Shown piece by piece: positions 1-64,000 of a stretch of DNA of 64,000 nt. The notes below the pieces were generated by a model. That model was not told the origin of the DNA and did not search any database. It was given only the letters and a program-made list of their open reading frames with translations. Position 1 is the stretch's first letter, and each line of letters opens with the position of its first letter. The stretch spans positions 4,898,001 to 4,962,000 of the forward strand of contig CP075493.1 of the NCBI GenBank assembly GCA_021613535.1, read 5' to 3'. The position numbers were made by a program, and so were the translations under genes. The stretch comes from Adineta vaga. Its lineage: Eukaryota > Animalia > Rotifera.

Positions 1-52
1 TCAGCTAAGAAGGTTATTGATCAACGATTTCTTGTTATTTCAAATCTTATTT

Positions 53-1590
53 ATGTCACTGCTTGTCGTATGTACAACGGTTGCAACTGTTTATGCAATA
101 TCTTCGTTTGTTTTACTACGTAAACCACATTTGATCCATCGAAGACGTCGACCTGCATTTATCGCTCGAAATATCGCACATCGCGGAGGTGGATAATCTA
201 TATTGATCGATGTTTTTCGTATAAAAAAGTCATTCTCCTTTTATTCTTATTAGGAGCTGCCGAATCGATTGAAAATTCTCTACTTGCATTTGACAAGTAT
301 AACGAAAAAAGATTTTTCTTTTTCTGTCAGTGACAGTTCTTTTGTTTTTCTTTCCAGAGGATTAGCACATGGCGTAGAAATGTTGGAATTAGATTGTCAT
401 CTGACAAAAGATCAACAAGCAGTTGTACATCATGATGCATCATTACAAAGAACAACAGATCATCTAGGATACATTAAAGATATTGAATATGATGTAAATA
501 AGAAAGAAAATAATTTGAAAGCATATTTCATGAATTCATCAATCTTCTCTCTAGAAATTACCTCGTATCAATAGTAAAATACACCTTTATTATAATTCTG
601 GTAGGAGTTTTTGGAAATAATCTTTAAAACTGTGTCTTCTTTTTTGTAGATATAACCATTTCAAGTGATAATAATAATACTTCAAATGATGACTTATTAC
701 GTATTCCATTATTGAAAGCGGTTTTTGAACGTTATCCAACAACTCCAATTAATATTGATATTAAAATAAACGATGATGAGTTGATTAAACAAGTAAATGA
801 TTTAAAAAGAAGAAAAAAACTTTCATTTTTATCTGATTTCTAGGTATCCAATCTAGTTCAACAACATCAGCGAGAACATATTACTCTATGGGGTAGTTTT
901 AGCCATACAATATGTCGAAAATTAACGATACAAGTATTGTTTTCTTCTATATTTCTCTCCTTATCCATATTATCTTCTAGAATCCTCGTATTATTCGATT
1001 TTGTTCGTTAAAAGAAGCGGCAGGCATTGTTTTTGCATATTGGATTGGTCTATTACCATTTCTTCCATTGACACCTGGTATAGAATATCAAAAATAATTT
1101 AAAAATAACTCATATATTTTATTCATACAGGTGCTTTCGAAGTTCCTATTCCTGGTGAAGTCTTTCAGTATGAATAATAATAATCATATGATTTATCTTT
1201 GTCAATAGGCAAATCTTCTATTCCTTTAGAAAAATAACAGAACAAATAAATTGGAAATATAGAATTATTTTCTACTTACTCGAACGGTAAAGTTTTCAAA
1301 AAACTATCTATTTTTTTTGACAGGAGAACCATTTATCTAGAGCATTAAATAATAAATCGATGTTTGCACATCTTCAACGCCGTGGAATTCCCGTACGTTT
1401 TCTATTCGCTCTTTATATAATCTATAATCTACATTCTTTCTTTCGTTTTCAGGTTTACGTTTGGATATTGAATAATGATCAAGAATTTCAATATGCTTTT
1501 ACCAAAATGGGTGTTACGGGTGTTATGACTGACTATCCTACTCGTTTACAAAAATATTTAGCTACAAATCAACATGAATTTCTTCTATAG
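53..1590 (+). CDS. GDPD1: Glycerophosphodiester phosphodiesterase / lysophospholipase D, GDPD1/GDPD3 family (multi-exon)
   Basis: ATG at 53 gives a hydrophobic N-terminus followed by IAHRGG. Later exons read ENSLLAFD, GVEMLELDCHLTKDQQAVVHHD, RIPLL..VF..YP..PINIDIK and VWILN...GVTGVMTDYP, with the stop at 1588-1590. Introns are short GT-AG. Confidence 0.93.
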
Positions 1591-2011
1591 AATTTCATTT
1601 TCACTCGCCGTATATTCTTATAGCCTCTCTAGTCATAAGATGAAACGGACAAATTTAGTTTTCTTTTTTATTTATTTATCTATTTATATTTTTTCTTATT
1701 AAAACATCAGTTGAAAATAAATCTTCTCAGTAGAATTTTGTCTTTGTTTTCTCTCCATACCTATTCGAATAATAATGATACGACTGATAAGCTTGAATTA
1801 TATTTACTTAATCTCAACCGCGAAGCATCCTTGCCGAGAAGAAAATACACAACATACTGGTTTTGATAAGTTGACTTGAAAGGTGCACGATAACAATTCA
1901 ATGGGCTTTTTTTTGCTTCTTCATTACATGAATATCAGCTGAGAGAAGAGGGCCGAACTTTGTATTCATTTATTTGATAAGAGGTCTATTTATTTATTCT
2001 TCTCATTAGTC

Positions 2012-2019
2012 TATATAAA
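2012..2019 (+). promoter_or_regulatory. TATA box of the small LTxxQ-like gene (also present in copy B near 5157)
   Basis: TATATAAA lies upstream of a short non-coding exon and a 5'UTR intron (gtagg at about 2084 to cttag at 2138) that precede the ATG at 2145. Confidence 0.55.
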
Positions 2020-2144
2020 CCCGAGGAAAGTAATGCATTCGTTCTGCACTCATCTTCATCGTCTATTTTCACATCTAAAACAAGTAGGATTGAGTTTTTC
2101 TTGTTTTACATTCAAGCTTATCAAGTGTTTTATCTTAGAAATAA

Positions 2145-2595
2145 ATGGCTCAAGCTCGAACTGATGCTATTATTGATAGCTGGAAAACAAAAGCTAACTT
2201 AAGCTTATCAGCTGAAGAAGAACAAAAAGTAAGAACATATCGATTGATTTCTATATTATTTCAATGATTTTCATTAGCTCAAAGCATGGTTTGCTGGTGC
2301 TGCTGAACGTATCAGTGCTCGTCGTACAGCTGGCAAAGAACTTTTTACACAATTAAATGCAGCTGTCGAAAGCAACGATAGTGCTAAAGCTGACGAATTA
2401 TTACAAAAACTACGTGAAGGTTTTCGTCAACTCTCCGAAGGTCGTGAAAAAGCTCTCGATGAATTCGACAAAATCCTCAAACCAGAACAACGTGCACGTA
2501 TTGTTGTTTATGCTGTACAACAAGCTAAGGAATCAGGTCGTCCAGTTGAACATATCATCGATCAACTCTTTTCACAAACCAGTGAAAATAATTAA
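2145..2595 (+). CDS. 133-aa all-helical protein, Spy/CpxP (LTxxQ)-like, copy 1; exons 2145-2228 and 2278-2595
   Basis: Spliced product is MAQARTDAIIDSWKTKANLSLSAEEEQK|LKAWFAGAAERISARRTAGKELFTQLNAAVESNDSAKADELLQKLREGFRQLSEGREKALDEFDKILKPEQRARIVVYAVQQAKESGRPVEHIIDQLFSQTSENN*. The 49-nt GT-AG intron is in phase 0 and codon bias is strong (GCT/CGT/GAA). The ORF-track entry 2357-2623 is the wrong frame. Confidence 0.8.
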
Positions 2596-2720
2596 ACAAA
2601 TAATGGCAAAATTTTTCTTTTAGTATTTCTATAGTCTGTCATTGTTATACTTTATCGGAAAAAAAGAAACTAAAATAAAAATACTTGGGGGTGTGGGTGG
2701 GTTAGAGTATATTCTCTCCA

Positions 2721-2993
2721 TTAACACTCACACCCACACGCACCCTCATTGGTAACGTAAGCAGTAAAAGCAATTTCTTCATTTGCGGCAATAAGAGGAA
2801 GTTTATCTTTGTTCACAACAAAAGATGATGAAATTTGATTAACAAGAACATCGAAAAGTATTTCTTCTTTAAGTTTTCGTAAAGCATTTTCAACAACATG
2901 ACGACCAATGACATGAAAAGGTCGGTTCAAGTCACGTCCTTCTTCTTCGTGACGGATGAAAAAAGTATATTGTGTTGGTGTTGATTTTGCCAT
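2721..2993 (-). other. Gene-like fragment inside the element (90-aa ORF preceded by a canonical intron, running into the left terminal repeat)
   Basis: ORF MAKSTPTQYTFFIRHEEEGRDLNRPF... On the minus strand a gtgag...attag intron (3043-2994) ends immediately before the ATG. The last codons (EGACGCEC) are read from the terminal repeat. Confidence 0.4.
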
Positions 2994-3060
2994 CTAATAA
3001 TCCAAAGAAAGTTATTTTGTTATAAGTATCAAATTTTACTCACAATAGTTCATAAAGCTT

Positions 3061-3223
3061 CCCAGGACGATGTTTCCCGGCTACGGATCCGCACGGAACC
3101 TACCGGAAAACTCAGGACAATGGAAGCAGTATTCCGATCGAAATTGTCGGAAAACGACTGGAACTTACTGGAAGTTAGTCAGAAGCGAGCGGAAAAATCC
3201 GAAAATATCTGTTTCGACCTGGG
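3061..3223. mobile_element. MITE-like insertion (163 bp) nested in the larger element
   Basis: Termini cccaggacga and tcgacctggg form a 9/10 inverted match, flanked by TT on both sides. The interior is GC-richer with recurrent cgga/ccgga motifs. Confidence 0.7.
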
Positions 3224-4482
3224 TTGTGAATGATAATAACTAATAAGGTGAACTTTAACCAGACAGAAATCGAATATTAATTATTTATTTCGATGTTGAT
3301 ATTGTTAATGCTTTTTCACAAAGTATATATATTGTGTGTGAATGGATTCGATAATACAAGATAACAAAGTCTTTGTTTTCTTTGTTCTTCTTTGGTATAG
3401 AGGATAGATAGGTTGATAGACAGATGTTTGTGAATGAATTATATCGAATTTATCCATTTCTGTAATATATAAAAGAAAATAGATATCTTTTTCTTTTACA
3501 TTTATTTCTAGATCAAATAATCTGATACTTTTTGTAAATATTAAAAATGGTACGCGTCATAGAACATTATTTTTCTGATTTTAAACGAAAATTTTCGATT
3601 ATTAATCGTGAATATTTCGTTTAATCTAATTGATTGGAAATGTTATTGATCATATAAAGTAAAAAAGAAGGGATGTCACTTTCGTATTGCAATAATGCTT
3701 TCAATCTTTCAAAAGCGTATATAAATCGCTTAATATTGTTGAATTTATATTTATCTCAATTTATTGATTTTGTAAAAAACTGACACAAAAAATTCAATGT
3801 AACATTAGTATTGTTACTTGTGTCATGATGGCGATTCTATTTTTTTCTAACATATATCTACAGATACATCTTTATTCACGTCAACTTATTGTTTTGAAGT
3901 TAGCGTATAGACTATAAGTTTAGGTTGATGTTTATACAATTATTACAACCATATCACATTAATCTAATTGTATATCATCTTTTTTAAACAGATCTATGTA
4001 AATATACAACAACGTAGAAGCATCAACATCTACTGGTCAAATACAATTCTTTCACTTGATTCTAAGCTTTAAGGAGACAATGGCAAACGTAAAATCATTA
4101 TGTTCATAAATCGATTTCATATCGAAAAAAATCACTTCTGCTGTCTTTTTTACTATCCTTTATCTCAATGTAATCAATGTCACGAATATGAGATATTTCC
4201 ATGATTACTGAAAAAATTTCGATGATTGAAACAGACATCTTCCTGGATTTTTTATGTGTCCGATTAAATTATTTGTTGTAATAATTCCTCTTTCCAAAAA
4301 TAAATTGCGCAACGTGTTTTAGGGGTCAAACACATCTGAAAGATAAAACAGAATTAACCACTAAATCATCTAAAAAAGATGACTTGAGGGTGGGTGTGGA
4401 TGCAGAAGAGAGACATTCTCACCACCCCCACCTACACTCACCCAAACTATCTACTTTTTTGACAGGAGAACCATTTATCTAG

Positions 4483-4732
4483 AGCATTAAATAATAAATC
4501 AATGTTTGCTCATCTACAACGTCGTGGAATTCCCGTACGTTTTCTATTCGCTCTTTATATAATCTATAATCTACAGTCTTTCTTTCGTTTTTAGGTTTAC
4601 GTTTGGATATTGAATAATGATCAAGAATTTCAATACGCTTTTACCAAAATGGGTGTTACGGGTGTTATGACTGACTATCCTACTCGTTTACAAAAATACT
4701 TAGCTACAAATCAACATGAATTTCTTCTATAG
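4483..4732 (+). pseudogene. Orphan duplicate of the last two GDPD exons
   Basis: Reads ALNNKSMFAHLQRRGIP|VYVWILNNDQEFQYAFTKMGVTGVMTDYPTRLQKYLATNQHEFLL*, identical in protein to 1341-1590. No upstream exons are present in this copy. Confidence 0.85.
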
Positions 4733-5291
4733 AATTTCATTTACACTTGCCGTATATTCTTATAGCCTCTCTAGTCATAAGATAAAACGGACAAATTTAG
4801 TTTTCTTTTTTATTTATTTATCTATTTATATTTTTTCTTATTAAAACATCAGTTGAAAATAAATCTTCTCAACAGAATTTTGCCTTCGTTTTCTCTCCAT
4901 ACCTATTCGAATAATAATGATACGACTGATAAGCTTGAATTATATTTACTTAATATCAACCGCGAAGCATCCTTGTCGAGAAGAAAATACACAACATACT
5001 GGTTTTGATGAGTTGACTTAAAAGGTGCAAGATAACAATTCAATGGGCTTTTTTTTTCTTCTTCTTCATTACATGAATATCAGCTGAGAGAAGAGGGCCG
5101 AACTTTGTATTCATTTATTTGATAAGAGGTCTATTTATTTATTCTTCTCATTAGTCTATATAAACCCAAGAAAAGTAATGCATTCATTCTGCACTCATCT
5201 TCATCGTCTATTTTCACATCTAAAACAAGTAGGATTGAGTTTTTCTTGTTTTACATTCAAGCTTATCAAGTGTTTTATCTTAGAGAAATAA

Positions 5292-5742
5292 ATGGCTCAA
5301 GCTCGAACTGATGCTATTATTGATAGCTGGAAAACAAAAGCTAACTTAAGCTTATCAGCTGAAGAAGAACAAAAAGTAAGAACATATCGATTGATTTCTA
5401 TATTATTTCAATGGTTTTCATTAGCTCAAAGCATGGTTTGCTGGTGCTGCTGAACGTATCAGTGCTCGTCGTACAGCTGGCAAAGAACTTTTTACACAAT
5501 TAAATGCAGCTGTCGAAAGCAACGATAGTGCTAAAGCTGACGAATTATTACAAAAATTACGTGAAGGTTTTCGTCAACTCTCCGAAGGTCGTGAAAAAGC
5601 TCTCGATGAATTCGATAAAATCCTCAAACCAGAACAACGTGCACGTATTGTTGTTTATGCTGTACAACAAGCTAAAGAATCCGGTCGTCCAGTTGAACAT
5701 ATCATCGATCAACTCTTTTCACAAACCAGTGAAACTAATTAA
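5292..5742 (+). CDS. 133-aa Spy/CpxP (LTxxQ)-like protein, copy 2; exons 5292-5375 and 5425-5742
   Basis: Same structure as copy 1, with 4 synonymous changes and one N to T change near the C-terminus. Confidence 0.8.
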
Positions 5743-6367
5743 ACAAATAATGGCAACATTTTTCTCTTAGTATTTCTATAGTTTGTCATTGTTTTACTGT
5801 ATCGGAAAAAAAAGAAACTAAAATAAAAATACTTTCCATCATAAAGAAACTATTTTTCAATTAAATATCTCATCAAAATGTTATGACCTGCCTGGTAGTA
5901 ATTTGATTATAAAATAAACAATCCCACTTTTTTTGCGACTAAAAGTGTTCGAGAAGTTCAAAATTTTGTTGAGATTTCAATGAGACACGTATTTTTTAGG
6001 ACTATTTTCAAATTACATTTACACAATGTTTTAAACGTTTCGAGCAAAGACTGGTAACATCTCAAAGTTAAGATGTGATATACTGGCAACGATAGATGTC
6101 ACCCACTAATGATAATTAAATAATAAATATTTCTTCATATTGTTTTCTTGTATTATGATCTAATCTAATCTCATTATTTGGATTTTAAAAAGAAAATATG
6201 AATTTGATGTCGGTAGAATTATATTAATATTATCATTGGTAAAATTTTCATCGGATGGTAATTTATAGAAGTAAAAAGACCTTTGCACTGCGCTGTGCTC
6301 TGTTTCGTTTCGTTGAATGATAACGCTTTGTAGTTGAATTAAATTATAGATCATACTGTCAATTCGA

Positions 6368-9300
6368 ATGGCTTCAGCTATATTTAAAACATTTCTTTGT
6401 CGTCAACAACATTTTGTAACTCTCACTCGTTCACCAGGTACGATTTACACTTCGTAAAAACGAGATATTTCAATTTAATCGTCTTGTATTTTAGTGGCAA
6501 CACAATTATGGACTCGACTTGCTTCAACATCAGTTCAACAACAACAGCAACAATCTGAAAATAAACCTGGTAATGTTCTTTAGTTAGAATGCATACATTT
6601 TCATTTAAAATGTTTCGTTAGTCAATTTACAACAATTGAAAAATATCAAAGTCGATCATCAAGATGGTATTGCTGTTGTTCAATTCAATCAAGAAAATTC
6701 TAAAGTATGATACGAATTCTTTTCTCACTAGATCATTTGATCTTAAATTTAGGTGAATACATTATCGAAAGGCATCATGGATGAATTCGTTCCATTATTT
6801 GAACAATTACAAAATGATGATAAAGTCAAAGGTATTGTTGTTATGTCAGCTAAACCTGGTTCATTTATTGCTGGAGCTGATATTAAGTAAGACGGAGAAA
6901 TGTTTCATTGATTATTCTTAACTTTAACAACTATAGTATGCTTGAATCAGCAAAAAATCGTGATGAATTATTCAAAATTTCACGTAATGGTCAAGATATT
7001 ATGCATCAAATTGAACAATCACGAAAACCTATCGTTGCTGCCATCGCTGGATCATGTCTTGGTGGTGGATTTGAAGTAAAGTTCTTTTGTTTTTCTACAA
7101 AATAATCAATGATTAAATTATGATTATTTTTCCTTAGGTAGCCTTAGCATGTCATTATCGTATTGCATTGAACGATAAACGAACAGGATTTGGTGTACCT
7201 GAAGTTAAATTAGGTTTATTACCGGGTGCAGGTGGTACACAACGATTAGTACAAAAACTTTCCTTACCTGATGTACTTGATTTGGTTTTAACTGGCAAAG
7301 AAGTTAAAGTAAAGAAAGCAAAATCATTAGGTTTAGTCGATGCGATTGTTGAACCAATTGGACCAGGTTTACAAGCAGCAGAAGAAAAAAATATCGATTA
7401 TCTTCGAAATGTTGCTATACAAAAAGCTAAGTAGGTTTACTTATTAAAAGAGCATAAGCTTTATAAAAAAATATAATTTTCCTAGAGAATTAACTGTTCG
7501 AAAACCAACAAAACCACAACCTGGTTTTATTGAAAGTATGTAGTGCTTCATTTATGAATCTTGTTTTTTTTAAACTTTTTTTATTATTATTTCAGATATT
7601 AAATCTAAAATCATGTCAACTTCATATGTACAAAATTATATATTTGAACAGGCTCGAAAGAAAGTTATGTCACAAACTCAAGGTCTCTATCCAGCACCAT
7701 TGAAGATTCTCGATGTATGTATCTCTTTTGGGAAAAAAAGAAATGAAATAAGTCTATAAACTATTTGTCAGGTTATCAAACAAACAGTTCAAAGTGGTTC
7801 AAAAGTTGGATATAATGCTGAAGCAGAGGTATTTATTTCTCTCTACATATGAAAATGATTTAGTTTCGTATGATAAACTCTTTTCATGTTCATAATTAAA
7901 GGGTTTTGCTGATCTTGGTATTACAACTGAATCAAAAGCATTGATAAGTTTATTTCATGGTCGTACTGAATGTAAGAAAAATAAATATGGTAAACCTGAA
8001 CGAGAAGTAAAGTAAGTTAATCATCGATCTATGTATTATTTTCTATAAAATAATTCTAGAAATATTGCGGTTATTGGTGCCGGTTTGATGGGTGCTGGTA
8101 TTGCACATGTTTCGATTGATAAAGGTTACAATGTTATCTTACGTGATCAAACAACAAAAGCACTTTCACGTGGTTATTCACAAATTACAAAAGGTTATCA
8201 AGGTTATGTTAAACGCAAAAGACTTACAAAGTAAATTTGAAAAACCAAACCATCGACTTTTAATGAATATTCATCGTTTATTTTAGTGCTGAATATGATC
8301 GAGTTTTAGCAAATCTAGAATGCCAAACAACATTTGATAATCTTAATAAATGTGATATGATTATTGAAGCTGTTTTTGAAGATCTTAAATTAAAACAAAA
8401 AGTTCTTGCTGAACTTGAAGAACGTATTCCTGAACATTGTGTCTTCGCTTCAAATACATCTGCTTTACCCATTCATGAAATAGCTGCAAATAGTCGACGT
8501 CCACAAAAAGTAATCCATTAACATTTATGGAATAAGGAAAAAAAACGCTTGAATTTTTCTTAGGTAATTGGTATGCATTACTTTTCACCTGTTGATAAAA
8601 TGGAATTATTAGAAATCGTTCGAGCTAAACAAACATCTGAAGATACAGTTCGTTCAGCTGTCAGTGTTGGTCTTAAACAAGGCAAAGTTGTGATTGTTGT
8701 TGGTGATGGTCCTGGTTTTTATACTACACGTTTGTTAATGTTTGCCGGTGCAGAAGTTTTTCGTCTTCTTCAAGAAGGTGCTTCACCAAAAGATATTGAT
8801 AAAGCAACAAAAACATTTGGTTTTCCAGTTGGTTCAGCAACATTATTTGACGAAGTCGGTATTGATGTTGCTGCTCATATTGCACGTGATATGCACGGTG
8901 TATTCGGTGAACGTCTTGCCGATAAAGCAATGCCAGCATTATTTGACGATCTTGTAAACAATAATTTACATGGAAGAAAAACTGGTCAAGGTTTATATAT
9001 ATATCAAGCTGGTGTTAAAGGTGGTAATCGAGAAATCAATCCAAAATTTACAGAATTAATTAAAAATTATTCACTAGAACCAAAAGAACAGTAAGTTTAC
9101 CATGTATTATTTATATTATGATAACTATCATCGATGATCTATCTAGAATAACACCAGAAAGTATTCAATGGCGTACAGGTCTTCGATTTTTAAATGAAGC
9201 TGCACGATGTCTTGAAGAAAAAATAATTACATCTCCAGTAAGTGAATGTATCCGTTTATTTTATCGTACTAAAATCTGCTTGCTATTATTTAGACTGACG

Positions 9301-9540
9301 GTGATATTGGTGCAGTATTTGGTCTTGGCTTTCCTCCAATGAAAGGCGGTAAGAAAGACAAACATGGCTGACTTTTTCATTGTTCGTTTATTTTAAGGTC
9401 CATTCCGTTTCATGGATACATATGGTGTTTCAAAAATAGTCGATATGATGAATAGTTATCGTAGTAAATATGGTGAACGTTTTGCACCAACCCAATTATT
9501 GGTTGATATGGCTAAAGACAACAAAAAATTTTATTCTTAA
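6368..9540 (+). CDS. HADHA: Mitochondrial trifunctional enzyme subunit alpha (enoyl-CoA hydratase / 3-hydroxyacyl-CoA dehydrogenase)
   Basis: Transit-peptide-like N-terminus followed by [79 protein letters not shown] and [12 protein letters not shown]. Stop at 9538-9540. Confidence 0.97.
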
Positions 9541-9649
9541 CTATTTTAAATAACGATGAACACTTTTTTTTTCTTTCTCTTTCCATTACATTATTAACAT
9601 TTTATTAAAAAAAAAGAAAAAGAATAGAACGAAAATTTAGCAAATTTGA

Positions 9650-10815
9650 CCAGAAATTATCTTTGCTTAACGATAATAAACATGCTATTATTCGATGTTC
9701 TGCAAGCAACTGATAGAAACGATGAACGTGAGAAATACTTTATTGTAATGATGTGCACAGGATGTATCATCCCATCTAATTGAATTTGTATCTAAGAAAA
9801 TATTTCATTCATTTCAATATTCGCATATTGTAATAAAATATATATGTAACAGTCATCCGATCCATATTTCATTGTTTTTGAGTAATACGTATTACAATAA
9901 AGAATCTTCTCTTGAAATATGTTCAAAGAAATGTCTGGAACTAAGCAGCAAATATTAGAAAAGCAAAGTATGCCTCAAATTTCGATTGAAGAACATAGAG
10001 AAATTTAAGTCAACAAAGGACTTAAAAAAGTATTTTCTGAGAAAACTATCGAAACCACATAAGAAGATTGCAATAGCAGAATAAGAAAATAAAAGAAATA
10101 ATGTACCTCAAACTATCGATTCTAAATTTAAATGTTTTTCTTTTGTTAGCGGTATAAATACAGAAGAGAAGATTGCATGACTCATCAAGAACATTTTGGT
10201 CAAATATAGGTCATCGGTAAAAGTACGTAAACAATCAATCACTTGTTCTGATGGATGCACTAATGTTGTTGCAAGCCTTGACAATGTATTTTACATTTAC
10301 AAAATCTCGAACATCTTCAATTCATCACATACGGATGGAAAGAGTTATCAATCCTTTTGAAAAAACCTCTATTCTGTTCAAATATCGCATAACTTTCATT
10401 TCGTACTTGTTTGACTTTTATCCACTTATTCTATTTTTTCTCTTCCTTTATCAATGAATAAAATTTGATTATCAAGAAATTAAACCCAATAGATAATTTA
10501 TAATAGTTGTTCTTTGATCATTCATCAACAATTATTTCCTTAACCTGGAAACGTATCGAATGTTTTAGAATTTGCCTGATTGTTTGGGATAAAACCTTTG
10601 ACGCCATAATCACTCGGAGAACCAAAACTATCTTGAAACAGACCATCATCTGATCGTTTTCGTCGTCCATTGATTTCTTTCGCTCGAAGTTTGGAATGTC
10701 GAGTAAAAATGTTTGGCTTTTCAAGCGTTTTTTCTTTCATCATAGATCTTATACATACCAAATAAACTCCCAAAAAAATGCGACAATAAAGAAACAATTA
10801 ATTGGACTTACATTG
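9650..10815 (-). pseudogene. Possible decayed secreted C-type-lectin-like gene
   Basis: Fragments on the minus strand include a signal-like VQLIVSLLSHFFGSLF with a stop at codon 2, an RRKR site, MN(W)EDVRDFC-like, ATTLVHP, EIWIG* and IRWDDTSC. There are several stops and frameshifts, and the boundaries are approximate. Confidence 0.3.
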
Positions 10816-11164
10816 TTATTCGAATATATCCAACGTCTGTATACAAAATAACAAATGATATATACTATTTGTGAATATATATCTTTTCATCTGATGATAA
10901 TTGAAGTTTGATTTTATGCTAGGTAAAAAATATCTTTCTAATTAATAAAGGAAGATTGAAATCAAGATCAGTTTTTCCGTTTTTCAATAGGAATTGATTT
11001 TCTTTTTCTTTTCTTTTTTTTTTATTAAAGTACGTAGAAAACAAACGACTGGCGAGTGTTAATAGAAACTTGTTTCTTAAATCATGCTTGTGTGTGTGTG
11101 TGTGTGTAAAATGGAAATAACAATAAATGAAGAAAACGAAGATGTATTGCACACACCGAAAAAT

Positions 11165-12416
11165 TTACAATGGATCGTGTGAGTTTTGATTGAATGATCG
11201 AGGTCGAGTTAAACTTCGATTGCCGACACCAAATCGAATTGATTTAGATGGTGGAAGGGATTTATTAAGAATTGATGTGGATTGTGGAGCAGATTTCTAT
11301 GTTGGAAAAATGAAAAAAGTGTCGTTATTATAAAGCAAAGAAATCGTTTTCTTACAAGAATAGAGTGGGGATCAGTAGATACTTGAGAAGACGATCCAGG
11401 TACATTTGTCATTTGACGTAGTGTAGTAAATTTTGCTGATTGTGATAATAATGATCGACGAAGACGTTTATTTTCTTCGACTTGTCGTGCTAATTCAATC
11501 GTTAATTCTTGACGTTCACGTTCAGCAACAATCTATCACATAAGACATTCGATATATAACGAAAAGAAATTCTATACGAACTCGTTCGTTGCCAAAACTT
11601 GCTTCGGCTCCTGTTGTTGGTGATCGCATCGATCGAAGTATTAAAATACTTTCACTCTTCAAACGATTTAATTCGGAACGGAGACGTTCATTTTCTATCA
11701 ATAGTTGCTAAAATAAAAGTATTTAGAACGAATATTTTCAAACAAATAAATTGTACTTCATTCGATTTAAATACATCTTCTATGGAAACATAATTTGGTA
11801 CTTTAACTTCTGTAAATGCTGGTGCTTCTTTTCGAAGTACTTGTTCTAAATGTGCTCTGTATGCTCGAAGAAGATTAGCTTCATCGGACATATTTGTTAA
11901 TGGTGTAGATATTGGATGGGATGAATTATCGTTAAAACTTCGACTACGATGAGCAGGTGCTAAGGGTAAAGGACGTGAAAAAGGTCCATCATTAATTGGA
12001 ACTATTGATGGTTCATCATTGGGCGATTTACGAGTATTAATTGTTGATGGAATACGTGGAGCACTCATACTTCGTGTCGACGTTGAATGTGAAGCGGATG
12101 ATTTTTTAATTGAATTCGTTCGTGTCATTTCATGCTCATTTGATGTTGATCCAAAATTTTGTTTCACAGTTCCTTTGAGAAATGCCATATCACGTTCAAG
12201 AGCTGCCAATCGTTCATTTTCTATGTAAATATATCATCGAACATTCTTCCTAATGGAATTCGAACGATCTGAATACGTACCATGTCGTTGTGTATTTGTA
12301 TAATCATGTATTAATGATGATAGATCAGTTCGAACGGCAATTAATGGTCCACTAGAAGTTCCTCCACGCACATTTGTTTCATGTGATAGTTCTCGATTTA
12401 AACGTCCTTGTTGCAT
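11165..12416 (-). CDS. Uncharacterised protein with coiled-coil segments and Ser/Pro-rich linkers (multi-exon)
   Basis: ORFs 12234-12416 and 11688-12209 join through GT-AG introns. Later exons read ENERLRNELNRLKSE and ERERQELTIELARQVEENKRLRRSLL, ending ...NSHDPL*. Confidence 0.75.
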
Positions 12417-12682
12417 TTTGAAAATTTTAATGATATCAATTCATTCGTTTTCTTCTTTTCATTCTTATTTACTTTTACCATGGTAATACCTCTACAGAAA
12501 GAAAGTTGCTGCTTACTATTCTGTAACAACGACGATGACAGAACAATAGAATTGACATTGATGTGATGCCTATTTCCGATGAAAATATATAAGACAAATT
12601 TATTCAAATGATCTATTTATTTATTTCTTTATTTTTTGCTTTCTAAACAAGAAAAATCGGAAAGAATACATTTTTATAGTTC

Positions 12683-13240
12683 TTAAAGTTCAGAGTAATA
12701 GCGAACATGTAATCGACTACCAATGAACGCGACTAAACCCATAGAAAATATCGTCAATAAATGTCCAGTTTGTGTTAAATTTGCACTATAACCATTGTAT
12801 GTTGTGACACGTGAACCTTGAGCAAAAGCAGCAACCATAAAAAGTGCAGCAAGAAAAAGAAATATCGGTGCAATGAATGCTATGATACCACTTAAACGAA
12901 TAAAATTCATTGTTAACGTAACAATCATTCCTAAACCAAGTAAACAAAGTGCAGTAACTAAAAGACCTGCTGCATGTTGAGTACCAAGACCTAATGTTGT
13001 ACTTCGTTGCATATCAATACAACGTGATGTTCCATTTAATAAATTACCGCTACATTCCGTAAAAAAATTATAATGAAGTGTGCTGCCATCTGAACTCTGA
13101 TCAAAATACCAATATTGTGTAGCTGTTCCAACAATAGTTAAAGCAAGAGCAGTAATAGTAAAAAAACTTCCAACAATAGTTAAAACACGACTTAATGGAT
13201 CAATCGGTTCTGAAGATGTTCGTTTCGATGTAATTGCCAT
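12683..13240 (-). CDS. Claudin/PMP22-like four-transmembrane protein (intronless)
   Basis: Four hydrophobic segments. The first loop has T..W followed by FF.EC...C, a variant of the W-GLW-C-C signature. Confidence 0.8.
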   Translation of the reverse strand: MAITSKRTSSEPIDPLSRVLTIVGSFFTITALALTIVGTATQYWYFDQSSDGSTLHYNFFTECSGNLLNGTSRCIDMQRSTTLGLGTQHAAGLLVTALCLLGLGMIVTLTMNFIRLSGIIAFIAPIFLFLAALFMVAAFAQGSRVTTYNGYSANLTQTGHLLTIFSMGLVAFIGSRLHVRYYSEL

Positions 13241-14204
13241 TAACTAAATAATATAAAACATTCTCATAATGAGATCCTTATATTCATGTGTCAATTATAG
13301 ATCTTTACCTACTATCTGGTTATATTCTTGATGAACAATTGAGATTGTATTTTATGAATGAAAAAAAAAGAATTTATTCGTAGGTACACAAAAAGTTTGC
13401 TGGCAAGAGAGAACGAAAAAAAAAACTAATTTGATGTTTATACAAGTAGATGAATGAGAAAAGAATGACATCTTATAAAGTAAAATAAACAAATAATTTG
13501 AATTCTTTTCATTCGTTGTCGTTTCTGTTTCGACTTTCAATCATCTTTTTTTCACTAAAAATGATCTTGTTTGAGTATAGTTGTGTCATTAGAACAGTTA
13601 GAAAGGTTTTCAAAAGCATTAAGTATGATCGAGTATGATGCTTTTCATATCAGTGAATAAGAAACGTTCGATTTTTTCTCAACGAATTTTCATATAATCC
13701 AACATAGTACTCTTTCTCGAAAGCTGTACGCGAACAAATAGGACAGATGACTGTTAAAGATTTAGAAGAAATCTTTACTCAACACTATATATGTGTTAAC
13801 TGCTTAAAAATCAAATTATAAGCTAAAAAAAGCAATCACATTTTTTATTAAAATATGAGAAACTATAAATTATTACCTTAGTTGTCATCTATTTTTTATT
13901 TCACTTCTCCTCTCCTTACGAGTATATTCCCTAAAATAAACATAAACATATAGAAATGGTTTCTCTTAAACTTTCAATTGATTCCAAAAGTCTCCTGGCA
14001 TTACGTTTTTCAAATGAAAATATTTCGAATTCCTAGCTACTTCTAAACAACAGTAACAAAATCCGTTGATTTTACACGAAAATAGTCGGTACATTAACTA
14101 CAGAATACTATTAAGATTTATTTACAATGTAAAATTTCGTATTTAAAGCAAAAGAATGCGAGTTAAGAACTAATTTTCAAGTTCGAAAAACATGAATTGA
14201 AAGT

Positions 14205-14831
14205 CTATTTATGAATGGGTTTCATTAATTTTTCTTCTTCTTGTTTACGAAAATAATGAATACGACCCGTAGCAAAGGCACTTGAAAATAAACTTAATAT
14301 ATTGAGTACATGACCTGTTTGGTAAAGATTAGCTGAATAATCATTGAATAACAAATAACGTGAACCTTCTGCCATGCCAGCAGTCATAAATAAACAAGCA
14401 ACAAAGAATAAGATCGGTGAAGCAAGATTAATCCATGCAAATGATGGATGAAATATTAAAATAACTGTTGCCACTAGTGCAAATGCAAGAAATAGAATGG
14501 CAACAGTACATAAAGCAGCTGCATTCTGTATACGTACATTGTAATCACGCATCCATCGAGATGAAGTCGAATATCTCGGATAATCTGTAAGATTTTCTGT
14601 TCGACTTGTACAATTATTGAAAATACCATTTGTAAAATGGCAAGTATAGAAAAAACTAGCAGTAGTTGATAATGTATAAGATCCACCACTTGTATTGATA
14701 TAAGAAGATTCCCATTTAGGTGTACCAATACCAACACAAACGAATAGCAATGCAAGAATTCCAAGAATACAAGTTAGAATAAGAATTTTTTGACTAAAAT
14801 TGTCAATTTTTTCTAATAACACCGTTGACAT
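14205..14831 (-). CDS. Claudin/PMP22-like four-transmembrane protein, tandem paralog (intronless)
   Basis: Reads GIGTPKW...FFYTC...C with four TM segments. Shares GSR...N.YSANL.QTGH.L.I.S with the neighbouring gene. Confidence 0.8.
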   Translation of the reverse strand: MSTVLLEKIDNFSQKILILTCILGILALLFVCVGIGTPKWESSYINTSGGSYTLSTTASFFYTCHFTNGIFNNCTSRTENLTDYPRYSTSSRWMRDYNVRIQNAAALCTVAILFLAFALVATVILIFHPSFAWINLASPILFFVACLFMTAGMAEGSRYLLFNDYSANLYQTGHVLNILSLFSSAFATGRIHYFRKQEEEKLMKPIHK

Positions 14832-15340
14832 TTTTTCTTATAACTGCGAATGAATGAAAAGAAACGAGAATTATTCGATGATGTACGTAGTTCTCTTTAA
14901 ATTGTATTTTTACGCTGAGGAGAGGTATAGAACATGAAATCAAATAATATTGACGAATATTCGTCGTTAATAAAGAAATGTGTAAATAATTCTTTATGAA
15001 ATATTAAAAAAATTGGCTAGTGAATAAAGTTCGTTTCGTAAACCTGTAGAGAATCTATTTATTACCTATAAACACTATGTCAAATATATCTACTTAAGAT
15101 TAATCATTTGATCATCAAGTTTGTTTTTAATACTATGAAGTATAAGTACTTTCATTGATAATATTGAAATTGAATGTTTGTATTAAATTAAGAAATAGTT
15201 GAATAAAATATATTTCCTTGTTTAAAAGAAGCAGATTTTACAGAAAATACGATAACGCAAAAAGAAAAGCGAATAAACAAAATACAATATTAAATAGACG
15301 ATCAATAGAAAAGAACAAAATACCGAATAGAACATTTTTA

Positions 15341-15380
15341 TTGAGACGTTTCGATAACTACTGTTATCTTCGTCAGTCAA
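15341..15380 (-). ncRNA. Minimal type I hammerhead ribozyme (Penelope-type), minus-strand copy
   Basis: Reverse complement reads uuga-CUGACGA-A-gauaac-agua-guuauc-GAA-ACGU-C-ucaa. Confidence 0.85.
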
Positions 15381-15486
15381 GAAATGAATGTTTTAGAAAA
15401 GAACAATATATGTATATACAAATTATAATTAGACGAATGAAAATGAAAACAAAGAAAATGTAATTAGATAATAAAACATTCATTTC

Positions 15487-15526
15487 TTGACTGACGAAGA
15501 TAACAGTAGTTATCGAAACGTCTCAA
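15487..15526 (+). ncRNA. Minimal type I hammerhead ribozyme (Penelope-type), plus-strand copy; predicted cleavage after C15522
   Basis: Stem I ttga/tcaa, core CTGACGA plus one extra A, stem II gataac/gttatc with an agta loop, GAA, the palindromic ACGT in place of stem III, and the GUC cleavage triplet. Confidence 0.85.
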
Positions 15527-15625
15527 TAAAAATGTTCTATTCGGTATTTTGTTCTTTTCTATTAATCATTAAATGTATTCGCCGAATTAAAATAAAAAAC
15601 AACGAATCTAGAATTCTATTTGGTT

Positions 15626-18600
15626 TTATGCCAAAATGATGCGAACTAAAATAAAGAATAAGAAGATGACCGGACTGAATCGCAGTTGACCAACACCTAA
15701 AAGCAATTAATCAAATAGAACTTTTGTTCATAAACTATACTGAAAGAGTATTTATTACCATTGATACAACGTGTGATTGAACGTCCAAATGAATCAGTTA
15801 CTTGTTGTTCTCGTCGACCTGCTTTACATCGACATTGGTTACTGAGACACTCACCAAAGTCACCGCATATTTCATGAGTTGTACAATAACCATTTACTGC
15901 ACGAGCTAAGAAACGTAACAATAAATAGTTTTCTTTTTCATGTTTCTCTTTCGAATAACATACCACAAATACTGTTACTATCACTGCGATAGAAACCAGG
16001 AGAACAAGCACATTTGTTCTCATCTCTATTACAACCGGCATAAGGACTGATTGCAGAACAAAAATTTTGCGCATGAGCACAAGAATCATCGAAATTATTC
16101 TTTACTAAAATATATGAAAATCCTATTTTGAATCTTTTTTTTTAAAGAATCAGTTTCTTACTGCATCGCGAACCATCATCACGATAGTAAGGAAAGCATT
16201 GGGCTCGTTGACATGATGATGAACAAAACAATTCTCCATCATTTGTGAAACTACTCCACACGGTAGTGTTGCATTTTTCATGAAGTTTAAGCGGTGGTTC
16301 CTGTTTAACTATAATAAAATAGAAGAAATGAATAGTTTTTGCCTCATCAATATATACTTTGAATTTCAATTTGAAATACTTACCACATTGTCCTGATGGA
16401 GTAGTATAATATCCCTTTTTACAAACACATGTATAACCATAACATTCGGCATTGTCTTGACATTGTGATGGACATCGATTATTAACTAAACAGATTGAAC
16501 CATGAAAAACGAATAAAATTTCATATAAGAAAAAGTTCCTTCATACCACATGTTAAATCAGCGGGATTTAAGAAATAACCAGATTTACATTTGCATACTT
16601 TATAACGAGAATCATCACTTGTAGTACCACATTCAATATTTTTTTGATCTGCATCAATACCGCAATCTTCTTGAGAATTACATGTAACTGAAGAACGTTC
16701 ATGAGTACCAGGAAAAACATATTTCGAGAAAAGTTCTGTAAGAAATAAATGATCCTATTGCTTAATAAAACGAACAAGTTATCAATACTTACCACATTGT
16801 TTACTACGAACAAAACTTCGACGACGATCGCAATAACATGTATTATTACGACAAACAGCGCCTGATCCATGTAGAGCTTCACAATCGTTATCATTATTAG
16901 GTGCATCACAAGCTGTGTACATTGTTGGGTCAATTGCTTGAAGTTTTTCAGAAAAAATGTTTTTTCGGCCTAAACCAATTCAACTATATTCTATGTGTGA
17001 TCAAAACAAAAGGATACTAACTGCATCCTTGTTTGTCCACAGTTACGTTATATCCGAGAGGACATTTGCAAGTATAACTATCAGCCTATGAGATCAAAAG
17101 AACATGAAAATTTTGTAGTGATTGTTTCAAGACTTACCATAGAGGAAACAGGACAGGTACTGTCAGAAGTCAATGCTGCCTGAATTACTTCAACACGGAA
17201 AACTAGAGCAAAAAAGACGAATTGTTTTAGGAATAGATTAGAGTTTTTGCAACTACTACATACAGCATCTGTTACTAGACCAAAATGCAAAAGCTGCTTC
17301 CAAACATTCGCAATGGCCATCATTTTGTGATGCTTTGGCAGCATTTCCAAATAATCTTCGACAACCCACATCATTTATTCCAGTAGTATTTTCAGCTCCT
17401 GGTGTATTATTTTCATAAACAGCACTTGTTCGTGGAGCTAAAAATAAATATACAGATTATATTTCATTTTCTATGTACTAAAATCAAAATAATCATTCGT
17501 TATTTCCTGAAAAGAGATTCTTAGAGAAGTCTACAAAGTCACCTGAATGCAGAATGTATGACTATAAAATTGGGACTTTCCTGCGTCGGAAGATATTAGT
17601 TTAAAATAAAATTTCTATCATATAGCGATCTTAAACATTATATCAGAATAGTAAACAATTCTTTGGTGATCATTATACTTTCAAAAAGAAAACGGTCATT
17701 GAATATTGTCCGTGATAATTAATAAGTTAGTTTGCAGTATTGTAATAATAAAACGTTTACTTACTGCAAGTACGATTTGTTCCATCATTTTTGTAGCCAT
17801 CGACACATTTACATACTTGAGTGGATCCGTCTGAATTGGGAGGACAGTACTGACTATCAGTTGGACTGGGAAGTGCGTATTCAAGAAAGAAATCTAAAAT
17901 GAATCAATCCATCAATTCATAGGTGGAGAATAATAAAATATTTTGCAACACATACTACACGTAGAATTCTGAAAAAATGTTCCATCATTACAAACACATG
18001 CATTGTTATGAGCTCGGACAGGCGTATTAGTGTAAAGAGCTTGACAATCGATTGTAGTAACATCGCTGATAGCACCTTGTGACGGAGCATTTGATAAATC
18101 ATATAGTTGATTAACTTTTCGTTCTATATATCGACAGTTGTTTGATATATATTTTGTTTAAAAATCAGAATAATTCATCTTACCGCATAAACGATTCGAA
18201 CTCACAATGGGTCGATATCCAGTCTTGCATTTACATAATCCACCATTACTTTCAGCGTTAAATGGACAATCATTTGTATTAGCAGTATTAACATCAAGTA
18301 ATGTTGCTAGAATATTCCATAAAATAGCGTATTAATAAAAGATTTTAAACATACCACATCTTTCTTTTCCATTTTCATTTGTATAGAATGATTTATTCGG
18401 TATACATTGACATTCTCCTTGACTATAAAATCGTGAATATTCACCATATAGAGTAACACAAGTGGTATTGTAGTCTAATTCACCAGCTTGAGAAGAACCA
18501 GACTCTGCAGAGCTTAATTTAAGCTCTAAACAATACGAAAAGTAATGAAGCAATTTTAAATGAATAAAATTAATATACCGCATCGTCTCTTGTCACCAGA

Positions 18601-20343
18601 TGTTTTATATAAACCATATGGCGAACAAACACACTGTGACTTATTAACATTTGCATGCGGTGGACAATCACTGGAGACTGGATTTGATAGTGTTCTTTCC
18701 AAGAAAAGATCTTGAAGGAAAAAATTTGATCTATTGCTTATTCTTCCAACCATTGATACTTACAACATTTGGTGTTATCGTCAGCTAAAAATTGATTAAG
18801 ACCGCATGAACATATAGATTTATCGCGCCGTAATTGACAAGTCAATGGAGAAGGGCATAGACCACTCTCGTCTTGACGACTACCTTGTGAGTCTATACGT
18901 GTACAAACACCATATTCAAAATTATCACCTTTCCATTCCGGTTCAATACGTTCTAAAATATACTAATTTATTGTAGAGTTTATTAGTCTAAATTCAACTT
19001 ACGACAGGGTGTATTTTTATCCACGTATTGATAACCAGGTGCACATACACATAATCCATTTGGTGATACAGTAGTACCATTATCACCAACAATTGCACAA
19101 CCAGGTGAAGCATAATCATGTGTACTGATATCATAAGAATTCGGAAAGAGAACATCATGACGAGATTTGTCTTTGGAAAAAAAGAGTAAACAAAAATATT
19201 TTTTTTACAATTTAAACATACCACATTTATTGTCACCGGCTTTCGAGAAACCTGATCGACACCAACACGTTGTTTGATTAACAGTAACACACAATGCATT
19301 AGGATCTTGACATCTACCACATTGTACAGCAGGTAATTCTGTTTCTGATGGTGATAATGCACCAGGATATTGTTTCAATTCTGAACAAAAAAATTCATTT
19401 GTAGGTACCTTTACTTCTTTGTTCTTTTACATACCACATTCTTGTTTATCATAATTAGCTTCAAATGGTAATTCACATTGACAGAAACTTTCACGATTTG
19501 GCAGAATAGATTTACAAACTGCATGAATATCTTGACAACCGGCAATACCTTGTTCCGAATTGCAAAACTCACCGGATGCATTCGCAATAGTCCAGTTAGC
19601 CGAAAGTTTAGCAAGTTTTCTTTCTATAGATTAAATCGTCTCAATCAAATGCACAATCAAAACTTAGAAATAAACATACTACAACGAAGATTATCACCTC
19701 TTGGTTCCGAACCAAGAGGACATTTACAGACACCTTCACGGCAGTCATTTGACCAACATTCACTCGAAGATGAACATGTTGTATTCAAGCTTTTATCTAG
19801 TTGAAAAAAAAAGAAGTTCGAATAGATTCATAATAAAATAGAACACAATATTATCCAATGCATTTTCCGCATTATAATTAACATATGCTCTACTTGTTAC
19901 AATACTTACAACAAAGTCCATTGGAGGCCGTGAAATCTGGTTTGCATTTACATTGCTCTTTTTCACATATAGTATTATTCAGACAATTTTCAACAATCCG
20001 ACATGTTTGTCCTTCATAAACGAATGCCGGATTGACACCTATAATATTTCATGAATAAAACAAAACAAAACAAACATTTCTTTCCAAAAATTGAACACTT
20101 ACTACATGTTGTTGTTAGACAAGGTAAATAATATGGTGTATCACATTTACATGTTGCATCTTGACATTTAGTTCCTTGACCACCACATTGTGTAGCATTC
20201 GTACACGGAATATCCAGCGTAACTACGAATGTTTTCATGAACAATATACAAACGAAGGACAATTGATACTTACTCGCGTTGGTAAATGAGATTAGAATGA
20301 AGAATAGGCTTCCGAAAGATAACAGATAACGAAAGAACGACAT
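15626..20343 (-). CDS. Large secreted/GPI-anchored cysteine-rich protein with many EGF/EB-like modules (more than 20 exons)
   Basis: Signal peptide MSFFRYLLSFGSLFFILISFTNA. Repeated modules such as CTNATQCGGQGTKCQDATCKC and CTTHEICGDFGECLSNQCRCKAG, mostly with phase-1 introns. Ends in a hydrophobic tail GVGQLRFSPVIFLFFILVRIILA*. Confidence 0.85.
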
Positions 20344-22299
20344 TGCTTTTGAATTGTTCAAAGAGAAGAAATATAAATTTGATCTAAAGATATATGAAAT
20401 CAGATCTATGCAAAATCTAGTTTATTTGCACTTGATCATAAATGGCAGAAAGGTTTTTTACATAGCCTTTTATATTCTACATTCCAATTTTTTCTCTCTT
20501 GTTGAAATTAGTCAAATAGGTAAGGAAGAGAGAGAGAGAGAGAGACATACAGAGAAAGAGATTCTATTCACTCTATAACAGAATATCATATTTTTTTGTT
20601 GTTAGTTACCATCTATAATTTCGAAAGAGCAAGAATATGGTCACTAGCAAGCATAAGAGTGTAATATAAAATATGTAAATGCCAGTTTGTTATTATCTCA
20701 TCTCTATATATGTAGACATAGAGCAATATCAAATGTTACATATGTGGACATAAATTAGTCATCATCTCGAAATGAGTAGATTTTTCGACGTCAGCAAAAT
20801 CATGTATATACTAAAAAAAAAGAGTTCTCTATTAAGGTGAGTTTTATTGGACGTGTGTAGGTTGAAATTTCATCATCGACGTAATAGAATGCCGCCTATG
20901 ATTTTGTCTGTCAAACTCATTTGCTTTCAAGCACACCTTTATTGGTGTATTGAACATAACAACGTCGTGAAATTTAATCTTTTTGTTGTTGTTTTCATAT
21001 CTATATACAAAGAATAAATTACTTTAGTCATGTCAGAAGAAAAGCCGAAAGAAAGAAACAGATTTACTGTTCTTTAAATATTAGTTAAAATTTAATATTT
21101 TGTAAATTTAGTCAAGGAAATTTGACTACTTCAAATCGCATCCTTAACTTTCATTTGAAGGACAGAATACAAAAGAAGAAGAAGAAGAATTTCGATATCA
21201 TCAAACGTTTCTATGTGAAGAGAAAAATTTGATTCATTATAAATAAAAACTAAATATAAGCATCTGTTCGTTGATTTTCGTTATTACTTTTTCTCACATA
21301 CGTATATAAAACGTAAGACCAAAGAACGCTTTAATGAAGTGTATTTAGTAAATAGATCTTGTTAACATCGAACAGATTTATGAAGCAAATAAAAAATGCT
21401 CTTGCCGAATAAAGAGATTTATGAGTTCATCATTGTGCTATTCCGAGATGAACTATCAATTGATTGGATTATGATGACAACGTAATAGATCATTAGTTCA
21501 TATTTACTGATATGAGATCCTTTTTATGAGTTGTCCGACTAATTGAACAGAACTGATTTTGCATTTTTGTTGTTGTTGAAAATAGATCGTCTTATGTCAA
21601 CGTTCATTTTTCTTGTTATCAATGTCTCTTATTTCCTCTTTCCTATTATATGATCATGTCCGACTACGTCATAAGCTTAATCATTTGATTTTCTCTAATA
21701 CAATTACATTTCCTTTCGATTGTGTAAAATATTGTTGATGCAATAAGTGAAATATCAATAAATCAAGTATTTCCTAAATGAGAAAACTAATGCTTCGAAA
21801 CAATGAATGAATGAATGTGATCAAAGAGAACGAGTCATAATGACAATTCTGATTTGAATTCATATATGTTGATATAAATTCTGCTTCTGAATTTTTGACA
21901 CTTGAAACAGAACACTATTTAACAAGTGGCACTTACAGTAACCATAGAGTATGAAGAAAAAGGTTAAATACAAACGAAATGAATTTCAAAATAGAATCAA
22001 GGAAAATCATTTTAATCGATTTAAAAAGATTGAAATTAATCAACTGAATTCATTTCTCTTTTGTTATTATGAATAATTACACAAGTGCGCTCTCTTTCGA
22101 TGTCATTTCCTATTGGTTGAATATTATTTGCCAATTGAATCTTATTAACTTCGCGAAGACATGTCAATGACAATGAATACTCTGTATATACGCTCTACTT
22201 CGTAAGATGTCTTACAAGGTCTCTTTCTTTCCGGTGATTAAAGGTGTTGTGAACAAACGTTTATTTTAACGCACCGACATTGCCATACAATCAAAATAC

Positions 22300-25200
22300 A
22301 TGAGTGTACCAGTAAGTAAACTGACATTTCTTTTCGATGTATTCATATCATAGAAAATATTTAATCTTATATGTTTGAGTAATGATGAACATCAAAATGT
22401 TGAAAAATAAATGAAAGATATTTTCGGATGAATTATTATTAGATATGAAAGAAAACGAAAAAAGAAAAGAAATAATATGTATAGATATGAAATTTGCAAT
22501 AGGCAATATTCTTTTCTTTCTGTTGGTGCCAATGGGGAAAAGAACTATGTGTAAATATCAATCATTTTCTACCTTTTCTTTCACGAAAGAATAGATTAAT
22601 ATGTCTGCTAGTGAATATACGAGTGTCTTTTCTTTTTTGCTTTGTTGTAATCAAACTATTCGTTTATAGGTGGCAAGTGAACGTAAATCATTCTTACCTT
22701 TACTATTGAAACCAACCACCGGTATAGTTGGTCCACGGCCAACAATACCGATGCCAACTGTTACTGAAACTAACAAGTAATATTAGATTCAATTGATTCA
22801 TGAATTTCAATCATATCTCAATTTGTTTTTCTAGCAATTCATCATTAACAGTTGGCAGTCGTGTGTTAGTAAATGGACTCAAAAGTGGTATCTTACGTTA
22901 TATAGGTACAGTACAATTTGCACAAGGGATATTTTGTGGTGTTGAACTGGATCAACCAGATGGTAAACATGATGGTGAAGTGAAAGATGTTCGGTAAAAA
23001 CAAATAACTCTTCAAAATGAACGCGTTCTATTCCTCTATTTGTTTTTTTTCGAAGATATTTTCAATGTGCTTCTAATCATGGCGTATTCGTACCTCAGGA
23101 TAAAGTTGTTTTAGCACCTCGTACAAGAGCATCTGTAAGTTTTAACACTAACACTTTTATGTAACGAAAAGAAAAACTCAATCTTTTAGTCATCACAACG
23201 ACCTGTTAGTCGATTAAAACCTCCAACATTGACACGTTCGATTACGTTAACATCATCAATCAATAAACTTGAACTATCAAAATCAGTTCAATTACCAGAT
23301 ATTGTACCAAGCCCAATTAGTCAACCGGTGATATTCGATCAATCTATATTCCAAGATAATCATGTATGTTCAAAAGATCATGCTTGTTGAAAAATATTAT
23401 CACAATTTTAGGAGATCATCATGCCAATTGAACAGACAAAAGAAGAGACTATTGTTAAAATTGAACCTCCACCAATTTCAATCGATGATCGTATGTGTTA
23501 AATCTCTAAATAGATCTTTTTCTTTCGTAATTTTTGTTTTTTTTTCTTCAGATCTCGATGTAGATTTTACTGATAGTGTTTCCTTAATTCTACATCAATT
23601 ACAACAAGAACAGAAACCAATTGGTACTAATGCTTCTTCAATCATAGTTAGTGAAGAAGAAACGGATGAAGATACCGATGAATTAGATAATGAAAGTGTA
23701 GTCGAATCAACTACAAATGAACCATTTGATCGTACACGTCAATCATCGATATCTTCGAATTTTACGCCACTAGAATTAACAAAACTTGTTCAAACAGATC
23801 TCACATTTTCTTCACATGATAATATTTCTTTCGCAAAAGTTGACACTTCACATAATCAAACAAAAATCAATAAAAAATATGAACCGCCGAATCTTCAGAA
23901 GAAGAAACCAACAACTGTTTCACCAGCTAAGAAAAGTAAATTTAACTTACATCTTGAAAAATAAGTAGAAAAAACTTTCGATCTATACTCAGTTGTTGAA
24001 CGACGACCAGCACCATCATCAACTAATCATACAAAACGACCTGCAACCAATATAATACCTCGAAAACCATCGATAATTCCATCAAAAAAAGGACCAACAT
24101 CAAAAACACCATCAACGATATCACTAGGATCACAATCAAGTATAAAATAACTTTGTTTATATCATATCAACAAATGTTTTTTGTATATTTTTGATTTAGA
24201 ATTAAATTTATCACTTTCATCATCTAATTCTCTGAACAGTAGTCAATCTGATGTAGCTTCAATAACACCAAGTTCAAATTCCAAACGAACATCCGATCAC
24301 ATCATTCAAGCTCCAGAACATATTGTTCTTAGTCTTCTTGGTAAAGATATAATTCACACTCTTCTTATCGAAATATTTGATTCTTTATTTAGAAAAACAA
24401 TTGGATGAATCTCAAACAAATTTTGTCAAACTTGAGCAACAATTAACTACGTAATTGACAAATCAAATCCTTTTCAATTTCAACAAAATTCTTTCCTTAT
24501 TTCGATTTAGGCAAACTAATCTCAATCATTCTCTCACCATGAATAATGAACAGTTAAAAAACTACTCTCAATATTTACTAGAAAAATTCGATCTTCTATG
24601 TATTTTAAGTCAATATTTTATCAATGAAGTAAGATTAGCTTTATCAAATAGAATGGTTGTTACTCATTTCGTTTTACATATTAGAATGAATCTCTTCAAC
24701 AACAACATAAACGACAATTATCTCAAGGTAGATTTATGTTTTCATTGAATAGAAAAAGAAAACATATTTACTTGTATTTTTAGCTCAATTAACAAATCAT
24801 CAATTAAAAGTAATCAATTACAAAGTTTTATTCAATATATTTTTGATTTTATGTTTACAAAAACATTTAGACTACAATTGAACAATTAAAAACATCTCAT
24901 AAAAATGATCTGAGTACATTAGATAAACAATATCAAACTCGTATTGAGACACTCAATAAAACTCATGAACAACAATTAAATGAATATCAACAAAAAATCA
25001 ATCAATTTAACGTAAATATCATTTATTCATTATCTTTAGTGAATTTTTTGTTCATTTAGCGTGAGAAAGATGAAGTTGAATCTCGCTGTTTAATTCTTCA
25101 AGAAAAAGTCGATGGTTTCTTAACTGCAATGGCTAACAGTGAACATGCTGATGTCTTATTATGTCATGTTGAAACATTAGAAAAAGATCGTACGAGTTTA

Positions 25201-25770
25201 CAAAGTGTACTTGAACTTAAAAATAAAGAAACTACACAATTAAGAACTAAACTACACGAATATCAAATTCAAGTAATGAAATTGTTGAAAAAAGATCGAT
25301 CGACATAGAATTGTTTTCTAGTTAACTGATACGAAAGCATTACAAAAACGTGTTGATATGGCTGAAAATCGAAATCAAGATCTTGAATATCTTCTTCGAC
25401 AAAAACAATTGAGTGAAAAGTAAAATCATCTATTCGATTTTTAATGAGACTCACATTTGTTTGTACTTGTAGAGCTGCTGTTATTGAACGAGATGATTTA
25501 AGAGAACGAGTGACACAACTTGAACGAGATAATGGTCAATTAAAATTCGAGAATGAAACATTACGATATCGGCTACGTGAACGATCATTCTCGGTTTCAA
25601 TGATCGCAGATAAACCAACAATATTACCCCATCAAGTTCTTCCTATTTCTTCACATAGAGAACAAGTTCGCGAACGTACTTATAGCATAACATCAACTAT
25701 GCTTGTTACAAATGACAATGAACGTATTACACGTTCATTATCATCTTTAAATTGTATTCTTAATCGGTGA
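22300..25770 (+). CDS. CAP-Gly domain protein with C-terminal MTUS1/MTUS2/CCDC69-like coiled coil
   Basis: CAP-Gly reads LTVGSRVLV...GILRYIGTVQFAQGIFCGVELDQPDGKHDGEVKDVRYFQC..NHGVFVP. C-terminus reads LEKDRTSLQSVLELKNKE...QLKFENETLRYRL. A micro first exon MSVP is at 22300. Confidence 0.8.
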
Positions 25771-27121
25771 TACTTTCCTTTTCTCTTTTCCGTTGCTTTT
25801 GTATGTTTCGAGAATGTGCACCTGCTTTGTGTAGTTTGCTTGTTTGTGTTTTTATTTACGTAAATTGGACAATATTAGAAAATATAATGACACATACATA
25901 TATATATATATTTGCGTGATATTATTTCTATATACAAATTATTCACTGCTTTTGTACTTTAAATATTATTTATTTGTTGTAGTATGTGCTTAGAATGAAA
26001 GAATATTGAACTATTTTAATAAAAATATCTATTCATCATGCATGATGAATAGATAGATGAATCTCTTCTTAGTTTTTGATTGAATTAGACTGAACGTTCC
26101 GGATGTACGTGTTTGCGAATCCGGTTGAATTCGATTTTTGATGCTTGCTTTGCATATAATCAAATAAAAATCAAGATTTTCTTTATTGAAAACGATTGAA
26201 ATTCGGTAAAAATCGATATTAATATGCTTAAAATTAGTAAAGCTTTTTATGTAGCGAAAATGTGCTTGGAAAGTTAGAATCGATGGCGAATTCTTCCGAA
26301 ATAAATAGGTATCAACACCTAATAAGTATGGATGGTTGAGCCGTCTTCATTTAAACTGTACTATTAAGATTATCTCCGATAGGAAGCATTTAATCTAACA
26401 TTCGGTCGACGGACAGATCGATATATGTATTTTGCATCTATTTGAACGATGAAAATAAATTTCACATTCACATTGTATACATAATTCATACTTCGATGCT
26501 ATGACAATGCTTCCAAATATATCAATTCTATTCAAAGATATAAATGTATATAAAGAGACAAAAATCAAATTTAAATTTATTTACAAATCTTCATACTGTT
26601 ATTGATGTTAAGAGTTAGCTCGATATAAAATTTGCTTAGTAATCGAACATGAATTATGTTTTTGATTGATTTTTTTGGACTCAACTTTTCTATTTCTTTC
26701 AATGATTCAACATTTGGAATCCAGCAGTTTCATCAACAACAAGTATTAATACACTCATGAGTTTATTTGATATTTATCTCGCCATTTTCGTGGTTGAAAA
26801 TGTTGCTGATTTAGTTGACAACAACGACAATTCCACTGACGACCACATCAGCAATTTAAAAAAAAATGATAGAAAGTGTGAAAATAATTTGTCAAAATAA
26901 TTTTTCTGCTTTTTTAGAGTTAATGTTGATAGCTATGTGTTCGAGCAAGATATATTTGCTCTCATATTCAGTTATTTTTATTTCATCAATACTTTTACTT
27001 ACTGTGCATTTGTAGTCAGAAGCCTCCATAATGAGTACAATACTATCATGACTCGATGCTCAATTTATTCATTAACAGATCGTTCGATGAGTCATTCTGT
27101 AATAAATACTGATCTCTTTCT

Positions 27122-28586
27122 ATGACATTTATTGTTCAATTGATCACACTTCAATTTCTACTTTTTCTTCTTTATTCAACCAATAGTACCGTTTGTCGAT
27201 GGTAAGTTTATATTTCGTCAAACGTAAATAAGCTATATCTATGGAATTGTAGGTCACCTATTCAGTGTGGTTGTGCATTTTATCAACCAATAATACGTGC
27301 TCGTATTATCGGTGGTATTGAGAGTATTCCACATTCATGGTAAATAGTGTTTATACATATATTCTAGACAATGTTTCTTTTTAGGCCATGGATTGTCAGT
27401 ATTCGTTTAGCATCAACAAATTCGCCTTTTTGTGGTATTGATTTTTCGTCTCAGTCTTCAATCTAACTATCTCATAATTCTAGGTGGTTCACTTATTACG
27501 GATCGATATATTCTAACGGCAGCTCATGTATGTATCATCTCTTACAGGAACCAAATACATAGAAACAACTTTAAGGTATTTAGTGTTTTTACGATGATTT
27601 TAAAAAAATAGGTAATAAAATGATTACAATCATGAAATCTCGATATGTCTTTGTTATTGGTGCTCATTATTCCACTGAAAAGAATACATATCTCAATAGT
27701 CATTTACGTCTATCTGCAAAAGCAATTCTTCTACATCCTCAATATGATACTAGAACAAAAATTAATGATATTGCTCTTGTAGAATTAAATCGACCCGTTG
27801 ATCTTGCAGATAAAACAATTGGTTTTATATGTTTGCCAATGGCTACATTACGTTATCCAAAAATATTTCCACCTGATCGTGCGGATTCTGTAAAATTTGT
27901 TTTAATCTTTTCGTAGTTTTTTCTAAATCATTTTGTTTTCATAGGTGGCTATTGGATGGGGACGTATACGAGAAGATTCATTAGGACGTGCTAGTAGAAC
28001 ACTTTTACAAGTTGATTTACCTGTTCAGTCACCATATATACAACCATCGGATTGTGCTGATCAAATATATGATCCAGAAAAACAGTTCTGTGCTGGAGTT
28101 CCTCAAGGTGGAAAGGACACATGTCAAGGCGACAGGTTTAACTGAATTTTTCATAGCTTGCGAATGAATATATCGTCTTTGGTTATTTGCTAGTGGTGGA
28201 CCATTGATGTTAACATATAATCGAACATGGCAAATTATTGGAATAACGAGTTATGGTGAAGGTTGTGCACGAGCACATAAACCAGGTTGATATCAATTAA
28301 TTCAATAAATATTTTTCTTTTAAATTCTTATCTTGTAGGAGTTTATACTCGTATTAGTGTATATCGTGATTGGATTAATGAAACAATCAGTAGAAATACT
28401 AATGATGATGAAACTCAATTATTTAATATGGCAAATAATATTGATATGAATAATGATTTAGAAATATGGTGGGATACAAATTTCTATAATCATGCAGGAT
28501 TGTATTTCATATCGATATTTCATTTGTTATGTATATGTTTTTTACATTCATTTCTTCATTATTATAACTTTCGATTCTCTACTTAA
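27122..28586 (+). CDS. Trypsin-like (S1A) serine protease with signal peptide and hydrophobic C-terminus
   Basis: Contains QCGC, R|IIGG, WPWIVS, LTAAHC, NDIAL, DTCQGDSGGPL and GVYTRIS. Multi-exon. Confidence 0.92.
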
Positions 28587-28721
28587 AGCAATCTTCAAAA
28601 ATATATGTTTTTAATTAAATGCTATGTTGAAGAAAGAATGATATTTGACATTTTTCTATCTTTAAGGTTTTTATTTGAATATGAAATACTCGAAATGAAC
28701 GAAACAGAATGGCAATATATT

Positions 28722-31700
28722 TTATTTCAATTTGATATAAGAAGGTAATACAAATTTAACTTTTCCACTCGGTAAATTCCGTGTTACTTCTTGATCTTTC
28801 ACCGTTTTAATAAGATCTTTCTCTAATTGACTTGATGTTCGATCCATAGCAAAAAGTTTCAAAGCAGCTTGAACATCTAAAAGAAAGAATTTATCTCTTA
28901 TCATTAAATAAATGAACTTTTTCAAGATCATACTTTTGCCTTTTTTAGCAAGACCACCCGGTAAAACTTTCACCTTATATTTATAATTATTTAATGTAAC
29001 CCATGGTGCACAAACGCCGATTACATTTGTTAATGGATCACCAGGCACTGGTTGTCCAGTGAGTGTAGATAGTAAACGAGCATCTTCAGATAATCGCTTC
29101 GCTTTTTCTTCTTCATCTTCTTGTTGTTCAGTTTCATCATCATCAGGAGCTGCTGCTCAGCAGCAGCACTGGCAGTCGATTGTGGTCGAGTCTGAGCCGA
29201 ATTGGGTCTTTTCTTGTTCTCCTTATTGTTTGCTTTTTGTTGTTGTTTCTGTAGTTTCTTTTGTTGTTCCTCTAGTTGTTGTTTCTTTTTTGCTTCATTA
29301 CCAGCTGAGCCTAAAAGTTGCATTCGAACTTGTCGATCTTCTTCATCTTGATCTTTATATTTTTCTTTGATTTTTTTCAAACGTGTTCGTTGACCACGTT
29401 TTATCGGTTGATTTTCATTTGTCGTCTTTTTCGGTTGTTGTTGTTGTTGTTGTTGTTGCGGGGGCTGACGTCGAGATGGTTTCTGTTCATTACTATCTAA
29501 TGGTTTCGGTGTTTCTTCATTGTATGTTACTTGAGTATCAGGATACGCTGAAAGCTCTTGCTCTTGTTCTTCTTCATCAGACGAAGAAGATGATAATGCT
29601 GCAGGTTCAGAAACAGGAAGAGGATTAGAATCTTCAGTTTCTTCAACAATTTTTTCTTCTTGTTGCTGTTCTTGTGCTTGTTCATCATCTGTAACTTCTT
29701 TTTTATTATCTTCATTTTCACCTTCATCATCATCATCATCATCATCATCTGATACTTCCAACGGAGCTTCTTCGTTCAATTCTTGACTTTCATTATGTGC
29801 AGCTTGTTTCATATCCTAATAAGAAAATCAATGGTAATAAATATATGAACATCATCATTAGTTGTATCCTTTTAGAAAAATTTAATATTTACAAATATGC
29901 AGTTCTCTTATAATATGCTTTCATCTTTGGTATATGTCAAATTACGGATAAACTATCGTACCTGTTCATCGAGAACACTTTTTGGTTTTCGTTCATCACT
30001 ATGTCGAGTAATGGCTGCTTCATCACTTTCATCAAACTAGTAAAACAAATAAGATAAATATCATTTCATTACATGTCATAAATGTACTTTGAATAGAAGA
30101 GCAAAACCAAAATTTAAAGGTGTTGTTGGGAGATAATTTCGTTTTCCTACAAAGAGAAAATTTGTTTATTCATAATCAAATAAATAATCGAATTCCAACC
30201 TCGAATCATAAAAGCACCAGTTGTAATATATTCTCCTGTAGGTGCACTTTTTGAAACTTGATCATGTTTTACCCAATAAGCAGGAGCTGGTACTTTTGCT
30301 TCCCATGCTGCACTATGGCAACAAGCTAAAATTCCAGCTTCTTGTAATGTTCGTGGTGGTACTTCGTTTCCAGTTGGATTCTTAATAACAACGCTTGTTG
30401 CACCATGTAAATCAGCGTGAACATAAAGATCGCCAGGACGTAAATGACGTTTAACTAACATCTCATTTTGTTGTTGATCACGACCACCCAAGACAATATA
30501 ATTATCAGAACTAATGAACCAATAGAATTTCTCAAACCTAAATGAAATTGAATTGTCTCATGAAAGAATGTTTTTTTTTCTGTCTACAAAAAGTCAAACT
30601 TACCAAAAGACTTTTCGTGCTTTAGTCACAGTAGCGACACGTTCGACTTCTTTGAGTAATGCATTCGTTCGTTTTGATGCAGATTTAATAGCCTAATGAA
30701 ATACGATTGGAAAACGAGAGAGAATTCAATTGCATAAAAACAAACTTTTTCTCCGGCTTCTAATGTTCGTTGTTGTTTCTGTGACGATTGTTTTTTATGT
30801 TCAAAATATCTAGTTACAGCAGTCGAAAAGAACTAAACAATAGTAGGAAGTCATATCAAAGGATATCATACCGTTTGGCATTTGCAAAAGCAGTTAATGA
30901 AAGGTCAACATCAATTTTAACAGGTGCAAGAGAAGATTTATCATTTTCATCCGCAAATGGATCACTATAAAATCAAAACAAAATAGTTGAATGAGTATGA
31001 AAACACGAATAGTATGAACTTACCGAAGAAGTAATGTTATATGATTAATATCTAATTTAATCGTTTGAATAGCTCGAGCAGTTAGGTCACCTGATTGTTT
31101 TGCTTCATCAACAAGTTCTTCGATTTCTGGCCAACTCATTTGATTGGCTATTGCTGTATTGATTGCTGTCATAGCTCGAGTTACCTAGTAAGAATTCCAG
31201 GTAATGATATTAACATAGAAATCATAGATTACTTACGAGATCAGCATTCATTTCGATAAAATATGCTTTTCGAATATCTTCATTCTAGTCATTATTACAA
31301 AATAATTAAATCAAGTGTTGATCTTTATCTACAAACCTGTGCATTTTGTAATTCATCCAAACGTTTCTGATGATCTTTTTTAACATTATCAAGTTTTTTC
31401 AATGCATCTTTTTCTTTCTGTACAATTTGGCCTTCTAATCGTTGTGCTTCAAGTTTTGAAAAGAATTCATCAACAGCCTAGAAAAATCATAGTTATCGAT
31501 CAAATTCATATTAAACAAAGAAAATACGATATTTTTACTCGATCAAATGTTGGTAATTCAAGAAATTGTTTTGATTCAAATTGTTTAAATAAAAATGGAT
31601 GAAATTCTTCATAACTATAAATTTAAAATCTGTATGTAAACAAATAGATTGTCTCAAATCTTACCTCAGCAATGATGATGAACCTTCTTGTCGATAAGTG

Positions 31701-32892
31701 ATATATCCCTATGAGATATATATATATATATATAGATTGTTAAATTCCCTCAATGGTTTCTCTTACTTTACATTCACCTGTATCTGCTTGTTTTAGATAA
31801 TCCAACGCTTGTATTAGTTGTTCATGTAATTTAAGAGCATCTGTAATAAGAAAACTTGTTTCTAAGTGTATTAGAATCTTAAACAAACCTTGTTCAATAT
31901 TGAATGTTTTTCCTACAATAGTATTCTCATTATTGAATCCTGCTTTCAGTAAACATTCATCAAGTACAGCCGAACCAAATGCTAGAATATGAAACTTCTT
32001 ATCAGAAATATTCTACAAATAGGAAATCATACGTAAAAGTGGATTCAAGATTTTCTTAACCGATTCATTGGCTGGTGCATTGCTTAAATGTTCAATTAAT
32101 CTGAAAAAATAATCATACAAAACGAAAATGCTTTTTTTTTTCATTGTATATAAACAAACTTTTCTAATGAAAGTAGATCTTCTGGTTGTTTAACAGTTTC
32201 AACAGGATATTTTTCATTGACTGCAAATCGTTCATCAGTTGTTGCATCTGTTCGTTTACGAATTAATGATAGAATCATATAAGTATGATCGGTCAAAATG
32301 ATATTTCCCTGAAAAAATAAATCAACAGTTTAAACTATGAAAGATAAACCTTTTTTTCTTTCAAATACTTTATCATAAAGTTCAACAATGAGATGATAAG
32401 CTGCTTCACCACTACCAAATTGTAAATCAACAATACGATCGATACCTAATTGTTCAATAGATTCCAATCGACGAGATTTCAGATGTTTTCGAAGCTAAAT
32501 TTTTTAATAAATGTAAAGATTCTTCAAAGATTCTTTTTCCTACTTTCATAGCAAAACCTGATGGAATTAATCCTTTTGGCCAATCGAATTCAGTAGTATG
32601 AATTCGTATAGCTGATTCAATTAACAGAACACCTTTATCATCGGGTCTAATTAAATAAAAATGAACTATACAGAAATAAAACTACAATCGAAGTATCTTA
32701 CTTAGAAAATTTGATCAAATATGTTTTATTATCAACATCATAAACATTCACAACTCTCACACCGAGAAAACTAAATGAAACAATAAGGATCTATCCAATC
32801 CATATAAATCAAATAATAGAATACCGTTTTCGAACTGCTGCAATACATGCTTTTAGATCAAGAGTAGTAAATCGAGTCTTTTTAGCAGGCAT
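28722..32892 (-). CDS. NEMF: Ribosome quality control factor NEMF/Rqc2 (apparent frameshift near 29158)
   Basis: Reads [13 protein letters not shown]...[105 protein letters not shown] and [17 protein letters not shown]. Confidence 0.95.
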
Positions 32893-33749
32893 TGTTTGAA
32901 TATGATTCTAGTAATTTTGTAATTGAAAACGATTTCAACATCATCATATCATATCAGTCAGAAAGAATTAAATTCGTTTGCTAAACATATCGACCAATCG
33001 GATTTCAATCACTAGGCGACATCATTATAATCAATATTATAATCTTTAAAGTTATATAGAAGCATCAAAATTAGGTTAAAAAAGAGATTAGTATTATCTC
33101 ATAAATATTATATGACGCAGGTTTTCAATTGTACTTTTCTCTACGCCACAAACAGTTCAACTTTTTTTAATCAATTGATTTTCAATCATTATTGAAAATA
33201 TAATTTATAGCACATCTGTTATTCTTTTTACAATTGCATCAAATCAAAATATAGAAGTTATGAAAACTATTTCGTATCGATATCATTCGATGAGGATAAA
33301 TGTATATATTCTGTTTAAAAACGACTAATATTTTCGTTCAATACATTAATAAAGCGAGTAAATTTTGTTGATAATTATACTAACTATAGATTTCACTTGC
33401 CTTTCAATAAGTACATGAAACTTTATACCTTCCACATGTACATATTCTGATTACTTTATTTTCTATTAGGGATCAATGAAGAGCGATCTTATAGAGAAAG
33501 AAATCGCTTTTCTTTGAAGGCAATGTAAAAGGCGTCAGCAGTGTATATCTCGCATAGGGTTTTTCTATGTATTCAAAACATGATTCTCAATATTAGGTGT
33601 AGATCAAGGTCATATATTAGCATATATACTTTTATCAGTCGTTTTCGATTTCACTTTTTTTGTTCTCATTGTGTAGGCTTATATTGTACTTTGATCGTAC
33701 TTTTTTATTTTATTTTAGAATATTCATACTATTTCGACCAACGTTCTAA

Positions 33750-35417
<1,668 letters not shown>

Positions 35418-36639
35418 ATTAGTTAAAAGGAAATCGACATTGTTTAACTACAGTCTTTGATTGTTTCGTGTTTTGAGAAAATGTTTGTGTCGAAATTTAA
35501 AAAAAAAGAATACAAAAATATATTTTAACCTAATAAAATCTATTAGAATACATGATAGATTATTTATTCATTATCGAATATACTGGAAAGTCAAGAGATT
35601 GTTTTATGATTAATAAACGTAAGCAATACATTTTTCTATCTAATGGAAAAGTTCAACTAATATGAAACATCTTGTATATCTGAAAGAATGTAGATTGATA
35701 TATACATTCTTTATTGATTTAACATCGCTATTTGAATCAATTCCATACGTTCTTACTTCAATTTGAATTGCGAACTATACATCGAAATATCTGGAATATC
35801 ATGACATCTGTTTTTTTTGAAAAAAAGGACAATCATATGGATATATTTAGCTATATATTTCGTACGAAAATATTGATGTCAATATTGAATTTTTTCGTTA
35901 TTTTGTTTGTCTTGAAAATCTATTGCACATGAAATTGATTGTAAGAGATTTTTTTCAAATGTTGATTGTTATTTCTATCCACATTCGTTTTGAGTTTGTT
36001 GTTCACTTTTTCAAGACTGTATTCATGTATATATCTATTCAAGACAATTGAAAGAAAATTAGCTATGTAATTTATCTTGTTTTCGTTGTACTGTCTAAGC
36101 AATGATGCATACTTGGTTATTAACATTAAGTTTTTTAGTCATTTTTATCATGATAAACTTTTCATGGCAACTTCCATTGAGTAAATAACTTATTTTGATT
36201 ACTGATGGTAGAATAATTTGAACACTGATTATTGTTTAAAATTTAGATTCGTCAACATCAATTAATGGTACTGTGAAAAGCAATCAACGTTTGGCTGCTA
36301 TCATTCTAGCTAAACATCTTGTTCTTATTATACAAAATAATACAAATAAAAATGAAGTAGTTCAACTTCGATTAGAAATTACGTCGATATTAATATTTCC
36401 TTTTACGTTTACGTTTACAAATATCAAAGAAATTGAAAATGACGGCAATTACCTTTTGTCATTACTTTTTCTTGATATTTCTTATATATTTTACTGGAAA
36501 TCTATACTTTCAAATCAGCTGATAAAAGCTGGACAGATCAATTCTATCAAATTTGTAATTACATATGTGTATATTCGTATGTTACCTTTTGTTTTTCATC
36601 TAATTTCTTGATCTATATAATTTTTCACATCAATCATAG

Positions 36640-39600
36640 AACAATGTTTCCTTGAATATTATCCATGTTCCACATCTCTGATAGCTACTAAATGTTGCAC
36701 TAAATATGATTGTAAGAAAATTGCAGATGACTTGTTTAAATGTGTCGACCGAATAACAAGTAAGACTTTTATTAATTAAGTATACGAACATTCTAATTAA
36801 TGTACCACTATAATTAATGATTAAAAAATTAAACCTTTTCTAATGCTATCAAATTGTATCACTTCTGTTTTGTCCGTCAGGTACTACCAGCACAACTACT
36901 AAGAGTACAACTTCAAAATCCATAACAACTAGTACAATATCCCAGCTCGTAAAAACCAGTACAACATCCCAGTCAGTAACAACCAGTACAACTAAAACTG
37001 AAACCATAAAAGACCTAAACAGTCCGACTATAACTTCTACTCTGATCACTGTTAGTGCGACAACGAAAAGCATTACTACTGCAAGTACTCAATCAACAAA
37101 TGAAAAAACGATCGGATACGTTAATTTTACGATGGCAAATTCTGTTATAACCAATTCATATACTGCACCCAATATTGCTGCTACAAGTTTAACATCTATA
37201 AGTACTGTAACTGTTAATTACGGATCAGTAACAGAAAATGTATCCGATAGTCAGCAAACAGTACCCATAGAATCTTCAAAATCATACTCAGAAGGACAGT
37301 ATAATAATGAAGTAATAACATATACCATACCAGTTACTGTTTATAATGAGACATCAACTGCAATTAATTCATTATCTAATAATGGTGTTGAAGAAACAAC
37401 TAACGAACAACAGATTCCATCGTCGATATCGACTGATTCGACCGAATCAATGGCATCCCATGGTAAACAAATAAATTCTACAGTATTCACCGATTATCAT
37501 CAAACGGAATCTTATCTTATTGATAATTCAAGTGCTGCTATGTCAATCAACACACAAGAAAACGAAATAGTTTCATCTATAAAAAATGCAGAAATAGCAA
37601 CTTCTAGTGAGACACTACAGACAACATCTGATTTATCTATGTCTTCTAATAGCGGAATCAATGAAGAGATGCAAGGTACATCATCAGTCGGAGCGGAAGG
37701 CGGGCGAACAAAATAGTGAAACAGGATCAGAAATAATAGCAACTACCACTCAGTTCATTACCGACGACAATGGTTCCACATCGATTATAATGCAGCCAGA
37801 TTCCACATCTATTATTGAATATACGCCGATTTCAAATGAGAATGAGACAACCTTGACTACGACTGATGGTAGTATAATAACAACTGATGAAAATATCGAC
37901 GTGTCAAGTAGAACCAACGGTTATTCTACAACAACTATCGCAGCACTATCTACGAAGTCAGGAAACGAACTTTTAGCAAACAATGGAAATTCTGGCGAAA
38001 CATCGACGTCGTCTTCAGCCGATAGTTCGACTATTGATATAACAAATATCGATTCAGTAAGTTCCTCGGCAATATATATCACATCAGCTACTCAAACATC
38101 CATCGTGGAAGAACAAACGACGATTGATTTGTCAACTAATTTTACAGTTGAAGTATCGACGGATATACAGCCAGCATCCTTATCGGTCACAACTCAGACC
38201 ATAACTAGTACATCAATAAGTATGCAAAAAACAACTTCACAGACATCGACACAGTCAAGTAAGAGGATATTTAAATTTATTTTTATATCCCAAGATCTTT
38301 CTCTACAGATGTCAGGTAACTTTTACGATGAACAGTAGTAGTCGGTGAGGTTTTATTTTTCAGATGAAAATCAAAAATGATCCGCTTCCACTAGCTCAAT
38401 TATTCTTGTTAGATCGTATGAGCAGGCAGCTATATTTTTGTTCAGTTCATGAAAATTATACTAGTGTAGAATGCTATCTCACTAACATTATGGAACAAAT
38501 TAGGCATTGAGAGATATTAACAACGAATCAAACATTATGAAGTATGATATTAGACGGAACTGGATGAAGAAAAATTAATTCATCTGAGCGTCAGATTTAA
38601 TAAAATTATACAGTAACAATTCAGTTGTGATACTCTCTTTTTTTATCATTGATAATTCGATTTTAGGCTTGATGTCATGTCTTTCGGTAAATGTTCATTT
38701 TCCCCTACAAAATAGATACTGTCCTTATATCATATACACATACCTTCAATGAGTCATTATGAATCGATTTAGTTTTAATTCCATGTGCAAGTAATGCATA
38801 TTAAAGATGTAGATATAGCAAGACATGTTTCATAAATAAGAAGCATATTATCAAGATTTATGCTATCATATGTCTAGCAAATACTGCATATATATATATA
38901 ATATAATGTATTTTTCTAGTCCCAATATGTTACTCACCGTCGCCACTTACTTCAGTTCACTTCATCTTGACATCATATCAAACAAATATCACCTATCCAT
39001 CTACATATATTGAACAGTTCGTTATTAACTCTCAACCATGTTTCCTGCCCGGTATAATCAGTAACAAAAGCGCCATCCGATTATTATCCAGCAAACAACA
39101 ATATGTGACAATTAATTATCCTATTGATTTTCGCAACATTAGTTTTACGATAAGTACATGGATATATTTGTATGAAAACAACGCACAAATGACTATTTTT
39201 GCTCAATGTGCAGTGGGTGATCAACCAGAATGCTTATATTTTTGCATCACAGATATGAAGGTGTTATTTAGCTTTTCTGGGACATCTATAGCAACTGGTG
39301 GTACTTCTCTGGAAATTAATCGTTGGTATCATGTGACTGCTGTATATAATTATAGTTCTCAAACGCAATCAATATATTTAGATGGTATTCTGAATGGTTA
39401 CAAAAGCAACGCATCATATCAAGGTGCTCCGTATAATATAATAATAGGACAAGGATTGACATCCAATGAAACATATTTTGATGGTTTAATCGATCGAATT
39501 TTGTTTGTCGATCGAGCAATGACTGCAGATGATATATGGCAAACAGCAAATATGTCTGAATATTATACGTTAGATATTTCTTCTGCCACAGATTCCAGCT

Positions 39601-42548
39601 TTACTGAATCCATCAATACTTCAACTCAGTTACTTAATGAGACTTTAAGTTTCGAACCGAATCCGACATCAGATTTATCTACAAATATTCAAGCTCAAAC
39701 AACAGATGAATTCCAATACAATTCATTATTAACATCAATCGAACTAGAAGGAACTACACTAGAAAATAATGAACACACAATCACATCATTATCATCTTCA
39801 TCTAGCCAGTTTACAGAAGAACTAACAATTGCCACAGAAATAACTTCACCGACGCTAACCGTAACGACTCCAGTTTCTACCCAGTTAGAAGAGACTACTC
39901 TCAACGCTAATTCAACAGCGAACGTGTCAATAAATCAAGAACTAGTAACTTCAAGACATCATTTGAAGTCGAAACTGAAACCATGAGCAATGTACAATAC
40001 ACAAATACTGACACGATAAATACTTCATATTCTGAAATTACAACAAGTGACGAACAATTAAGTTCGACATTATTGAGCGAAACACCAATAGACACCACAG
40101 TAGTTGAAGAATTCACAACATCTAATTTGATCAACAGCGCCAATACCTCACAATCAAACGATACAGAGCAGAATCCTCTTCTCACATCGACTACTGTGGA
40201 ACAACCAGTATCAACAACGTCTGACAATATAATCGAAATGACAACAATAATAGATTCCACATAGTACATCTATGACGACAATGCCGGCAACCAATTATCC
40301 GGAATCGGCCGCGAAGGGAAAACTTCCACGTCAACTAGCACTGAATCGACGATGAAACCATCAACAAGTGATCAACAAACAACCTCATTTGTATTATCAT
40401 CAACACCACCACAAGTCGACACTGCTGAGAACACTGACAATGAACCTGCATCATCCACCGCGTTCATTGATTTCACTAGTATAACACCAATCGATGCAGA
40501 GCAAAGTTCAGAATCGACGTCTACAAATACCGCAATAGAGTCCTCAACTACTGGTGAACAAAGTACTCCAATATCACCTATAATAATTACATCTACTGAG
40601 ACTACTGATAATCAATCGATAACAGTTGATCAATCTAATGCATCTAATTTACCCGACAACATCAGTACTATATCAACGAACGACACAGAACAAAGTTTTT
40701 CCTCTACATCGACTGAATCTCAAACAGAAGTATCTTTTACTGACCAGCAGGAACGTCTTACGACTTAACAGAAGGTATAACAACAATCAATCAAGATACC
40801 ACGTCTTATTTGATTGATGACACTAGCACTGGATCCGTGACAGAAACATATACAATGGAAGTTCAGACTAATAAAACCAGCAACAGTGAGTCGTTAACTT
40901 CAATGTCTTCTATTGAATCATCAAACTATGGAACATCCAGTCCAATTGGCAATATGAGCACTAGTATAACATCAACCGCGCATATAAATTTATCATCAAC
41001 GTCAGTTGATTCAGAAACTGAAACAACGCAGTACAACGTACAAACAACAACTTCAAAGAAACCTTCACCGTCAGGTAAGATAATATTTCAAAATGAATTT
41101 AACCTGATAGATCTGGTGTAAAACATTACAAATTGAAGTCATCATTACGGAATGAGTGTTATTTATTTTGATAGGAAGAATATCTAGGATCTATTCGATT
41201 ATGAACACAGCAATAATATCGATTACTAATTAACTATTATTTGTTTCTTTTTCTAGGTCCAGCATGTTATTCACCTTCATCACTTACGGCAGCGCACTTC
41301 ATTCTTTCATTAAATGAAATGAATGTCACTTATTCAGCTACATATTTTGAAAATCTACTTCCTAACGTGCAACCATGTTTTTTTCCTGGTGTCGTTGGTG
41401 AAACAAGTGCTATTCGATTGTTATCTGCTATGAAACAATATGTTAGTATTATTTATCCATTTGATTTTCGTCAGACTAGTTTCACGATTAGTACATGGAT
41501 ATATCTATACAGTTATCCACTAGAAATGACTATTTTATCTCAATGTTCAAATCAAGAACAATCGCAATGTTTATCTGTACGCATTGCAAGAAACAAAATG
41601 TTATTTAGTTTTTTTGGATCAAATACAATTGGTAATACTAAATTGCAACTGAAGCATTGGCATCACGTAGCATTCGTATACAGTTATCATTCTCAAACTC
41701 AATTAATATATCTGGATGGTGTTTTCAATGGTCGTGGAAGTGGAGAAATTTATTTAGGTGATCAATATAATATCACAATAGGTGGAATATCAGATATAGC
41801 TGAAACATATTTCGATGGTTTAATCGATCAAATCTTACTTATTAATCGAGCAATGAGTGCAAATGAAGTTCTAAAAGAAGCTTCCTTATGTGCCTATTAT
41901 CCATTTAATAATTCAACTGAATTAGATCCTGGACCTAATAGAATTAAATGTACGGCAACGAATGTATTACTAACAGATGGAGTTTTTCATAAAAGTCTTT
42001 TGCTTTCTGCAATAAATTATCTGTCCTATTTTCAAGCTCATCGTTTTTTTCTTCTTGGCGTTTCTCAACATTCCTATGCATTTTCATGTTGGATTCGACT
42101 TTCTCAAACTCACAATAGTGGTAGTATTGTCTATGCTACATCAGACAATCGCTGGTGTTCACCTATGCTTGGTTTTAATCGACATGGACAAATAGTTGCA
42201 CAAAGTTCCGATGGAATGATTCGAGAAATTATTGGACGTAATCTATTAATCAATACATGGGCTCATATTGCTCTAACTTATGAATATGGTCAATACTTGC
42301 ATCTTTATCAAGATGGATTATTAATTGATAAAACTGGTCCATTCAATTATGCAATAAATGGATTACCAGTAGCTTTAACTTTAGGATTTTTAAATCATCA
42401 AGCTGATTGTCATACACAATCAATTGTACCAGGTCCTTTCAATGGAGCTATTGATGATTTTCAAGTCTATTCAAGACATTTAAGTGATATAGATATTCGA
42501 CAAATAATGCAAATACCTGGAACAATCATGCATTCATTTAATAATTAA
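36640..42548 (+). pseudogene. Knottin-like module + Ser/Thr mucin stalks + three LamG/ConA-like domains; reading frame broken several times in the stalks (pseudogene or consensus errors)
   Basis: Exon near 36640-36759 reads QCFLEYYPCSTSLIATKCCTKYDCKKIADDLFKC. An S/T-rich exon spans 36881-38258. The exon 38920-41075 has SFTISTWIY...NRWYHV..VY...IYLDG...YFDGLID followed by S/T-rich sequence. The last exon 41257-42548 has two LamG repeats. Frame changes occur near 37700, 39950, 40260, 40315 and 40750. The first coding exon was not located. Confidence 0.7.
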
Positions 42549-45204
42549 CAATATGAACTGTTTTCTTTGATAAATTTTCTGTATTCTTCTCTATTCTATT
42601 CAAAAGACAAGAGAATACATCATTTTGATATTAAACAAATCAAGTAAGTATTAATTTCAAATTTTTACATATATATATCTTTCTTTTTTTTAAGACAAAT
42701 TAAACAATCAATACATAAACAATTAAAAAAACAAAAAGTATGACTTTCTACCTATTTGAAATAGATAGGATAAATAAGAAACATATTGTTTCTGTTTTCT
42801 ATTCTATGTTAAGATCTCTATGGTATCAAAATGTACGTAGAATAAAACACAATCACTAGTACTAATCAATTACAATACATATTGTTTTCAACAACTCAAT
42901 CGAACAAGCAAAAATTCTAGTAAATGCAAATTGATGATCTATAATTATCTATTTTTGTTCTTATAAATAAAATATATTAACAAGAAACGCTGAATGTACA
43001 GATATTTCACGGAGTGAAAAGTATTATAGTTTTATTGTTATTGTAGCTTTCTTCTATTGAATCAATATGAAGTTTATATCATTAGTAATATATGTTGATA
43101 GATATTGAGAAAGAAATTATTGCTTCTACGACCTTGTTTATAAAGACAAATGCATGATTGTCCTCGAAAGAAAATATAATAATTATTCAATAAAATACAA
43201 TTGAGATTTTCAATTGTTTATTAACCTCGATTTGTTTAATTAGAAGACAAGAGAAGTAATTATTTCGTTCAACTCTTTTTATCTTTATCATTCATTGATT
43301 TCGATTTTAATTGTCATATAAAATCTATTTTATCTTGACAAAACAATTCAATGGTAAATTTTTTCATTAGTTTGTATGAAGACAAAACAATTTAATGATA
43401 AGTTATGCTTTATTTCCCGTTTCGATTAGTTGAATTAGAAGGTTTCAATGATTTTTCTTACAGTTATATATCGATCATATTGTTCTTTAATTCGTTTCAA
43501 TAAATAACACATCATATACTATATGAGAGAGAAAGAAGAGAATTCGAAGAGTAGAAGAATGTCAAAGGGTGATAGACAAGTGTTCAAGTGAGCGTAATCG
43601 AGCGGCAGATTCGTTTGTTGATCTTGAGGGGTGTATATGTATGTGTGTGTGTGTGTCGGTTAGCCAGAGGGCTCACTGACAAGATGACCAAGTGTGTCAC
43701 AGTACTTTCTAATTGAATTCGATTTGTCTCTTTTTCTATTAAACTTATGTACAACTATTTCTTTTTTATAGGTTTTTTTTTGTCATTCATTTACATCCAT
43801 ATACTTTTACTTTTATTCGTAAATGAGACCAATTAGTGCATAAGAATAGATTCATTGTAGTTGTATGTTAAAAGACACGCTCGGTGAGCACAATCGCTAT
43901 TATTTGTCTATCTAGATATGTAGATATATATACATTCATGTTAAATGATGAGAAGAGCTAGACATTGAAAAAGAAAAAAATTTTCTTTTAATGTATGAGA
44001 GTGTGTGTGTGTTTGTCTACTATTTGTCTTTATAAGTAGAAGATGCATCTAATCACATACTGTCACAGTATTCCGGATTCCGCATTTTTGATTCTAATAG
44101 GTGTTGAAATGAATAAATGATGACTATACTCGTCTGTTCTCTTTCCATTAAAAGCCAACGTAATATAGTCATTACTTGAGAATAAGAAACATTTCTCACC
44201 TCTTCTTCGATTTAATATCTCGCCGATAGGGTACAACATGTCGGCATAGACATTAAACGTTTTTTCTATCTCAATTTGTTTTTTTTTAATCTCTAACGAG
44301 ACAATCATTTATGAGCACAATCTGTTTTGATTCCGATCGGAAATGATATAGATATCGAGTTTATTCTTTTCTTTTTCTTTTACTACTTGACAAAAGCAAG
44401 AGTCTAGTGAGTAAAAAAAATCATCGTTTCTAATCTATCACAATCATCGAACTATTGACACACATCATGTGTCTAAATTGCTGAGAAACGAGTCATCTGG
44501 ACTAGAGAAAAAAATGAAAGAAAGAAAGAAAGAAGAAAAACAGAAGGGAAATGAACTTTGTGTGTTCAATTAAATCTAGACGAAATGACGAGTATGTTAA
44601 AATTACCAGCATCTCACTCTCCTGCTGTGTCGGAAAATGATCAACTGTTATTATACTGATGTAATAATTAATACAGCTGCTCAGAAGTTTATTTTATAGT
44701 CTTTAAGACGATAGAGACGGCAAAAGATAAAACGTATCTCTCACTTGAAAAAACCACAGGACTACTGGTTTCTTTGTCTTCTTCATTTTTTTTCCATCTC
44801 TCTGTCTTCTCTCTGCTTCATTTTGCCTAGCAGCCAAATGCTGATTGATGTTGCGCCTTGTTGAACGCGAAATGAAGCGAGACAGTTGGAGTTTGTTTCT
44901 TTTCTTTGTTGCAATGACAAAACACAACGAAAAGAGAGAAATAGAAGAAAAAGTGATCGATTTGTCTGCACCGATAACGCTTCAATGTGCATACAATCTT
45001 CTGATCAGGTTTCTTCTTTCGAAATTCGAGTAGTTTAGTTGTTCTTAGATTTGTATAAACAAACGAGAAAGAGAAAAAAAGAAAACGAAGAAGAAATAGA
45101 AGAAGAAGAAAATATATTCACCAATCCCGACAATTTTCTTTATATTTGTTTTAGAAAAAAAAAGAAGAAGAAGATAGATACATGAATGTTTAAAGTTCAA
45201 AAAA

Positions 45205-46135
45205 TTATTGTATTTTACCAGGTAAAAGTGCTTGTGGTCGATGAATTTTTTCTGTTGATGTACCGAAATGATAATGATTTGCAGAATTATTTGATGAGGC
45301 TGTTGATGATGAAGGAGATGAAACACTCGGTGGTGATGATGACGAAGTTGCGACAGCAGCTGCTGCTAAACTGGCTGATAGCATACTACTATATGGATAA
45401 TGTGTGGAAAATGCGGCAGCATAGGCAAGTGGATTATAAGCAAGTGCTGCAGTAGAAAAATCATTTAATTTTCCTGTTGAATATGGATAAAGAGAACTGG
45501 GATGTGGTGGAGGTAATAAGGATCGACATTTTTCCAAATTCAATGCAAAGGAGTCATTAAATTGTTGTTGAACAGATAGAGTATCAGTTGTTGAATGTGT
45601 CGATAAATCCATTGAATCTTTATTTGATAACATCTGATGATGAGAATGAAGATGATGGTGATGATGTGGTGGAGGAGGAAATGTGGGAAATGGAAATGGA
45701 AAACGATCTTTCTTTATTAAAGATTTCGGTTTACGACGCGGACGATATTTATAATCCGGATGGTCTTTCATATGTAGTGCACGTAAACGTTTTGCTTCAT
45801 CAATAAATGGACGTTTTTGTTCGTCGTTTAATAATTTCCAGTCAACACCTAAACGACGACTTATTTCACTATTATGCATTTTAGGATTTTCTTGAGCCAT
45901 TTTTCGACGTTGTCCTCGAGACCAAACCATAAATGCATTCATTGGTCGTTTGATATGTTCAGACATTGGATTATTGGATGTAGATGATGCAGATGGAGAC
46001 GATTTATTGATTATATGTGGATGTTGAACATTGAATAGATGAGCTTTAAGGAGAGAAAAAAAAGGAATATGAATTGCAAAGGAATTTACTTCGTCTTCTC
46101 TCTTTTTTTTTCTTCAAAGAGTACTTACACATCAT
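45205..46135 (-). CDS. SoxB2: SoxB2-type (Sox14/Sox21-like) HMG-box transcription factor
   Basis: Reads [33 protein letters not shown]...[24 protein letters not shown]; the H-I/V-KRP and RRKPK patterns are group B2 signatures. A 7-nt first exon (46135-46129) spliced to 46043 extends the ORF in frame. Confidence 0.93.
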
Positions 46136-46997
46136 GGTTGAATAATGATGATAATAAATGAGTCAATCGGAGTTTTTCTTTAAAGAAATAAAAATAAAAG
46201 CACAGTAAAAGAAACACACAAGATTCTTTTTTTCTTGTCATATATAATAAAAGAAACAGGTTCTCTCTTTCTCTATTCGATGAAAGCCTATTATATTATT
46301 CGACGAGGGAGAAAAAAGAGAGCAATGAAAATAGTTTTCTCTTCTCTTCTTCTTTTTCTTGTTCTCTCTATGTATATACAAAGCGAAGCATAATGACTTG
46401 AACTATGTGCTGTGCACACTAATAAAAGAAGGAAAAAGAGAAGAAGAAGAAGAAAAGGAGGAGGCTTTTATTTGTCGTTCTCGTCGCCGCTCAAAAAGTG
46501 TTATTCAAATAGAGACAGCCAAGTGGAAGAGCGAACGAGCGAGCAATAATAATAAAAGTAATAATAATAACAACAACAACAGCAGCTACCATCTATTTCT
46601 TCCCTCCAATGGAAATTAAAGAATAGAAACGAACAAGAGAGAAAGCGCAAGAAAATTAAAAATCGTCATTGGCTATTCATTGCGCTTCTTTGCGCTTTTT
46701 TCTTTTCTTTTCTTTTCTTTTATTCTATTCTATTCTATTCTGTTGCTTGCTCGGAAGCGAAAAAGAGTGGCGGCGCCCAACAACAAAACGATTACAATAT
46801 GTGTCTATTGGTCTTTGAATAAGAAAAAAAGAAAAGAAAAGAAAAGAAAAGAGAGAAGAGAGAAAGAACAATTCAAGCTGTATGTGTATGTGTGTGTGTG
46901 TGTAATAATGAAGGTTTGCATCAATCGTACTCTCAAATGGTACATAAGAAAAAGAAAAATAGAGACGAAAGTAAAGAGAAATATTATTAATCGAATG

Positions 46998-47002
46998 CAT
47001 AC

Positions 47003-47035
<33 letters not shown>

Positions 47036-47043
47036 TATATACA
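46998..47043. repeat. (ATATAC)n / (AT)n microsatellite
   Basis: Sequence catacatacatatacatatacatatacatatacatatatatat. Confidence 0.85.
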
Positions 47044-49883
47044 TTGATCATTAGCTTGTTTCGATTACCTGAGTAAAACGTGTAAAGTAGGACAATGAAA
47101 GGAGAAAAAAAAGAAAAGAAAAGACGATGAATGAGAAGAATCCAAATAAATTAAATTCGCAATTTATCCATCTCATCAACGGCGGCTTCTTTCCAATCAA
47201 TGTTATTTTCTTCTTGTTTAAGAATTTAAAATCCAGTCTATGAATATAGTTCTCATCCTACTAATCCTCACTCATCCATCAATTACAAGTGCGGTTCTCT
47301 TCGTTTGATGAATATTGTACAAGTTGTTGTTATTGTTATTATTCTGATTACTGTTATTTAGTCTCCTCTCCATATTAACATTTTTAAAATTAACTTCATT
47401 CAAACGTTTAGAATTTGCTTGCGTAATGATTGATTGATTGATTGATTGCTAGCTATATATTTATATCAATTTAAGTGATGATTGAACTTGCACAGATCTC
47501 TAGACACTTTTTATCTAAGCAAAACTCTCGGCTGGAAAGTACAATTCGTTGTCGAGTGGAAAAAGAAGGAGAGAGAGAAAGATGAAGACGACGAGTTGAA
47601 CGGAAGTAAGCATCGAAAGACGGTTAGCAGCGGAAGCGACTTATTTAGCGTCGACAAAGAAATTACAGTTCTCTCTTCTTTGCTTCTTCTTATTCAGTGG
47701 CGAGCAAGAATAATAGAATAATCATAAAGCCCGGGCGCACATACACACGCGTATTGATGTTGTTTGCCTGACCACACACTAGTGAGCTAGCGCGTCTCAC
47801 CAATTACGGGTCTATTCAACAGTCAATGATCCTGTAAGAAAAAAAGAAGAGGAAGATGATGCGAGACAGAGAACGTGACGATATGTATGTATTTATGTAT
47901 GGCTGTAATCAAATTGCGTTTGGACACACAGCTTCAGGCTGTTGTAATTGGTTTGAAGAGTGCGGATAGAAAATGATGACTGCTAGTAATCATGAATGAA
48001 GTTGATTGATTATTATTATTTCTTTTTCAAGCCTCAAGGGGTACCACATTGATACTTCTCGTTTTCTTTTTCTCTTATATACATTGGTCTCTCGTGTCAA
48101 CATGAACCATGCGGCAAAATATAAACAATTTGTATACTTATATATACATGGCAAGCAAGCATCAATGACAACATCCAACGAGCAGCCAAGTGGGCGAATA
48201 ATCATTAAATTAAAAAAAAAGACGAAGAAATAATATGAAATGCAAAATTTTTCCGTTCGTTTTCTTTCTTCATCGACTACCTTTTGCTGTACTAATATTG
48301 ATTAGAATATGATGTTTACCATTTTATTCTCTAATCTGTTCAATATATGTTCAATGACTTAATCATATTGAAGAAAATATGTTGAGAAAGTTCGACTCCT
48401 CCTTTTTCTTTACTTTATTTCTTTTCTAATCCATCTCTAGATGATTGTCACACACCATCTCGTTTTCGATCATTAGTGAGGTTTCTATTTGTTTGTTGGT
48501 TGGACGATGTTTGTATGTGATCGACACTATGTATATGTATCGAATGGGAAAGAAAGATTAGACGAGAGAAAATTTGACACCTGCAACGATTGATGATCAG
48601 TTTCAATACGATAAGAAATCATATTCGTTGACGAAATGTTTAAACAAGACGACACGACTGTATATATGTATATGTATATATAGAATGATTTTATTGGTAC
48701 TGATGTGATTAGATATGCATGATTGAACATTTCTCTTCCACAAATAATACTATACAACTCATTCACTTGATTATAATGACAAAGTTAATTGATCGAAGAA
48801 TACGCCTACCATCATAGAGACGAATGACAGGTGTTTGGATTGATCTGAAAAGAAACAGAAGTTCCATTGATTTCTTCTGACTATGTCAACTTTTCAACAA
48901 GATTGAAATCGTTTCTAAAGTTTCATCATTTACTTTCCTAGTGGTACTCAGTTCTTGAAAAAGTGTAACTTATGATTTCTTTGTTTAACCTTGTCGAATA
49001 AAAGCAAATTCCTTGAGTAGTTTATAATTTTCAAGTTCAATCGAATAACTGCTGACTATTCTCACTCACTCACTCACTCACTCACTCTTCAAAGGTTTCA
49101 TCCATTTTTATGATTGGTGATTTTTCTTGATAATATTAAAACAGATGTCTTTCCGCTTGTTCAGACAAGTATGTATGTCCTAATGATTTGAATTTCATAA
49201 TTTGAATTAATCTATTAATGTAGAAAAAATGACATTCTTTTTTTTCCTTCTATTCTCTCTTTTAAGTAAATGATCATCTATTCGATTGGTATGTCATTGA
49301 TTTCTCATAAACTTCGAAGAAGAAAAAATTGTTCTTTTCGATTAAAATCTAATCTGTTTAAAAAAAAGAACGGAATCAATGAATAATTGTTGATTTTAAA
49401 ACTGATGATTGCTTTTGCTCTATGTATATTGAACATTCTTGATTCTGTTTATTTGAAAGATATGATTATCATGGCCAGAAGGTGTCATTCTTCGATTAAT
49501 AAACAATAGAATTCAATGATGAACTTTTTATGTACTCTTATCTTTAACTAGTTTTCGTCTTATAACACTTGAAAATAAATCGACGAATGTTTGTTATAGA
49601 GCAAAAGATAATCAAGAAAACGATGTCATATATATTAATAATATACATGATCACCTTTATTTGATCGTATATTTATATAGTGAAGGGCAAGTATTTTGTT
49701 ATATTATTGAATTTAATGTATAATACAAAAGAAAAATGGGCGGTATTCAATATTGTAAAGAGAATGATTTGAAAGAATACAATTGAGAGTTTATTTGTTC
49801 GTCCGTCATGCATATGTACGATTAAATACGTTGATAGTTATATTATAAGTCTTGTATTTGACAAGATTTTAACCGATATCATT

Positions 49884-50993
49884 TTATAATAAATATGTGA
49901 CTAACAAGAAGAGAATAGAGGAAATGAATGAAATTGATATGGATCTTTCTGATATAGTTCCGGTATTCATTGCAGAAATTGTTTCATTTGAAATGTTTTG
50001 AAATGATGTTGATATTTCTCCGATTACTGTTGATATTGTCGATGTTACTGTTGTTGTTGTTGTTGTCGTCGGAAAAGAAACTAACGAATTAATGAATGGT
50101 ATGAAATGAGACACTCGTGTATAGATGCCAGGTTTTCCTTCTTCTGCGCATCCGTCACCAAATGATGTTATACCTGCTAAAATCCATCGATTATTAACGA
50201 AAGACATTAATGGTCCACCACTATCTCCTTGACAAGTATCTAAGAGATAAAGAAAGTATGAAAATAGTATCGAAGAAATGTAGCGTAAAAATTTACCTTT
50301 TCCACCTTCGGGAATTCCTGCACAGAACTGTACACTTGAATTTGTCATATGTGAATTTTGACATTCTTCTGATGATGATGAATAAGCTTGAACTGTTACT
50401 TGTCGAAGATAATTTGATACGGGTGCAGAGCTACTTGCGAAAGTTACTCCCCAACCAATAGCTACAAGACTTGTATTGACTTGAAATGGATCTTGATTTT
50501 CGGATGGTAAACAAATAAAACGTATTTTTGATGATGATGATGATGAAATATTCAATGGTTCAAACTGAATAATACCAATGTCATTCGAAAAATCATCTAG
50601 ATAGCCCAAATTATAATTTGGATGCATAGTAGCTTTAATAATCGTTCTTCGTTGTATTGTCGGACTTGATTTATCTTTCAAATAATTTGTGCCAACAAGA
50701 ATAGATAAGCTATTTATATTATTTAGAAAATCTTGAAGACAATGAGCAGCTGTTACAGCATATTCAGATGTAAGAAGGCTTGCACCACATTGATGACTAC
50801 CTGAATATTGCAAAGAAGCTATCCAATTCCATGTATAATTAGACGCGATTTCTCCGCCAATAACTTTTGCTGTTACTACACTCTGTGACGTTGAACAACC
50901 GCATGATATCTGTGGATCACATGAATATGTAGTTGTTGAAATTGAATTAATAACAGAAAATAAAGTAAATATGAATAAAAACATTCTAAACAT
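49884..50993 (-). CDS. Trypsin-like (S1A) serine protease with Thr-rich stalk and GPI-like tail; single 57-nt intron (50240-50296)
   Basis: Signal peptide, then SCGCS, K|VIGG, CGASL, VTAAHC, NDIGI, GGK|DTCQGDSGGPL and PGIYTRVS. Confidence 0.93.
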   Translation of the reverse strand: MFRMFLFIFTLFSVINSISTTTYSCDPQISCGCSTSQSVVTAKVIGGEIASNYTWNWIASLQYSGSHQCGASLLTSEYAVTAAHCLQDFLNNINSLSILVGTNYLKDKSSPTIQRRTIIKATMHPNYNLGYLDDFSNDIGIIQFEPLNISSSSSSKIRFICLPSENQDPFQVNTSLVAIGWGVTFASSSAPVSNYLRQVTVQAYSSSSEECQNSHMTNSSVQFCAGIPEGGKGKFLRYISSILFSYFLYLLDTCQGDSGGPLMSFVNNRWILAGITSFGDGCAEEGKPGIYTRVSHFIPFINSLVSFPTTTTTTTVTSTISTVIGEISTSFQNISNETISAMNTGTISERSISISFISSILFLLVTYLL

Positions 50994-51605
50994 TAATATT
51001 CACTCTATGTTTATGAATATATCATTTCCTCGTCTGTAGACGTCACATCGGTAGGCTACGCTACATTGCGTTAATATGTCATGAAATGGATGCAATATTT
51101 TCTTTCATAGGCAAATATTCAAATCAATACCGTACAGGTAACTTCTTTCCAACGGATAATAAAAATGACTCATTGATTCATATGGACGACTATTACGAAA
51201 ATTATATCAGTTCCTTTTCTGTTGACAACTGATTTTCTATATTTTTTCATGATGTAAATAATATGCATATATGTGAATGTTACACATATTTCATTTCGAG
51301 AGAGAAAAGAGTCTATCGAAACATGTGAGTTTGACGATTGAAATATTTTCTTCCATTATAGTTGTTTTGAAATTTATCTTGGGAGTTACCAAGTTGTTTT
51401 GATCCTTATTATGATTAATTAAAGTACTTATAATATTAGTCACTAGAATGAATCATAGAAAATAGGTCATATACGATTGCAAACATTTTAGCTTTGATGT
51501 TTACTTTTTCATTAGAAAAAACTTTCGTTCATGTAAGTTAAACTTAAAATTCTTTTTTTATGAAAACAAAAAACTCATTCTTCTAATACTAACAAAAAAT
51601 AGAAA

Positions 51606-53680
51606 CTAAGTAGAATCATGTTTTAATCTTGTTTGAATATTTATAATATTTGCATTGATTTGAATTAGATGTGCATGTTTCGTTTGTAGTAATCCTTGAT
51701 AGATATTTCTTGATTGTTCATAATGAAATAAGGATTGTATGAGCATATCTTGAGCTCGATAAATCAGAGCTAATCGTTCGAAAACACCGGCTATATATAT
51801 ATGTTGAGTTGAAATACATTTTTGATAAGTTTTTAAAGCTAAATTATAATTTTCAATTGCTTTATCATGATCTATTAATTGTTCATAAATATAAGCAATT
51901 TCATAATATAATTTGCCCAATTCTATCTCTTCAAAAGGAACCGTTTTTCGTGTCCAAAAGTGCAGAACTTTTTTATGATATTTAAGTGCAACGGTATATT
52001 TTCCATTTTTACGTTGTATTCGACCAATTTTATGATAACATTGAGCAAGATGAGTACGTTGATCTTGTCTAGCTGTTTTCCAAATATGACAAGCTTGTTT
52101 ATAAGATATTAATGCTTGTTTATTCTCATTTAATTTCTCATAAATTAAACCAAGAGAATAATAATTTGATGCTAAACGTATATCATTTGTTTTATAAAGA
52201 TGAATTTTAATTGCAAGTGATTGTTTTTGCCAATTTAAACTCGATTGAAAATCATTCTTTCTCAATGCTATTTCGCCAAGTTGTTCATAACAATCACATG
52301 TTTCTAATTGATTTTGCGGTGGCATTTGAAGATATCGTCGATAATAGATATCAGCTTCTTTGTAATATTTCATTTCAAATAAAATATTAGCAAATAAAAG
52401 AAGATTGATATGTTTTTGTTCATAGTGATTTTTTATACGAACAAATATGGCTTTTAGTTCAGATTCATCATGATGACATAAAGTCAGTTGAATAATTTGA
52501 ATATTATCTGAAGTTGTAAAAATATTTTGAATACGAAAGATACTATTCATGGAAAAGAGAACTTCATTTTCATCACCATATTCACTAAATTGACTTATAT
52601 TTGCAAATGGTTTCTTTGTATCAACGGCTGAATAGCATCGATTACGAATAAAACTTTTTCTAAATTCGTTTCTATGAATTCATCATCAATATCAATAAAA
52701 CGTAATGCTACGTCAAGATTCGCACTTGTCGATAGAAATGAATTAATAGAAATGATTTTTCCAATTGAATCTCTGTATAATTGTAATTCATCGGTAGACA
52801 TATATTGTCCACGGTAAACACGAATGGATGTTTTATATTGATGTCGAAATAATTGTTGATAAATATCAATTATCCAAAATCGAAAGAGATAAAGTAAATG
52901 AATGCTTTGTGTTCGAAATGCTTTATTTAATAATTTATAGGGAAATCCGTCACGTGTGTACCAGTATAAAGCTTTATTCGGCGAATAACCATCTTGAAAT
53001 TGATGTAATGTTCGTAATTCATCGGAATCATGACGATATTGATCTTGTAAAAATGAAAATAATTCGCTTCGATCAAGAGTATTTGATTCGAAATGAAGAA
53101 GAACATCGATTAATAAATGTGAATGAGTAAATGAACTTTTAAGAAGCGATGAAAGATCATTATTTCCTTCTGTAGTTTTTAATATATTAAATGCAATTGG
53201 TTCGCCTTTTTTTACTTGTGCATTATAATCTTTGACAACTTCATCAACAAGATCATCGTATTCAGTAAGAACTTTTTTTATCTACAAAATAAGCAATAGA
53301 ATAAGATTTGATCTATAAAATATATTTACTTTTGGATGTTCTTTTGCCCATAATTCATATAGTTCTCGATACACACAGAAGACATAAATAGAAGAAATTT
53401 GTGAATATAATTCAATTTTTGGTACTAGATTTTTTCCTAAACTTCCACTAACGATTAGAGTTGTTCGATCATATGGTGACATGTTTTGAAGATATTTTTC
53501 ACATTCATCCGATCTTTCAAATACTTTTATAAATTTAATATTTGCATGAAGTCTAGCAAGTGTTTCAGCATTGTCTTCTCCATTGACAGAAGGATCGAGC
53601 CATGTAACACTGAAGGTTTCAACATTACATTCATCTGTTTCCAGTAATGAAGTATTAATTAGAGAACAAATTGAATCCAT
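51606..53680 (-). CDS. Receiver-like domain + NAD:arginine ADP-ribosyltransferase (R-S-ExE) domain + TPR array; apparent 1-nt frameshift near 52632
   Basis: Exon 1 reads VTWLD...TLIVSGSLG...SIYVFC. Exon 2 reads ALYWYTRDGFPYKLLNKAFR...VYRGQYM...NSFLSTS. In the shifted frame it continues KPFANISQFSEYGDENEVLFSMNSIFRI, then about six TPR repeats. Confidence 0.85.
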
Positions 53681-54768
53681 CTGGTTCTCACAAAATAGTC
53701 AACTTCATCGTATTTTCTTTAATAGACTCGTATATTCACTAGCATTCACCTGCTCATTCACCCGTAACAGCTTGGAAAATACCAACTTGAATCAAACAAC
53801 GATTAACGAATAAACAACCAATGTCGTACAATTTTGTTGGTATATTCCCGAAACGTAATGAAATTACAGTAGTATATTTCAACATAGTTAATTACATCCT
53901 TAGAAATCACGATTATACTAATTTGAAGAATAGCATACATATATGTACATAGTATGCCATAGTTTAAGATTTCGCGTTTTCTTTCTGTATAAAATGTAGG
54001 TGACTATTGATGATTTTTATATAAATATTTCGTTCATCAATTGAACAAATGAATTGATTACAATAACAACATTTCATTTCTCTTCATACCATTATCGACA
54101 GTTATCAACTATTCGTTGAAGTATATACAGTTTTTTACTAACTACAGGGCACTATCGCATGCCTAAGGTTGTATATGCAGATGCATATGCACCCGTTGTG
54201 TCGTTTCTTTTGATCTTTTTATTCTTTGACTTGTTTATTTTTGCCTATTGTTGTTCATTAGCTATTGTACATGGTGCATCGATCAGTAGTATATATCCAT
54301 CAATATCCATACATAAACAAAGGACTAATGTGTGCGCTTAGAAAATAGCACATCTTTAACCATTTGTCCTTTACCCGGCAGACAAGAATGCGCGCACATA
54401 TATATATATAAATATGTATAAAGGAGTGGAACCTGTCGTTTTAATTATCAACAACTGATTGATAATTGTGTAAAAGATTTCTCTTTTTTTTCTTTCTCTC
54501 TTTTCGGAATCATAGTAATCGAATATTGGGCTTTTTTCGTATAAACAATCGAAAGCTTTAAGGCATTTTCAAACATCCGTTCATTCTTAACGCTTGATGT
54601 CTTTCGAACAAACAAATCTTCAAACATATGTAGCAAATATCTTATGGTTTCAACAGATATTATTGTTTAAAACAGAAAAAGAAGAAACACGCACGAATAC
54701 AAAAAAAGAGAGAGAAAAAGAGACGATTTGGAATGTATATGTTTTAAATAATATAAAGAAGACAATAT

Positions 54769-56464
54769 CTATCGAGTTTTGTCATTTAAATGTTCAAGAT
54801 CTTTCTTATTGTCCATGGAATTGGTCATAGGCTTGTCACATACTTTACTCATTTCAGTTAGATAATTCTGTAAAGCAGACATTGCTCCAATAATCGCTGG
54901 TGTACCAAAACCATGAGTAACATGAGAAAAATGTGTTAAATGTCGTTGACTTGAAACATCAAGAATAGGTGCTAAACGACTATTGGTTCCCAATGGTGAA
55001 CGATCTTGAGATAATAAATCAGTAAATTCTTTCACTAATTGTCTAAAATGAACAAACTTAGATTCTTCATTTAGTTTTTGTTAGTTTTACTTTGCAGCGA
55101 GAATATTTTGTTTACGTTTGCCTATTCCAGTTGGTTCTTGTAAAGGATGAGTATTATGATATTGACGAGTTTGATATTCTGCACATGAACGTGCTGGAAA
55201 CTCTTGATCACATACATAATGAAAATCACGTGCTAAATGTGCGGCTTCACCTTCAACAAGTGATGTTAATAAAGTAACTGTTGCTGCTTTGCGTCGACCA
55301 GCTGGTAAATTTACACCGATTTTTTCTAATTTTTCTCGTAAAATTCTTCCGCCGTTCTTTGATTTGGCACTGAAAAAAGATTTGTTTTGTTTTGTAATAA
55401 ATTTTTATGAAAAAAATGATGAATATGAATCTACCGTCGTAAAATACCACCAAGTAAAGAAGCATTGAGACATTCTGGTGGTGAAAGACGTCGTTGAACT
55501 TCAGCAACACTGACTTTATATTTAGAATTCGAACTCAATAAAGATAAACGTCCAGGAACACTACAAAAAACATCTGTTGGAGCAATTTGACCATTTCCAG
55601 CACCCATATTCAATTGAATACCTTCTTTTGTATCACCACGACGTAAATCTAACGAATAAATTCATTTAGAAATACTCTCTTTTATTCCATTTCTTACCTC
55701 GATGAAATGATGCTCGATAATGTTCAGATAATGCTGGTGGAACATTATCGTCCAAACCAGGAACCTAATCAAATCAAATGTAACTATACATATAATGATA
55801 AAGATAATAAAGAATAGAATTTACTCGAAAAGCTGCTGTACTAGCAGGATCACTAACTAGAAGACCACTTCGATAGAGTTGTAAGGATTCAGGATCGAGT
55901 ACCATTGCATGTCGACTATAATATGAAGCAGCATATTCTGCATAGGCACCATATGGATGAGTTAATGGTGTTGTTGTCTCATCAATATTTACACCTGATG
56001 GTCGAACTAATGAATTATAAGATTGAGATGTTTGATTATGTGTATATGGTGGTGATGATGAAGATGATGTATAATCAAGATTATGTGAATGATTCGATTG
56101 AATTTGATCAAACGGATGTTGATGTGATACACCTGGAAATGGTGGTGGAAAATAAGGAGGTTGGAAATCAACAGCACCTGAATTTGATGATGATGATGGA
56201 ATTGGTATTGATGATGTTTGACTAGTTGATCGATCCGAATTATTTGGTATATTCGAATTATTGATAAAATGATTTGATCGATCCTAGATTAACAAAACTT
56301 AAATCTTGTCTGATCTAATCTATATGTATTATGAATAAAAATCTTTATTCCTCTCTCACGCATTCGCATCTCTATATGTATTACATATAGAAGACGGCAA
56401 GTCAATTTACCTGCCAGGAATTTTCGGCAAGATGATGATGATGATGAAGGTGATGAAATGACAT
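54769..56464 (-). CDS. TFAP2: Transcription factor AP-2
   Basis: Exon 1 is [18 protein letters not shown]. Contains the PY motif [81 protein letters not shown] and [15 protein letters not shown]. Confidence 0.97.
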
Positions 56465-57625
56465 GAGACGAGCGCTTGCGGATGTATTCGTACAATGTTT
56501 AATGGTATGCACACACACACATGCACACAGACACGTAAACCGAGAAAATGTTGCTAGTAGGAAAAAATTGCTAATGGGCTTTCGACGTATGTATGGATGG
56601 AAACGTATGGCCGTACCAGTTCGGATGTTTCTCTATTCGTCGTTCTTGCTGATTCTGTTGCCTGCAAGATAGAAAAAAAGAAAGAAAGTCGGCTCTTTTT
56701 TCCTCTTTCTCTCTCTCTCTCTTTCATCGTCTTTTTGTCAATTATTCCTATTGGTTGATCTTAAAACTCGTAAAGGGATTGGTTATGTCAATAAAAATAT
56801 TAATCTTTATGTTGCCGAGAGAGATGAGGACGCAAGAAAAAAGAAATTCACATTGTTAAAAGATGAATGAAGTTTATTTTATATAAAAAAAAAAGAAAAG
56901 ATTTGTTTTACTTCTATATTTAATATGTAACTAGAAATCAATGTTAAACAGCTTGAGGTTGAATGATATCAAGATAGACTAGTTGATCGTATGGCTGATG
57001 ATGCTTTAGGTCTGCGAGAGATATTATCATTAACAATCTTCGAAATTAAAATATGTTACATCAAGAATAGAAAAATGCTCGATGTTTATGGACGAATGAG
57101 TTCTACTACTTAAACTAATAGGATGTTGATTCAAGTATTTAGCTTACTTGATCCGGCGGCAGTGCCTAGGTTTTCTTTTTCTTTGACATTGAAAGGCATT
57201 TGTTCGTTTCGTCTACTCATTTTCTACTTGATTTGTCAACATCGAAAAAAGAGAAAAAGCATTCTACTTTTATCGTTGAAAAATGGTTAAGTAAGCATAA
57301 AAGAAATTGAAAAATATTCTCACAATCAAAAACGAAGAATAGATCATCGTGCTCATGTTCTGTTTCTTTCTTCTCGATCTCATTATCATTATGACTGTTA
57401 GCTATAATTTTATTAACGGAACATGACATCCGTCTTGTTAACCATATCGAAGAAAGAATCAAAGGTTTAACGTCAAAAAGTAATATTGCTTCAGGCTTCA
57501 TCATTTAACCGGCTGGAATATTTCACATAGAAGAAGACGTAGTATATGCTTTGTATTTATCTAAGTGAAAGGCAAAGTGATGATCATGATAATGTTATTA
57601 CAATCATATGATTTTCTTGAACAAT

Positions 57626-58027
57626 TTATCGTGAAACAATTTCATTTGTATTAGAAATTTCATTACAATTATCCAATGGAATACTATCTAGTAATTTATC
57701 AAGTCTATACTTCTCATTTGTATTCATTTTTGCTTCTTTATACTTTTTTAAATATATACAATACAATTGTTCAGATGGCATCTTTGAATAGATTGTACTA
57801 AATTGATTCATTTTATCTTTCACTGCTTTACAGACAGTATTGAATATTGCCGAATGATTGGTTAATGTTTGAGTACTCAGATTATCGTAGATAACTTGTA
57901 ATTCAGCTAAGATTATACATTGTTCTGGTGTTAAAGCATCGCATAACATTGGAATGACTTGATATTTATCGACTTTTTTTTGTAAGATTTGAATTGTTTT
58001 TTGTTGAAAATCGGTTAATTTATCCAT
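57626..58027 (-). CDS. Hypothetical 133-aa helical protein (intronless ORF)
   Basis: ATG in an A-rich context and protein-like composition. No recognisable family. Confidence 0.5.
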   Translation of the reverse strand: MDKLTDFQQKTIQILQKKVDKYQVIPMLCDALTPEQCIILAELQVIYDNLSTQTLTNHSAIFNTVCKAVKDKMNQFSTIYSKMPSEQLYCIYLKKYKEAKMNTNEKYRLDKLLDSIPLDNCNEISNTNEIVSR

Positions 58028-58200
58028 TTAGAAATTCGTTGATACAGAGAAGAAAAATAAAATAAAATGATTATTTCATTTCATATGAACTTAGTTACCA
58101 AAATATATATGAAGGAAAACTTCATTCATATTTATTCCTGATCATGCAAAACAAGACATAGAAGATTTTATTGTTGTTGATAAATAATTGAAAATTATCC

Positions 58201-58811
58201 TTAATTTCCACAACCTACATTTTTTGCAAAATGATTTTCATAATTTCCGCGTGGAAAATAGTTAACTACGACAACTAAACCATGATTATTCGGTATTTCA
58301 CTAATACCTACACCGATCGTTTTCGTATTTTTCCAACAAACTTGTGTAAAATGTAAAGCTTGTTCAGGATTTGTAACAGTATAATTGGATCTTTCACTAT
58401 ACCAAGCAACAACTGGTGTTGTGCCTAAAATAAATTCTATCTATATATTACTTTTCAATTATCAATAATTCTACCATTATCTTTGATCAAATCAAATGGT
58501 ATTTTCAGATAACTGTTTTCACCATATTCAATTGAATTACTATGCAAAAGACGTCCAAGACCAGCAAGATTATTACTCCATTTTTGAGCAATTTGCTCTA
58601 AGGTTGTATTACGTTGTAATGGAAGTGCACATTGTTCTTTTCGAAAAACATTATGTTGATTTAGGACTTCCTGACGAAATTGTTCATCATTACGTGCTAA
58701 AGAATCTTTTACAAAAAAATATTTATCAATAAAACAAAATTAATTCAATCGAAATTGATTACTATGAGCATATATTGATAAACAAATGAAAACTAGAATG
58801 TACGATGGCAT
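58201..58811 (-). CDS. Secreted CAP/SCP (PR-1/GAPR-1-like) protein, 3 exons; absent from the ORF track
   Basis: Signal MPSYILVFICLSIYAH, then FRQEVLNQHNVFRKEQCALPL...LEQIAQKWS...HS..EYGEN, AWYSE, HFTQVCWKNTKTIGVG and VVVNYFPRGNY. Confidence 0.9.
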
Positions 58812-59189
58812 TGAAAATCGATGAATTGAATGATAGAACTAGTGAATAGATAGTCGTAACTTTCTGTTTTCGATTTGTGTAGATGAAATTGATTTCATTG
58901 TTAACTATTTCATGACAGATATTCTATTTCGTGTTAATTGAAATCAGATAAAAACGTATGTGCTATGTTGTTTTTTTTCTCGATATTTTATTCGAGAAAT
59001 GAAAAATGATTTCGATCATTTATATTCAAAAACAAGACCAATAATAAAATGATATGTAAATATTGCGAATTGAAAACTACCACAAAACAAATTTAAGGAA
59101 AAAAACAGATAGTATCTAAATGTAGATGCAACAAAAGGTTATATACATCATATATCTGGATAGAGAGGTAAATTTAAATGCAGTGAAAT

Positions 59190-62074
59190 CTAACTTGTAG
59201 CCATAACAATTTTTTTCGTTTGTTTATTTGGATCCAGATCGGTTGCAAGACGAATAGCAGCAAGAAGAGCCTAAATAAGAAGAAAATAAAGGATTGAAGT
59301 TTAAAATGATGGATTTTATTTACATCTTCAGGATCCATAGTTGGTGATGTTTCTCGCGGTGCTGGTGGTCGTGCAGGTGGTTCTGGCTAGAAGAGAAAAA
59401 GAAAGGAATGTTCTTATGAAATAATTAAGTGTATCATTTACCGGAAGATTAGCATAAGTAGCTGGAAGTGGTGGTGGTCGTTTTGGTTTGACCTCCTAGA
59501 AATGAATATAGATATTTGAGATGAAAGAAAACTCTACTGCATGATGGGAAAAGTGTTATAGTTCTTCTGTGACTTCTTTAGTGATTATTAAACAAAACAT
59601 TTTTCTTGGAAGTTACTTACAGGTGTTCTTGCTGGTTGCGGTGTTCGCGGTGGAGTTACCTTAGATAGCAAATCGATGGTGTCAAAATATACAATAGAAA
59701 ATCTCTTACTAGTTTTTTCTTCACATGTGCATATTCCGGTGTTTGTATCGTTTCTTCTTCTTCTTCGTCTTCGTCTTTCTAGAAATAAATTTATTATTAG
59801 AAACTCTACAAATCTTAATTATTCTATCAAAAACAGCAAATCCATGCATTCCGTGTTTTATTTTTACTAGCATTCATCGTTTACCTTATAAAACTAAGTC
59901 TAGAGAAAATCGATAGATTTCTTTTTATTTTTGAAAGAAAAACAGAGAGAAACTAATCGTAAATACCTCAGGAATTGTTATTTGATGTGTTTGAAAAAAT
60001 GGTTCGATACTTTGCGGACGTGCAAATGGTCGATTAGTTTCATCAGTTGCTAAAAATAAAACAACAAGTTGAACTATATGAACAAGTTAGTGAAGAAAGA
60101 AATGTCTTATAGATGAATATTTAACCATCATCTGAATTTGAATGAATCGAAAAAAAAGAGTTAATTAAACTTACAAATATTAAGACTTTTCGACATCCGT
60201 TTACTCAATGATCGTTCGAAATCAGGATTCGGGCGATCAAGTAATAATTGTCTTGTTTGATGATATGTATATGTTCCTGTATAACGAAATGTTGAATTGA
60301 ATCGTGGTAGCATAGGTGTTTGCGTAGTTCTTCTGGTCGACGAAGTCTTTGAAATAAAACGAAAAATCAATTCACTGTTACATTATTCTCATCTATTTTT
60401 CAATTAAAACTTGAATTTAGACCCAATCTTACCGAAAAAAAGCATGATGTTCAACAGCAATTTTCCATAGAGTTTTCGCTGCACGATAAGTTGGTAATTT
60501 GAAACCAATTGTACTTTCATATCGATCAAACTAAATGAATGATTTTTCGTTTTTGAATCGTTAATATCTTCAGAAAAACTTCAACATACATCACTTGGTC
60601 GAAGTTTAATAAAGAAATATTTTCGTTTATAAGATATTTTCAATATTTTTGGCCAAGCAAAACGATTTATCCGTAATTTATCACGATAAATCAATATCCC
60701 ATTCGCTGAAACACCAATATTAATATCAACATTTTCCGAATCCTAAAATAAATTCAATTCATCAGTGATATTTCGTTTCTATTTCTATCAAATGAAACAA
60801 AGCAACACACTTGTGCAGGATGAAGATCAACACCATACATTGCTAGTTTTTTTGCATTCTCAAGAAAATGTAAATCAGCAGCATTTGGTGGTTGACCCTT
60901 ATGTCGTATATGTTGTTCATGAATACGTTTTAGTAATTCATCATCTTGCACAGGTGCAAATTGAAGTTCTTTAAGATAATCATATGTTATTCCATGATCC
61001 ATTTCAATATAATCTCCCAATTCAGCTTGAGCTGTATATGAACCCAATAAAGCATAGGTTACAAATGAACATGGTAATCTAAATAGAAATCAAAATAATA
61101 ATATAGATTCATCGAAATTTTCACTTTACTCACTTTCCGGAAAGTATATCATGTCGTAGTTGAAGACATAATTGATACCTATTTTAAAAGAATATAGTAT
61201 GTTCCATCATAACTGTATTTTCTCATTTAGACTTCGATTGAATGAAGACCAATGATGATTAGCATAAGTAGATATTACCTTGTTATATCTTCTTGAAGTA
61301 GAATTGGTTCGGGTGGATAGAATTTAACTTGTAAATAGAAAATTGGTTGAACACCTAAAATAATCTTCAAAGTTTATTTCATTTTGTTTTTTCTTGATAA
61401 ATATTTTTACCTTTCAATTGACTTTTAACACGTTTATCATTATCAAGCCAACTCTAAATATCCAAATATGCATAATATATTCATGGTTTGAAACGTTCTA
61501 GAAACAAACTTTATTTTTTTCAATATCGATAAAAGTTAAACCAAAATAATCTTTTTCTTCTAAACGCATGTTATCACATACACGAGTGAATAACATTTTA
61601 CCTGTATCATCTTTCTATTAAAAAAAAGAAAAGTTTTCTAATGAAAAAGAATTAACCAAACACGAACGTTTAAATCAACATATTCTTCGGCATCATCTAA
61701 CATTATAATTCGTGCTTTGGATTTATTGACAGGTTGCATATTGATAATTCGTTTATTCGTAGAAATTATTTGATCATTTTTCGTCGATTTCTTACTCTAA
61801 AATTGAAAAGAATGAATTATTACATTTTTTTGTCACTTTGTCACAACAACTTTTCTTTTGCGTTCATGTTCTATAATAGGCTGTGGATTGTATTGATGAT
61901 GATCATCATCATATTGTATTGAACCACTTAATCGATCCGTATCGAAATGATTTGCATCTGTCATTGATCCAACTTGTAACTAAACAGAAGGAATTGATTA
62001 GACAAAAAGAGAACGCAAAAATCGATTCTTACATTTGGAATCCCTTGACTGATAGATTGAACAAATTCAGTCAT
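59190..62074 (-). CDS. Band 4.1 / coracle-like FERM protein (FERM, FA and C-terminal 4.1 motif); 5' boundary approximate
   Basis: Contains [94 protein letters not shown] and STFRYTG.T. Ends [26 protein letters not shown]. Confidence 0.92.
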
Positions 62075-62678
62075 GTTGATATCTCAATGAACTTTAGAGT
62101 GATCGATTCAATTGAATTAATCCATCGGTCAAAAAGAAGTTTACCAATCAATTTTCATTTCGAAATTTTCTTTCATTAAATAAACAACTATATTCAATTT
62201 GATTTTGAAGGAAAAATATCATTTGATTATAAGAATAGTTTGTCAGATGAACTTTGAGTACTGAATAGATGTCGCTAGTTACTACGTTATTTTCTGCTCG
62301 ATAAAATTTGCCTGATAGATAGAAAAGTGATTACTAAACTTCATAGAATATTTATAGAAAAACAAGAAATCGATTGAATATGCAATTAAATAATAATTCT
62401 TACGCTTGATTACAAATTCATCTCTGATAAGCTATAAAACATAATGACTACACCTGCGTATTAATCATTAAAACTTACGATTTCTCGCATCACAATCTTT
62501 GTCTTTTTCATTTTGAACATATGACAGAAGAAATAGCGTTCTTATTTTCTTCTCAACTATCTGTCTATCTTACATAGAAGTGTGTTGCTATAAAAGACAG
62601 AGTGATAGACAATTCCTAACTAAATATATTCTCATCGATATCTATACATTTAGATCCGAAAGCTCAACTTTTTACACA

Positions 62679-63053
62679 ATGTTTATCTATCTCCTTATCT
62701 CAGTATTGTTTCTACCATTATTTAATGCTGAACATCCTCAGATGAAATTAGACAACAATGATGATTTACTCATACATCGTTCAGGCGCTGCCAACTATTT
62801 ATGTAAGTCTTTTTATACTAGCAAATCTTTTCTTATTTTCTAATCATTTTCTATTGAAGTTGGTTTACCAATGAGACGATATCAAAATCATTTGGCAAAT
62901 CCAATGATGGATCGGTCATTATCTCTAATGTCATCCGATAATGATGATCAACAACAACAACAACAACAACGTGGTAAACGGATCTATTGGGAAAATCTTG
63001 CTTTTCAACCAGCTGATTATAATAAAGCCAAAAATCCTAAAAGATCGAAATAA
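62679..63053 (+). CDS. Small secreted protein with basic cleavage sites; candidate neuropeptide precursor (2 exons)
   Basis: Spliced product is MFIYLLISVLFLPLFNA-EHPQMKLDNNDDLLIHRSGAANYL|FGLPMRRYQNHLANPMMDRSLSLMSSDNDDQQQQQQQRGKRIYWENLAFQPADYNKAKNPKRSK*. TATAAAA lies near 62589. Confidence 0.6.
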
Positions 63054-63452
63054 ATTGACCGACCTTGTTTTTCTTTTCTTTTGATGTTATCAAGGCATTC
63101 AAAAGAATGATTGGAAAAATTATATCTTTTTTTTTCTTCAAATATATACATGAATATTTTAATAAAGACGTGAGTTCTGCATAACGAAAGATGACATCTT
63201 CTTCTTTTATTTTTTTATCATTCTCTAAGAAAGATTTTGAAGGATAAGATAGAAATATCTGTAATAAAACATTACATATGGTATAGCTATAAAAGAAAAA
63301 ATATTGACGTTTATTTATCTTAATTTAAAATGTAGTTCTGAGTTCTTCACTTATTTATTCTCATAAAACCGGCTCTATTGCAATAATAAAACGATATTAT
63401 ATATACACACACGCGCGCAAAGAAAAGAAAAATAAGATGAAGCACCATGTAA

Positions 63453-63915
63453 TTAACTAGCTGATGTTGTTGACGATTGTGAAGATGATATTGCCGGGAA
63501 AAGGGAAGGTGTAGATTGACGAAGACGATGATTTGGTGAAATAAATGAACTCGGAGAAAGACCAATAGATGATGATAATGGAGACATAAGACATTCATCT
63601 TCACTTTCTTCATAATCGATACGATGATTATCTGTTGATGTCGATTGTTTACGATGGATCGTCTGCAACAAACGAAGACGCATCACCTAGAAAAAGAACA
63701 AAAGCAAATAAGTTCATATTTTGTTAGAAAATTATGCATGTTAATATCGATTAGGTTGATGTCGATCAGCATGAGAGCAAATCTCACTCGTATCAGCTAA
63801 AATCAGATCATTTTCATCAATAATATCACTCTTTGCCCATGATATAGTTGCTGATAATAGAGTCGGGCGTCTCAAAGGTAATGAAGTACTACGTGTAAGA
63901 CATGCACGTCTTACC
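63453..63915 (-). CDS. 3' exons of an unidentified Ser-rich protein continuing beyond the window
   Basis: Acceptor-flanked open segments VRRACLTRSTSLPLRRPTLLS... and VMRLRLLQTIHRKQSTS...SSTTSAS*. Confidence 0.5.
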
Positions 63916-64000
63916 TAGGAATAAAAAATCGATATAAAATAGCAGCAATTGGAAGAAATAACAAGAGCTTAAAATTTAGTCAAAGGAAATACTTGTTGAT

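What the first reader, a model, noticed from the sequence alone, without database searches (positions are those of the whole stretch)
15304..15563. Twin back-to-back hammerhead ribozymes in a perfect 92-bp inverted repeat just downstream of a gene's stop codon
Seen: both arms contain an intact core, ttga-CTGACGA(A)-gataac-agta-gttatc-GAA-ACGT-C-tcaa, immediately followed by AATAAA. The arms are 100% identical and point outward, so a transcript from either strand meets the antisense copy first and then a sense ribozyme. Established: minimal type I hammerheads with a palindromic tetranucleotide replacing stem III are hallmarks of Penelope-like element pLTRs and cleave efficiently only as dimers, and PLE insertions often have inverted ends. 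The repeat begins about 60 nt after the stop (15626) of the Cys-rich surface-protein gene. Inference: its 3'UTR could fold a 92-bp hairpin that sequesters the ribozyme and poly(A) signal and could feed the RNAi machinery. This may be a self-silencing RT-less PLE relic, or a co-opted switch between cleavage/polyadenylation and dsRNA formation.
Basis: partly seen in the sequence, partly recalled or inferred. Interest (0 to 1): 0.8.

Follow-up and report, generated by a model that had tools for sequence, protein, structure and literature searches.

The report
Ribozyme-bearing Penelope-like retroelement remnant, head-to-head
The twin hammerhead motifs are real, but they are the usual footprint of a small, protein-less Penelope-like retroelement insertion in a bdelloid rotifer genome, not a purpose-built switch for the neighbouring gene.

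Summary
Observation confirmed. Arms 15300-15395 and 15472-15567 are 96 nt with one mismatch (92 nt perfect). Each carries an intact minimal type I hammerhead pointing outward.

Rfam finds no hammerhead, but it also misses the ones beside Penelope ORFs in this genome. A covariance model built only from other families of this genome finds exactly these two sites (39.7 bits, E about 2e-9). Both stems covary across families.

The genome (6 contigs, 100.8 Mb, 30% GC) is most likely Adineta vaga. It holds at least seven short pairs of this motif, in at least three sequence families. All are head-to-head, and three have 11-13 bp target-site duplications. That matches the published anatomy of Penelope-like element (PLE) insertions.

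The left copy is a full unit of about 172 nt. The right copy is 5'-truncated, with a possible 40-nt tail. No RT/endonuclease ORF lies nearby, and no autonomous parent was found. Older copies of the family have decayed cores.

A transcript holds only one sense ribozyme, so the two cannot form a dimer in cis. A read-through RNA folds into a -162 kcal/mol hairpin, against -11 for the ribozyme alone. Co-option as a 3'-end or dsRNA switch is unsupported and was not testable here.

An ordinary, young transposon relic. The scan also noted a tandem hammerhead pair elsewhere in this genome.

The parts
15300..15471 (-). Full-length family-A unit (pLTR-like, about 172 nt), read on the - strand from 15471 down to 15300
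   Evidence: Its 5' end (..GTAATTAGATAATAA on the + strand) is shared by independent loci L041, L042 and L044. Its 3' end (..CTATTNATC) is shared with solo copy L003 and with the right arm.
15300..15395 (-). Left arm of the inverted repeat
   Evidence: 96 nt, 99% complementary to 15472-15567.
15341..15380 (-). Minimal hammerhead, - strand copy (core 15376..15345, predicted cleavage after C at 15345)
   Evidence: 39.7 bits, E about 2e-9.
15404..15422 (-). TATA-like palindromic tract. It lies about 27 nt upstream of an ACATTC initiator-like motif (15392) on the - strand; candidate internal promoter
   Evidence: Read. By analogy to the TATA plus Inr described in A. vaga Penelope pLTRs (PMC3846280). 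Inference only.
15472..15567 (+). Right arm: a 5'-truncated copy of the same unit, starting 19 nt upstream of the ribozyme core
15487..15526 (+). Minimal hammerhead, + strand copy (core 15491-15522, predicted cleavage after C15522)
15525..15530 (+). AATAAA right after the ribozyme; mirror copy at 15337-15342 on the - strand
   Evidence: Read.
15568..15607 (+). Possible 'tail' extension on one arm only
   Evidence: Local similarity to the tail of L041. Score 23, reached by 19 of 3000 random window 45-mers and 44 of 2000 shuffles. Tentative: the rival reading is a 7-bp duplication ATTAAAT at 15289 and 15568.
15626..15628 (-). Inferred stop codon of the upstream Cys-rich (EB-module-like) membrane protein gene
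   Evidence: plus a splice reading.

Best explanation
This is a young, ORF-less insertion of a Penelope-like retroelement (PLE) terminal unit. A full pLTR-like unit of about 172 nt lies on the - strand (15300-15471). It is joined head-to-head to a 5'-truncated copy of the same unit on the + strand (15472-15567), possibly with a 40-nt tail reaching about 15607. Each copy carries the minimal type I hammerhead that PLE terminal repeats carry. In PLEs that motif is thought to process multimeric element RNA as a dimer. The inverted layout arises from the PLE integration mechanism (self-priming or template switching, with endonuclease resolution), not from selection at this locus. Here the two ribozymes are on opposite strands, so no cis dimer can form. 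In any read-through RNA the sense ribozyme would be locked in a 96-bp perfect duplex. The motifs are therefore most likely catalytically silent passengers. Shown: the anatomy, family membership at motif level, recurrence of the layout, target-site duplications at sister loci, and decay of older copies. Inferred: mobilisation in trans by a PLE RT/endonuclease, the internal promoter, and catalytic silence.
For: - Motif and repeat.
- Independent covariance model without family A: both arms score 39.7 bits, E about 2e-9, with all 8 modelled pairs standard.
- Covariation across families: helix II is 94.6% paired, with changes on both sides at 3 of 4 pairs. The inner two pairs of helix I also change on both sides. 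The covariation score is 0.482 against 0.167 for shuffles, 0 of 500 reaching it.
- ORFs that match GIY-YIG or are homologous to an RT/EN-type ORF have a motif of the same architecture 0.2-0.7 kb downstream on the same strand. Examples: C2:285249, C2:289615, C2:292157, C2:16246408, C5:763467, C3:19727702.
- Seven short pairs are all in (-,+) head-to-head order: C1:4913345/491, C2:10097135/269, C5:1935553/714, C5:3883711/4007, C4:658837/9008, C4:481614/770 and C3:10708958 (L041). Two kb-scale pairs have the same order. No (+,-) pair was seen.
- Target-site duplications of 11, 13 and 12 bp flank the pairs in L041, L016 and L035.
- Solo arms L003 (about 97-98% identical) and L004 share the 3' end and differ at the 5' end, as retroelement copies do.
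- Published anatomy: inverted pLTR next to a direct pLTR, a one-sided 30-40 bp tail, target-site duplications, solo pLTRs, head-to-head as the commonest order (PMC3846280; PMC8557442). Minimal hammerheads in PLE repeats have an unpaired base between A9 and 10.1, G10.1-C11.1 and a palindromic helix III. Opposite-strand pairs 100-700 bp apart and rotifer examples were noted (PMC4209133).
Against: - No RT/endonuclease ORF lies near any family-A, -B or -C copy, and no autonomous parent with this terminal sequence was found in the assembly. The PLE link therefore rests on motif architecture and insertion anatomy, not on a shared element sequence.
- The RT/EN-linked copies have AGCU, not ACGU, as the helix III palindrome.
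- The target-site duplication of this particular copy is unresolved.
- No empty site is available.
- Self-cleavage was not tested.
Confidence: 0.8

Rival explanations
1. Live non-autonomous element. The 172-nt unit would be a SINE-like or retrozyme-like parasite of PLEs with its own promoter. It would make short ribozyme-bearing RNAs that are retro-copied in trans, and this locus would be a possible source copy, not a dead relic.
For: - The unit has a fixed 5' end at four loci.
- A TATA-like tract lies about 27 nt upstream of an initiator-like ACATTC.
- The 5' ends of the short copies (right arm, L003, L004) cluster within about 14 nt of that site.
- The copies are young: arms 99% identical, solo copy about 97-98%.
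- The unit length falls in the range reported for animal retrozymes, and a 2026 preprint derives retrozymes from PLE pLTRs.
Against: - Only about 5-6 copies were found in 100 Mb.
- There is no tandem array, so no cis dimer and no obvious route to circular RNA.
- There are no expression data.
- The older copies are decayed.
Confidence: 0.25
2. The insertion would now provide the 3' end of the EB-module gene and act as a switch between ribozyme cleavage or polyadenylation and dsRNA (RNAi) production.
For: - The first canonical AATAAA on the - strand after the stop at 15626 is the one behind the - strand ribozyme (15342-15337; read).
- A read-through RNA folds into a hairpin at -162.3 kcal/mol, z = -25.
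Against: - The layout is generic to PLE insertions genome-wide.
- Sister copies sit beside unrelated genes.
- Older copies lose the ribozyme core.
- The monomer fold pairs GACG of the core with CGUC at the cleavage site, an inactive form.
- Published minimal hammerheads cleave poorly even as dimers.
- There are no expression or small-RNA data.
Confidence: 0.05
3. A miniature inverted-repeat DNA transposon (MITE) that happens to contain hammerhead-like cores.
For: Long terminal inverted repeats, short overall size, and target-site duplications at sister loci.
Against: - Single arms occur alone with a constant 3' end and variable 5' ends.
- The arms are unequal: a full unit against a truncated one.
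- The right-arm truncation point differs between the window and L041.
- The duplications vary in length (11-13 bp).
- The motif shows RNA-level covariation and is shared with RT/EN elements.
Confidence: 0.03
4. An assembly artefact (fold-back chimera).
For: None beyond the perfect symmetry of the arms.
Against: - The arms are only 96 nt, around an asymmetric, non-palindromic 76-nt spacer that has homologues elsewhere.
- The same layout occurs at six other loci, three of them with target-site duplications.
Confidence: 0.02

Closest known systems
Minimal hammerhead ribozymes of Penelope-like element pLTRs (Cervera & de la Pena 2014, PMC4209133)
   Same: CUGANGA and GAAA boxes; one unpaired base between A9 and G10.1; G10.1-C11.1; a long helix II (6 bp); a short helix I (4 bp); no helix III hairpin but a palindromic tetranucleotide; C17. 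That paper also noted pairs on opposite strands 100-700 bp apart.
   Different: No RT/EN ORF lies beside it. The palindrome is ACGU, whereas the RT/EN-linked copies found in this genome have AGCU.
Adineta vaga Penelope insertions with an inverted pLTR, tail and target-site duplication; solo pLTRs (Arkhipova et al. 2013, PMC3846280; Craig et al. 2021, PMC8557442)
   Same: Head-to-head inverted terminal repeats, with one copy shorter. A possible one-sided 30-40 bp tail. Duplications of 8-13 bp at sister loci. A TATA-like palindromic tract in the repeat. An insertion among host genes.
   Different: No internal ORF or captured DNA between the repeats. The unit (about 172 nt) is slightly shorter than the 181-218 bp pLTRs described. 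It could not be assigned to a named Pen family.
Animal non-LTR retrozymes (Cervera & de la Pena 2020, PMC7229834; Li et al. 2026 preprint)
   Same: A short (170-400 nt) non-coding unit with a type I hammerhead, probably derived from and dependent on PLEs.
   Different: Retrozymes are direct tandem arrays whose adjacent ribozymes dimerise and release circular RNA. This is a single inverted pair with a minimal, helix-III-less ribozyme.
Athena/Terminon 3' ends (EN-deficient telomeric PLEs of bdelloids)
   Same: A hammerhead motif at the 3' end of a rotifer PLE.
   Different: No reverse-complement telomeric repeats follow the ribozyme. The locus is internal and gene-rich.

Membership tests
PLE-type minimal hammerhead (min-HHR) | Conserved core boxes CUGANGA ... 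GAAA and a cleavable H17 | tested here: met
   CTGACGA, GAA+A, and C17 at 15522 (+) and 15345 (-).
PLE-type minimal hammerhead (min-HHR) | One unpaired nucleotide between A9 and 10.1, and a G10.1-C11.1 pair closing a long helix II | tested here: met
   unpaired A at 15498 and a 6-bp helix II that starts G-C. G-C at this pair in 10 of 11 aligned motifs.
PLE-type minimal hammerhead (min-HHR) | No helix III hairpin; positions 15.1-16.1 form a palindrome that can pair only between two copies | tested here: met
   ACGT at 15518-15521. Consistent with the absence of an Rfam hammerhead hit.
PLE-type minimal hammerhead (min-HHR) | Helices supported by compensatory changes among families of the same genome | tested here: met
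   80% of cells paired, 19 cells with changes on both sides, 0 of 500 shuffles reaching the score. The sequences are related, so this is supportive and not a probability.
PLE-type minimal hammerhead (min-HHR) | Self-cleavage, at least as a dimer | not testable with these tools
   The predicted monomer fold is an inactive extended hairpin. The predicted homodimer gains only about 2 kcal/mol over two monomers and is not the ribozyme dimer.
Penelope-like element insertion | RT plus GIY-YIG ORF between the terminal repeats | tested here: not met
   No such ORF lies within the held flanks of this copy or of sister copies. None of the 53 RT/EN-like matches in the genome lies near families A, B or C. 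It is therefore filed as an ORF-less derivative, not as an autonomous PLE.
Penelope-like element insertion | Head-to-head inverted terminal repeat, 5' truncation, one-sided tail, target-site duplication | tested here: met
   Inverted layout and truncation. Duplications at sister loci L041, L016 and L035. For this copy the tail and its own duplication are inconclusive.
Rfam Hammerhead type I (RF00163) and other hammerhead models | Score at or above the family threshold | tested here: not met
   No hit even at E<=10. The ORF-linked motifs are missed too, so the models do not cover the helix-III-less form.
Animal retrozyme | Direct tandem repeats with one hammerhead per unit | tested here: not met
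   The copies are inverted and there are only two of them.
Athena/Terminon 3' end | Reverse-complement telomeric repeats right after the hammerhead | tested here: not met
   No ACACCC or CCCACA (either strand) in 15200-15700.

The most novel reading that the evidence does not exclude
The insertion has been taken over as the 3' end of the EB-module surface-protein gene. Its mRNA would run through both arms to the AATAAA behind the - strand ribozyme, so it would carry a perfect 96-bp hairpin. That hairpin would feed the rotifer's RNAi machinery, with ribozyme folding and hairpin folding competing during transcription. A milder variant is likelier (about 0.25). In it, the 172-nt unit is a live, promoter-bearing, retrozyme-like parasite of PLEs, and its short copies are retro-copies of transcripts that start at its own initiator.
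Probability: 0.05. Interest if true: 0.6.

Novelty: new member of a known kind. Interest (0 to 1): 0.25.

Why it matters
It also gives a small census for this genome: at least 31 motifs, with about 40% in short head-to-head pairs, and several ACGU-type families with no coding partner in the assembly. That is useful for transposon annotation of bdelloid genomes and for the open question of how PLEs integrate, but it does not change the current picture. Only if the hairpin proved to be part of the neighbouring gene's mRNA would it become a case of transposon-driven 3'-end and RNAi regulation.

Tried and rejected
- Rfam at gathering score and at E<=10: no hammerhead. Shown to be uninformative.
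- Weak H/ACA and C/D snoRNA and miRNA hits over the arms (best: TtnuHACA6, 30 bits against a gathering score of 100). Dismissed as chance matches driven by the hairpin.
- Search for a coding parent. The arm and the whole element were used as DNA queries against the genome. ORFs in 10-kb flanks of sister copies were scanned with Pfam and are all host genes: TPR/ART, cupin, PhyH, F-box, GH10, aldo-keto reductase. No parent was found.
therefore gave coordinates only.
- Pfam on the held parts of the large ORFs in L057 and L058 found nothing. Those parts hold the GIY-YIG region and an insert, but the RT region lies outside the held DNA. The GIY-YIG match and the homology stand in for it.
- Empty-site search with both flanks: only self-hits.
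- Exact-protein look-ups of neighbouring ORFs in public assemblies, to reach another haplotype or RNA contigs: not on record.
- Metagenome scan for the family-A ribozyme: no match.
- The left arm of L041 seems to end exactly at the cleavage site. An alternative alignment with a 10-nt deletion is about equally good, so this was not used as evidence of cleavage in vivo.
- The Terminon paper (PMC5850863) is not held.

Full report
**What is there**

The region holds a 268-bp inverted structure. Arms 15300-15395 and 15472-15567 are 96 nt long with one mismatch, and 76 nt lie between them.

Each arm contains the pattern CTGANGA-N(6-30)-GAAACGTC. It occurs exactly twice in the 64-kb window, against 0.02 expected from shuffles.

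Parsed as RNA, each copy has these features:
- a 4-bp helix I (UUGA/UCAA);
- the core CUGACGA;
- one unpaired A;
- a 6-bp helix II that begins with G10.1-C11.1 and has a 4-nt loop;
- GAA;
- the palindrome ACGU in place of a helix III hairpin;
- C17, followed by AAUAAA, which overlaps the 3' strand of helix I.

The two copies point outward.

**Is it a hammerhead?**

Rfam reports no hammerhead at gathering score or at E<=10. That negative carries little weight. Motifs of the same architecture sit just downstream of GIY-YIG/RT-type ORFs in this genome, and Rfam misses those as well.

I built a covariance model from eight motifs of other sequence families of the same genome. Two of the eight are linked to such ORFs, and none belongs to this family. 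In the window the model finds exactly the two arms at 39.7 bits, E about 2e-9. All eight modelled pairs are standard, and the next best hit scores 14.3 bits.

Across 11 motifs from four families:
- helix II is 94.6% paired, with changes on both sides at three of four pairs;
- the two inner pairs of helix I also change on both sides;
- G10.1-C11.1 is kept in 10 of 11;
- no shuffle out of 500 reaches the observed covariation score.

Every feature that Cervera and de la Pena (PMC4209133) list for the minimal hammerheads of Penelope-like elements is met. These are the extra base between A9 and 10.1, G10.1-C11.1, a long helix II, a short helix I, and a palindromic helix III.

**Which genome**

The assembly has 6 contigs, 100.8 Mb and about 30% GC. 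It also holds a 1310-aa GIY-YIG-containing ORF, like the 1,309-aa Pen2a variant described for Adineta vaga. Earlier notes of this scan also call it A. vaga. I take it to be that species or a very close relative.

**Anatomy of the insertion**

Homologues elsewhere in the genome show that the two arms are unequal copies of one unit.

- On the - strand the unit runs from 15471 to 15300, about 172 nt. Its 5' end recurs at three other loci, L041, L042 and L044. Its 3' end (..CTATTNATC) recurs in the solo copy L003 and in the right arm.
- The right arm is the same unit truncated 19 nt upstream of the ribozyme core.
- The 40 nt after the right arm (15568-15607) resemble the one-sided extension after the right arm of L041. 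The alignment score is reached by 19 of 3000 random window 45-mers. If this tail is real, the element ends about 19 nt from the stop codon at 15626.
- The target-site duplication of this copy is unresolved. ATTAAAT flanks the repeat (15289 and 15568), but it is AT-rich and nearly palindromic, so it could equally be an extension of the inverted repeat.

**The layout is generic**

Pattern searches and the model search of the whole genome give at least 31 motifs. The model search scored only 150 of about 17,000 candidates.

Seven short pairs were found:
- C1:4913345/491 (this one);
- C2:10097135/269;
- C5:1935553/714;
- C5:3883711/4007;
- C4:658837/9008;
- C4:481614/770;
- the older, decayed family-A pair at C3:10708958 (L041).

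All seven are in (-,+) order, that is head-to-head with the ribozymes pointing outward. Two kb-scale pairs around truncated ORFs have the same order (C2:289615/292157 and C5:759633/763467). No (+,-) pair was seen.

Three pairs from two families have clean target-site duplications of 11, 13 and 12 bp (L041, L016, L035). Two of these (L041, L016) have a tail on one side only.

The right-arm truncation point differs between the window copy and L041. The inversion is therefore made anew at each insertion and is not copied as a unit.

This is the published anatomy of PLE insertions: an inverted, shorter pLTR next to a direct one, a 30-40 bp tail at one end, target-site duplications, solo pLTRs, and head-to-head as the usual order (PMC3846280; PMC8557442). 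Opposite-strand pairs of minimal hammerheads 100-700 bp apart were already noted in Schistosoma.

**Link to coding elements**

ORFs with a GIY-YIG match, or with homology to an RT/EN-type ORF, have a minimal hammerhead 0.2-0.7 kb downstream on the same strand. One locus shows the classical two-direct-plus-one-inverted arrangement (C2:285249, 289615, 292157). These copies have AGCU as the palindrome.

Families A (this one), B and C have ACGU, and none lies near any of the 53 RT/EN-like matches. The flanks of sister copies hold ordinary host genes. No autonomous parent of family A was found. The copy is therefore an ORF-less derivative, presumably mobilised in trans. This last step is inferred.

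**Age and selection**

The arms are 99% identical to each other, and about 97-98% identical to the solo copy on C3. The insertion is therefore young.

Older relatives are degraded. In L041 one core reads CUGACCA and helix II is weakened. In L042 both core boxes are mutated. There is no sign of selection on the ribozyme after insertion.

**How it probably behaves**

- A single transcript contains one sense ribozyme and one antisense copy, so the dimer that this ribozyme type needs cannot form in cis.
- The - strand RNA from the stop codon through the element folds into the full hairpin at -162.3 kcal/mol (z = -25).
- The isolated ribozyme folds at -11 kcal/mol into a form that pairs GACG of the core with CGUC at the cleavage site.
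- Two copies in trans gain only about 2 kcal/mol and do not adopt the ribozyme dimer in the minimum-energy prediction.
- Published minimal hammerheads cleave poorly even as dimers.

I therefore expect no cleavage in read-through RNA. If such RNA exists, a long perfect duplex is expected, and that would be a plausible Dicer substrate. No canonical AATAAA lies on the - strand between the stop at 15626 and the one behind the - strand ribozyme (read). Read-through is therefore possible, but it was not tested.

**An inference worth a test**

A TATA-like palindromic tract (15404-15422) lies about 27 nt upstream of an ACATTC initiator-like motif on the - strand. The 5' ends of the short copies (right arm, L003, L004) fall within about 14 nt of that point. 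The short copies could be retro-copies of transcripts that start at the unit's own promoter. That would make the unit a small retrozyme-like parasite of PLEs. There are no expression data.

**Context**

The element sits between two - strand genes. Upstream is a multi-exon Cys-rich gene with weak EB-module matches and a hydrophobic C-terminus. Downstream is a claudin-like four-helix membrane protein gene (14205-14831).

**Verdict**

The co-opted switch half has no support and several arguments against it. This is a new member of a known kind, of modest interest.

Noticed in passing
window 15626-19400 (-): Multi-exon gene made of short Cys-rich modules. It has weak EB-module matches (E = 5e-5, just below Pfam's cut-off), a transmembrane stretch and a hydrophobic C-terminal exon after a short GT..AG intron at about 15700-15757.
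   Followed up: partly
window 14205-14831 (-) and 12683-13240 (-): Two neighbouring single-exon ORFs with weak claudin/PMP22-family matches (E about 1e-4, below the cut-off). Probably tandem paralogues of a four-helix membrane protein.
   Followed up: no
L046:1255-3831 (-) = G000:C3:1097154-1099730: An 859-aa uninterrupted ORF that combines an ADP-ribosyltransferase domain (ADPrib_exo_Tox/ART, E about 1e-8) with a long TPR array. It lies about 6 kb from a solo family-A arm.
   Followed up: no
L004:1814-3079 (+) = G000:C5:3313151-3314416: An intronless glycosyl hydrolase family 10 (xylanase-like) ORF, E = 3e-71, about 250 bp from a solo family-A arm. A candidate horizontally acquired gene.
   Followed up: no
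G000:C1:16384281 and C1:16394075 (L013, L014): Two identical family-C hammerhead motifs lie 9.8 kb apart on the same strand, in a stretch of C1 (16.0-16.4 Mb) dense in RT-like matches. A 445-aa ORF beside one of them has no Pfam match. Possibly a large Athena/Terminon-type array.
   Followed up: no
L035:1405-1763 = G000:C5:1935457-1935815: A family-B pair with a nested structure. A 47-nt piece of the spacer is the inverted copy of the sequence left of the left arm, and a 12-bp duplication (AAGGTTTTTATT) flanks the whole structure.
   Followed up: partly
L059:2307-3149 (-) = G000:C2:16247623-16248465: An ORF with an AP-endonuclease-type 'endonuclease-reverse transcriptase' domain directly abuts the truncated PLE ORF. 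This fits the published case of a Penelope copy inserted into a non-LTR retrotransposon.
   Followed up: no
window 15491-15522 (+): With C at core position 7 and ACGUC at the cleavage site, GACG can pair with CGUC, giving an inactive extended hairpin. The AGCUC-type motifs next to ORFs cannot form this pairing.
   Followed up: partly
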